A DNA stretch of 64,000 nucleotides from Octopus vulgaris (Eukaryota). Positions 1 through 64,000 of the stretch are shown here, piece by piece (position 1 is the stretch's first letter; every line of letters begins with the position of its first letter). The notes beneath the pieces were generated by a model. It searched no databases. It was not told where the DNA came from and saw only the letters and a program-made list of their open reading frames with translations. The stretch covers positions 92,690,001 through 92,754,000 of the forward strand of contig OX597820.1 in NCBI GenBank assembly GCA_951406725.2. Direction: 5' to 3'. A program made the translations under genes and the position numbers.

Positions 1-54
1 TTCATAAATCCATGGCAACGCCGTGATGCACTGCTAGTGTGTATATATATATAC

Positions 55-106
<52 letters not shown>

Positions 107-141
107 ATATTGGAAGGTTTGGAGATGATGTACAGGTATTA

Positions 142-316
142 TATATTAGAAGAAATGAGGTAATCAGATCGGATGGTTCATATTTATAGATATTTATTTA
201 TATATTACATTTTTTACATATATATATCATATCATTCAGATCATATCATTCGGATTATTAGCGCTTTCTCCCATTCCAGTGGGGTTTTCAAATCAAATTA
301 ATGATTACTTCATTTC

Positions 317-326
<10 letters not shown>
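142..326. repeat. Short fold-back element between (TA)n tracts, Penelope-type inverted ends
   Basis: tatattagaagaaatgaggtaatca (~142-167) is the near-perfect reverse complement of tgattacttcatttcttctaatata (~302-326). A degenerate hammerhead-like string lies inside on the minus strand (TTGAAAA-CCC..GGGA-GAAA-GCGC-TA). Confidence 0.55.
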
Positions 327-378
<52 letters not shown>

Positions 379-559
379 CATACATACATACATACATACA
401 TACATACATACATACATACATACATACACGCACAATTTCGCAAGTGTAGGGAGACACATATTGGTGTATCGCACGAAAGTGCTGTGCAATTTTTATTCAT
501 TACAGTTGCTCCCTTTTATTGTCTGTTACCTTTTCTTTTCGTCCTCATGAGAAAGTGAG

Positions 560-1440
560 AAAATAATGTAGAAAAAATTCTGATGATAAATTTGCCTTAT
601 CGGAGAATGTCCGCTGCACTGCGTATGATGGCAACGAATTTGTAAATAAATACATTATTATAGCATCGTCTTTACAAACGTCAAAATAAAGGCGTAATAA
701 AAACTGCATATTATGAACTACACAAAACGTGTCAGTACATGAAAACATTGTGAACTGTTTCTACACATTGAGAACGTATGTTTCTCTTATATATATTTTG
801 TGTCTTCCGGTCTTAAACATTACTAGTTTTGTTTTGATTTCAGCTTGTTTACTTAAGTTTATTTATTTAAATCTTGTCAGCACATCATCTTCTGAAGAAG
901 AGTTACAGCAAAAATAATTACTCATGAATGATATATTCCTCTTAATATAGTCATATAGAATCAGCAGGACGCTAGCACCTTAAATACAAATCATTACAAT
1001 GTGAAAATTATACCTAACCTTACTATTAATTATTAAACTTACACTAAGAAACTTTATAAACTATATCAATAAAAATACTTCCCTATCCCGGTGAACCATA
1101 ATTTTGTCTCGCCTTAATAATAGATAAAGTATTAGACCATATTCAGACACTGCGATTTGTAAAATTACATTTTACCTATTAATATATGACATTCCGGTCT
1201 ATTATACCCATATTTAATGCCTGAACTATTTTTTACATATCATTGAAGCTGCTACTTTCTAATGGCCTCATGGTTCCGTAATTCTACAGCTTGACAGCTC
1301 TACTTACACCTGTTTGTCTCTAACTTAAATATTGTTTCCTTTGTCATCATTATACATGAATCATTAAATTTGCTATTATAACCCAGTTGGCAGATTCAAT
1401 CTTGTAGATGTGTTTACTCTTTTTTAGCATTATGCAGCGG
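560..1440 (+). pseudogene. Decayed Cys-rich ectodomain gene copy A (SMB-like / GPCR-ectodomain-like family)
   Basis: Manual translation across frames gives RNKNCIL (~693), VLISAC (831-848), CKITFY (1158-1175), YCFLCH (1330-1347) and FFSIM (~1421), in the same motif order as the other copies. Many stops. Confidence 0.5.
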
Positions 1441-1705
1441 TTATATACATATGCTTCCATATGAATCAGTACACATATTTGTTATATTAAGATATGTATA
1501 TGTACATATAGGTATTTGTACGCATGTGTACCTCCATATGTATATACATATGTGTGTATGAATTTCTATATCCTGTTATGTATGTATATATGCATCTGTG
1601 TGTGTATCCATATCTGTTTAAATGTATGAATATATATCTTAATTTTCATATTTAAACCGGCATATGTGCTTGCTTTTATAGTGTGCTGCGTATATATACC
1701 CATTC

Positions 1706-1833
1706 ATTTGTAAAATCTATGCATACCTAAGTAAATGTATATATCTATTTATATTTGTAAAATCTATGCATACCTAAGTGAATGTATATATATCTATTTA
1801 TATTTGTAAAATATATGCATACCTAAGTGAATG

Positions 1834-1840
<7 letters not shown>
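1706..1840. repeat. Tandem repeat, ~47-49 bp unit x ~3
   Basis: atttgtaaaatctatgcatacctaagt(a/g)aatgtatatatctatttat is repeated. Confidence 0.9.
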
Positions 1841-1889
<49 letters not shown>

Positions 1890-1893
<4 letters not shown>

Positions 1894-2130
1894 AGAGTAA
1901 GGACATAAATGCGAAAGAAGGTAGAAAAATAGTACTTGAATACCAGAGGTAGAGTAAAATACTTTGTTAAAAAGCAGTAAAAATATCACAAAAACTGTTA
2001 CTCAGAGTTTCCCATTTGTCGGACAGTTTCGTTTAGAATAAACTGTAGTGAAAATAAAACTGTCCGACGAACGGGAACGTGAAACTCTGAGCAACAGTTT
2101 TTGTGATATTTTTGCCGCTTTTTAATAAAG
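1890..2130. mobile_element. Non-autonomous Penelope-type fragment, two inverted copies carrying a minimal hammerhead-like motif
   Basis: ~1962-2028 and ~2057-2129 are inverted. The + copy reads AAAACTGT-CCGACGA-ACG GGAA CGT-GAAA-CTC T GAG-CA-ACAGTTTT. Flanked by (TA)n. Same family as 17813-17972. Confidence 0.65.
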
Positions 2131-2210
<80 letters not shown>

Positions 2211-2236
2211 TTGATTGTGGGGTATCGCACGAGTAT

Positions 2237-2512
2237 TATATAAGAAAAAAGGTTTGAAAATGCAATTTAAACGATGTTTATTTACTTAACCGGTTTCACT
2301 CTTTGGTAAAGATTGTCAAAAGTTACATTTAAGGAAACATTGAATAATATGGGTTCAAAAAAAGTTTTTTACATAATTGTCACATTGAATATTATGCATT
2401 CAAAAAAGTTTTTTACATAATTGTCACATTGGATATTATGGGTTCAAAGAGTGAAACCGGTTAAGTAAATAAACATCGTTTAAATTGCATTTTCAAACCT
2501 TTTTTCTTATAT
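2237..2512. repeat. Fold-back element with ~68-bp inverted arms and an internal ~43-46 bp tandem duplication
   Basis: tatataagaaaaaaggtttgaaaatgc...ccggtttcactctttg is inverted as caaagagtgaaaccgg...ttttttcttatata. ttcaaaaaa(a)gttttttacataattgtcacattg occurs twice inside. Confidence 0.85.
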
Positions 2513-2633
2513 ATATATATATCCCTGCTTCCATTTCCTGAGCGCCTATTAATAATAATACCCTGTAATTGTTCCATTGTTGTTGTTTTTTTGTTTCCCG
2601 TTTGGATTAAAATTATATATATATATATATATA

Positions 2634-3044
2634 CTCTCTTTTACTCTTTTACTTGTTTGAGTCATTTGACTGCGGCCATGCTGGAGCACCGTCTTTAATC
2701 GAGCAAATCGACCCCGGGACTTATTCTTTTGTAAGCCCAGTACTTATTCAATCGGTCTCTTTTGCCGAAACGCTAAGTAACGGGGACATAAACACACCAG
2801 CATCGGTTGTCAAGCAATGCTAGGGGGACAAACACAGACACACAAACACACACACGCACATATATATATATACATATATACGACGGGCTTCTTTCAGTTT
2901 CCGTCTACCAAATCCACTCACAAGGCTTTGGTCGGCCCGAGGCTATAGTTGAAGACACTTGCCCAAGGTGCCACGCAATGGGACTGAACCCGGAACCATG
3001 TGGTTGGTAAACAAGCTACTTACCACACAGCCACTCCTGCGCCT
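2634..3044 (-). mobile_element. tRNA-derived SINE family 1 (octopus type), full length
   Basis: The minus strand starts aggcgcaggagtggctgtgtggtaag...ggttcagtccc (A/B-box-like), has a central (TA)/(TG) tract, and ends ...gcatggccgcagtcaaatgactcaaacaagtaaaagagtaaaagag. Highly similar to the 9393, 37200 and 53292 copies. Confidence 0.92.
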
Positions 3045-3074
3045 TAGAATATATATATATATATATCGAAACCA

Positions 3075-3200
3075 ACTAAGTGTGTTCACTCATAAAACCA
3101 TTACATGTAAACCGCAAGATTTACAATAAAGGCGTAATCTATGGCAATAATATCGGTACGCCTGGCTGACAGTGATATTTAAGTTGCATGCAGATTGGTC
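3075..3200 (+). pseudogene. Short fragment of the Cys-rich family
   Basis: TCKPQDLQ*RRN followed by DSDI*VAC (3168-3191) matches the C-x-I-x-CN / D-x-I-x-AC motif pair. Confidence 0.3.
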
Positions 3201-3530
3201 AAGACCGTATTCCCAAAAGTCGGGTTGCTGGAGCCTTCTAAGGCTTGTTGGAACCTTCAAAAATGAGGAATTTAGTCATTTCATTACAGTTGTCAAGAAC
3301 TCAAGTGTCAGTTAAATACATCTTGAAATCTGATGATTACTACGAACGTATGAAAGCGTTAATTGAACTTTATCAGCATTACAAATATTTTTTAAATATT
3401 TAACACACTTCAACATCGTAAAAAAATATACATAGTTTTAAAATACCTTAATAAAAAACATAAAAACCAGACCATGTTTTAATTCTACTCAACCGATATA
3501 TATATGTATACATATACAGAGGTGTGTGCG

Positions 3531-3575
<45 letters not shown>

Positions 3576-4599
3576 ATATATGTATATATACGGGAAAATA
3601 TAGCATCTTCCATCGGAGAATTTTGGTAACAATGATTCTACCTATACTGGCTCACACGCCGCCAGCATAAGCTATATGCAGCTCTGACCACTGTATCTAA
3701 TTCTTCTTCCTTTTCCTCTTTTTCCGATTTTTCTTATTCTATTCTTGTTCGTCTTTCCTCCTTCCATTTCTCCCTCCTATTATCATACTTAACCTACATC
3801 TTCATCCCCCACCGCATAATATCTTCCCCGCATACTCATCCCGCATACACACTTATATTTTTTTTCTTTTTTATTCCCTCCCGATATTTTCCTTACAACA
3901 AGATCTGAAAGACGCACAATATAATAGAACACATTTGATTGCCTCTCCAATGTCTAAAATCACAAATATTACGGGATTTTGTTTTTTTTAGAAATCTGGC
4001 GTAAACTGGCGTTGTAAGTGGAGATGGTACGGAAACATTTGTAACTTATAATTAAAGATGTATTAAAAAATTTCCTTGTCTCCTTTTCATTGGATTATAT
4101 ACATATATATATATATATATAAACATATATTCAGAATCTCATTAAAAAGTAGAATGCACACTTCAAGAACAGAAAACGTAGAACTATTTTAACCTTGAAT
4201 TTATTCACAGACATCATGAAATGAATACTGGAATTATAGTATATGCACAAAGTAGTGGTCATTAGCTTCCAGACACTTATTAGTACAGAGAACTACTGCT
4301 TGGGCACCGTTGGCCAAAGTGTTCAATGGGACTACTGCACATACCGTATCAATTTTCTGCCGAAGGACCGTCAGCGCTGCTGCTTTTCTGTGATGCACTT
4401 CCTTTATGTACCTCCACTTCTTCGTCTTTTTCTTTAAAATTCTTATTCGGTTAAGCATGCACGTTTCGGCAGTATGTATTTATGTATGTATCCGACGATC
4501 CTCTGAGGAGATTCTGGATGATGCATATATTTATAATCGCTTGCGCGTTCGAGAGGAAAGGGACATAACCATGGTCCTTACATGTCTTCGTGGACTAAT

Positions 4600-4790
4600 G
4601 GGACTGAGGTCATAATTATGTTTCTTCAAAAGTTGTAGGTCAAGAGATACAGCAAGACATGAACACGGAGTGAATTCCAGAAGAAGGACATTCTGAGAAG
4701 GCAGTATTGTGCTCTATGATTAGTGCGGTGCTCGGAAGATTAGATAGATCAAGGGTGATAACAAGAGGACAAGCGAGCAGAATGCAAAAT
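4600..4790 (-). mobile_element. Old LINE 3' relic
   Basis: The minus-strand translation HSARLSSCYHP..RTNH..SFFWNSL resembles the C-terminus of LINE ORF2 (RT-x-Y-x-SFF...WNSLP). Confidence 0.4.
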
Positions 4791-5269
4791 GCACTTAGAA
4801 ATTTATTCTCACATAATAGATATAAATATATTAAACATATAAACGTTCAATAAAATGTGCGAGAGCTAGTTTTAAGCTTTGGGCGGAAACAACGATGAAA
4901 TAAAGTTACTTCCGTTTAAATCCGGGCGCTGTCATGAAAAGTAATAGTAAGGCTATTTTATTTCATACCAATAAGGGTTAATTTGTATGGAGATATTAAT
5001 CTATTACCTTTCTTAAAATAACTTATTCTCTCATATGGTGTAAACATTGTCTTAGAAAAAAAAACAAGAAATAGTAAATAGCTAAAACACTATCAAGCAT
5101 GAAAAAACTTATAAATATAGCTTCACATTTCTTTCTTCATTTCGATATTTAGTGCAAGTCGGGCTCCATTAAGCAGTACAAATATCTTGTTTTATTTCCC
5201 ATGAGAGGTTCAGCCCTCTTTCATAGATGGAGTAAATGGATGCTCTAGATGTTCTCTTTCTCACGGAAT

Positions 5270-5455
5270 ACACTTTCCAATTTCGAGAAAGTAAAAAGCG
5301 ATTCTTGTACTTGAGTAAACTGCAGTGCTATTTGCTATTAGTTATGAAGAGTAAAACTGTTCTCGGCGAGATTTGAACTTAGAGCCTAGAGAACCGTATC
5401 ATATACTGAAAGCAGTGTATACAATGTGCTTATGACTCTGCCTCTTCACTGCCTG
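5270..5455 (-). mobile_element. Diverged SINE family 2 copy
   Basis: ctcggcgagatttgaacttag...tatgactctgcc is the reverse complement of the family-2 head (ggcagaatcgttag...gttcaaattccgccgag). Confidence 0.55.
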
Positions 5456-5899
5456 TATCTTTCTGGATACGGATTTATTCTTAGCCTTACTCTGTAGTAT
5501 TCGTAATAATTCTCTGCCTTTTATACACATGATACAATATTAATCATTAAAGACGAGATGTGAATAATCAAGGGATTTACTGTAAATTATATGCTTTATA
5601 TCTCTTTGAAGCAACCACAACTTCAATGGGAATTTACCGTAATCGGATTTCGCTAGAGCATTAAATCCTGTAGGCGAATCTAATTTTAATATCTATTAGG
5701 ATATGGGCTTTCTGATCCACCCCTTCAGGGACTCAATAGAGTAAATACCAATAATATAGTTCTGCCTACTTAATCAACTACACACCTCCCCTACAATATT
5801 GAAACAACTTCCTTTAATACATAGATATTGATGTTTCTAGAAACAAGGGACATAATTTTCAATTTCTTGGGTTCAGTTTGGTTTCATATAATTGTACTG

Positions 5900-8000
5900 A
5901 ACATCTTCAATAAATTATCGTCATGACTATAATTGAAACAAAATTAAATTCTCATATCATCTTGAATTGTCACAGTAGTGTATGATTAAATAAGCAACGA
6001 AAAACAACACAGAAAGAAAAATTCCCAAAATATTTGACGGTAATATTAACAGTTTTATTACTTAGAACTAGGATTGAGGTAACAAAAATAGCATTGGATC
6101 AAATACCATCTAGTTACATCCGTCTACGTTTCGACTTCAATGATTTTATAATCTAACGAACGATACAAACAGTGCTAGGCATACAGATGTATTGATACAA
6201 TAATATATACAGCTCTCTTACAAATCGGCTGCTCTCTCACCTTTACTTCTTTCAGTCGTTAAACTATCATTTAATGGGGCATCAAATTAACAAGGTGTCA
6301 GCTGAAAACTTGACTACAGTTCTTTGGTGGTTAAAAGATGCTGTCGAAGGGATGAAGATGTTGCGGAAGGCAGTCTAAACTGATGTTCAGCTTCTGCTCC
6401 TTGTTTTCGTTTCAGGTAGAGGACGTCTACGTCACTGTTAATGAGTGCTAGTTAGTATCTTCCAGGTCTTCACATCTATGGCTCGGATCCCATCAAGCGT
6501 CCCATCAACCAGCCCAAATGTTGTTATGATTACTGGCCCTGCAAACAGATTTTAGGTCAGAGTTTTAATGAACACAAACAGTTCTAATGTCCAAATTTTC
6601 TCTATGATATAACCATGATATAACTTTTTAATCACATGTATGTATGGATGTATTATGTCAGAGTAGAGGACTTCACTTCTGAAATTATGAAAACATTGCA
6701 GAATATTGTACAATGAAATTGTACTTTAGCCACATAGTTGAAAACGAAAATATCTCATAAAATTAGACAATTGTGCAGGACACACCAGCAATTTTAATTC
6801 TTATCTAGCTCCACATCAGCTGTAGTTACGTAGGATGACAATGAATGTCGTTATAATCATATCCCCTACATTGTTTTTGATATAACATAAAGAAGAATAC
6901 AGTAGCCAAAATTAAGTTCTTAATGGATATGAGGGAAATTTCATTGATTCTTCTAGCATGTCAGATGTATTTTGTCTTTTGCTTGGATGTAATATATTGT
7001 CTTCATGAAGTGTGTCAAGATCTTCATGAAGCGTGTCAAAATAAGCATTACGCAGCCTATTACTGCCTATAGATGACGGAAAGTGTAGCTTACATAATAT
7101 AGAATCCAGTGACTATAGGCACCATTTTAAGAAACTTTTGAAAGGCAAATATTTTTATTGGTTACTCTGTAGGTGCTGACATTTCTGTGTGATTAAGATC
7201 CGACTTCGAATCCATTACCTGTTATCGTAGGCAAATGTCCTTTATTATGATTCCGGGTAGATCAGAGGTTCATCCTTGAAATTTGGTTGCTTGGATACTA
7301 GGATTAAAATTTCACTCACTCATATATGTGTGTATAATTGACGCTTTGAGTTCTGAGTTCGATTCAAAGATTGATGAAATAAGAATCTGTAAATTACTAC
7401 AATTGTTGCTATTATGTTCTTCAACTAACAAAATAGGGGGTTTTGCCAATGATATAAATCAATAATAATTTTTCGATTTTTTTCTTCTTCTACTTCAGTC
7501 TTACAAAACTATATATATTCTGTCATTATCTTCTGGTGTAATTAGGAGAGTAATGTCAACGCGCATGTCGTTTTCTATATTTTCTGAAGCGAGTGAGAAA
7601 ACGGAATATCTTCCTACTGGATACCTTGATTTTACTTGTAATCAAGCAAGAGATTAAGCTAACCGTTCCAAAATAAGAACCGTCCCTCCGATGGATTTCT
7701 ATAGTTTCAATAGACTATTTTTTCTCACAAAATACTGCTGAGGTCTAAGCTAAGTTAGATGACGCATTTCCAATAAATACATGTTTGCGAAATGAACTTA
7801 ACAAAACAGCCATGATAGAGTCCATAATTGGAGTTAGGTCAGAACATAAAGTGCAGGATTCTATACAATGCAACATATTTAATTGTATTAAAGCTTGTGC
7901 TTTGAAATACCAACTCAATCTATCGGTTAAATTCAAGTACATAAAAGAAACACAAAATATGTTGGTCGATATGCAATCAATTAAGTATAATGAAGTATGA
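5900..8000 (+). pseudogene. Decayed Cys-rich family copy B, interrupted by a LINE relic and other repeats
   Basis: NCHSSV (~5965; compare TCHSSI in copy E), ECRYNHI (~6843), DVFCLL (6964-6981), YKTIY and MSFSIF (7565-7582), FTCNQ, then a Cys-containing ORF at 7785-8000. Confidence 0.35.
6340..6590 (-). mobile_element. R4/Dong-like RLE non-LTR retrotransposon relic
   Basis: Minus translation NLFAGPVIITTFGLVDGTLDGIRAIDVKTWKILT...SDVDVLYLKRKQG matches the post-RT N-xFA-xPV..ID-xKTRK-xLT..SD-xD-xLY-xxR-xxGG motif. Confidence 0.7.
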
Positions 8001-8600
8001 AATATCCTAGATGGTATTTGAACTGAAAATGTAAAGTGAAATTACTAAATTCTATTAAATTTTGGTCCACCATGCTAGCATTACTTCACTTCCAGTCATT
8101 TGAATAGGGCTAATATTTTGATATAGAGGTAATTACCTACATTCATCACCTAACTTCGTACGCATGTCATAAATCAATATCTGTTTCTTTATATTTTTTC
8201 AGTGCCACAAATACCCTTGATATGATAGAGTAATAAAAAAAAAATTAAGGAATCTTTTCTAAATAACTCATGTAAGAAATTAATTTCGATTTATAATTCT
8301 AAAATGAAAATAGTCTAAAATACTTGCATAGATGTATAGTTGATACTATAGACCTGGTTAGATACTTACTTTATCTACCTGGAAGTTGAACAGGCAAATA
8401 TTTAGATAGAAAATATGAATGAAAATATTCAATTGTTTCTCTTGTTCTACTGGTGATTTCTACTCTACCGTTCTCAACTTACTAAATAATTCATTTACTT
8501 GCATTATTGTTCTGCTTTATTTTCTCGATATGTTAATACGTCTTTTGCGACGAGGTTTATTTTTCACGTTGTCTATCATTGATCTCACTATCTCTCTCTC

Positions 8601-8636
<36 letters not shown>

Positions 8637-8799
8637 CGTGTGTATGTGTGTGTGTATGTGTGTATCTGTATCTGTGTGTCTGTGTGTCTGTCCGCGTGTG
8701 TATAGGTTTGGCTGACGAGTTATGAAATAATTGAGATTCAGTTGAATTAGGTACTTTAGTCAGTCCGGTATTATCCGCACAGCTCGAAATAAGGTGAAT

Positions 8800-9245
8800 A
8801 AAATCAAAATAAGCAACAGGATATCAAGAAGTGATGCAGTACGACCGTTTCAATCAGCTCCATTTAATTGAACAATGCAACCATTGCATCGATTTAAATG
8901 CAGGACTATCATCAGCTGTACAAACTGAATTTTTAATCAGTTGGACACATTAGTATAATTTTTCTCAAGCAAGAAGATGGAAGAATCTATGTTGTCGCTA
9001 TTGCAGCTAGGAAGAGACTACACTTCCAAGAAAGACAGGAAGCTCACTAGGGTCATAGTTTGTAAAGGATTGTGGTTCATTACTAATTTATTTGTCTTTT
9101 TATCAACTACTAAATCTAAGACTAGAGGACTGTGTCTCTTTTGAATGAAGGGCAAGAGTGAGTTGACAGCTCATGGCTAGGTATGGTCATAAATATTGTC
9201 AAGATATTAGGAGTATGAATTGGGTATAAAGTAATCTTATAAATA
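8800..9245 (-). mobile_element. Penelope-like element fragment (left arm of an inverted pair)
   Basis: Reverse complement of 9905-10336. Contains a decayed hammerhead at 8833-8922 (CTGATGA...GAAA-CGGTCG-TA-CTGCATC). Confidence 0.65.
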
Positions 9246-9392
9246 GTTATCTTTTTTGTTCGTAAATAGATACTTTTTAGTTACTGAAGTGTATGCGATA
9301 TGGTTATATTATATCCATATAAACGTATAAATATTTATGTATGTTTGCATGTGGGCACATAGATAATTATGTGTATTTTTTTTCTTCTTTTT

Positions 9393-9593
9393 TTCTTTTA
9401 CTTGTTTCAGTCATTTGACTGCGGCCATACTGGGGCACCACCTTTAGTCGAGCAAATCGAACCCGGGACTTATTCTTTGTAAGCCCAGTACTTATACTAT
9501 CGGTCTCTTTTTGCCGAACCGCTAGGTGACGGGGACGTAAACACACCAGCATCTGTTGTCAGCAATGCTAAGGGGACAAACACAGACACACAA

Positions 9594-9674
<81 letters not shown>

Positions 9675-9841
9675 TACGACAGACTTCTTTCAGTTTCCGT
9701 CAACAAAATCCACTCACAAGGCATTGGTCGGCCCGGGGCTATAGCAGAAGACACTTGCCCAAGCTGCCACGCAGTGGGACTGAACCCGGAACCATGTGGT
9801 TGGCTAGCAAGCTACTTACCACACAGCCTCTCCTGCGCCTA
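9393..9841 (-). mobile_element. tRNA-derived SINE family 1, full length
   Basis: Same head, central microsatellite and tail as the 2634-3044 copy. Confidence 0.92.
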
Positions 9842-9904
9842 TGTATCTGTAGACATCTTTATTTTTTTCTGATTCTTGGCTTATAATTAATTTATAAGGG
9901 ATAT

Positions 9905-10334
9905 AGACAGTTACTCTATACCCAATTTACTACTCTTAATATCTCAACAATATTTATGACCATACCTACACATAAGCTGTCAACTCACGCTTTCCCTTCA
10001 TTCCAAAAAGTCACAGTCCTCTAGTCTTAGATTTGTTAGTTGATAAAAAGACAAATAAATTAGAAATGAACCACAATCCTTTATAAGCTATGACCTCAGT
10101 GAGCTTAATGCCTTTCTTGGAAGTGTAGTCGATTCCTAGCCACAATAGCGACAACATGTATCGTTTTGCTCTGTTAAAGTATTTGAGAAAAATTATATTA
10201 ATGTGTCCAACTGATTAAAAATTATATTTGCCCTGCATTTAAATTGATTTAGTGATTGCATTGTTCAGTTAAATGGATCCGCTTGAAAACGGTTGTACTG
10301 CATCACTTCTTGATATTATGTTGCTTGTTTTGAT

Positions 10335-10336
<2 letters not shown>
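9905..10336 (+). mobile_element. Penelope-like element fragment (right arm), GIY-YIG C-terminal relic
   Basis: Translates HSKKSQSSSLRFVS**KDK*..EPQ, which resembles the Penelope endonuclease tail (STSLS-xx-VW-xx-KD). Ends in (TA)n. Inverted relative to 8800-9245. Confidence 0.6.
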
Positions 10337-10379
<43 letters not shown>

Positions 10380-10539
10380 TTCTCTCTCTCTTTTACTATC
10401 TCCCTCTCTCTCTGTAAGTAAAATACTTCGTTGCTAGTTCATATCTCACACCCCTCTCATATACCTGTTACAGTGTCTCTCTATCTATCTCACTTTCTCT
10501 TCCAATATTCCTGTCTAGTTTTCTATTTCTTGACGTTAT

Positions 10540-10960
10540 TCTATTTTATTCTTGTTCAAACGCCTCTGCGGATGTTATGTCTATTACAATATTTAATTAA
10601 TCAAATTCATTAATAATCTATTGTTTCACAAAATTGAGAGTAAATTAATATGAATTTAATGCTAATCTTAACTGATTCGTAATAAATTTTTCTACTGATT
10701 TTACTGTTCCTGCCGAAGCATACTGCGTTTCAGATGTTATCTGGTTTAAAGCAATTAACGTCTAACGCAATTCTGTCGTAGACAAGTATGGAAATCGAAT
10801 CTTTTTCTGCAGCAGTTTGATATTATATTGCTAGAAGAAATGTGATTTCAGAAAAAAAAATAGAGTTCTTATAGTGTTATGATGAGACAGATTTTCCAAC
10901 TTTTTTTAGTCGTGTCCTTTATCAGAGATACTGCAACGCACATATAAGTATTTGGTTCAA
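10540..10960 (+). pseudogene. Decayed Cys-rich family copy C
   Basis: AYCVS, ESFSA/FDI (~10796-10825), C..RQIF (~10875-10897), QRYCN (~10923). Confidence 0.3.
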
Positions 10961-11829
10961 AATGACAATAAGATAAAACTATAAATTACTTTAGCTAGGA
11001 AGTCGAAATTATATACAGGAAAGAGTAATCTCTTTATAATATATTTACATCTATACAATTCTTCAACTTATTTGAATCACATTTATTTGCTTCCTTTTCG
11101 AATTCCAGTAAATTAATCCTGTTTTTTTTTCTATTCAATCAAACAAGAAAACTTATTTTGCTGGCTTTAAGTTCAGTTAAATATTGGAGAATGATAGATA
11201 AAAAACAATTTAAAAAAAAGAATACATTATGAATTTGTTCTAAGTATTATAAATATATAAACATACAAATGCATTCATGCATCAACTGAATCGGCGGTCA
11301 GTCAACTCGTTTTATATTTTCAATGTGTACATTACATGTGCATGAAAAGACGAGCGGCGCAGCTAGTTTTAACACTTTGAATGCAAACAACATCAGAAAT
11401 TAAGAAATTAATTTTAAAAATTATATATTGGTGAAAAGATAAAAATAATATTTGTCAGCAGTTGTGTAAGATAACTCCGGACATATTTCGGTATCAACAG
11501 ACCTCGTTAGCGAATGCCTATTTTCGAATTAGCGTTTTAGTGTCCCTTATATTCAATAAACTAGTGTTATCTTAATATCTTATAACGTTTGTTTCTTTGA
11601 ACAAGAAGCAAATCTTTATAAAATCATTTGTTTTATACTCAATGTGGATAGATTGATATAGTTATAAGGATGAGAATAATGGATTATCAGGAAGGCGTTT
11701 CAAAAACTTGATTTCACCCTGATTTCACTTCGTTGAATTAGAACTTCCTTAATTTAGTGCAATAATCTGCATCGAAAAACATTTTCTTATTATCATTTCA
11801 TATTATCTTTCAATTGCTCTGTTCATTAG

Positions 11830-12560
11830 AATATAGTTTTAATCTGCATCAAGTGTTACACTACGCCTCGCGGAAGAATCTGCTACGATAAAACAAGTCC
11901 AGAATTGTCGCTATGGTGCTAAATATAAGACATGCTCACCGCTATATTCTAAATTTAATTAATTTGCATCACCTAGCATCTCTTGGTTGTCCCACCAATT
12001 ATGTTTGTATAGTAATTAGTCGTTCTATATTTTGTGTTCTCATCAGTAAATGTAAAGATTTAATCAATGGAAATAATCTGGTTCATTGCACAAAGTATAC
12101 TAGCACCCATTGATACTCGACTAGGTCACTGTTTGCAACATCTCGTCTTGAAAACACGCATGCAAATGTTCACCAGCTTGAGAAAATCCCCAATGAACTC
12201 AGCTAGCGAACAATAAGATGAAATATTGCAATATTTTAAAATATCTATCTTTATTTCTAGATAATGTCAAGGACTATATAACTCGTAACAACAACGGCCG
12301 AAAATAATACACTGTTAGAGATAAATATGTGTGAAACTAAACGGTTGAATTCGGAATGCGGAGAATGTATCGTTTGAACACTTTCAATTAAAAGTGACTA
12401 GCACAAAGTTAGTTCGTAATTTTGGGACTCAAATATTTGTTGCTTAATAAGGTGAAAACATAGCCGAATTTAGTGTTAGATGTGCTGTTTACAGAGAAAT
12501 GTATTGAATATTTTCCGTTATTAATTACTTTAATGAGAAATAATTACATCTCAAACCGCA
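11830..12560 (+). pseudogene. Decayed Cys-rich family copy D
   Basis: NCRYGAKYKTCSPLY, VCIVISRSIFCVLISKC (VLISKC at 12036-12053), HCTKY, TRSLFA, EINMCE, IFSVINYF. Confidence 0.5.
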
Positions 12561-12929
12561 TAGAGAGTCAATTATAAATTACATTCTATACACGTATACA
12601 TTACTTCAAATGAATAACATCCAAATTAACGATCCAAATATTACGTAAAGCTGTCTTTGATAATTATAAGTAATCGTAATCGCGAGTAACAGCAATACCA
12701 AGATTTTGTATGTTATCTCATTACTTGCTATAAAATACCTTCAAATTATTTGGCTTCGATTATTGAAATTCCTTTTTTGTTTTTGAGTGATTTTTGTTAA
12801 TTTTTCTTGCTATAATGCTAGAAGCAACGAAAATTAGGATTCTCACATTGAAAGAAATGTAAATAATACTATGGTATCCTTTGAGCCAATATTAGATTAT
12901 ACTTACATATGTAACTGTCTGTTTTAGCA

Positions 12930-13700
12930 ATTAGTGATTAACTCTTGAGAAGTGGAATACCTTGGTTTGCCACAGGGAAGATGAAACGCCAGACATGAGT
13001 GAGTAATGGTTTCTGATTAGTGAAATTAATAAAGTGGAATTACAAGGTGACATTTGTTGGACGGTGGTAAAAATGGGGAGATGAACAAGAAGGGATATAG
13101 TAAATATAAGGTGAACAGAAAGCAACCTGGTAATCAATACGAAATTTAGCAAATTTGAGAAGAACGAGGAGAGGTTTGAGAATTTGCAAACGAAGAGAAA
13201 GAGAGAAGGAAAGTGCTGCGGTTAGAAGAAGGGAATGAAAAATATGCAACTGAAGCTGCAAACCTGCAAATGTTAGATTGAGAAGGGTCTGTTAGAAGAA
13301 TGAAATGTGTTCATTTATGCATGCGAGAAAGGAATTCTTATAATGACGTGGTACGATTTTATGCCTTTTCGATGGCTCGACAAACTAAGAGATGATCTAC
13401 AAAGTGCAATGGTGACTTAGAATTCCTGGCTGTGAATATCGATCACATAATTGACTGTTGGTTTCACCCGCAATAGAAATTTGCGAAGTTTACAAGTGTT
13501 GCCGTAAATCAGATTGGCAATGTACAGTCAAAGAGATCAATAACTTGGCATTGAGTTTGGCCATTAGTTATAAGTGTACTGAGGATAATGGGAAATATGT
13601 AGAAAATAGCGAAGGAGAAATTGTAGGTCTAGAATGTCATTTTCTAATTGGTTCTCAACGTGACTGGAGATAGAATTACATCTCAACATCTCATCAAAAT
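12930..13700 (-). mobile_element. Highly decayed LINE (L1/Tx1-like) relic
   Basis: Pyrimidine-rich minus strand with an RT-like HFVDH (FADD-like) and LLKFAK...SPYIYY, a motif shared with 14107-14440. Confidence 0.35.
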
Positions 13701-14106
13701 AATTAATAACATAAAAGTATTCAATATGTTTCTCTATAAACATCGACATTATTCTCCAGACCTAACATTATATTGAGTTATATGTTTTATCCTTAATAAA
13801 CATATTTACGTCCTAAAATTATGAACTAACTTTATGGTGGTCATTTTTAATTGAAAGAATATAAATTATATAGTGCTTTAGATTCTGGTAAATTCAACTT
13901 AGCTTTTTTTACATCAAAGTTTTGTATGTTTCTTAATAATTGTTTGATAAACTACATTTCGCAATCATTTAGCTCTATACGATTTTATTGCCGTTCTCGT
14001 TACGAATCTCGTCATCTTCCTCGTAATATAGAAATAATCATAGAAGTGTTAAGACATATTTCTATTTCATATTATAGGGTATCTTACATTATTGACGGCG
14101 GGTTTC

Positions 14107-14440
14107 TCATTCTGATGGACATTTGAAAGCGAGTGTTAAATGAGAGACTTTGCAAAGCGCCAAGTTGTTGAATATGAATGGAGAAATAAACAGGGCGCTA
14201 GCAAACTTGATATAGTAAACAAGGGGAGAATGGAGCATAGCAAGGATACGACCGATAAGAATTTTTGCAAATTTAATAAGTAGCGCAAGATTAATAGATT
14301 TGGAGATCGATGGTGGGAGAGGGTTATGGTCAAGAGAAAGGCAGAAGAAATATATAAGGGTTACCAAATTACCGACTTGTTAAACAGATTGCGGTGTGTT
14401 GGAAGATGAGATACAGGCATTAATGAATGTGAGCTTGGGA
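14107..14440 (-). mobile_element. Second relic of the same old LINE family
   Basis: INLALLIKFAK...SPLVYY parallels LLVLLKFAK...SPYIYY at ~13100-13170. Confidence 0.35.
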
Positions 14441-14749
14441 TACTCAGATAAACTATATATTTTTTTAATCATTTAAGATTATTCCAGTTATAAAAGCAAT
14501 CAGTATCTGGAATAAATAATTGTTCTCAAGAAACGGCAGGGCAGATATGTGAAATATGTTAATTAATGAAACTTAATTATAGAGTGTCGTGTTTGATTTT
14601 TAGCAGCACAATGACAACTCTATACAGCTTTATGTCTTCTTAGACTAAGCTTTTATTCGTTACGGCATAACGTAATATTGGATATCATTGTATAATTCCC
14701 AGAGTGAATAGTTAACAGGGGGAGATTGGGCATTAATACAAAATGTTGA

Positions 14750-15690
14750 GCATAATTAAGGCACATCCTGCTGACTATCACCAATATAATGGTTTTCCGG
14801 TGGAATCCATCGAGAAAAGGAGGATCGACTCGTATTCAGTAAAGTATCTTCCTAATGTTTTAAATTTTAGAAGGAAAATTGTGTAAGACATGTTTGAGAG
14901 TTTAGAGCCAGTTATTGTACGTTAGGTTGCCTATAGTTACTCGTTGTACAAGAATTGTAGTTGCTGATGTTTAGGATGTTTCCCTGCTTAAAGTTATTAA
15001 AGGATGCCAAGTATTCTTCATGCCTGATGTAACTTATATAAATTTGAAGACTGAGGAATCTACCTTTTATATGAACTAGAACGTAGTCGATGAAACTGTT
15101 TGTAGTTGACTTGGGCATTTTCATCATAAACGTTCTTGTGTTACTTTTTATTAATATTCTTTTAAAAACACAATAGGAAAAGTCTCTACACCAATTGAAT
15201 TTCAATCATCATCAAGCAAACTGAATACTATTATTATCCAGGTAGAATAACAGTTACATTTAGTAATTTCAGTCAATGCAACTTTAAGAAATGTATCACG
15301 AAATATTAGCGATATATTTCTTCCGTCACACAAGGTATCGACAATTCTGCATTTAAGGTACTAATACTGTCTCGTTCTCTTCATGGGGAATGTGAATATA
15401 ACACGTTTCTCCTGTTTATACTGAAGGGAATTCTAAATGTATCAAGTTCTTGAAATGAACTACTGAATATTAAGCACAGCACGCTATCTCTAAAGGCTAA
15501 AACAATATCTATACTCGAGTGACATGTCCTATATAAATATTCAACGAGTGATGTACGCGAATGTTGTGATTTTGTGTCTAGAAATGTTTAATTACTTATG
15601 GATTCATATATTCATTACAGCACCGACATATGCTTAAGTATCTTGATAATTAAAAATCTCAACAAATTACTAAAACCTTCATGATCTGCT
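14750..15690 (-). pseudogene. Decayed Cys-rich family copy E
   Basis: MKVLVIC start-like segment, TCHSSI, ACCA*Y (15484-15467), EITKCN (15270-15253), LDNNSIQFA* (15241-15212). The last is in frame with ORF 14912-15205, which contains VFKRI, ASFNNF..ILNI and NSCTTSNYRQP. Confidence 0.55.
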
Positions 15691-16229
15691 TCTAAGTCAA
15701 ATATAAATTATTTTCTATGCAAAACAGTAAATTATTTTCATTGGAGAGCAATAGTAAATACGAATAAAAACAAACTTGAGAAACCATTCAATGTGATGTG
15801 TATTGTGCATAGGTGGGCGTATGTGCGTATTCAATTTGTAAAACAGGATGGCTGCCATCAGTTGCTATTCAATGAGCGATGAACGAGCGCGATAGCTACT
15901 GTATTGTAGCTGAAATTACTAGAAATAACAGCTAAAGATCAATCAAAAATCAATGCCTATTAACTCTGTGTCCAGTTCCTATTAAAATAGGGACAGGGCA
16001 CATTTGATAATGTATTTGTAAACATACTTGAAAAAATGGAATGATTTTGTTAAATATAATCACAAAGGTATAAATATGATTGAAAATTTGATTAATTTCA
16101 TCATCTCGTTTGCTTGAAATGAATAGTGAAGAAAATCACAGAAGAACATTCATACTGAAAGTCCTGACGTCTATCTTTAATAGCTAAATGATTTACTTCT
16201 AGAACGATTTTGATATTTTGTCGTCCGGG

Positions 16230-17500
16230 GAAATATTATAGTGACGCATTGAAAATCGAAATACCCACTCAAATTTGGGAGCAGATGCTAGATAACTGTT
16301 AAATCCTTGCATACTGTGCTAAATTTTAAAAACATACATTGGGTCGACCACCTTGCTAGGAATCACGTGCTGCGCATGGTATGCAAATGTCCCACGATGT
16401 TTTTGAAGTGAGCCGTAAAAAAGCCAAAATAAAGAACAATTGAGTGTTAAGATAATGTAGAATTGCTGTTTTGCAGAGTAGTAGCACGTATTCCCAGCCA
16501 CTAATTAATTACTAGTGATATATCTATAGCTTAAAATAATCATCCACGTGTGTACGCACACTCATGTCTATCTGTCATATTTTGACCTTTCCCTTCAACA
16601 TTTGAACTCAATTCACTCATCTGAACTTAAGTTACAATATTTTCGCATTGATGTATGTGTGCGTGAGGGAATTGGGTGGATATTCCTAGAAATGAAATGA
16701 TTTATTCGCTTACATTCATTGCTAGTATGTTACTTTCCTGATATTACATTTACCATGCAACAGTCTATGGGGAGTTTCTCTTTCGTAAATTGCCCTCATA
16801 TGAATCTCATATTCATTCCATAGAAATTATATTGGGAGTAATTGCATTTTATTGTCGTTTGTCGAATCTATATACATATAAGATATTCGATTAGCACTGG
16901 AAAAATAGTATATTCACGTTTTATGCACGTACATTTGCTCTCTCTAAAGATAATTTTATTTTGAGCAATGACGTCGTTTCGTTCTCGAGAAAACTTTTAT
17001 TCTCTTATTACTGTATTCCTGAACTAGTATCACAACAGATTGAGTAATCAATTTAATGCTTACCAACAATACGTCGTTAACTGATATAATTAGCCATTAT
17101 TAAATATGGTGGCATCTATCTCAACATTTTTGTTTCTGATATCACGTGACGTCAGGAGTCATGCGGTTACCACAAGTATTATAAAAGCTTTTTCATTTGT
17201 TCATACTTGTAACTTAAATATTTTCTTACATTATATTTAGTGCACATAGAAAAATTGATATGTAACTTCTCCAGTATTTTCTAATTACATTATATATTAT
17301 GATAAAAATTGAGGAAAAAAATATTAATGATATAATGATTACAGTTTTACAAATGGGAGTTCATTCAGTATACTACAACTACAATAGTATTACAGAAAAT
17401 TTTTTTGAACTTCCTCACTTCATCTCTATAATTTATTCACAAAATCTGTGAATTCACTAAAAATTAACATCGGTTCAACCTGTTACTTTTCACTTTTTAA
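16230..17500 (+). pseudogene. Decayed Cys-rich family copy F
   Basis: DNC*ILAYCAKF, TCCAWY, MIYS..HC..C, FVNCP, YCIPELVSQ (17009-17035), GIYLNIF (17111-17131), KICEFTK/NIGSTC (~17441-17484). Confidence 0.5.
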
Positions 17501-17812
17501 GACACCTCAACAGCGTAGGCGAATTGAATTGTGTCAAAGTGCAATGACTGTGCCAGTTTTTGCTTTACTCGATTTTTTCTGTTAAAAAAGATATTAGTAA
17601 AACTTTTAACAATTGAGTGACTCATAGAAAACCATTGTAATAGAAACTGTTGTCCTGTTCACGCACATGAAACTAGATAGTAATGAAACAATACCATGAT
17701 CTGCATCTGCTGGAAAATGTTGCCCTAAACAACATCAAGAGCAAAACCATTTTCAAAGGTGTATCCTTTAAGCTATTTTCATGTCTGATTATTATTGTTA
17801 TTTCTGTTCCAT

Positions 17813-17972
17813 TCTGACAAAACTGTCCGACGAACGGGAACGTAAAACTCTGAGTAACAGTTTTGTGATATTTCTGCTGCTTTTCAATAAAGCATATTAC
17901 TCTACCTCTGTTATTTGAGTACTCTTTCTCCCCCTTGTTTCGCATTTATGTGCTTACTCCGGTACATATATA
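17813..17972 (+). mobile_element. Penelope-type end fragment with a minimal hammerhead-like motif (G12->A)
   Basis: AAACTGT-CCGACGA-ACG GGAA CGT-AAAA-CTC T GAG-TA-ACAGTTT. Homologous to 1890-2130. Confidence 0.65.
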
Positions 17973-18499
17973 TAAGTAATCGTAATCCCCTTCACCGTTT
18001 TCTATCTGTCTCTTTCTCTCCCCATCTTTCTCCCTTTCTCTCTTTCATTGCTAACACATGACCATCTTTCTTTTCCTCACGTGATCAACTATCTCTTCTC
18101 TTATGAAAAAATATTTCTCCAGCGTTTGCTATTTTACCCTCGTTCAGGTCTATAACGACCCTCCATGTTTGTTTTCGTTCGGTTTTCTTATATGTCTCCA
18201 CTGTCCTGTTTTTGTTCCTAACTTTGACCCTCCAGAAATCCAAAATTTTATTTTGGTATTTCTGGGAGCAACTGTCTTCGAAGACTCATATAGAAATACT
18301 AGAAATGACGAGTAGATAGACAGCCGACAACTAAGGAGTCATTCAATGAGTTACTTGTCCTGTTTTCCATCTTTTTCTCTCGTTGTTTGCGTATTGAACT
18401 CATTTGTGTTCGTATTTCATGTTGTTTACTGTTGGTAACGCTCTGTACCCATATACGAATATATATATATATATACGTATGTATTTATCTATCTGTCTA

Positions 18500-18698
18500 T
18501 GTTTGTCCCTACACCATCACTTGACAATCAATGTTAGTTTGTTTACATCCCCGTCACCTAGCGGTTCGGCCAAGTGACCGATAGATTTACTACATGGCTT
18601 ACAAAGAATGGGTCGTGCGGTCTATTCGTTTGACTAAATGCAGTAACCCAGCATGGCTACAGTCAAATGACTGAAACAAGTAGAAGAAATAAAAGAAT
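18500..18698 (+). mobile_element. SINE family 1, diverged 3' half
   Basis: tttgtcccc...ttacatccccgtcacctagcggttcggc...gtcaaatgactgaaacaag. Confidence 0.8.
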
Positions 18699-18956
18699 AT
18701 ATGCATGTTCTGTTTTTTTAGTATATATATATATATATATATCAGTATTGAATTATGAGAAGAAAGTGGAGAGTTAATGGCTTATAATTGTATATTAATA
18801 AATTGATAATTATTTCTTCTCATAGTTGTTTCTATTTATATTCATTGAATAAATTTAAAATGTGTGCATTAAATTTGCATTTTTAAGTTATGAGCAAAAT
18901 ATCAGGAAAAGTTAGACATTTAAATAATTACATGTAGACCTATCTATTATAATATA

Positions 18957-18977
18957 TACTACTACTACTACTACTAT

Positions 18978-19013
<36 letters not shown>

Positions 19014-19114
19014 CACTACTACTACTACTACCACCACAACTACTACTACCACTAATACTAATACTATTAATACTAATACTACTACGACTACGACTACTAC
19101 TATTACTACTACTA
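18957..19114. repeat. (TAC)n microsatellite
   Basis: Direct reading. Confidence 0.95.
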
Positions 19115-19116
19115 CC

Positions 19117-19642
19117 CCTTTCTAACTAGAAAGGGTATGGCCTGGTCAGCCTGTAATGACATGCATAAGATCTGGGGATCAAATCTAAGTAGAGACTTCA
19201 AACTTGAAATCTTCAAAGCCACAGTCGAACCAATTCTACTATATGGCTCAGAAACCTGGACGTTATCAAAGAAGCTTGAGAGGCGGTTGGATGGAACCTA
19301 CACTCGCCTCCTTATGAGAGCTCAAAATCTCTCGTGGAAGCGCCATCCAACCAAAATGCAAATATATGGGAAACTACCACCTCTGTCATCTCTTGTGAAA
19401 GGTAAGAGAGTCCAGTTTGCTGGACTTTGTTGTAGAGCTGAAAAAGAGGTAATTTCTACTCTTCTCCTCTGGAAGCCATCTACTCGCAATACCAGAGGGC
19501 GCACACTCTCCTACCCTGATGTAATCTCCAGGGATACAGGCATCCAGCAACAGGACCTCCGTAATGCCATGATGGACCGTGAAGTCTGGCGTAGCATGGT
19601 ATATTCCATTGTCTCGACCACGGTCGAACAATGATGATGATG
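19117..19642 (+). mobile_element. 5'-truncated RTE-clade LINE, open ORF2 C-terminus
   Basis: ORF 19137-19634 (KIW..LSRDFKLEIFKATVEPILLYGSETWTL...QFAG) is the classic post-RT region. Ends in (ATG)n and is embedded between (TAC)n tracts. Confidence 0.9.
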
Positions 19643-20401
19643 ACTACTACTACTACTACTACTACCGCTGCTGCTCCTACTACTACTACTACAACTACTA
19701 CTACTCGCGTTGTTATTATTAATATAGGTCAATTTGTAATTTTTGCTCAACTTATAAATGCAATTTTAATGCACAAATTTGTCATTTATTCAATGAGTAT
19801 AAACGGAAACAGCTATAGGAAGTAATTATCAATTTCTCAATAAATAATTATTAACCACTAATTCTCCATTCTCTTCTCTTAATTTGATACAGATTTTATA
19901 CTTAATATATATCTATTGATTTAAGGAAATTTTATTTCCCCAAAATATAAGGTATGGAACCAGTGTTTTGGGGATGTAATAATCCCTTTAAGAGGTTAAT
20001 ATATTCTCTAATTAACTTAGACACATACACTCACACATACACACATACACACACACACACACACATACACACACATGCACACACACACACACATATCTAT
20101 TATATAAAATCCGTTCTGTCTGTGTGTGTGTCTTCTAGGATCTCGGGCATCCTCCATCCGATTGAAAAAAATTACAAAAATCGATTCCAGAGGACAATGC
20201 GAACGATAAAGTGAATAAAATCGTTTTTCTTTGGAATAGAAAAAATGTATTTATTTCTTCTTTTGCTGGTGTCTCAAATTTAGGTTAAATCATTGCTTCT
20301 CAAAAGGAAGGCCTATAGGACAGTCAGACAAGTTTTGAGAAAATTCGGTTTAAATGTTTGACAACTCAGCACCGTCCCTTGAACGGGGGTGCATTTTGCT
20401 C

Positions 20402-20456
<55 letters not shown>

Positions 20457-20500
20457 TAATCCCTGATACAGTTCCAGGCTGTGGAACTCATGGTTTCTGA

Positions 20501-21028
20501 TCCTACATACATACGGAGAAGATAGACAGACAGCAGACAGACAGACAGATAGTCAGACAGATAGATAGATATGCACAAATCATTTGGATTTACTAGAGAT
20601 TCTTTAGAGAAGTTAAATTTGTTGAGCACTAGCGTCACGGGGATGACGCTTTATTTATGATCCTACGTAAAAGCAAAGTGTGCGTTACTGTTACAATAGG
20701 AATATGGGTAAACAGAAAACAAAGTACACTAATTATAAATAATACGTACAATAACTAATAGTAGTATTCGTACTAGTGATGAGCATATATTGAAAGATGA
20801 TTGTAATGATGGATCTGCAATTACTGATATGACATGTATGAATAAAATTCATACGAATAATGGTCGGAGCATAATTAGTAACACTGTGGGTGAAAACAAC
20901 ATTAGCGAGTATAATATTAATTTCACTAAGACGCATAAATTTAGACAATACAAACACCATGTCAGGCGAAGATTACATGATGATCACATAATATGGTATA
21001 ACTCACCCTAAGACTGTAGCATAATAAC
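20501..21028. repeat. ~530-bp local duplication, copy 1
   Basis: Near-identical to 22777-23288; the duplicated ORFs in the track differ by a few residues. Confidence 0.95.
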
Positions 21029-21243
21029 GGAACAGCTATTCCTTCGATAAATAATTTACCCCACCACCATATAGTAGTTATCACCACATATTCAAGAAAT
21101 GTAAGATGTGAATTTCTTTACCATATATGGAAACCATTATGGCGGCCATAAACAAGCACAATATCACACTGGCCCGTAACAATGAAAGTGGTGAAATCAT
21201 TACGAATATTAATAGTGATAATAATTATATCAATAACAATACC

Positions 21244-21305
<62 letters not shown>

Positions 21306-21422
21306 CAGCAGCGGTAGTAGTAATCGTAGTAGTAGTAGCAGCGGCAGTAATAGTAGTTGAAGTAGTAGTAGCAGTATCAGTGGTGGTAGTTGTAGTAGAA
21401 GTAGTAGCATCAGCAGCGGTGG

Positions 21423-21490
<68 letters not shown>
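21244..21490. repeat. (AGT)n compound microsatellite
   Basis: Direct reading. It explains the poly-T/V/S/L ORFs. Confidence 0.95.
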
Positions 21491-22589
21491 CGAATAATAG
21501 TAACATTATCATTAATATAAACGATAATGGCACCAGCAATGATAATAGTACACCTTGTTATAATGAAACTAGCAGCTACAATGTCAATAACCCTACCAAC
21601 TACGACTGTAGTAATAGCAGTTCTCGCGGAATACATGCCACTAGAGCTGGCTGCAGCAGTCAAATAGCTAAATTAGTGATCATCCTGTCAATTGTCAGCT
21701 TACTTCCTCAACTGTCAATATTGTCACACATCAGACACGCGACAGGTGTCTGTCGAGATATCGGAGATAAGAGCCAAGCGATTAACCTTGGTACCTTTTA
21801 TGGCACGGACATAACACCTTGTAATCATACTGAGTTTCGTCTGGATGTGTAATTCGCAATTCTTCAAGACCAGACCAATGGTCCTAATACCGTTAGCTTT
21901 AATGACAGTACTGTCATAATGCCTCTTCCGAAATGTTCAATAGTTTAGAAATATATAATCAGCATTCTTCACCGTGCTCAAGTGACACTAGTAATACTTG
22001 AAACCAGTCGTCTAATGAATTATGTAACTTTGAAGGTACATAAACACTTCACAACCAATTTTCAACCTTTAAAAATCGGGATAAGGCTAATGTGACGTCA
22101 CTTGCAACAACTGAGGGAACTGAAATATAGAAAATTTGCATTCCACATTGCCTGGAAGATTAAAAGAAAAGCATCATCGTAATTAAGTGATAAGCACCTG
22201 TGCATCATTTGCTTCGCTGAATTGTGGGAATCCTTTAAATATCCAGTTTTGACTGATATTTGCAGTGTGGTGGTATCTCTTAGCATTTAAATAATAATTA
22301 TTACCTTTGAAGGTTTTTATTCCTATGCTGGCCATAATTAAATAACGGTATATAAATAACGATCGTATCCATATTTATATAAATTTATATATTTATTTCG
22401 TCATTAAATTAACTGCGGTGATATTTTGACCATATCGCACAAGGAGTTTTAGGCAGGAAATTTAAACTGGTCGTGTGCATATATATATATATAATCAAAA
22501 TTTATGATCGTTGACTGATGACTGAGGGCTATTCCGTCTGTGTTCTTTGTCGTCTCTGTGTTTCATGTTCTTGTCCATGTCTGTAATTA

Positions 22590-22716
<127 letters not shown>

Positions 22717-22776
22717 ACGTTCGTATATGTAAGTATTCGTATGGTGTATATATATATCCTACATACATACAGAGAA

Positions 22777-23432
22777 GATAGACAGACAACAGACAGACAG
22801 ACAGACAGATAGTCAGACAGATAGATAGATATGCACAATTCATTTGGATTTACTAAAGATTCTTTAGAGAAGTTAAATTTGTTGAGCACTAGCGTCACGG
22901 GGATGACGCTTTATTTATGATCCTACGTAAAAGCAAAGTGTGCGTTACTGTTACAATAGGGATATGGGTAAACAGTAAACAAAGTACACTAATTATAAAT
23001 AATACGTGCAATAACTAATAGTAGTATTCGCACTAGTGATGAGCATATATTGAAAGATGATTGTAATGATGGATCTGCAATTACTGATATGACATGTATG
23101 AATAAAATTCATACGAATAATGGTCGGAGCATAATTAGTAACACTGTGGGTGAAAACAACATTCGCGAGTATAATATTAATTTCACTAAGACGCATAAAT
23201 TTAGACAATACAAACACCATGTCAGGCGAAGTTTACATGATGATGACATAATATGGTATAACTCACCCTAAGACTGTAGCATAATAACAGATAGTCAGAC
23301 AGATAGATAGATATGCTGTATATATATATCCTACATACATACAGAGAAGATAGACAGACAGCAGACAGACAGACAGATAGTCAGACAGATAGATAGATAT
23401 GCACAATTCATTTGGATTTACTAAAGATTCTT
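22777..23432. repeat. Local duplication copy 2 plus a partial third copy of its first ~105 bp
   Basis: tcctacatacatacagagaagatagacagac... occurs at 22777 and again at 23328. Confidence 0.92.
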
Positions 23433-23473
23433 TAAAGTAGTTAAATATATGCGTTTATGTGTTAACTGAGTAT

Positions 23474-23532
23474 ATTCCACTGATGAAAGCAGAGCATTTC
23501 TTATACAGAGTCAGAAATCCGGGATCTGGAAT
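23474..23532 (+). ncRNA. Degenerate type-I hammerhead ribozyme
   Basis: ATTCCA-CTGATGA-(27 nt, helix II not paired)-GAAA-TCC G GGA-TC-TGGAAT. Confidence 0.5.
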
Positions 23533-23702
23533 TATCCAGTATTTTTTTTTTGCTAGTTTATTTTGTCTCTTGTCTTCTCTCATGTTGGTGTATGAATATT
23601 TAATGTGTTTTTAGAATCAAGTTTTGGCTGCTATTTCCAGCGTGGTGGTATCTCTTAGATACCCTAAATTATAATTAATCTATATATGTATATGTAGATA
23701 TG

Positions 23703-23761
<59 letters not shown>

Positions 23762-23872
23762 ATGTATGTATATAAATACGAGAGTAAGCAAGTGGAAAAA
23801 TAATAATCGAACGTTGGGAGTAGACTAATATGCTTTATTAATAAAGCATGTATATATATATATATATATATA

Positions 23873-24140
23873 TAAGTTCAGCAAAAATCTAGATTCAGAT
23901 GAACATGGTTCTTAAGTTAAAGGCACCGGAATTCGGTATGGTATTATCCATATAAATGAAATGGGGCGATTATAATCAAAATAAGCAACAAGGATATCCA
24001 AAGATAAAAATTCCATATGTTGCTGAAGAGCACTCTACATTTTAAAACTGATGTAATACTTACATTGTTTAATTAAATGAAGTAGCATGAAACGATTGTA
24101 CTACACTAACTTTGGATATCCTTGTTGCTTATTTTAATTG
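23873..24140. mobile_element. Penelope-type end fragment with an inverted tail and a decayed hammerhead
   Basis: Nearly identical to 49437-49598. aatcaaaataagcaacaaggatatccaaag is inverted at ~24110-24139. CTGAAGA...GAAACGATTGTA at ~24023-24100. Confidence 0.65.
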
Positions 24141-24899
24141 TACATATATATATATAGTTGAAATTTATAGAAAAACAAAAGACTGAGACAGGTATATAAA
24201 CAGCACGCTCGTTCATTAGTTTGACGCCCGGGAAAATAAAATTGTCTCTTAAGTTTCGAGCCTACGCTCTTCAACAGAAAGAAATAAGAGAAAATAAACA
24301 GAGAGATAATAATAATATATATATCTCAAAGCATATGTGTATGTTTTTGGTGTTTTCGTGGCTCCTGAAATGGCATGCATGTGGTTACTTTTTGGGCTTT
24401 AAAGTGAACAATCTTACGAATAAGAAATACTTCTCTTTACTGAATTATTCTTAATTTAATTGTTGTTCGGGGGCATGGAAGACTAAGAATATCACAAAAT
24501 TCAAATTTTGTTTCAGGACCATAAAATGATGCAACAAACTAATAGAAACTTTCGGAATGGACACTTTGAAAGGGTAAGGAATAGAAGTAGAGGAAAAGGA
24601 ACAGCACTTACCATGCAAAATTGACAGAGAATATAACGAATATTCAGTAATCAAACAAAAGACTAAGAACCAGAGAATACATACTAAATGATCTGGAATG
24701 GTTACAATAATTTACTGACAAACCATTTCATTAATATCTATACACAAACACAAATTCCTCTTCAAACTTCTATAAATAATGAGACTGAAACCACAGTCGG
24801 GAACCTTAACATAGATGATTGTACCGCAATGCTGACAGTAAAACAGAATTTATGCAAATATCAAGAACCATGAATCAAATTGAATGAATAACCTAACAA

Positions 24900-27880
24900 C
24901 CAAACACAGAAAGCATATCAAAATGAACAAGGAAGCACAGCAAGGTTACATAATACATAAAATCAACAACAATTTCTATTATACACGAAGATATACCGCT
25001 AAATAATACTCTGCTGCTTTAAAGTGCATATCTAGTATAAATTTTAAATAGTTGTTGATTTTTTAAGATCTACTCATCGTTCTCCGTTGAAATTATAAAT
25101 CAGATCGTGTCGCTATACATGTGATGTAATTTATGATCTATTATTTTGTGCCGTTTCATTATCTATGTTCAACCTCGTGGCATCCTTGTCCGAATAAGTC
25201 TCCCATATCACTTACTATTTTGTATCCCTCGAGAGCCATAAAATACAGAAGAAAACATATCTATGTGGTCTATATTTTCAAAAAGACGTCTTTGAAGCAA
25301 GTTTTTCAGGATGATCTAGTTGTTGAAACCAGGGAAAATAGAAAGATATATTATCAATTCTTTAATATAAGTTACGCGCATTTCCTTATAACGACAGCGG
25401 CTAATGGAAGTACTTTTGCTTTTATATCACCTGATCAGAGCTGAAGTTGGAATTTTTTCATAGTGAACTGAACAGTTTGTTAAGATTCGAGATTAAACCA
25501 GCAGATCTAACGCACAATACACTAAATGCATATTTTCTTTCGTAAAGGTAAACATAGAAGCTCCACAGGACTGCATTTTAAGATCGCAACTGTATTGCAT
25601 TAACAATTGCGCAAGCTTAGACGTTACTCACGAGCAAGTATGACCTAGTAAATCTTACTGTGCTTTTGTTAAGTTCCTATATATTCGGGAATAGACATAG
25701 ATACCATCTCGATTCTCTCACAAGTGACTGAAGCTGAGGGGTGAAGCAACTGCACCAGCGATCATCTGGTCTCGGCTAGTGGTGGTCTGTCCTCGGGCAG
25801 GTCTTCTACGTGTAAGCCTTTTTCAGTAATCTCTATACCACCCGAGAGCGCCCTTCCCTGCCACAAGGAAATAGATTACTGGAACTTCGGCTTCTATAAC
25901 TAGACTTGATATGAATACCGGACAGTTTTCTTACTGACTTCCCCAGTCTGGGGAAGTCAAATAAAGTGCCATGTTCAAGAATATAACACAGTGCTCTATC
26001 CAGTAATCGAAATCTGGACCTTATGATCATGAACCCATTGCTGTATCCACAGAGGCAGACGAGTTTAAAATTTCTTTGTTACAATCATTGGCATCTTATT
26101 GTCGGAATCTCTCTGTTGCACTGGTGCTAGAAAGTTATACAATTTGCTACAAGTAACCGATATAGTGATTGTTTACTTGGTGTGATATCACATGAAACCA
26201 ATATGTTGAGAAAACTTTTTAGGATATCGTTATATTGATAAAAAGAAAGTCGTGTGTCGAGCAATCTAACTGATATCAGTGTTTGTGTAAGTATATATTA
26301 TATAAAATTTCCTGGCCAGTTTATCCTCCAGTCCTCGTATTTGAAGATTAAAGAAATGGATATTATGTATTGATGTGTTAAAGCTATAGTATTACAGCAT
26401 TTTGGAGTTAGTTCTTACGAACTGAATAACTACTTCTCTCCACACTATTAGTATCCAATACCTGGATAAGTTTGTATTCACTGCATCGAAATTCAGTGTG
26501 GAAGACATGTTCCATGTATAAGTTCTTTCTTATGTGTTACGCATACCCCTAGAAACAAGGCAACTTGTTGAGAAGTGGTTTATTTTTAAAGCATTAAATA
26601 GGGCTGAACTCTTCTAGAATGAACGATCATCTAAAATATTGCTTCTATAAAATGAATATAGTATATATTTGACATTCGTTCCTTCTGAGTTTTCACCCTT
26701 GGAGTCAATAAAATAAGTACCAGTTGAACACTGGGATCGATATAATCGACTATTTGCCTTCCCGCAATTACTGTCCTTCTACCAAAGATTGAAATCAATA
26801 TTCATTAAGTATTTTGTTTTTTGAAACCATGTTTAACTTTTAATTATAATAAAAGAGAGAACACAGCTTATTTGGTGCGGACGATAGCCATTGATTTAAC
26901 ATAACGACCAGAAATGTTAACATTAATATAATGGCACTTGCATTTCTGTGAAGAAGGAATTTTGGTTCAGTTACTTACCACTCTTAAAGTGTTATTATCG
27001 ACAGGGAATTATTTAGCGCCAGCTATACTAATGCTATTCTACGTAAAGGTGACATTTGACCCATAATCTATCAAATTTCTACATTTATATATGTTACAAT
27101 CGATCAATTATTTATAAACTGAGGAGTTTATACGACCATAATCGTAGTCATTGCTCCACTTTTCTGGCAACTAACGACTACTCGTTCAAAGTTCACTAGA
27201 TTTGAGAAGCTATAAACTAGACTCATTAGTATTGAATGCCATTTTGTCAGGTTCTCAGTTGCAAATAGCTTCAGGTTCGCTCCGAGTTCACTTGTGATAC
27301 TATACTGTTCTAATTTGATTATTTGCCTACACATTTCCAAAATTTCGTCAATACAGATCTCAATAATGTGACAATTTGCCGAATAGTATAAATGAAGTTA
27401 ACTACGAATTAAGATTCTTAATTATTTGCTGTATCGTACTGCATTACTGAAATATCGCTTGATAACATAGACGATCAATAAATAGAATGCAGCATTGTGT
27501 AATGCATTACGTGTATACAATAAGTTTCGGCTGCTTTGTAATTACTCGTCGAGGCAGTAAACATATAACATTGGGATAAACGGTGTTTAAAGTGTCAATG
27601 CCGTATTTTTAAAGACTTCAACTTTCATCCCGATCTCAAATAAATCTAATAGTAGAGCATGCTGTAAGGGATATAAAAATTGCGAGCGTATAATATCTTC
27701 TAGTTGAGAGCATCTAATAATACCGAAACATATAAAGAGTTGTCACCATATTAACATAGATCACAATTTCTTCCCCACTATTCCATTACTTCCTCCTGTT
27801 TAGAACCATACTGGTTCAATGATATCTACAAATAATTGTTAACTTATTAAAAGCACAAATCTGAACTATGATCGTATATA
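24900..27880 (-). pseudogene. Decayed Cys-rich family copy G (longest, interrupted by SINE relics)
   Basis: NTVYPNVICLL (27587-27555), CHIIEICIDEILEMC, YSFSNLVNF..SCQK (ORF 27128-27340), GVCVTHKKELIHGTCLP..PGIGY (~26549-26455), LFGQGCHEVE (~25195-25166), then a hydrophobic stretch at ~24975-24895. Confidence 0.5.
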
Positions 27881-27883
27881 AAC

Positions 27884-27919
<36 letters not shown>

Positions 27920-27992
27920 GTTTATATACGATCATAGTTCAGATTTATGCTTTCATTAAGTTAACAATTATTTGTAGATATCATTGAACCAG

Positions 27993-27995
<3 letters not shown>
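27808..27995. repeat. Long palindrome: ~78-bp arms around (TA)n
   Basis: atactggttcaatgatatctacaaataattgttaac...tataaacatta is mirrored as taatgtttatatacg...tgaaccagtat, with about 4 mismatches. Confidence 0.95.
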
Positions 27996-28025
<30 letters not shown>

Positions 28026-28026
<1 letters not shown>

Positions 28027-28628
28027 ACTTGGTGTTGAATAGATATACTATTAAATTAGTATCTAATTCTCTCACCCTTATTAATTAATTATAATTATGC
28101 TACATTTATTTCTAAATGTAGTATTTGATTCCCTGAAAGTTTGGCGCCCTGTTGGTAGAGGCATTTGAATTATAACGTCGGATGTAATCAATTGAACCAC
28201 ACGTGTATTTATCGTTATGGTAAAATCTGGCGTGTGATTGAGTGGATTTCATCCAGATAGTTTTGGCTGAGGAGCTACAAGTGAGTTTTTTGTGAGTAAA
28301 ATTACATGTAATTCATTAATAGCGAAACAATTGTCCCAAAATAATCTGTATTTTTGTTGTTTTTTATTTACCCTGTTCGTGTGAGCTAACAATCGTACTG
28401 GCTTTCATGGGAAACATGTATTTTTGTGGTTGAAACCTTTTGGATTTACTAGTGCTAGAGTGAGCCACATAGTGACCACTCTCTTATATTTATTTTTGTA
28501 TAAAATATTATAATATGTCATAAAATATTATAATAATCCAGGTTTCTCGGGGCACTGGGCAACTTGGTGTTGAATAGATATACTATTAAATTAGTATCTA
28601 ATTCTCTCACCCTTATTAATTAATTATA
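28026..28628 (+). mobile_element. Retrozyme-like element: 535-bp monomer with 68-bp terminal redundancy, inserted in (TA)n
   Basis: 28026-28093 is identical to 28561-28628. No ORF. Intact hammerhead inside and (TA)n on both sides. Confidence 0.75.
28254..28348 (+). ncRNA. Type-I hammerhead ribozyme, canonical core, GUC cleavage site
   Basis: CAGATAGTTTTGG-CTGAGGA-GCTA-(42 nt)-TAGC-GAAA-CAATTG-TC-CCAAAATAATCTG. Helix I has 12 of 13 pairs, helix II has 4 bp, and helix III is palindromic. Predicted cut 3' of C28335. Confidence 0.88.
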
Positions 28629-28659
28629 TATATATATATATATATATATTTGTATTATA

Positions 28660-29200
28660 CAGATTGTAGCCTGACGATAATGTGTATTAGTGAAATGTAG
28701 TGGAAAGCGTTTAAATAGTGGAAAAAGTTTTCACAACACGAAAAAAGAGTAAGCTGTAGTTTCGTCGAGGTGAGATAAAATGTTTGCCAATATTGCAGGA
28801 TAAACTAACTGCAATTTATGCAAAAGTTTATCCAACACCAGCAGTAAATATTTCACCTCTTTTCGAGGAATGTTTCAGCTAGAAATGTGAGACATATCTT
28901 CCTGAAGATATAAAATTTATTCCGCTATCTAATCTCTTTATAGAAAATACTGTTGCCAGCATCAATTGATTGATGCCAGTATGTCATTCATTAATATATA
29001 TGTATCTTTGCTTAATTTTCAAATGATAATTATTAGAAAACTAACCGAAGGAGGAAAACACGATATATCATTATCTACTCCAAATACTGTAAATAAAAAA
29101 AATCTAGTCAACCGTAAAGCATGGCTAAAGTGATTGATACCACGTATCCTGTAAACAGCATTTAATTCTCAGCTAGTCGTTGTTTATATGGTTGTAAATA
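28660..29200 (+). pseudogene. Decayed Cys-rich family copy H (distal part)
   Basis: CVLVKCSGKRLNSGK (28681-28725) matches the C-x-C-xGK-xL-xG-xC motif seen in copies F and G. Confidence 0.35.
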
Positions 29201-30049
29201 GGCTCTTGGAAGGCAGGGAGAAACTAAATTGTGTAAACTATTAATAGAAAATAAATAATTAGGAATGGTCCCTTTGCTGTTGGTACTGAGCTGTTTATTG
29301 TTCTGTTGATGTTGCTTTTAGTTTCCTATCAGCCATAAACCAATATAACTTCACATATATTTTGTTTTAAACAAGTGAGCTAGGTCGGTCAAGTCGTTAG
29401 AGTGTCGTACCTTGCGGTACTTATTTACGGTTCGTTGTTTTGAGTAGAAATTCTTTAGATTCTACCGAGAACGGTTTTACTATTCACTTTTCCAGGACTA
29501 ATGAAATGGCGTACCCGATATGTGCTGGAGTCAATTCATGTTCTGATAATGCATTTTTAATGTGAATAGAATTATACGACCGATATTTGATTACTCCTCA
29601 TTTACTGTATTTAGGACTACATTAACGAACATGTTTTTATTTTCTCGGAACGATGTAATTTGGGTAAAATCTGACTGCTATTTCTCGAAGGTCGAGCGAA
29701 TACGTAAATATTTCCACGTTACCTCGACCAGCCGTACTGAGGAGTGTTACGTTTAGGTCAAACAGACACTATCCTAAACGTAGTATTTGAAGACGATGCA
29801 TTCAGTTATGCTAATCTGACAAAAACTATTAAGAAATTGTTGTGTCTGGCGAGAGTCATTCTATTTTAGTGTCCTTATAATTTAATACACTCACCGTTAG
29901 CCATTGCTGTGAGAACTTTTACTTTTCTTTCTCCAAAATAAGAAGGAAATTTTAATTAATTAAGAATTGTGTGCATGGCATCATTACATTGGTCCATTTA
30001 TTTCTTTTATCATAATTAAGTTTTAATTTGTTGGCAATTTATCATCGCA

Positions 30050-30650
30050 GAGAAACATGGGTTTGAGAAATTGAAAGCAGATTCCGAAATCAACTCCCCA
30101 GGAGAACAACAGTCTTTTAGCTCATCAAGAACCTGCAGGAAGATTCTTTCCCCTAAAAGCAAGTATCCATTTTCATGGAAGTCTCAAACAATTACTAAGC
30201 AGAGCAGTCAACTGAACAGTGTGCTCATTTACAGTGAACAAACTTTCCAAAACTATTGTCATTAAATCTTTAAAAAACGCTTTACAATATATTATTCTTA
30301 TGAAAACGAACAACAGAAATATATTGAAATGAAAACAGATTTGTTTGCTGCGACCAAACTATCTCCCTTCTTCTATAAACTGCGAATAATATCAGTCACA
30401 GGGGAATATATATACAAATGGAAGCTAAAAACCTGCAGGAACGACTAAATAACTAGTTGGATCATTTCCAGGAGCTTTTTGATAATAACCCTACAAGTTT
30501 CAGGTTTACCCTCTGAAATTGATATTAAATATGATCTTAACGTCCAACTTTGACATTTGAAATAAAAACCCAGTTCAGATGTCGGCTGAAGGTTGTATCT
30601 TTTCAAACTCTAAATATGGTAATTAACTGTGGTTAAAACTTGCCAAATAT
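30050..30650 (-). pseudogene. Decayed Cys-rich family copy I
   Basis: VIIKK, SRSCRF, YSPVTDII (30408-30385), HCSVD, DTCF*GKESSC. Confidence 0.5.
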
Positions 30651-30929
30651 ATATACAGTTATATCAACATGATTCTACCACAAAATGTTATTGAACAACC
30701 AACAACACGGAGTCAGTGGGATCTAACGAAAACGACTTAGTATGCTCATGAAAAAAAACAGTCAACTTTTGCAAAATTATTAAGAGTTACAAGGCTTATA
30801 GAGGCAATAAAAGGATAAAAATATACCGGGACTTTCAAATGGTAGAAAGGATTATCATCAATATTATTATTATTATAGTCATCGATGTCGATGTCGTTGT
30901 TGTCGTTGTTATTGTTGTTGTATTCCATC

Positions 30930-31087
30930 CGCATTTACATTCCCGGTTCAAATTCCATCAAGGACGGCTTTGCTTTTCATCTTTGCGATGTCGATGAAAT
31001 AAGCAGAGGGGGAACACTGAAGTCGATGTAATCAACTAGCTTCACTACCCAAAATTTCATGCCTTGTTTCTAATGTAGAAAGGTTTA
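30930..31087 (+). mobile_element. SINE family 2, partial
   Basis: ggttcaaattcc...tttgcttttcatc...gtcgatgtaatcaact...caaaatttcatgccttg. Confidence 0.75.
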
Positions 31088-31743
31088 TTATTATTATTAT
31101 CCTCACCATCATCCTCAACTACAACAATGTTTTTAATTACTATTGATATTGCCAACATATGATAGAATGCGTCTGTTGTGTTTTAATATTCTGTTTATAC
31201 TACGTATGATGGTTGCTCCCTAAAACATGTTTCTGCAGTTCTACAGCTTGCTAGATGTTTGAATCGAATGTTTGATCTGACTCAATTATTTCTATGGCAG
31301 GAAATAATGTAAATATTTTTCAATGGAATTTTGCATTCGTAGAAATTGATCTCGATCGTTATGTTTTCTGCTTCAACTTACAACAACATGTTATTTGCCA
31401 AATTTCTAGCTACATTATATGAAAGAGTGTATTTGTTTTTATGTCAAGAGGATATATATATGAAGAGTAGATGTTTTCATAATCATTAATGTTCAAAAGA
31501 TTTGCTCAAAATAAAAATCGAAATGGATTAAAACAAGAACAAAAATAAAGTTGAATATGCCAGAGAATCCCTATAATTTTCCTGAACTGGATTGTATTTA
31601 CCTTGAAGTGATGTGGAGAATTAAGTGAATTAAACTACTGTATATTCTACTTGGTAGGGAAGAAGAAAATAGAGAAAAAGAAAGGAAGCAGAAACTATCT
31701 ATAGTAATCAGGGATAAAATCTTGCTTCTATACACGAGACCGA

Positions 31744-32760
<1,017 letters not shown>

Positions 32761-33099
32761 TTATACATATATAATTTATATATTTCCTTTCGAGTTGTTT
32801 ACTTACTAGGAAAATATAATTGTTTACAATTCTCCGTATGTAATGTTCAAAATTAATAAACATATCACACAGTTTTTAATAATAATCGTTAAGAGTACTT
32901 TTATATGTCTGCGTGTCCACGTTTTCAAGAAGCAGAGTATCAGTCAAGAATGCGACTGCTTGTGAATCCTCGAATGGTAATTGTGTTAATTTCATATTTA
33001 CCTAAGACATACGGAAACCAACACACGTCAAATAAACAAATACTGCTACTACATAAATAAATTATTCCTATATAAATAAATAAATTATTCCCAACCAAT

Positions 33100-33500
33100 A
33101 GTATTTACAGCGATGTGGACCCACTTTGTTATAGTTTAACACTTTAACTTCAGACAACACATGACAGTAACAGGATAAGAAAATGTTGAAATCCAACCCG
33201 ACTACTTAGGCTGTATGTCTGCATAAACTGCACTTAACTGGCCAAAGGTAAATGTACTAGTTTGTTTTTTTTTCTTTTTCTTTTTTAAAGATCCACCTAT
33301 GAGTTGTGCGTATCTCATGAACTCTCTGATATACGGAAAATAGTGTTTGATTTCTAAATTTCCATAATATTTAAGCGATCCGCATTGAGTTATGAGCAAT
33401 GATTCTAATAACTCATTGGTCCATTTGAGCGCAGCTGCTCAAGAATACAGTCTAATGTAATAATTGTGGAGTTCATTTAAGTCGGAGAGGAAACCATCCC
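33100..33500 (+). pseudogene. Decayed Cys-rich family copy J
   Basis: IRKC*..PDY, SCAYL, CLISKFP (33344-33364), NTV*CNNC. Confidence 0.45.
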
Positions 33501-34544
33501 TGTGGAGCTATATTCATAAAAAGAGTTAACCCAGCACACGGTTTATGAGACGCCGCTGAGTTTTACGTTTTGTGATGGCCTGTAGTTGTGAGTTTTACGT
33601 TTTCGAAAGTACATGATTTATTAAGTAAAGTAAACCGACATAAGTTAAGCGTCTTAAGACTGCACTATGAACCATCTCATATTCTTGTATGAGCTGAAGT
33701 GTCTATGAACCAGCTTATAAGCTTGTCTGAATAATAGATATTTTAGGTTTAGCATATCATTTTTTGAATAAAATATTTTCTTCTAAGTATTTATTTAAGT
33801 ACGGAGTATAATCACCGCTATGAAGTTACATTGGTTTAAGTATCATATAAAAATATTAAGAATATGAAATATATTTGTCATATACTAAATCAAACACTAT
33901 CTACCTAAAATGTATATCATACTATCTATGCCCTGAGTAATCTCTCGTACACGTGGGAAAAATGGTAAAACTGGTGTTTGTATATGCTTAAAAGAAATAC
34001 GGAGAGTGTTGTCATCTCAAATTTGATAGTTCTGCAGCATCTTTTTATTGAACACTTATGCGTAATACGCCCCTTTATTTTTCATCCACTTGTACTGCTT
34101 CTCGACATCATTTAATTATCGAGTATATTAAGAACATCATATCCGTTATTTGCCTCAAGGAAAATGTTTCATAGTAACAGTAAATTGTCTTTCATCTTTC
34201 CGGGATGGATAAAATGAGCACCAATTGTGTGGTGTCGATAGTGATGGCAATATAGCTGGCTTCAATTTGAACAATAATAAGAATTCTGATATTAACAATA
34301 TAAAGGCGTAGCATGGAAATAAAACGTGTAGTTTTATGGATGGATGGATGGATGGATGGATGGATGGATTTATGGATGGATATTTGTATGTATGTGTATA
34401 AATATGTAAGCGTATATTCATGTGTTTATGTGTGTGTATCTATCTATCTGTATGTACGTAGGTATGTATGCCTGTGTGTGTATATTATTGTATATATTTT
34501 GTAAGTGATGAGTTGGTAGTAATTATTAAAATTTTCTTATAAAG

Positions 34545-34848
34545 CGAGACGTTCCGGGTTCAAATTCCGCCACAGTCGTCTTTGCTTTCCATCTCTTTCG
34601 GAGTCGTTAAATTAAGTGCTATATGAACACTGGTGTCAATGTAATCGACTAAATCCCTCCCCGAAAATGCTGGTTTTGTGCCAAAAACTTGAAACTGGTA
34701 TTAACGGTGCTTCTGCCGTCGGTGCAGGCTTTGTTTCTTTTCCCTCCAAGGTCGATACATTGTCTATCAGTTGAACACTGGGATCGACGTAATCGATGTA
34801 CTTCTTCCCTCTAAATCACTAGTCTTGTGCAAAGTTTCGAACGAATAT
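34545..34848 (+). mobile_element. Two adjacent partial SINE family 2 copies
   Basis: The ...gaacactgg..tc.a.gtaatcga... core occurs twice (34545-34702 and ~34725-34848). Confidence 0.75.
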
Positions 34849-37199
34849 TAAAGGTAGTTGAAGAATCTTTCGCATCGAACTCTAGTTCTTTACATCTGCT
34901 GTATTCTTAAAGATTCTGCTTTCTGCAGTTCCACGTTACGTTTCCTTAGAATCTAATTTACATTTAATAAATATCTCTATTTTGACGTTAGAAGTGACAG
35001 AACAATTCCTGTTCTGCTGCGTAGATAACATATACACGATTATAAAGTAGACGGAAGCTTTTTAGAGTAACTCTTCGCAAGACGCTGTATTGCTTAGCAA
35101 ACTCCGTTGACGATAATTTCCGTTCTTCTGGTCACATAACTCACAAAACGAACAGCAATCGAGTTTAGCTTTCCACATTTGATGACTATGTAAAGCTAAA
35201 GACTATTATTCACTTAGCTCTAAATCGGAAGAGAGTAATAATCTTAAGTTTAATTATATGAGCTGATGGATATATTGTAGATAAATTTATGATCATAACT
35301 GCCGAAATTGTGAATATCCGTGTTATATATTGTACTTTTGTGTAGTACAAATTTTCAGGCATGAAGTTTTTCTCTCCAAAAGATCCTACTCATTCTTCAT
35401 TTTTCTCAATATAACTGAATACTATGAGCTCCAATATTTTTTCCATGCATGGTTAAGCAAGGGAAGAAATTATTAGAGACATTCAACCTTTTTTACGCAA
35501 GAAAAGATTTGACAATTCCTTCATTCAATAATATCTATAACCTTTCTTTCCTGTGCAAAGTGGGGCTGCGGCCAATTTTTAGAATTGATTTCTTCAAGAA
35601 AATCAATGTTAAAAAATTGATGAAACTATCACCATGAAAATGGTAATATATCGCTGGCCTGAACAGCCTGATCTCATGTAACATTACAATGATTCTTGTG
35701 TACGTATGTGTTTATCTCTGTATTTGCGTGTGAGTGTCTATGTATATGTGGTTGAGTGTCTCTGTATGTATATGTACCAAAAGGTTAATCAATATGTGTG
35801 AGTGTGCATGTACAAAAGGTTAATCAATATGTTTCATGTTCATATAACAACACAATTTCTGACATGTATTCAAGTGGTGCGAAACGTCATGTCAGAGGTA
35901 GTTTGCTACCAACTGGCTATACATACTTATCTATTTCATATCACAACTGGTGAATAATAGCATTGTTGGATACCGGTTTGTAAATGCTTAATTATTTATA
36001 CGGAAGAGTAATTGATTGTCTAACAAAGAGGAAGAAATATCATAGATTGTCTTTTTATTCGACAGTACCTATGTTGCAGTTCTTTCGTATATCTCTATTA
36101 GCGAAAGACACAAATAAACACACACACACACACATCTACATAACAAAAATACATACATGCATACATATTGTGGTGTTTTTCTGCACAGTTTTGGCCACTA
36201 CTTAATTTTACACATAAGGCTTTTGTAGTAAATATTTGCCCATAGCACTTCGTGGTGAGTTCGAAACTGCAGTCACATTATTAAGAAATGAACCTCTTAA
36301 CTAAACAACTATACAAGTCAGCATCTTTACTACATATAGTACATATTGTCTTTATCACATAGCTTTCGCATTCTCTAACATTTAAAATTGGATAAAATTA
36401 AACGGTATTTTTATATGTAATATATATTTGTTTGTTTATTTCCAAAATATAATTTCTTGTACATAGTTGTATAGCTTTATGGCAGATTTTAAATATACAC
36501 TTACAATCAATGAATAATATTTTATCGATGAATAATTCATTATTAATAAATAATAATTTTGTTATTACCAATAAATAACAGCGTTGTAAATTAATAATCT
36601 TTGTACCATATGATTTCACAAACATGTACCATTTGATAATTTTGTCATATTAAATTTATCATGTATGTATTTATAAGCACATATATGTATTCGTGTATTT
36701 ATTAATATCGATATATTAATTCATTATTACATCTATATTTCATAAAATAAGTGTATGTGTGAATCTGTGTTTACAGTTTATATACTGACATCAATATGTT
36801 ATATACATATGTATTTATATTTCAAATTAAAATACTATGCTTCGGACGTTATTAGTCATCGGAAGAAATGCAAATATTAACAAATGTTTTATCTTCAAGG
36901 ATTTAATATCAATTTGTTAATGAAATGCTGAAGATTGATGAAACTTAGAAGAAATTCGAATATAATGTTAGATAATAATCATTTATTTTGAACGGGAGTA
37001 GATTTGTAATGTGTATTGTTATAAATTAAGTTACATGTAACGTTTTCTCTTTATTTTCTATGAAGATATCTAGTGCCTTCGGGTTTATATGGTGACTCAG
37101 AGGACAGAAAGCGTTATCAACAATCCTGAGACCTAGTCTGTATAATTGCTACATAGCTTGAAATCTATTGGCAATATATTAATCATTGAATTAATGATG

Positions 37200-37365
37200 T
37201 AGGCGTAGGAGTGGCTGTGTGGTAAGAAGCTTGCTTACCAACCATATGGTTCTGGGTTCAGTCCCACTGCGTGGCATCTTGAGCAGGTGTCTTCTACTAT
37301 AACCACGGGCCGACCAAAGCCAATGAGTGGATTTGGTAGGCGGAAACTGAAAGAATCCCGTCGTA

Positions 37366-37420
<55 letters not shown>

Positions 37421-37634
37421 ATGTGTGTGTATACGTTGTGTGTCTGTGCTTGTCCCCCAAGCATCGCTTGACAACCGATGCTGGTGTGTTTACGTCCCCG
37501 TAACTTAGCGGTTCGGCAAAAGAGACCGATAGAATAAGTACTAGGCTTACAACGAATAAGTCCTGGGGTCGATTTGCTCGACTAAAGGCGGTGCTCTAGC
37601 ATGGCCACAGTCAAGTAACTGAAACAAGTAAAAG
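37200..37634 (+). mobile_element. tRNA-derived SINE family 1, full length
   Basis: aggcgtaggagtggctgtgtggtaag...ggttcagtccc head, central TA/TG tract and conserved tail. Confidence 0.92.
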
Positions 37635-37726
37635 CGTAAGGGATTAAAATATTGAAAAACAAAAATTTGACATTGGCTTACTTCTACCGGTTGAAAACAG
37701 CGCTTGTTGTCAAATATCAACTGTTC

Positions 37727-37925
37727 AATGGCAGAAATGTTAGCACGCCAGACAATATGATTGACGGTATTTCTTCTGTCTTTACGCTGAGCTGAGGTCG
37801 ACTTTGCTTTCATCCTTCGGGGTCGAGAAAATTAGTACCAATCAAGTACTGAGGGTCAATGTAATTTGCTTCCCCTCCCCCCCCCCAAAAAAAAATCTGC
37901 TAGCTGGGTGCCAAAATTAGAAATC
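37727..37925 (+). mobile_element. SINE family 2
   Basis: tggcagaaatgttagcacgcc...gaggtcgactttgctttcatccttcggggtcga... Confidence 0.8.
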
Positions 37926-39399
37926 ATGGGGTACTATTGTTGGGAATAATTCGTAATTTGCTTTGAAACTTTCACAACGTAAGATAGATTAAGAATATAT
38001 GTTGCTGCTATTTGTCAGACCCAAGTCAGCTCCGATCATGGGCATTTTAGCCGTAATCGTCTTTTTTTAATATGTGGAATAATACTTGCAGTACATGGAA
38101 CCACTTGAAAAATCCACATTAGTTGTTAACTGCGACTTGCATTTGTTCAGCTGACGATCAGGCATTATGGAACACAGCTATGATAAAAGGCGTTCCTCGT
38201 AGTCCTGGCTGACTTATCTCTTTTACGAGGCATGTATATCGAGCAATTCAACATTATATAATATGCCTTTCTTTCTTTAAGGAATGTGATTTGAGGGAAA
38301 TTTAGTTCTTCTTTTAGCAGATGAAGCTACCACTTAAAGACGTTCTCATTGTCTACTAACAAAATATATATATACATATTTGTCCGTAGTAGCACATTCT
38401 TCAACGTTAAACATGGTGATTGATGCAGCAAGTCAAGCTGTGAATAATGTAAGGTTAAATATATTACATTGATATTAACATGACAGTTGGATAGGGGCAA
38501 TAATGCAGAATAAAATTCCTGCAAATCAAAAGATTTCAACCGGTAGAAGTAAACCAATGTCAAAGTAACTCTATTCAAACAGAAAATCTGATGTATTAAT
38601 TAGAAGAGATACGTATCATCTGAGAGTACAGAAATTGCTATATGTACATATACATTTACATTTGAATGGACCACGTTCTATGACCTCTAACACTTCAAAA
38701 ATAAGACAACTCGATACCGATATTGTCTACTCATCCCAATTCAGTCTGGACATAGAAGTCTGGTTCAAAATGGAGACAATGTGTCGATATTGTTACTATG
38801 ATTAAAATTTGTTTTAAGATAATTAACAAACTTATTTCTTGCCAGATTAGTGCCGCTTTTTTTTTTAGGCATTGTCGTGTATAAATTTCAATTCCCAAAA
38901 TAACGAATCATTAAAATATCGTTTCTTTTGTCTGCTTGTCAGCTATAGTACGCTATAATTACATAAATAATTAACTTGCTACTTTGTAGCTACAGCTACA
39001 TTAATTGTTAACTTGCTACGCTGTTTTCAAATGAGTTTTTGTGTGTGAGGAAAGGTTAAACATTTCCGGGTGCATTAATTTCTACATATATTTTACATCA
39101 TATTTAGCACTTATCCTGACCGATATATTTCTTTTAAAGGAAAATGCTTTGAAACAGGCACTTGGTAGAAGGTTATTTCGTCGATACCGCTCCACTTAAA
39201 ACTAAAATTAAAACCACTGGACAATTCCCCCATCACTTCTCTAACATTTGTTGTTGACAATTAACAAACCTTTATCTACATATTATCTCTTTTTAAAACA
39301 CAATCTTTGCATACTCTCCCTCGCCGACATACAATGCATATCTATTCCCGGGTCACTATCGTATAGAAAATACTGTTCAAATCTGGTGAATATGTTGAT

Positions 39400-40070
39400 A
39401 TAAACTTCACTCTTATCTCTCGACAACAAAAACTTGCAGTTATTCTGACTAGTAATCTCCTTCCTCTCTCTCATTACTGCTAAGATATCTGCTTTATCTA
39501 CCCTCTTCGTATTCGTCCAACCCACAACTCTTCGACTATATTTCTTTTAGCATCGAGTATATGTGTTTCACTTCCCCATACGATTAACTCATCATTGGGG
39601 GAGACTTCTGGGACAACAAAACGTTTTAGTTGTTACCTTACACACATCCCATACTTTGCTAACAGTGCAAAACCTGAATCATTCACGATCTTCTACATTC
39701 TACAGCAACTATTTGCCTCTCAAACCCATATAGAAAGACTCAAAATAATCGTGATATCTTAATCTTCTCTAACCCAATACAACCTTGCCAATTCCATACC
39801 GTCTTTTGATTTCTCGGTTCATTTGATAACAATCCTAACCAGACGACCTGGCATACGTCCACATGATGAACAAAACTGATTCTCTAGTTCAGTGTTAAAC
39901 TATGCCCGGTTAAACTCGCGCTCATCCTTCACCTACCAAAACCAGTAAGGTAGATAGTTGTAAATCTACCTCTTAGCAATGTCCATTAGAGGAATCTGCA
40001 CATTTCTTATGCTAAACTTTTGGTCTACGTTGACGTTTTTTCATCAGAGAACTATAGAATGCCCAGTTCG
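39400..40070 (-). mobile_element. Decayed RTE-like LINE relic
   Basis: Minus strand EIKRRYGIGK-like motif (~39815-39785) and downstream W/GH-like segments. Confidence 0.4.
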
Positions 40071-41299
40071 TGACAGTTTTTACCCATGTTAAGTACCACT
40101 TTGGTACGGAACAAAACGGATCAAGCTTGTGTCTTTCTATAGCACAAAGACACAATCACTAAATCTGTTAAGATATGTTTCTTTATTAGCCACACAAGGC
40201 TGCACTCAGACGGGACAGATTTCAAAGTAGATCTTTTATTTTGGGGAAGAAAAAATATTGGGGGTAGGTTTTCGATCAAAATGGATCGTAAAAGGGAAAA
40301 AACGATCAATAGGGATCCTGTATCCTGTTAAGATAAATAGGATACAACTAGAGTCCTCAAGATCACTACAAATGCTAGTCTCCACTATACCTGGGTATCT
40401 CTTCTGGCGAAAGAACATGTACAAAATAAACAAACACAAACAAATATCATCTCTCTATAAAGATCACGTGGGTCTCATGTTGAATTAGACCAATAGATCT
40501 GGAACTGTGCTGATGCTGTTCATACATATTGCTATGACTGCATTCAAAGAAGCTTACTTCCTTTTATAACATACGGTTATGTGTTAATACATAGCTATAT
40601 TTTATAACGTGCATTCATGAGTCATGGCCTTGTAGGTTATTAGACATAAATAGTGTACCAATATTTCAACCATTAGCTCATTGGGCGGTTGAAGTTGAGG
40701 ATGACAAATGTTTTTGTACTGGGCGTTGAAAGCCTTCCACCTTGTCTTGTGTGATGTTTACGAATTGTAGCTTTCCAACGATTGTTAGCCAAGTCTAGAA
40801 AGCTCATCTTGAACACGTGAGATTTAGTATCAGACACGAATGTACTAGTTCACTAAAAGTGAAGTGGTCCATTCAAAAGTAGTGATGCAATACCTTGGAG
40901 ATTCCGGTTCCTGTAAAGACATAAAGTTAAAAGGATAGATTTTCCAATTGTTTGATATATGAGGGTATTAGTTTTCAACATTAGAAAATGGAAAATTGAA
41001 TGAGACTTCAGTACAAACGAAAAGAGAACATGTACACGGACATTTGATACACTAGAAAATGTAAACAAATCTTTAAATAACATACTACCTTCTTAAAGAA
41101 GGGAGGACACATCGGACGATGTGATTCAAGATACAATTTTTTTTACAAAAATTGTGAATATATCTGGAACACTATATCCATCCTGTTAACAGGATAGATC
41201 TGATGTTCCAGCATCAACTACCAAATGTGTTCATAAGAATCTTTACAAGTTGACGCTATCTTTATAAGTAAAATTAGTTCAATATAATACTGAAATCTA

Positions 41300-42150
41300 T
41301 TGAGTTTTCTATAAAAGAAAAGAATGAAAAAGATTCATATATAAGAAATTAAATAGTAATACCAGATAACTGAAAATATTATTTTTTATTGAAAGATAGT
41401 GAGTAGACATTGAAATATATAGATTGCATTGTATAGCAAACTTAAGCTTCTGTGCGGATTATGTTTCTTTCTTTTGGCAGATTCGGTGATTCTACTTGTT
41501 GAATTTAGTACGTAAATGACATACCCTAGTTTAGGTGAGTCTTCAAAATTAGATTAAATCCATGATACTATGTTGCTAAACGTTTCTCATATTTGTAAGC
41601 TACTTGTTATTTCTGTAGATTAAAGTTTGTTTGAAATCATGATAAATCAGTACGTTGATCTTCATTAGAATCTAACATACTAGCAAAATATAATCCTCAT
41701 ATATCCTATGAAATCACGTTGCTGCAACAGCAGAGAGAAAAATATACACGACAATATTTCTAACTTAACACAGAGAACTTCCACACAAATCTTGACGTAT
41801 AATGTCTTTATAATATTGAATTCCTCGGTATTGCTTGTTGAATTTTTATAAGAAAAGAAAAACGAAAAAAAACTCACGTTCCACTTCTTACAACATTATT
41901 TTTTCTTATATTTTAGAAATTCAGACGAAACGAGTATTTCTTTCTCAAGTTGCTGTCATATTAGTCAACTACTACACTGAAATTGATTTCTCTTTAAACT
42001 ACACGATTTTCTAAGACACTGCTTCCTTGTAAAACATAAAATACAAAGAACGATACGTTCTAAAGAAATCACAAAGCAAAGTAAATATTATCGACCACAG
42101 ATAACTGAACGAAATTTTAAATGTAGTGCAATTTATACATAATTACGTCT
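41300..42150 (-). pseudogene. Decayed Cys-rich family copy M
   Basis: SVICG, RKSCSLKRNQFQC, YDSNLRK (41960-41940), KYKKK*CC, SFFSFFFSY and KICVEVLC (ORF 41680-41877). Confidence 0.45.
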
Positions 42151-42431
42151 AACAGCGTCTCTGTACTTTTTTGCAGTATTCTTGATGCGAATTACTGTGC
42201 TGAAACAAGGAAATGATATTCAACCAATGCGTGTGTTTATTATTATTAGGGTAAATACCCCACCAAGATACATCGAAATATTTATGCAATTTTGTTATAA
42301 TTTTTGCAGAAACATACGCAAATACACACACCGTACATGTGCACAGGCGCATCCAAGCACACAGACACGCACACAGACACATATACATATATGTATTATA
42401 TACATACATTTATATATATATACCTACATAG

Positions 42432-42473
<42 letters not shown>

Positions 42474-42695
42474 TCAATATAGGGTGGCAAAAAAATTTTG
42501 TAGAATTCTTTTGCCACCAGCGGCCTAGTAGGAAAAAATTAAAATAGTCATAGACCATTTTCAAGTTCAACATCAACAATAAAGGAACGGCCATAATAGG
42601 CCATTCACCCACTAGAAATAACAGCCAAAGCTTCAACCGCAAATAAAAGTTAATTCAGTAAACCAGGAGAAAATTTAAAAAACATTTACCCTGTA

Positions 42696-42802
42696 ATTTC
42701 TTATACGATATACCGTTTCATCTGCTGATTAATGGTAAACTAACTTGATTAAATTAAATCAAGCCAATCTTCCACAGGCCCTCAGATTCTTCAGTAAGAA
42801 AT
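42696..42802 (-). ncRNA. Type-I hammerhead ribozyme, canonical core, GUA cleavage site (copy 1)
   Basis: Minus strand ATTTCTTA-CTGAAGA-ATCTG-(58 nt)-CAGAT-GAAA-CGGTATATCG-TA-TAAGAAAT, with an 8-bp helix I and a 5-bp helix II. Predicted cut between 42704 and 42703. Confidence 0.9.
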
Positions 42803-43187
42803 AGCCCAAGACGGAACAGATATTTTCACGAGGCATTTCCGACGTTGCCAAGTTTATATCTGACCTAAAATTTTCAAATCGTCGCACTCGCGCCAAATTT
42901 ATCGGCAGCAAATAAATATAAGCCGTCGATTCCATTACGGAATTAACCAGAAAATTCATAATTAATCAATATAGGGTGGCAAAAAAATTTTGTAGAATTC
43001 TTTTGCCACCAGCGGCCTAGTAGGAAAAAATTAAAATAGTCATAGACCATTTTCAAGTTCAACATCAACAATAAAGGAACGGCCATAATAGGCCATTCAC
43101 CCACTAGAAATAACAGCCAAAGCTTCAACCGCAAATAAAAGTTAATTCAGTAAACCAGGAGAAAATTTAAAAAACATTTACCCTGTA

Positions 43188-43294
43188 ATTTCTTATACGA
43201 TATACCGTTTCATCTGCTGATTAATGGTAAACTAACTTGATTAAATTAAATCAAGCCAATCTTCCACAGGCCCTCAGATTCTTCAGTAAGAAAT
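43188..43294 (-). ncRNA. Type-I hammerhead ribozyme (copy 2)
   Basis: Identical motif exactly 492 bp from copy 1. Confidence 0.9.
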
Positions 43295-43612
43295 AGCCCA
43301 AGACGGAACAGATATTTTCACGAGGCATTTCCGACGTTGCCAAGTTTATATCTGACCTAAAATTTTCAAATCGTCGCACTCGCGCCAAATTTATCGGCAG
43401 CAAATAAATATAAGCCGTCGATTCCATTACGGAATTAACCAGAAAATTCATAATTAATCAATATAGGGTGGCAAAAAAATTTTGTAGAATTCTTTTGCCA
43501 CCAGCGGCCTAGTAGGAAAAAATTAAAATAGTCATAGACCATTTTCAAGTTCAACATCAACAATAAAGGAACGGCCATAATAGGCCATTCACCCACTAGA
43601 AATAACAGCCAA

Positions 43613-43648
<36 letters not shown>

Positions 43649-43756
43649 CACACCTATTACTCGAGAATTTAAATACGTTCCTTTCCTATCTGTCTCCATA
43701 GGTCCTGGATTTTGACGGTCGTGCACATGCCCTGTTTTTATTTCTTACTTCTTTAA

Positions 43757-44578
43757 ATGTGTATCTGATCAATAGGTATCCGGACTGGTGCTATAAAAAC
43801 AAATTAGAACACGTGCCAATTTGGCATTTAATTTCCTTCAAATGACTCCTCTTCAAACGCCACACACTTAATCCAGCGCTGCTTCTATTGATAGAAGCAT
43901 TCCTGGAACTCGTTTTATGCGATAATGAGCAGCTGCCTCGTTCCATTCACTTTGACGTCCTAAAATCTTCCTTTCGAGCGGGATTTGATTTTTGGAAAGA
44001 GGAAGATGTTGCAAGGAGCGAGATCTGGGAAATACGGTAGCTGTCGGACCTGGGGAATGCTGTGCCAAGCCAAAAACTGCTGCACAAGCTGCACTGGATT
44101 GAGAGGGTCGTTGTCAGGGTGCAATAGCCATTCACCAGACACATGCAATTTTCCGATGAATAGCATCTCGCAAACGTTGCAAGACACCTATGTAGTACTC
44201 TTTGTTTACTGTCTGACCAGATGATGCATACTCATAATCAACAATCCTTTTCTAGTCTAAGGAAACGGTCATCAGTGTCTTGCGAGTCTCCCAGAAAATT
44301 CTTCACTATCGACATTCTTCTTTGTTTTGCCATCCTGGAAACGTCTGAATCACTCGTGCACTTGTGTGCGGCTCATACACTCCTCTCCATACACTTTCTC
44401 AACAAGTATCACTTAGTATTTGGCAAAATTTGATGCAAATTCTCTGCTCAATTTTCTCTGTCATGGTCAAAGCAACGATCACATGCTACACACGTTCCTT
44501 CCAAGCACTGCTATAAACAGCGGAAGTGAGTTAGTATGTTAAAACTTAGTGCGGATACTTATTGATCATAGCACATAT
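43757..44578 (-). mobile_element. Internally deleted mariner (Tc1/mariner) transposon
   Basis: WLLHPDN...PYFPDLAPCNIFLFPKIK matches the HDNA..YSPDLAP-D motifs. Imperfect TIRs: tgatcaataggtatccg (~43766) and cggatacttattgatca (~44551). Confidence 0.85.
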
Positions 44579-45269
44579 TAACTTATCGATTTATGTATTC
44601 CTGCATGCGCACAAATAAAAATGTATATGGTTATTTAAATATGTAGATTTCTGGGAGTGGCTTCTCTACTCTGAACCATATAACATTATTTATGTACAGT
44701 TATCGTATGGAAGGTAACTTTTTCATGTATTTAAATGCTTTACGAAATAAAATTTTAAAAAAGCCCTCTTCCCTTCAAAGGCACAGAGGAAGCTATAAGA
44801 TGATGCACAAGCAATCAACCGTCTGTGCGTTGTCTTATACAAAGAACAGTAAGCTATTGAAGTCGATTATGCAATGTTCGTTCTCTCAACCAATTCACAC
44901 ATGGACACATACACATATATATATACATATATATATATATTACTTAATGTACACAGTATGTTACGAGCTACTAAAATTTCCTTGCATTGGAATCATAGTC
45001 TAGGCATATTTTTATAAAATGCCTTGCGCCTCCAAGCAATCCTCAGACTCTCGACCTGTTCTATAAGATCTATATGGTAAACATGTCTAGATACATTTCT
45101 GCAAAGCAAGAGACTCTCAGTAGCTCGTATCTTTCTACTGCGTTCATTGAATTATATTTACCTCTCACTGGATAGCGTACTTTTTTATTGATCTTACCTT
45201 AATGAGACAGTAAATTATGTGTGTAAGTGTGTTTGTGCGCGTACGTGTGTATACACATTTTGTGAGAAA

Positions 45270-46745
45270 TTTTAAGGAACTACACAGAAACATGAAAGCT
45301 CAGTTAGTCTTTAATGGTGAGCCATATCATTAATTTTCGATGGACAACGGTGTCAAACAGGGAGATATTCCTGTCCTTACACTTTTTTCTACTTATCTTA
45401 CCGCATTGCTTTGATATGCTTTGCAACAAGGGAATCGGAATCAGATTCCGGATATCAGGTCGTATTTAATCTGACGTGATTTAACTGCAACGCAAAGACT
45501 TTCAATACACTTGCTAAAGAATTACTTTACGCTGATGATGTTGATTTGTTGGCGCACTCAGAGGGGAATATGCAACATACAATGGCCAGATTTTCCACTG
45601 CATGTGTACATTTCGGACTCACATTTAGTCTTGGGAAAACCAAAGTAATGTTTACTCCTTCGCCAGGACAATTATATTCTGAAACAAACATTTTTGGGAA
45701 TGAAACAAATCATTAACCCCTTTGTTTACCTTAGGGGCACACTATCAAGAGATGATGGTCTTGATGCAGAGATATCCTATAGAATTGGAAAGGGAAGTGT
45801 AGCATTTGAAAAGCTCGAAAAGCGAGTATGCACGGATAGAGGTATTTTAATGCAGACAAAAATGTGTGTCTATAAAACGTGTGTATTGACTGCACTTCTT
45901 TACTCGAGTGAGATATGAAAATGCTAGAGACATTTCATCAAAAGTAACTAACATGTATCTCGGGAGTCACGTGGGGATATTTCATAACAGATACAGAAAT
46001 GTTGCGGATGGCACGCTGTAGGTCAATTGAACAGCATGTTATCTTGGCTCAAATGAGACGAGTTGGACATGTTATTAGAATGAAAGATGAGCGATTCCCA
46101 AAGCGCTTTTTTTTATGGTGAGCGTAACTCTGTTAAGCGACCAAAGCATAAGCTGAGAGAAAGTTATAAAGGCTGTGTGGTGGAAAAACTGAAAAAACTA
46201 GATATTAACAAAAGTAAAGATTAATAAAGTAAGTAGGAAATTGATGTTCTTGGTCGGAACGAGGGGAGAGGTGCTGTTAGGACTCGTTACAACGCTTGGA
46301 AGGAATAGATGTTTCAGCATTCTGAGCTTAAAAGAGACTGTCACAAAGGAACAATTGGAACTGAAATCAACAGTGAACATTGGATATGTATTATGTGTCA
46401 GCGCGTTCTGTTGGCAAAAGCAGGATAGTGAATCTCTGAAGTCACATGAAAATCGAAATGCCCAGGTAGGTAGTAATCTTCAACACCAACCGCCTCTTAC
46501 GGCTTGTGTCATATGTCACGAAACTGGTAAGACAATATCTGGACTTAAAAGACAAATGCTAGATCACAAAATATTCCTTTTAATCAGATTCCAAAAAAGA
46601 AACTTGAATAATATCTGTCACTTGTGTTTTAATCCCTATCAGTCAGCAGTTGGTCTTAAATGTCATTTGAGGGCTCAACAGCGGAGAGATTCTGCTGTGT
46701 GATGGGATGTGGTCTACGTGTTGTTGGGACGGCTATCATCTGTCA
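45270..46745 (+). mobile_element. Decayed RTE(BovB-like) LINE, RT domain to 3' end
   Basis: NGVKQGD, ELLYADDVDLLAHSE, FGLTFSLGKTKVM, YLRGTLSRD, LLYSSE, GHVIRMKDERFPK, and C-terminal C2H2-like knuckles (CHLCFNPYQSAVGLKCHLRA). Frameshifted. Confidence 0.92.
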
Positions 46746-46829
46746 AGATGAATCAATCTTGACAGATGATGTATGCATACACTCACATAGAGTCGAGAGC
46801 ATTTATAAGTAACATATGCATTTCTATAC

Positions 46830-47650
46830 GCATCAAATTTCTTTGCTCTAGATACCAATTTAGATGACACGTGTTTGATACTTTATCTAATATCAGAATC
46901 TTGATTTATACCTATATAACTCTGATATTTGTGAAATTTACTAATCTAGAACTAATCCTTCATTGCATTTTATTTACCCTTCACAAAGTTCTAATTTTGT
47001 TGGTGATTCTTTGGTAATGATCTAAAAGCCTTCTTTTGCACTATCAGAAACAGGTTATGTGGCAGTATATGCTGTCCCTTAAAATTGACTTATGGAAGTG
47101 ACATGAAGTTATCATCGCTAAATAGCAAAGAGGTTTTCAAGATAACTTTGATGACACTACTTAGAGCAGTAAGGTGTTCGTATTTATAAATTTATAGATA
47201 TATGGATTGAATATTTAGGATTTAGTTACATACACAAAAATAACCTGGTCATAAGGTACGAAAAGCTGACCTCTCAATTAATTTTACTATACTTTATTAA
47301 CTTGATCACCTGTATTCTCCCAAAGTACAGTAACCACTGAAGAGAAATCTTGACGTTACGAAACATCAAAAAGGCTAAAACTCTCAGGTTATAGATTCCG
47401 ACTTCATGTGTATTTTATATTTCCTTTTTTCCAACCTAATTCTTTTTATTTTGTGCAAATTTAATCTCAGAAGAAAACGAAATAGCTTCCTTCTGTCAAC
47501 TATTCCTCGCTTCATGAAAGCATAGATAGAATCATTATTGATTACATAATTCTTGCTCATATGTCAAAATGTCATGTTATAATCCTAACCAATCGGATTT
47601 TGGATCTATCTATTAAATATTAGAAAACCAAGTCCCAGCACTGAGCCGAA
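46830..47650 (+). pseudogene. Decayed Cys-rich family copy N
   Basis: LCSRY, DICEIY (46924-46941), VIIAK* (~47108), VFINL, NEIASFCQLF (47476-47505), LICQ. Confidence 0.45.
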
Positions 47651-49368
47651 TAGACAGTTATTGTTTCATAAGATGAAAAGATATTATTACAGAAATCATT
47701 GGCTTTGACATGAAGTATCAATATTAAGTAGAGACAAAAAAATCATCTCTTTATAGAATATATTTCCCCCAAGCATTTTGTAGAATGCTCTTACATCATG
47801 AATGAAAAAATACCACAAGCCATAGCCTAAATTCAAGAACAGATAAATGTACCTATCTTTAATTATATCAGTGTATCTAAATACTTTTGGAGAGAATATT
47901 TACAATGCTTCAATTCCTTCTATGAAATTATTAAATAAAGTAATATTGTTTAGAATATCCGCAGAGGCCTGTGTCAATCTCAGATTTCCCTTAAAAGCCC
48001 CAATTATCTTCTCTTGATATAAACGGTTTTAATGATAAATTTTTCATGTTATTGCAATCTATCTTCAGTTACATGACATTACTAACTCCATTTGTCTCTC
48101 TTTGTTTTTAATTCTATTGTATTCTATCAGAAATGTCAAATGTTTTATTAATAGAATGAAAAATTGCCACTAACTTTTAATCACATTCGTACAAAAGTTT
48201 GATACTGCCATACCAATTGTTTAGTATAAGCCTCCGGAGATTGTTTACCACGAGAGGGAAAGGAACAATGATGAATTTCTTAATACAATAATGTTGAAAA
48301 AAATACATCCCACTTGCAAAAATATCTCTATTATCAATATCGTTGAATAACGTATATTTATGTAAAACCGTTCAAAATCTTCCGAGACCGAAACTTCTAA
48401 TCAGAAAAGCTAAATTGAAATGTACATAGAGGATTGTATTCTTGAAAGTGAGTAACGTAAGCTCTAAGTTTTGTTTTATCGCAATGAAATTCAGCATAAA
48501 TTTCTATATAAATCATATTTCGAAATATATTAACATATTTCATGTTTCAACAGTCTCTAGATTTATTGAAAAGATAAGACTGATAAGAAGATAGATTGTT
48601 AAAATGAAAATGGAAAATATCATAATTTACTGAGGTTTACTTCTCCTGTAAAGGAAAAGAACAGATTGCTGCTAGTAAACGTAGAATGTCTTTTTGAAAC
48701 ATTATACTACTTTTTTATTAACTGATACTAGGATGAAGATAAATCATTCGTGGTATATATATATTTCCCGGTCGATTTTCAAAAGGGCACAGGGGAGAAG
48801 GTAGTGGAATATAGGCCCAGAAGTAACGTGTTCAAATAATCTGTTACACTCTCTTTGCATTTCGAGAGAGAACGCTTTCAAATTTATTGTTTCAGTTACA
48901 TTTATCTCTACTGAATTTTTCTTCTTAAGATGAATTACTATGTTAACCTAGTAACATTAACAGAAAAGTAATTCTTTCTTATTCGATTACTCGAACATAT
49001 ACTGCAAATTTATTATTTGATGGCAGATTACTTTAATACACAGAGCACTAAAGTAAAATATAAGCTTATTTTGTTTATGCAGGGTGCGAGAGGTATTTCA
49101 GCTCATATTTTGTAATTTAATAAAACAACTCTAATCTAGCGAAAACCAAATGTATATTAATAAAGAAAACTTATGCATATGTTCTCAAAAATATTTTTTA
49201 TAATATTATTATTTCAATCCGTCTTCAGCTTCGATTGCTGCTTCAATGCTATACCAGAATCTTTAATATGCTTGCACTAAATGGTCCTTATCTAATTCAG
49301 ATATCACTCGGACACGGACGCACACACACACACACACACGCGCGCGCGCACACACACACACACGCACA

Positions 49369-49436
<68 letters not shown>

Positions 49437-49440
<4 letters not shown>

Positions 49441-49598
49441 TTCAGCAAAAATTTAGATTCAGATGAACATGGTTCTTAAGTTAAAGGCACCGGAATTTGG
49501 TATGGTATTATCCATATAAATCAAATGGGTTGATTATAATCAAAATAAGCAACAAGGATATCTACTTTTGGATATCCCTGTTGCTTATTTTGATTATA
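49437..49598. mobile_element. Penelope-type end fragment with a short inverted tail, between (TA)n
   Basis: Near-identical to 23873-24000. ataatcaaaataagcaacaaggatatc is inverted as gatatccctgttgcttattttgattat. Confidence 0.7.
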
Positions 49599-50549
49599 TA
49601 TATATATATATATATATATACAATAACGAATTAAAAGCAACAGTTGCATTGGAAATGTTATCGACCGCACATACTCAAAGCATGTCTTGTTCGTTCGCTG
49701 GTTTGCTGCCTACAGCGCTTGGGAAACGGCTCCCTCATAAGGTTGGGTGCCAAAACACCTGAGACAATTCGCCTCCAATCAGATTCAGGAATAGTAGATA
49801 CCAATACGTCACCATTTTTGTGGTTTATCAACATCACGTAACTGACTCGAACCGGGAAATGAATCGAATTGCTGACCTAGGACTATAATAGATAGTGTAC
49901 GAAATATTTTCTGGTATGCCCTGGCGATATAAACGTAAGATAAAATTCAGTAGCGAAGTAAAAGCAGCACTAGTGTTGTAAATATTATCGACTGCGTGGA
50001 GAAGCTTACTGAAATGAAGGACTAAAAAATTTAGCAAAAAGGGGGAGAATAGAGAACAGGAAAGACGCTCGCTCTAGCATACATATGCAGGCGAACTTCC
50101 ACGAATATACGCAAACATACGCAGGCGTAGCGCATACAAAAATAAGCAGTGAGGCTGAAAGCTAGTTCCACCTGAAGAAAGGGTAGACTCCTTTGACGTC
50201 ACATTAGATGCAACAACGATGGTAAATTAGTCTTGAAGGCAAAGTAAGAGGACAAAGCAATGGATCAGGACGTATAGACTATGCAAAGGTATGTGTGCAT
50301 ATGTATATTTAAGTTTATATGTGCGTTTGTGCGCATGTGTGTTTGTTTGTGTGTGTCTGTGTGTTCGTTCATTAAATTAATATGACAGTAAAATGAATTA
50401 AAATATATTTAAGTTTACAAATGGTTCAAAGAATAAAAAGAGAATTAGGTTGCTATTTTACTATTAACCACTCTAATGTAACAATATTCTGGTTTATATT
50501 CCAATGTATTTATTTTCATACGGTTCCTTTTAATTTAATGTCATATGCT

Positions 50550-51310
50550 CACAATTTGATTAGATAACTTCATTGTCTCCAAGTATATCAAATTGCTCTC
50601 AGTAAAAATACATACATTACGCACATACATTTTACACACATACAATCTTTTAGAAGATTTTTCTTTAAGTTACATAATACTTTGATCAGATAACACTTTT
50701 GTTTCAAGATATACTATATTGCTCTCAGTAAAATTTGTATGCGTTAAATGCTCACGCTTACATATTATTGATATTGTACATCCCTTTAAATGTTATTTTT
50801 AGACATGTATTGTTATATTCATCGGTTATTATTAAACGTTGGCAAATGTAAAGTATTTTTTACATTATATTTAAACGTGTAAAATTTTTCTGTATCTATT
50901 TTTTTTTAATCTACGCTTATGCTACCTTATAATTATTTCTACTGTAACTTATATTCTACTGTATTCCTTTATACACATTTTCTTTTAATTTCGTATATAG
51001 TTTCTTTATTTCCTTTTTAATTACACCAAAATGCTCTTAGTAACGAAATGTAGTTTACATTCATTACTTCAGCAGAATCTTACAAAACACAGTTAATTCT
51101 TTTCAAAGTAAAATAAGAATCAAAATGTAAATCTAATATATATTTTGTCTTATTTTCTTTATTTTAAAAACTGAAATTTTCTCGTTAATAATGTTCTGAA
51201 TTATTGAGACTTTAGAAATTTTCTTTCCAATTTAATACCCTAAAACCATCACTCTTTAGATTTGAAGATTCTATATTGCAAGGACTTTGTGTAATATAGT
51301 GAACCCTAAT
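50550..51310 (+). pseudogene. Decayed Cys-rich family copy O
   Basis: FIVSKY, LLFQDILYCSQ* (~50695-50730), GKCKVFF (50841-50861), RLCYLIIIST/CN (~50914-50948), YCKDFV. Confidence 0.5.
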
Positions 51311-51597
51311 ATTTTAATATAAAAGGCCAATTTCAAGAAAATAATTGTGGGAATCTGTGTTTTACAATAAGTGAAATAAGCACAATACACTCCAAGTTGG
51401 AAGGTGTGAAACAAGTACGCAGAGTGCGCTTCATATTATTGATGAAAAGGCAAGTAGGATTTTAATTTAATGTGACAGTTTAATGACGAGAATAAATAAT
51501 ACAAGTAGAAAAATAAATGTTTTATAAATACGCAGATTTACATTTTTTAGTTTAGTTACAGAAAGCTTCAAATTTCATGCAGATGGACACCATCTGC

Positions 51598-51628
<31 letters not shown>

Positions 51629-51785
51629 TGTAGTTGATAGACCAGCAAGAGGAAGCGGCTGACCATCCCTGTTCGAAGGTTATAATGGACACAGGTTCGT
51701 GTGTCACATAGCTAGTTCTTGGAGCTAATCAACGGCAGCATTCGTCCTGCTTTCCTGGACTGCCATGTTAGCTTGGCGATAGCTA

Positions 51786-52059
<274 letters not shown>

Positions 52060-52868
52060 CACACATATGCATGTGTGTATGTGTGTGTATGTGTACAAAC
52101 GCTAGGTTGTGTTGGACGAATGAGAGAGTATGGTTTACTGAGACTGAATTTCTAACTCTCGTTAGAGCACCGAGCAAAATGCCTAGCGTTATTATTGCCT
52201 GGTACTTAACATCCTCAATTTGTTGAGGTTTCCTGATATCCTGAAACTGCTGAGGTTTCCTTGGATTGTAAACCTTTCAAGTTCGATGAAATAAGGCATT
52301 TGTCGAATACAGGCATCGATGGAAATGACGAACTCCAAGCACTCAAATATTGCAGGCTTGTGACTAAATTGGAAATCTTTGCACATGTATGTATGTATGT
52401 ATGTATTTATTCATGAATACATGTATAACCATCTGTTAGAAAAAGAATTTCCATTAGCTACTCACGACCGGAATTTGTCGTATTCATTTGTTATCATTTA
52501 GGAGACTGCATCAATCAAATCTATCTCTTATATTAGCCTATCTGTGACATACAGAAAAGATGTTGCCGAAAATTGTCGCTGAGAACGAAAACCATTACAT
52601 TTGGCTCAACAGGGAGGATGTGTAGTGCAGCATGAATAAGCATTGAAGATGGTAGAAACATCTGGCCCAGAGTCGTAAAATTTGATTGAACTAAGCTCAT
52701 GCTATGTCGGTGCTTTGTTGCTCTCATAATTTAGGTGGTCCCAGACAAAGCCTATGGAACTGCTTTATAGCCTCAGGAGGCATCGACACTTACATTCGGA
52801 GAAGGACTAGAGCTTCACCCTTAACACAGAAGTGTTTTTCCTAAAGATGGTTCGTCTAACAGGCTTCC

Positions 52869-54256
52869 GATCTAGTCCATTTCAGGTACAGATTGTTTAG
52901 TTAATTTCTTTTTTTAACTAAACACTTTGAAACTTTGGATACTGGTAGAATGTGACACATAGAACAGGGTTTACTCTTAACGTTTTCCACAAAATTTTGT
53001 ATTTTGAAGTTATTTCGTGTTCAAGTTGTCGTATTTGGGTAACTTTAAACCACCAATGACGTGTATTCAACTGAAGAAAATCAATACAGCTGTATGAGAA
53101 CAACAACGTCCGGGTCAGTTGACAAAACGATGAGTCTCTGACAACAGAAAAATTTAAACTGAAGATCTCCCCTAACAACACCCTTCTTTAATAACCAGAG
53201 ATGTTTTTATAGCTACATTTGTGAGAATTTGTCCATCCATCTATCTGTATATGTGTGTATGTGTGCGTGTGTTTGTGTGTGTCTTTATATATAAGTAGCT
53301 TGCTTACCAGCCACATGGTTGCGGGTTCAGTCCCACTGCGTGGTACCTTGGGCAAGTGTCTTCTGCTATAGCCTCGGGCCGACCAATGCCTTGTGAGTGG
53401 ATTTGGTAGACGAAAATGAAAGAAGCCCGTCGTATATATGTATATATATGTGTGTGTGTGTGTATATATGTTTGTGTGTCTGTGTCTGGTCCCCCTAGCA
53501 TTGCTTGACAACCGATGCTGATGTGTTTACGTTCCCGTCACTTAGCGGTTCGGCAAAAGAGACCGATAGAATAAGTACTGGGCTTACAAAGAATAAGTCC
53601 CGGGGTTGATTTGCTCGACTAAAGGCGGTGCTCCAGCATGGCCGCAGTCAAATGACTGAAACAAGTAAAAGAGTAAAGAGTAATACACACACACACACAC
53701 ACACACATATTAATAATAGGCAGAAGTTACAGAGTGACAATGGCCAAATTCGTGTTTGATAAGTGCCAATACACGAAATTCTCAGCTTTCGACTTATTTT
53801 CTAACTTCTGCCAATGATATATGCACATACATATATGTGTACAAATATCTCATCACGCAATCGAACCAATGGAAGAACCTCTACCTGGTCGCTCGATACG
53901 CTAAAGATAACAGCCAATGTAACCCTCTACATAAATCACACGCCCATTGTACGTAATGTCCTAGACTATCCCATAAAAGACGGTTTGCTGAAGGCTGGAA
54001 TATCTTTGATGATAGGTTCGTTGTATCAGGGTTTTTCTTCAGTAATTTTCTTCAACTGAATACATGTCATTGATTGGTTAAAATTACCCAAACACGACAA
54101 CTTTAACACGAAATAACTTCTAAAATACAAAATTTTGTGAAAACACGTTAAGAGTAAACCTTGTTCTACGTGACACATTCTACCAGTATCCGAAGTTTCA
54201 AAGTGTTTAGTTTAAAAAAATCAATTAAACAATCTGTACGTGAAATGGAATAGATC
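52869..54256. mobile_element. MITE/fold-back-like structure with ~210-bp inverted arms
   Basis: 52869-53081 is the diverged reverse complement of ~54045-54256. A SINE is inserted between the arms. Confidence 0.7.
53292..53681 (+). mobile_element. SINE family 1, lacking ~20 nt of the 5' head
   Basis: High similarity to the other copies. Confidence 0.92.
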
Positions 54257-54890
54257 CTAGGTTTCTACCACACATTCAGTTTACATATTTCGAAGTTCCT
54301 GCGCAGTCCAATCGAACATTCATTGAAAGAAGATTGTTTATTTCTAGCTCGGAGCTAAGAAAACTAATTAGGAGAGTACAGGAGGCGGTCGAAAAATCCA
54401 ACTTCTATATATGGCTGAAGCGGGAAGACCAAAAATGGCTTCAAAGTCATAACATGCCGGCAGTGAGACAAGCTGACACTGAATTAGCCTCGCTGATTGA
54501 CAAGCGACGGTCTCGTTTAGAGAATGCGTGGACTAAGACTACGCGCCTTCCTCGGTCAGTTAAAGTTGAGACAGTGTCACGTAACAACTTGCTGGGGCTG
54601 CCTGCTGGAGGCTAGCAGCAGGTATTTAAAGGGGAAAAATTGACAAGGCAGTTAATCGCCCGCTGACACTCGTTGCCGCTACATCGAAGAGGCCAGGGAA
54701 CAGAAGAAAGAAGGAAAAGGAAGACATGCACCCAACACCAGAGCTGAAGACACCTCCGAAAGGGAAGGCACCACGTCAAAACGGTAGAGGAGTAGGGGCC
54801 AAAACCGGACGTGGTTCCTCCTGATGATGTCTTGAGCTAACTGGATCACCACGAAACACGGTTGAAATTCCTCAGATTAAGGAGCCAACT
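54257..54890 (+). mobile_element. 3' end of an RLE non-LTR retrotransposon (HERO-like) with 3' UTR
   Basis: FEVPAQS...ELRKLIRRVQEAVEKSNFYIWLKREDQKW matches the RLE C-terminus (EV..E-xxE-xxS-xWIWLKR..W). A GC-richer UTR follows. Confidence 0.7.
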
Positions 54891-55650
54891 TCTAATCTAT
54901 TCATATGTAATAATAGTACCAGTCAGATTACAAACAGTACCAGTAGTAGTAGTAGTAGTTATAACAACAAAAACGATGATGATGAGCAGAGGAGGAGAGG
55001 AGGAGAATGGCAACGACGACGGTGATAATGTCGATGAGGCATTCCGACGACAACGATTCAAGCGTGTGATGATGTCGATGTTAAGTTAGCATGTCTTGTT
55101 TTCAGTTGTAATTAGCTAAGTTTCTGTTAGTGGCGGTAATAATGGCTGTTATTAGCAGTCGTGTTGGTAGCAGTTGTAGCAGCCTCTGTCCAGTTTAGGA
55201 CCATCCTTTCCTTTCAGACATGTAGCGTTTAATCGGTTAATTCGGTGTAGTAAGTGTTGATATCTGGACATACTTTCTCTACTGTATATGCCTTGTTGCT
55301 GCTGCTGCTGTTGTTGTTGTTGTTGTTGTTGATGATGACTTTGATGATGATGATGATGATTAAACCTGCTTTTAACAAAACCATGATCAGACCAGACCTT
55401 CCAGCCATGATCGTCCTATCTTCCTGAGAGTATATCTATCACAACTTTACCCAACGCATTTTTCAATTCAGTAGGCTATGTTTGAGAAAGACTTGGGTTT
55501 TGTTTCTAGCAGGTACGCTGATCACAGAGGCCTACACGTTCTTTGGTGCCTACACGTTCCCATCGAGGCATCATCACCATCATCATCAGCAGCAGCAGGA
55601 TCATCATCAACCATCATCATTATCATTATCATCATCATCATCATCTCCAA

Positions 55651-55730
<80 letters not shown>

Positions 55731-56262
55731 AATACGTATAAGACAAGGTTATTAGTTGCCATTCATGATTATGCCTCCATTAAAATAATCCTAATGGTTA
55801 CCAGCTGAATCAGGTAACAGCATTCTTTTAAAAAATGACATCCAGTGCGTTATCTGCAATGGCATATCCGTAACTCACGGCTGTAATACCAGTCAAAATG
55901 TCAATAAAATTCAGCACCGTTAATTATATTTTTAAGTACAACACGGAAGTTAACTCTGGCATATAAACTGATTAACAATTCAATGGAGATGGCTCGCTAG
56001 CTCTGCGCTAAATTTTAGTTGCAGAGAAAAATCTAGGTAGATTTAGATTGTATTAAACCTTCTCGCAGAAGCATATTTAAACACACTCTAACAGACCCTA
56101 GGCCGTGTCTAAACAAATACAGACATTTGCCTTAATTTTGATCCATGGTTAGTTAATTTGAAACAATAAACTTGTAGAGTTTTCTCTTGGATGTCTTCAT
56201 CGAGAATGTAGAAATCAGTATTGTAAAATATAAAGAAGTGTAAACATTACCCCTCCTCCTGA

Positions 56263-56695
56263 AGGCGGTGAGCTGGCAGAATCGTTAGCACATCGGGTGG
56301 AATGCTTAGTGGTATATTGTACGTCTTCACACTCTGATTTCAAATTCTACTGAGGTCGACTTTATCATTTCATCCGTTCGAGGTCTATAAAATACGTAGA
56401 GTTGAGTATTGGGATCGATGTAATCGACTTTCCTGAAGTTGCTGGCCTTGTACCAAAATTTCAAACCAATATTACACACCCCTAGAATGCGGCGAGCAAG
56501 CAGAATCGTTACCACGCCGAAAATTATTCTTGCAGCATTTCTTCTGACGCTACATTCTGATTTCCAATGCTGCCTGTATTCACGTTGCTCTTCATTCTTC
56601 GGGATTGTTAAAACAAGTACCAATTCAGCACTGCGCTCGATGTACGTGACTTACCCACACCCCCAAAATTGCTGGCATTGTGCCAAAACCAATAC
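56263..56695 (+). mobile_element. Two tandem SINE family 2 copies
   Basis: aggcggtgagctggcagaatcgttagc (56263) and gcggcgagcaagcagaatcgttacc (~56489), each followed by the core and a ...ccaaaa..accaat tail. Confidence 0.85.
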
Positions 56696-56802
56696 TACAT
56701 ATAATATATTATGAGAAGAAATATCATGAAAATTAATGACCATTACTTGTCAAGAGTGGAACGATTGAAGATTCTAGATCTTGAAATTTTGATGAAGCCA
56801 CA

Positions 56803-57165
56803 GGCATAGCTTTGTAGTAAAGAAGCTCCCCAGGCAATCACATAGATTTGGATTCACTCGCTCTTGGCCGAGTGATTTCTATCCTAGCTCCGAGCCGACC
56901 AGTCCCTTATATGTGAATTTGGTAAGGGCTAAGAAACGGTGGGAATTTGCCGCATGTGTATGTGTGTGCGTGTGTGTGTGTGTGAGTGTGTTTGTTGGTT
57001 TATGTGCGTCTTTAAGCGAAGTGGTTCGACAAAATGCTCCGATAGAATGGGTACCAGATGTTAAAGAATAAGTACTAGGGTTCATTTGTTCGACTAAACA
57101 CTTCAAGACGGTGCTCCAGCATAGCCGCAGTCCAGTGGTTAAAACAATTATAAAACGAAAGAAAA
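56803..57165 (+). mobile_element. Old diverged SINE family 1 copy
   Basis: Recognisable tail: ...gaataagtact..ttcgactaaa..ggtgctccagcatagccgcagtc. Confidence 0.8.
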
Positions 57166-57299
57166 AGCTATGAATGACATCAGTTATTATTTTTCCATGA
57201 TTTTAACGTCACACCTCGAAACGACTTCTTGATAATATATTGAATAGTGAGCTCAAAACGACAATAATTCATATTTTATCGCTGGTCCTGTTCTCAAAT

Positions 57300-57832
57300 A
57301 GATTTTCATTTATCGATTGACTATTCTCACTACTGTGAAGAAATATATAAGATGGTAATTATTCTCCACTAGTTTCTTTAGCCGATATAATAATGCTTTC
57401 TGTACAGAAAATTATAAACTAATGCTACAGCATAGTCAAGATTCCTGAGCAAGAAGAGCATAACTTTTCCATAGGGGCACATCCTTTCTAGTGATATTTC
57501 ATGCTTTCACTTGTCTTTCGTTAATTTTTGGTATTGAAAAACCAAACCTTGTTATGGCAGCCATTATCTTTTTAAAGAAAAATTAACGCATATAAGATAA
57601 TGCTTATTGACACTTCGCGTGTCACTGTTGTTGGTGTGTACCTCCAGGTTAACTCGCATTGAGCACGTAGGTTGTCAGCCGAACAAATTAGATGCAACCT
57701 ACAAATTTATTATTTCATATTTACAATACTGAGCTGAAGGCCATGTTACAAAGCAGTGGTTAATTGAATGCAGTACAATCATTCAGTATCCATACACTGT
57801 ACTTTCCATTTTAATTTCGTGTGTATGTGTGT

Positions 57833-57880
<48 letters not shown>

Positions 57881-58050
57881 ATTACAGAAACTACTTAGGA
57901 AGACAATGGCGTTTCACCAAGCTCATTCGGTGTGAAACGTCGAAGGAAATTTTTCTATGTTTGGATGTTTTGATAAATTAATATTACATGTTACGATGAA
58001 TGATAGGTGCATGCCCTGTTGTTCTTTTACGATATATTTTTTTTATTTTA
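57300..58050 (-). pseudogene. Decayed Cys-rich family copy P
   Basis: HAPII, LIYQNI, DCTAF, QYCKYEIINL, DNLRAQCE, NKHYLIC (57608-57588). Confidence 0.5.
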
Positions 58051-59002
58051 AAAGATAATGGCTATCATAACACAGGTTTTTTTTCAATACCAAAATGGCT
58101 GCCATAACAGGGTTTGTTTTTCAATGCCAACAATTAATGAAATTCCCTAACGTGGGGTCTCCTTCGTGTTTGGTGTTTCACAAGTTTATTCCTGAACACT
58201 TACTCATTTTCGTTTAACTGGAAATTCAATTTTCGGGGTACAGACAGGGAAGTTTATGAAGTTTCAATCTAGATATGAACAACTATCGAAAATTTAATTC
58301 TCAGAGAGCTGAAAATTTAACAACGTCCTTACACTCATACCAAATAACTACTACTAATTCATGCTTTGATGGTTCTTTATGAAGACGATACCATTTTCAG
58401 AGACCACAAAATTGGTGATAATGATAGAATGTTATCTTCATATAAAAACAAATGAGGTGAATGTATCAATAGGAAAGGACTTCTGTAAACATACCTAATG
58501 ATCAGCCTTGAATGTTAAACAAAAAAAAAACTATCGAATCTGCACTTCTGACCTCACTTAAGATCTATGCAGTTTCACACACATACATTTACTCTAGGCT
58601 AGCTTGGATGACATTTTTCAATTAACATTTGTATGACTCGAACACAAAATTCTGTAGTTACGAGGCATATATCGTAAACACACAACTGTGCATGCATCTA
58701 TGATTCATTGTAACATTTAACATTAGTTTATAAAAACAGCCAAACATTAGTCAGGACGTCCTCTCGAACGTAGCTCAGAGCTTTTAAGTGACTCTCCTAA
58801 TTACTCATATTGAAATTTAGCGACAGAACATTGGTATGTTTTCTATATAATCGTTCGCAACTTTTCAATTATCACCCTATTATCCTCAACTTTCTAATTC
58901 TGGAGTAATGGAAGATATCAATTAAAAATTGCCCGAGCATCTGGTTTCATACTTCTGTATTCACAAATATTGCTTTCAATAACCAAATCACATCGTGACC
59001 TT

Positions 59003-59066
59003 TTATTATTAATATTATAATCATTGTTATTGTTATTGTTGTTGTTATTATTATTATTATTATTGT

Positions 59067-59111
<45 letters not shown>

Positions 59112-59176
59112 CAGTAGTAGTAGTAGTAGTAGTATTGCTCTTGTTGTTATTATTATTATTTTTGTTATTATTATTA

Positions 59177-59237
<61 letters not shown>

Positions 59238-59258
59238 CATTATTATTATCATCATCAC
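59003..59258. repeat. (ATT)n/(AGT)n microsatellite
   Basis: Direct reading. Confidence 0.95.
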
Positions 59259-59487
59259 CAGATTGTTCTTAACACAAGACACTTTTCATAAACTTGGGAA
59301 TCGAGAGTCTTATAGAAGAACCAAATTGTTAATGAATATATCTATATAATATGAAGAGGGATATATTGTTGTTTCAATTATTAACATTTGTCAAGAAATT
59401 TCTATTCATTAAGCTACCTAATTCATTCTGACTGGCCAAAATCAGTTACGGTTTTCTTTTTCTCATGTTATTCTCCATCTCCTTCCG

Positions 59488-59560
<73 letters not shown>

Positions 59561-60649
59561 ATATATGTATATATATATATATATATAGTGGGGCCATATG
59601 ACTATCACCTGCTCTCTGTTCTGATTTCAATAGATGTTTATATTTCCTTATTTCTCATTTGTTACATCATTTTTTCTTAATCACAATTATAATATGTTTA
59701 AATTAGATTACTGAAATTAAACCTATTGTGTAAAAATTTAATTACAGTGAAGCTGAATGCCATATAACCCTCATTGAAAAGACCTATTGCCAAAAGTATT
59801 CTAGTTGTATTTTCGTATATTCTTATCACGTGTGTCATTTTTCTTTTATTTCAAGTGAGATCCAAATTATAACTTCTGCAGGACTTGAATTTATTGAATC
59901 ACGTTATTTCTTTCATAATTTCACAACTAATTCCAGCCTCTAATCTTAATGCTTTAACTATTTGCTTTCTCTATGCCACCACGTATATATACATATATGT
60001 ATATATACTTCTGTAAATTCCTTTGGAGATTCTTTCATTACTACTTCGACAAATTATTGCAAGGATTACGTTTATTTTGTTTTGTTTTGCTTTGGTTTTG
60101 GCTTTCATCTCTGAGAAACAGAAATGGGGTTAAATCATGTACTGTAGGAAATATTAAAGAAATAGTATTAGTCACCGCCATAATAATATTTTGTTAAATA
60201 TGCATTTATCCACTTAATTATTTTATACTGTTTATAATTGAGAGTGGTTGTTCAGACTTAGATTATAGCAAGATCAGTCAGTTACGTTCTACGATAATAC
60301 CCATTTTTCAATAAACTGCATTTCCTGAAATAGGCTTCATCGTTTATATTATTTCCCATTTTCTACATTCCAAATCTCAGCCATCTTTCCTCCACATTGA
60401 TAAATATATCATTTAAATTAATGTCAAAATGAAAAACTGAGAAGGGTTATAGCACAAAAAAGTTCCTCATAGCTGAGATAGTTAAGCCTGTGAAGGGGAA
60501 GGGAGAGGTTTCTCATTACAGTAAGAAAACAACTCGTTAATTTCCTTAATTTTCTCCATAGTTTGATAAAATGAAGCAGCTGATATGTTTGTTTTTAGTT
60601 CTAAAAACATAATTAAAGGTGGGATTTTAATAAAATAAAATATCTAAAG

Positions 60650-61600
60650 AACTTGCTCACCCATGCTGCTTCTTTTACTACATAGAACTAGTTTCGAAGC
60701 TATTTCTAGTTTTGTCGTGTCAACAGGCATATCCAAATTTAAAACAACATTTATATAACTCGTAATATATTTTAGGGTTGATCCATACTAGAAAGGGAGA
60801 GAAAAGACACTCATGAATAAATTTTCTTCATGAGAAGAGGAGGATAAACATTTGAATTTCAATATATGAAATGCGTTTCATAGAATGCTATGCATTTCTG
60901 TTTCTCCTTTTTTTTTTCCTGTTACAGAATATCATTATATTCAGTTGTTAGGTTTCCTTTTCTCGTCTTCAAAGAATACCTGCTTCTTAATGAAAAGAAA
61001 TTCCAATGAATGTGCTGCAACTAATCCCAATGAAGTTTCACAAATCCTGTTTTGTGTAGATATCAACATCAGAAAAATCCAGTGACTATTTTTTCATTGA
61101 AAACGTGATATCGCTGTTATTAGCAATCGATGTAAGCAAGCAAATATCGTTCGTGAGGAAACAATTTACCCCAAGTTTTTTTTTTGTTTTGTATTTGTCT
61201 TTTTTTTTCTCTTCTTTTTATCATCAAAAATGAGTTGCCAGTTTACTTGGCTACCTTTCCAAATACTGTTTCATTCGATTTAAGAAAAACAAAAATTGAA
61301 ACTTTCGATATTGTTTCTCTCTTGTCTGACGCCATCATATGCGAAATGATCGGTAAACTCGAATGGCTAGTGATAAAGGAGATATTCTATGATCCCGTGT
61401 TATATACATCGATGAATCCGGATCAATACTAGTTCTTTCTTCAGTTGTTTCAACAAGCACACTAATTCTCTTGTCTCTACATTTTTTTTATCTGATTCAC
61501 CGTTGAGTTTTACGCAGAGATAAAAGCAAATGTACTTGCAAACCATTACTTGATCGGGAGTTTGATTAAGCTACTATTTTCTTGGGTTTTTTTCTGTTTT
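60650..61600 (-). pseudogene. Possible decayed Cys-rich family copy Q
   Basis: KKCRD, IDPDS/VYN, NCFL..DICLL/YIDC, RICET, KLVLCSK. Weak. Confidence 0.3.
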
Positions 61601-61900
61601 TTGTTTGCTTGTTGTTGTTTTTTTCAGATAGAAGCAAAAACAAACTATTGAAGAATTCGAAGTATATCGCTATAGATAATAAGAAAAAAGTGAAAACGTA
61701 TGTTCCACGGTCTATTATCCATTGAATCTATAGCTTTTACTGCCTCAAGTTTATGTTTTGGACTCAGCATTAGGCTTATATGTTTTATAGTCACCTCTCT
61801 CTATGTATGTATGTATGTATGTATATATGTATGTATGTATATGTGTGTGTGCGTGTGTCTATATGTGTGTGTGAATTCGTGCACGTTTTTGTATGTATGC

Positions 61901-61931
<31 letters not shown>

Positions 61932-61946
61932 ATTATATACATACAG

Positions 61947-62014
<68 letters not shown>

Positions 62015-62199
62015 CCTTATAACATAACAGGATAAATATAATACTATATACTACAGTGTGTTATCTTATATTTACTCAATATATATTTGCGTCGGAATAT
62101 TTCTGGTCCATGCAACTATAATATTCTATATTTTGGCAATTCACAATACTTCATCATAAATAAATGAATAACGATGGATCTTTCTCTTATTTGTTTTAG

Positions 62200-62800
62200 A
62201 ATATCGCTGAAATAATGGTTAAACTTTGTATCGTTGTAGCAGGCATTAGCGCAGCAATTACCACAGAAATACTGCATACGACATGGAACTGTTTATAGAG
62301 ATAATTCTCACAATATCAAAGGCAATAGCAAAGATAAAGATGACAAACAGCAGCCCCTCGCAGATTATTATACAAGATATAGCTTAGCGATAAAACATTA
62401 ATTGTCAACGATTTAACAGGTGAAATGTCGCTAGCTAACTTGATTTAACAATCATAAGCAAGGATGTTATATCTGATATTATCTCTGGAGTTACGTTTTA
62501 TATAACCAGGCGAAGATACCGAAGTCTACATATATATATATTCTCTAAGAACGTAATCTCAAATGATACTGATATGATTTCAGATACAACTGAATGCAAT
62601 CTGCGGTAAAGAAATAGATTTTAAATATTTAGCTAACTTGCAGTGTTGGCATCAAATATCTACGTGCGAATTTAGACAGATAAATATATGCAATGCTACT
62701 TTGTTTGATATCACCAAGGGGACAAATAAGCCAATTCAACAAGCGATTGAATGTCTTAAGAGAAAAATTAAGTCCCAGTTAAAACGGTTTCCATAATGAA
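62200..62800 (+). pseudogene. Decayed Cys-rich family copy R
   Basis: QKYCIRHG..RD, VISDIISGVTFY, then a stop-free run at 62584-62793: IQLNAICGKEIDF...STCEFRQINICNATL...PIQQAIEC. Confidence 0.55.
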
Positions 62801-62960
62801 TTTGCTTATATTATTAGTATTGAATTCTAAACAGTATATATTATGTTGATATATTTTAGATTTCTTTAAAATAGCCACTTGCAAATTGATATGAATTTTG
62901 TCTGGATTACTTTTAAATAATGTTATCTTATTTCATATTGTAATGTTAACTCGTTTTACA

Positions 62961-63372
62961 CAAGTGTGACTGTGTTAAGAAGTTTCCTTCCCATCCACAT
63001 AGCTCCGGATTCAGTCGCACTGCGTGGCATCTTGGGCAAATGTCTTCTACTATAGTCTCAGGCTGATCAAAGCTTTGAGAGTATATTTGGTTGGCGGAAA
63101 CTGAGAGAAGCCGGTCGTATATATGTATATATGTATGTATTATGTATTATGTGTGTTTTTGTGTCTATGTTTGTCACCCACACCTCTTGGCAACTGGTGC
63201 TGGTGTTTTTATGTTTCCGTAACCTAGCGTTTCGGCAAAAAGAGACCGATAGAACAAGTACTAGGATTAAAAAATAAATCCTGGGGTCGATTTTGTTCCA
63301 CTAAAACCTTTCAAGACGTTGCCTCAGCATGGCCGCAGTCAATGACTGAAACAAGTAAGAGATGAAAGATAA
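62961..63372 (+). mobile_element. Diverged SINE family 1 copy
   Basis: cactgcgtggcatcttgggcaaatgtcttctactatag...gcatggccgcagtcaatgactgaaacaag. Confidence 0.88.
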
Positions 63373-63519
63373 AATGATTGGATAATCTGTATGTTTTTCA
63401 AGGAAGGGATGACTTAGGGACCCTTTATTTTTTCTCTCCTCTGCAATATAAAGAAAAGACTATATATTCCTTTTTTATATCTACTACTAGTAATTTTATT
63501 GTCACTATAATTTCAGTTT

Positions 63520-63960
63520 TATACACATAACACTGTTTTGGAAATCCTGTCTCCGTCACCTACGAAGTAATTTATTAACTTTCTCAAATATTATTATAAA
63601 TATATTTCATTTTTATATAATGTATTTAATTCTCTGCATCACTCCACTGCAATGATGGACGAAGTATAAGCTAACCTCATCGATCATGTTCTACATGTAG
63701 CGTTGCATTGCAAGTAATTTGATGATGATACGGAACACTATTTATTTCCATACAACTGAATGTATAAAAGGAACAGAAATGTATTCTATGCAAATGGGTA
63801 TTCTTTGTACATAAGTCGATTTTAACTGCCTTGCTCATTGGAAATATCCAAAAATACTTCAAAGTAATCCAGAAAATGTGCGTATATAATAGCGTTACCT
63901 AATATCTACTATTTTTATCACTAAATTTACCTTAGCTAAAAAGTTATCTAAAAAACCTAA
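63520..63960 (-). pseudogene. Decayed Cys-rich family copy S
   Basis: SDKNSRY/GN..FLDY, FSCME, ITCNA, NTLYKN (63626-63609). Confidence 0.4.
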
Positions 63961-64000
63961 TATTATAAAGAACAGCCCACCAAGGACCATTAAGCAGCGA

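Follow-up and report, generated by a model that had tools for sequence, protein, structure and literature searches.

A 5'-truncated hammerhead retrozyme copy in a TA microsatellite of Octopus vulgaris, likely inserted by a borrowed Penelope-type enzyme

Results

The insertion and its surroundings

The stretch of DNA analysed here (the window; 64,000 nucleotides of Octopus vulgaris contig OX597820.1) carries at 28026-28628 one copy of a non-coding repeat family that occupies roughly a thousand loci in the genome (Table 1). In the unit numbering used throughout, q1 corresponds to 28094 and q535 to 28628. A previous sequence-only reading had described a non-coding hammerhead repeat of 1.13 units with an exact 68-bp direct repeat of period 535, (TA)n on both sides and a cut site at 28335, and these descriptions agree with what we found: the 603 bp belong to a 535-bp family, the 68-nt repeat is exact (28026-28093 = 28561-28628) with its last TA overlapping the TA tract, (TA)n lies at 27993-28024 and 28625-28649, and the hammerhead motif is present as described, its cleavage being predicted. 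No ATG open reading frame longer than 46 aa lies within the 535-bp element; an RT plus GIY-YIG frame is likewise absent from it, so that it does not qualify as an autonomous Penelope-type element (PLE). The truncation at q468 coincides with the base of the terminal hairpin; 6 of 82 family 5' ends lie there within 14 nt, a slight excess. This hairpin is weak in the 535-bp unit (z -1.2), and its counterpart in the 492 family is strong (z -4.4).

Upstream of the insertion lies a palindrome that the previous reading had missed. It matches only itself, and its interpretation as a MITE was rejected; it is possibly a fold-back made during the insertion at 28026-28628. Flank fold-backs are not clearly enriched around family copies (15 one-sided cases in 232 flanks, compared with 6 in 157 controls), and target-site duplications are unreadable within TA tracts. 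At two other loci, L160 and L174, one flank repeats the other in inverted orientation, over 72 and 114 bp. Contig depth marks further multi-copy repeats in the window at 30969-31535, 34371-34937, 40041-40607 and ~37200-37640, the last of which is extremely abundant by this measure and begins at a TA tract.

Table 1. Coordinates of the features in the window, with unit positions (q) of the 535-bp family.
Feature	Position	Strand	Remarks
Whole insertion	28026..28628	+	603 bp = 1.13 units of the 535-bp family; one-armed; 5' truncation at q468, 3' end at fixed site E1
Partial second round	28026..28093	+	q468-535 (the 68-bp redundancy); terminal hairpin and end motif
One full 535-bp unit	28094..28628	+	phase ending at E1
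Type I hammerhead motif	28261..28341	+	6-bp stem I, long stem II, 2-bp helix III; predicted cut after 28335
Stem I	28261-28266 / 28336-28341		TTTTGG / CCAAAA
Hammerhead core	28267-28273; 28324-28327		CTGAGGA; GAAA
Stem II base	28274-28277 / 28320-28323		GCTA / TAGC
Hammerhead 3' part			after GAAA: C-AATT-G, then TC, predicted cut after 28335
Helix III region	28327-28334		self-complementary ACAATTGT
E2	28494..28500	+	second fixed 3' end site of the 535 family, unused in this copy
Terminal hairpin and E1	28566..28628	+	closed by GGTG/CACC, then CTTATTAATTAATTA = E1
3' junction	28625..28649	unstranded	(TA)n target tract
5' junction	27993..28025	unstranded	(TA)n (27993-28024) plus AAATAA
Palindrome	27808..27995	unstranded	94-bp arms: ~78 bp single-copy host flank, TA tract, inverted flank copy
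Sister family array	42466..43612	-	2.3 identical 492-bp units; predicted hammerhead cuts at ~43196 and ~42704; E1/E2 end logic likewise

The hammerhead motif

A strict type I descriptor of our own matched once in the 535-bp unit and in none of 2000 dinucleotide shuffles, and over the entire window its only further matches were the two motifs in the 492-bp array; Rfam gave no hammerhead match at gathering score or at E<=10. The segment 28255-28350 folds at z = -3.17, with none of 200 shuffles equally stable, and its minimum free energy fold is without helix III. The 12-nt stretch around the self-complementary ACAAUUGU has a computed self-duplex energy of -7.8 kcal/mol, and a two-pair helix III together with self-complementary ACAAUUGU is an arrangement described as dimer-requiring in the consulted part of PMC4209133; in the accessible text of a 2026 preprint, cleavage of dimers is given for only 1 of 9 (bioRxiv 10.64898/2026.07.22.740005). 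Across 70 loci the ribozyme core is near-invariant, N7 excepted, and one stem I pair is changed from U-A to C-G in 4 loci and to a C-A mismatch in 14 of ~70. Self-cleavage of 535-family RNA is a prediction from sequence. For a PLE, hammerhead cleavage was found to be dispensable and the main substrate to be unprocessed RNA (PMC11167929).

Family size and variation of the 5' ends

Searches of the 2.8-Gb genome gave 1493 candidate matches of the 535-bp unit and 2134 exact matches of the ribozyme 3' core. The junction of the 3' end site E1 with (TA)n had 1483 exact matches, 535 and 492 families together, 59 of the first 100 matches listed (all on contig C1) being of the 535 family, and E2 with (TA)n matched 371 times on the forward strand; the controls of the core and of both junction patterns gave 0. 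We analysed 58 loci of the 535 family anchored on E1 and not chosen by length, 34 loci of best score, 44 loci of the 492 family and 20 longer fetches, so that our sample, anchored on E1, covers a few per cent of the 535 family. One identical two-armed insertion occurs at three places of C1 (L086, L063 and L178) through a larger duplication, and L178 was dropped before and L063 after the arm count.

Across the surveyed copies the family consists of dispersed, non-coding tandem repeats, from monomer to multimer, with a hammerhead motif in each unit by our descriptor and without a fixed LTR pair. The 5' ends spread from q1 to q492 and the arms measure from 44 bp to more than 3000 bp, the longest, seen in the longer fetches, holding 12 full units plus part of another; in this survey matches below 33 nt were dropped, which inflates the class q5=1 and hides very short arms, and the tests of 5'-end position left out the q5=1 entries. 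Start points and redundancy lengths thus vary among genomic copies, as the sequence-only reading had predicted.

The same survey bears on the possibility that the 68 bp are a short LTR of a TRIM-like element or a target-site duplication. The identical 68-bp ends of the copy at 28026-28628 would suit either, as would three best-score copies starting at q469-471, although this set is biased by the query. However, the 68 bp belong to every unit, at loci with unrelated flanks, the ends of this element are not TG..CA, and copies with 5' ends and arm lengths as variable as those given above do not share fixed 68-bp ends, the outcome that had been named as decisive for an LTR. Since variable 5' ends are combined with two fixed 3' ends, both readings are refuted and retain practically no probability.

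Two fixed 3' ends and their pairing

The 3' ends of the 535 family are fixed at two sites, E1 at q535 (28628) and E2 at q401-407, ~130 nt upstream of E1. Among the 58 E1-anchored loci, 28 (27 independent) are two-armed with one arm ending at E1 and the other at E2, and none is E1/E1; the others comprise 23 one-armed E1 copies, 3 two-armed copies cut by the locus edge, 1 complex case and 3 that were scored as one-armed E2 and showed a short inverted E1 arm on inspection. Of five E1-anchored loci that had a second arm and were cut at a locus edge, longer fetches resolved 4 as E1/E2, and 1 stayed cut. E1/E2 pairs likewise account for 16 of 18 two-armed copies in the best-score set, the other two ending at q119 and q157, and for 18 of 19 in an unselected set of the 492 family. 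True E1/E1 or E2/E2 pairs were absent from the sampled loci, including those picked by E2; an apparent E1/E1 pair in the 492 best-score set (L043) proved to be a locus-edge artefact, its 1-386 piece being separately listed. A rare third 3' end near q107-119 was seen at L068 and L078.

The fixation of the 3' ends suggests that the phase of the copies is set by Penelope-type reverse-transcription start sites and that the 68 bp merely reflect the point of 5' truncation of the copy at 28026-28628. Of the circular permutation with free ends proposed earlier, the variable 5' starts are retained, but not free 3' ends. The 535 family combines 5' truncation, partial tandems, an inverted 5' copy and a one-end tail, all hallmarks of PLEs, and the E1/E2 pairing of head-to-head arms is the PLE 'tail' signature: according to the accessible parts of PMC3846280 and PMC8557442, inverted pLTRs of PLEs characteristically carry the tail at one end only.

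In 5 of the 27 pairs, or 7 if two borderline cases are counted, each arm contains sequence missing from its partner, as inspection also showed for L084 and L147; here neither arm can derive from the other, and the two must have been templated separately. The lengths of E1 and E2 arms are correlated (rho 0.54, p 0.0035, n=27), and the 5' stops of the two arms lie within 30 nt in phase in 10 of 30 cases compared with 3.75 expected (p 0.0014), suggesting that the arms are made in a coupled fashion or joined via hairpin microhomology. The arm junctions are near-palindromic in a third of the pairs.

The 492-bp sister family

The 492-bp array elsewhere in the window had been regarded as an unrelated family of like strategy, a view that our comparison overturns: it is a distant collinear homologue. 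The two units align collinearly, both ending at E1, with a score of 199 compared with a mean of 125 and a maximum of 160 for dinucleotide shuffles, and hairpin and end motif are common to both. The two families are diverged descendants of one element rather than a case of convergence. At L157 and L184 insertions of the two families neighbour each other in one TA tract. In the 492 family 5' ends cluster just downstream of the cut (11 of 42 within 30 nt, 2.6 expected), a pile-up that hairpins or AT-rich microhomology could also explain and that is absent from the 535 family (0 of 82 at q240-250).

Reading through the cut site and variation among units

Of 53 E1 arms of the 535 family, 36 extend beyond the cut site, 22 of them through it a second time. 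Because arms read through this site and no 5' ends lie there, the template was either a circle or an uncleaved multimer, and a cleaved linear monomer is ruled out. The proposal of a cDNA copied round a 535-nt circle is accordingly upheld as far as read-through is concerned, but an uncleaved multimeric transcript fits too.

Units diverge by 0.3% within an arm, by 0.5% between opposite arms and by 4.5% between loci. A locus's own units are closer to each other than to the nearest other locus in 21 of 48 loci within arms and in 11 of 26 between arms; since units of the nearest other locus are mostly no more distant than those within the locus, the low divergence within loci partly reflects young subfamilies. 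In 13 loci every covering unit carries alleles unseen in other sampled loci, and in 5 of these they extend across both arms. Among single-unit differences, 39 of 80 are alleles of other loci; 53 of the 61 variable sites of long arrays are confined to a single unit, and mosaics of variants occur at L025, L074, L158, L079 and L260. Such mosaic insertions are not given by a single monomer circle by itself. At L253 (q491), L260 (q144), L262 (q43 and q529), L180 (q69) and L184 (q89), several units of one array that are not neighbours share a rare or private allele, sometimes across both arms; this may represent a misread template base, gene conversion or an assembly artefact.

Most of the 535 unit, including the unit junction, is covered by contigs from runs guessed to be RNA, and one 565-nt contig of run X14 (535+30) wraps round the unit. 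Tandem DNA or read-through would give such contigs equally, and contig depth cannot rank the expression of the family.

Coding PLEs in the genome

The genome contains many intact frames with RT and GIY-YIG domains (EN+ PLEs), with TA targets as for the 535 family. In one such coding family two 3' end sites ~35 nt apart are followed by (TA)n, and the two two-armed copies that we saw, read by eye, each pair one end of each kind; of 38 entries in the corresponding table, recounted by eye, 9 were tailed, 22 short and 7 internal. At L201 (G000:C16:20834000-20842000) lies a coding family in which many 781-aa RT+GIY-YIG frames are intact; it also has a 346-aa frame upstream, targets TA and shows two 3' ends ~35 nt apart. 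A second intact family (L221-L250; 776 aa) has a 3' region of more than 1 kb that is conserved, GT/TA-rich and microsatellite-like. In a GIY-YIG scan and with a second protein query, which scored only the top candidates of thousands, no sampled coding PLE family shared ends or unit sequence with the 535 or 492 families. PLE fragments in the flanks of family loci likewise yielded no coding element with the 535 ends, and among 17 matches of a variant end pattern 16 were mutated 535 or 492 copies and 1 is unassigned, none with a PLE frame.

Discussion

How the copies may have arisen

The family, its TA targets, its two fixed 3' ends and variable 5' ends, the E1/E2 pairing, the reading through the cut site and the presence of similarly built coding PLEs are direct observations. 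Our preferred explanation, which we consider probable, is that the insertion at 28026-28628 is a 5'-truncated copy of a hammerhead retrozyme of the non-LTR type, pasted into a TA microsatellite by a borrowed PLE reverse transcriptase/GIY-YIG endonuclease that copied a 535-nt circle. We are highly confident of its first component, the mobilisation of the 535 family by a PLE, and, given such mobilisation, lean with some reserve towards a circular RNA as the favoured template. Tandem arrays would be transcribed and hammerheads, probably acting as dimers through ACAAUUGU, would cut out monomers that would then be ligated. After cutting (TA)n on both strands, the PLE protein would use the DNA ends to prime cDNA at E1 and E2 within the RNA; the AU-rich ends of these sites could base-pair with TA. 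Each cDNA would run a variable distance round the unit, giving arms from partial to more than 12 units, and the truncated cDNAs would finally be joined either in pairs, head to head, or singly to the TA tract. PLE reverse transcriptases are not known to carry RNase H, whose absence would allow repeated rounds. At 28026-28628 a cDNA started from E1 would have stopped after 603 nt, at the base of the terminal hairpin on its second round, and the other DNA end may have folded back, copying 78 bp of host flank instead of an E2 arm.

The same twin priming could act on another template, an uncleaved linear multimeric transcript or RNAs between which the enzyme switches, with the ribozyme idle and no circle formed. 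The mosaic arrays with alleles in some units only, the weak helix III, the use of unprocessed RNA as substrate (PMC11167929) and the close 5' stops of the two arms, as expected for co-termination on one molecule, all agree with such a template. Arms of more than 12 units, however, would need equally long transcripts left uncut at every ribozyme, truncation alone would shorten arrays over generations, and neither the single-unit restriction of 53 of 61 variable sites nor the private alleles present in all units, nor the conservation of the core across subfamilies, is readily accommodated; we therefore regard this explanation as rather unlikely, though it deserves serious weight. Clearly less probable in our view is that a PLE inserts monomers or short copies, the arrays then growing by unequal crossover or slippage, a local-growth model found in the accessible text of bioRxiv 10.64898/2026.07.22.740005, and the inverted arms arising by self-priming fold-back, as proposed in the consulted part of PMC3846280. 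Near-palindromic arm junctions, the host-flank palindrome adjoining the copy at 28026-28628 and the irregular spread of private alleles, which fits gene conversion, are in line with these processes, but non-nested arm pairs cannot be fold-back copies, the pairing of E1 with E2 is strict, both arms can be multi-unit with correlated lengths, and the copy at 28026-28628, with its 1.13 units, offers only a 68-bp repeat for unequal exchange.

Returning to the circular template, we tentatively put forward a more specific scheme as a possibility, twin-primed rolling-circle reverse transcription, in which a PLE protein, probably a dimer, would load one ribozyme-made circle, prime both (TA)n ends at sites 130 nt apart and send both polymerases round the same circle. 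If this were true, the private substitutions that recur irregularly at L253, L260, L262 and L184 would show where a modified or damaged template base was misread in some of the rounds.

Relation to retrozymes and Penelope-like elements

The class to which the family belongs, animal non-LTR retrozymes with a proposed dependence on PLEs, is already known, as the accessible parts of PMC7229834, PMC7761336 and bioRxiv 10.64898/2026.07.22.740005 make clear. Like the metazoan retrozymes of PMC7229834 and the preprint, to the extent of the text available from both, the 535 family is non-coding and poor in GC, has a single type I hammerhead in each tandem unit, ranges from monomers to multimers without LTRs and occurs in a genome that also contains PLEs; for those retrozymes a PLE or LINE enzyme has been proposed to turn circular RNA into tandem cDNA. 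Its unit is longer than the 150-450 bp given in the consulted part of PMC7229834, but within the 51-972 bp of the accessible preprint text. In contrast to metazoan retrozymes as these partial sources describe them, the 535 family has a long stem II and strict (TA)n targeting, and its two fixed 3' ends with paired inverted arms have no counterpart in those descriptions. Circles have been shown for metazoan retrozymes in the portions available, whereas the 535 family is known here from DNA. Our search of the mainly open literature turned up neither the 535 family nor paired fixed ends as a described feature of retrozymes; similar families may be listed in the supplements of the 2026 preprint. 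The mobilising enzyme of animal retrozymes and the circle as template are named as open in the consulted parts of PMC7229834 and PMC7761336, and the case for PLEs in the accessible text of the 2026 preprint is built only on co-occurrence and pLTR homology (bioRxiv 10.64898/2026.07.22.740005). Since the insertions described here carry a PLE footprint, with exact predicted starts on a small, defined RNA, and intact PLEs are present in the genome, the existing in vitro PLE assay could test the question directly.

A further parallel is provided by the non-autonomous PLEs of Chlamys (e.g. MRC1), which, in the part of PMC8557442 consulted, are non-coding PLE dependants, multicopy in head-to-tail order, that were at one time taken for LTR elements. 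Their 3'-end sequence, however, is shared with an autonomous family, and their clade is without canonical hammerheads in that account, whereas the 535 family has a predicted hammerhead and no partner among the coding families sampled.

The closest resemblance in the structure of the insertions is to EN+ PLEs and their pLTRs, which, by the accessible parts of PMC3846280, PMC8557442 and PMC4209133, show 5' truncation, partial tandems, a head-to-head inverted copy, a one-end tail, a hammerhead in the repeat and AT-rich or (TA)n targets, and which have two internal RT start sites (PMC11167929). In that study the PLE protein cut AT-rich DNA and extended both strands, the two internal RNA sites where it started being the limits of the tail (PMC11167929). 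Unlike EN+ PLEs, the 535 family is without an ORF, forms arrays of the repeat alone and has no sequence link that we could find to a coding element; its tail of ~130 nt, and that of 105 nt in the 492 family, also exceed the 30-40 nt given for EN+ PLEs in the portions consulted. From its sequence, the 535 family would best be described as an animal non-LTR retrozyme with an unusually clear PLE footprint, and its strict rule of one end of each kind bears on the formation of the inverted repeats and tails of PLEs themselves.
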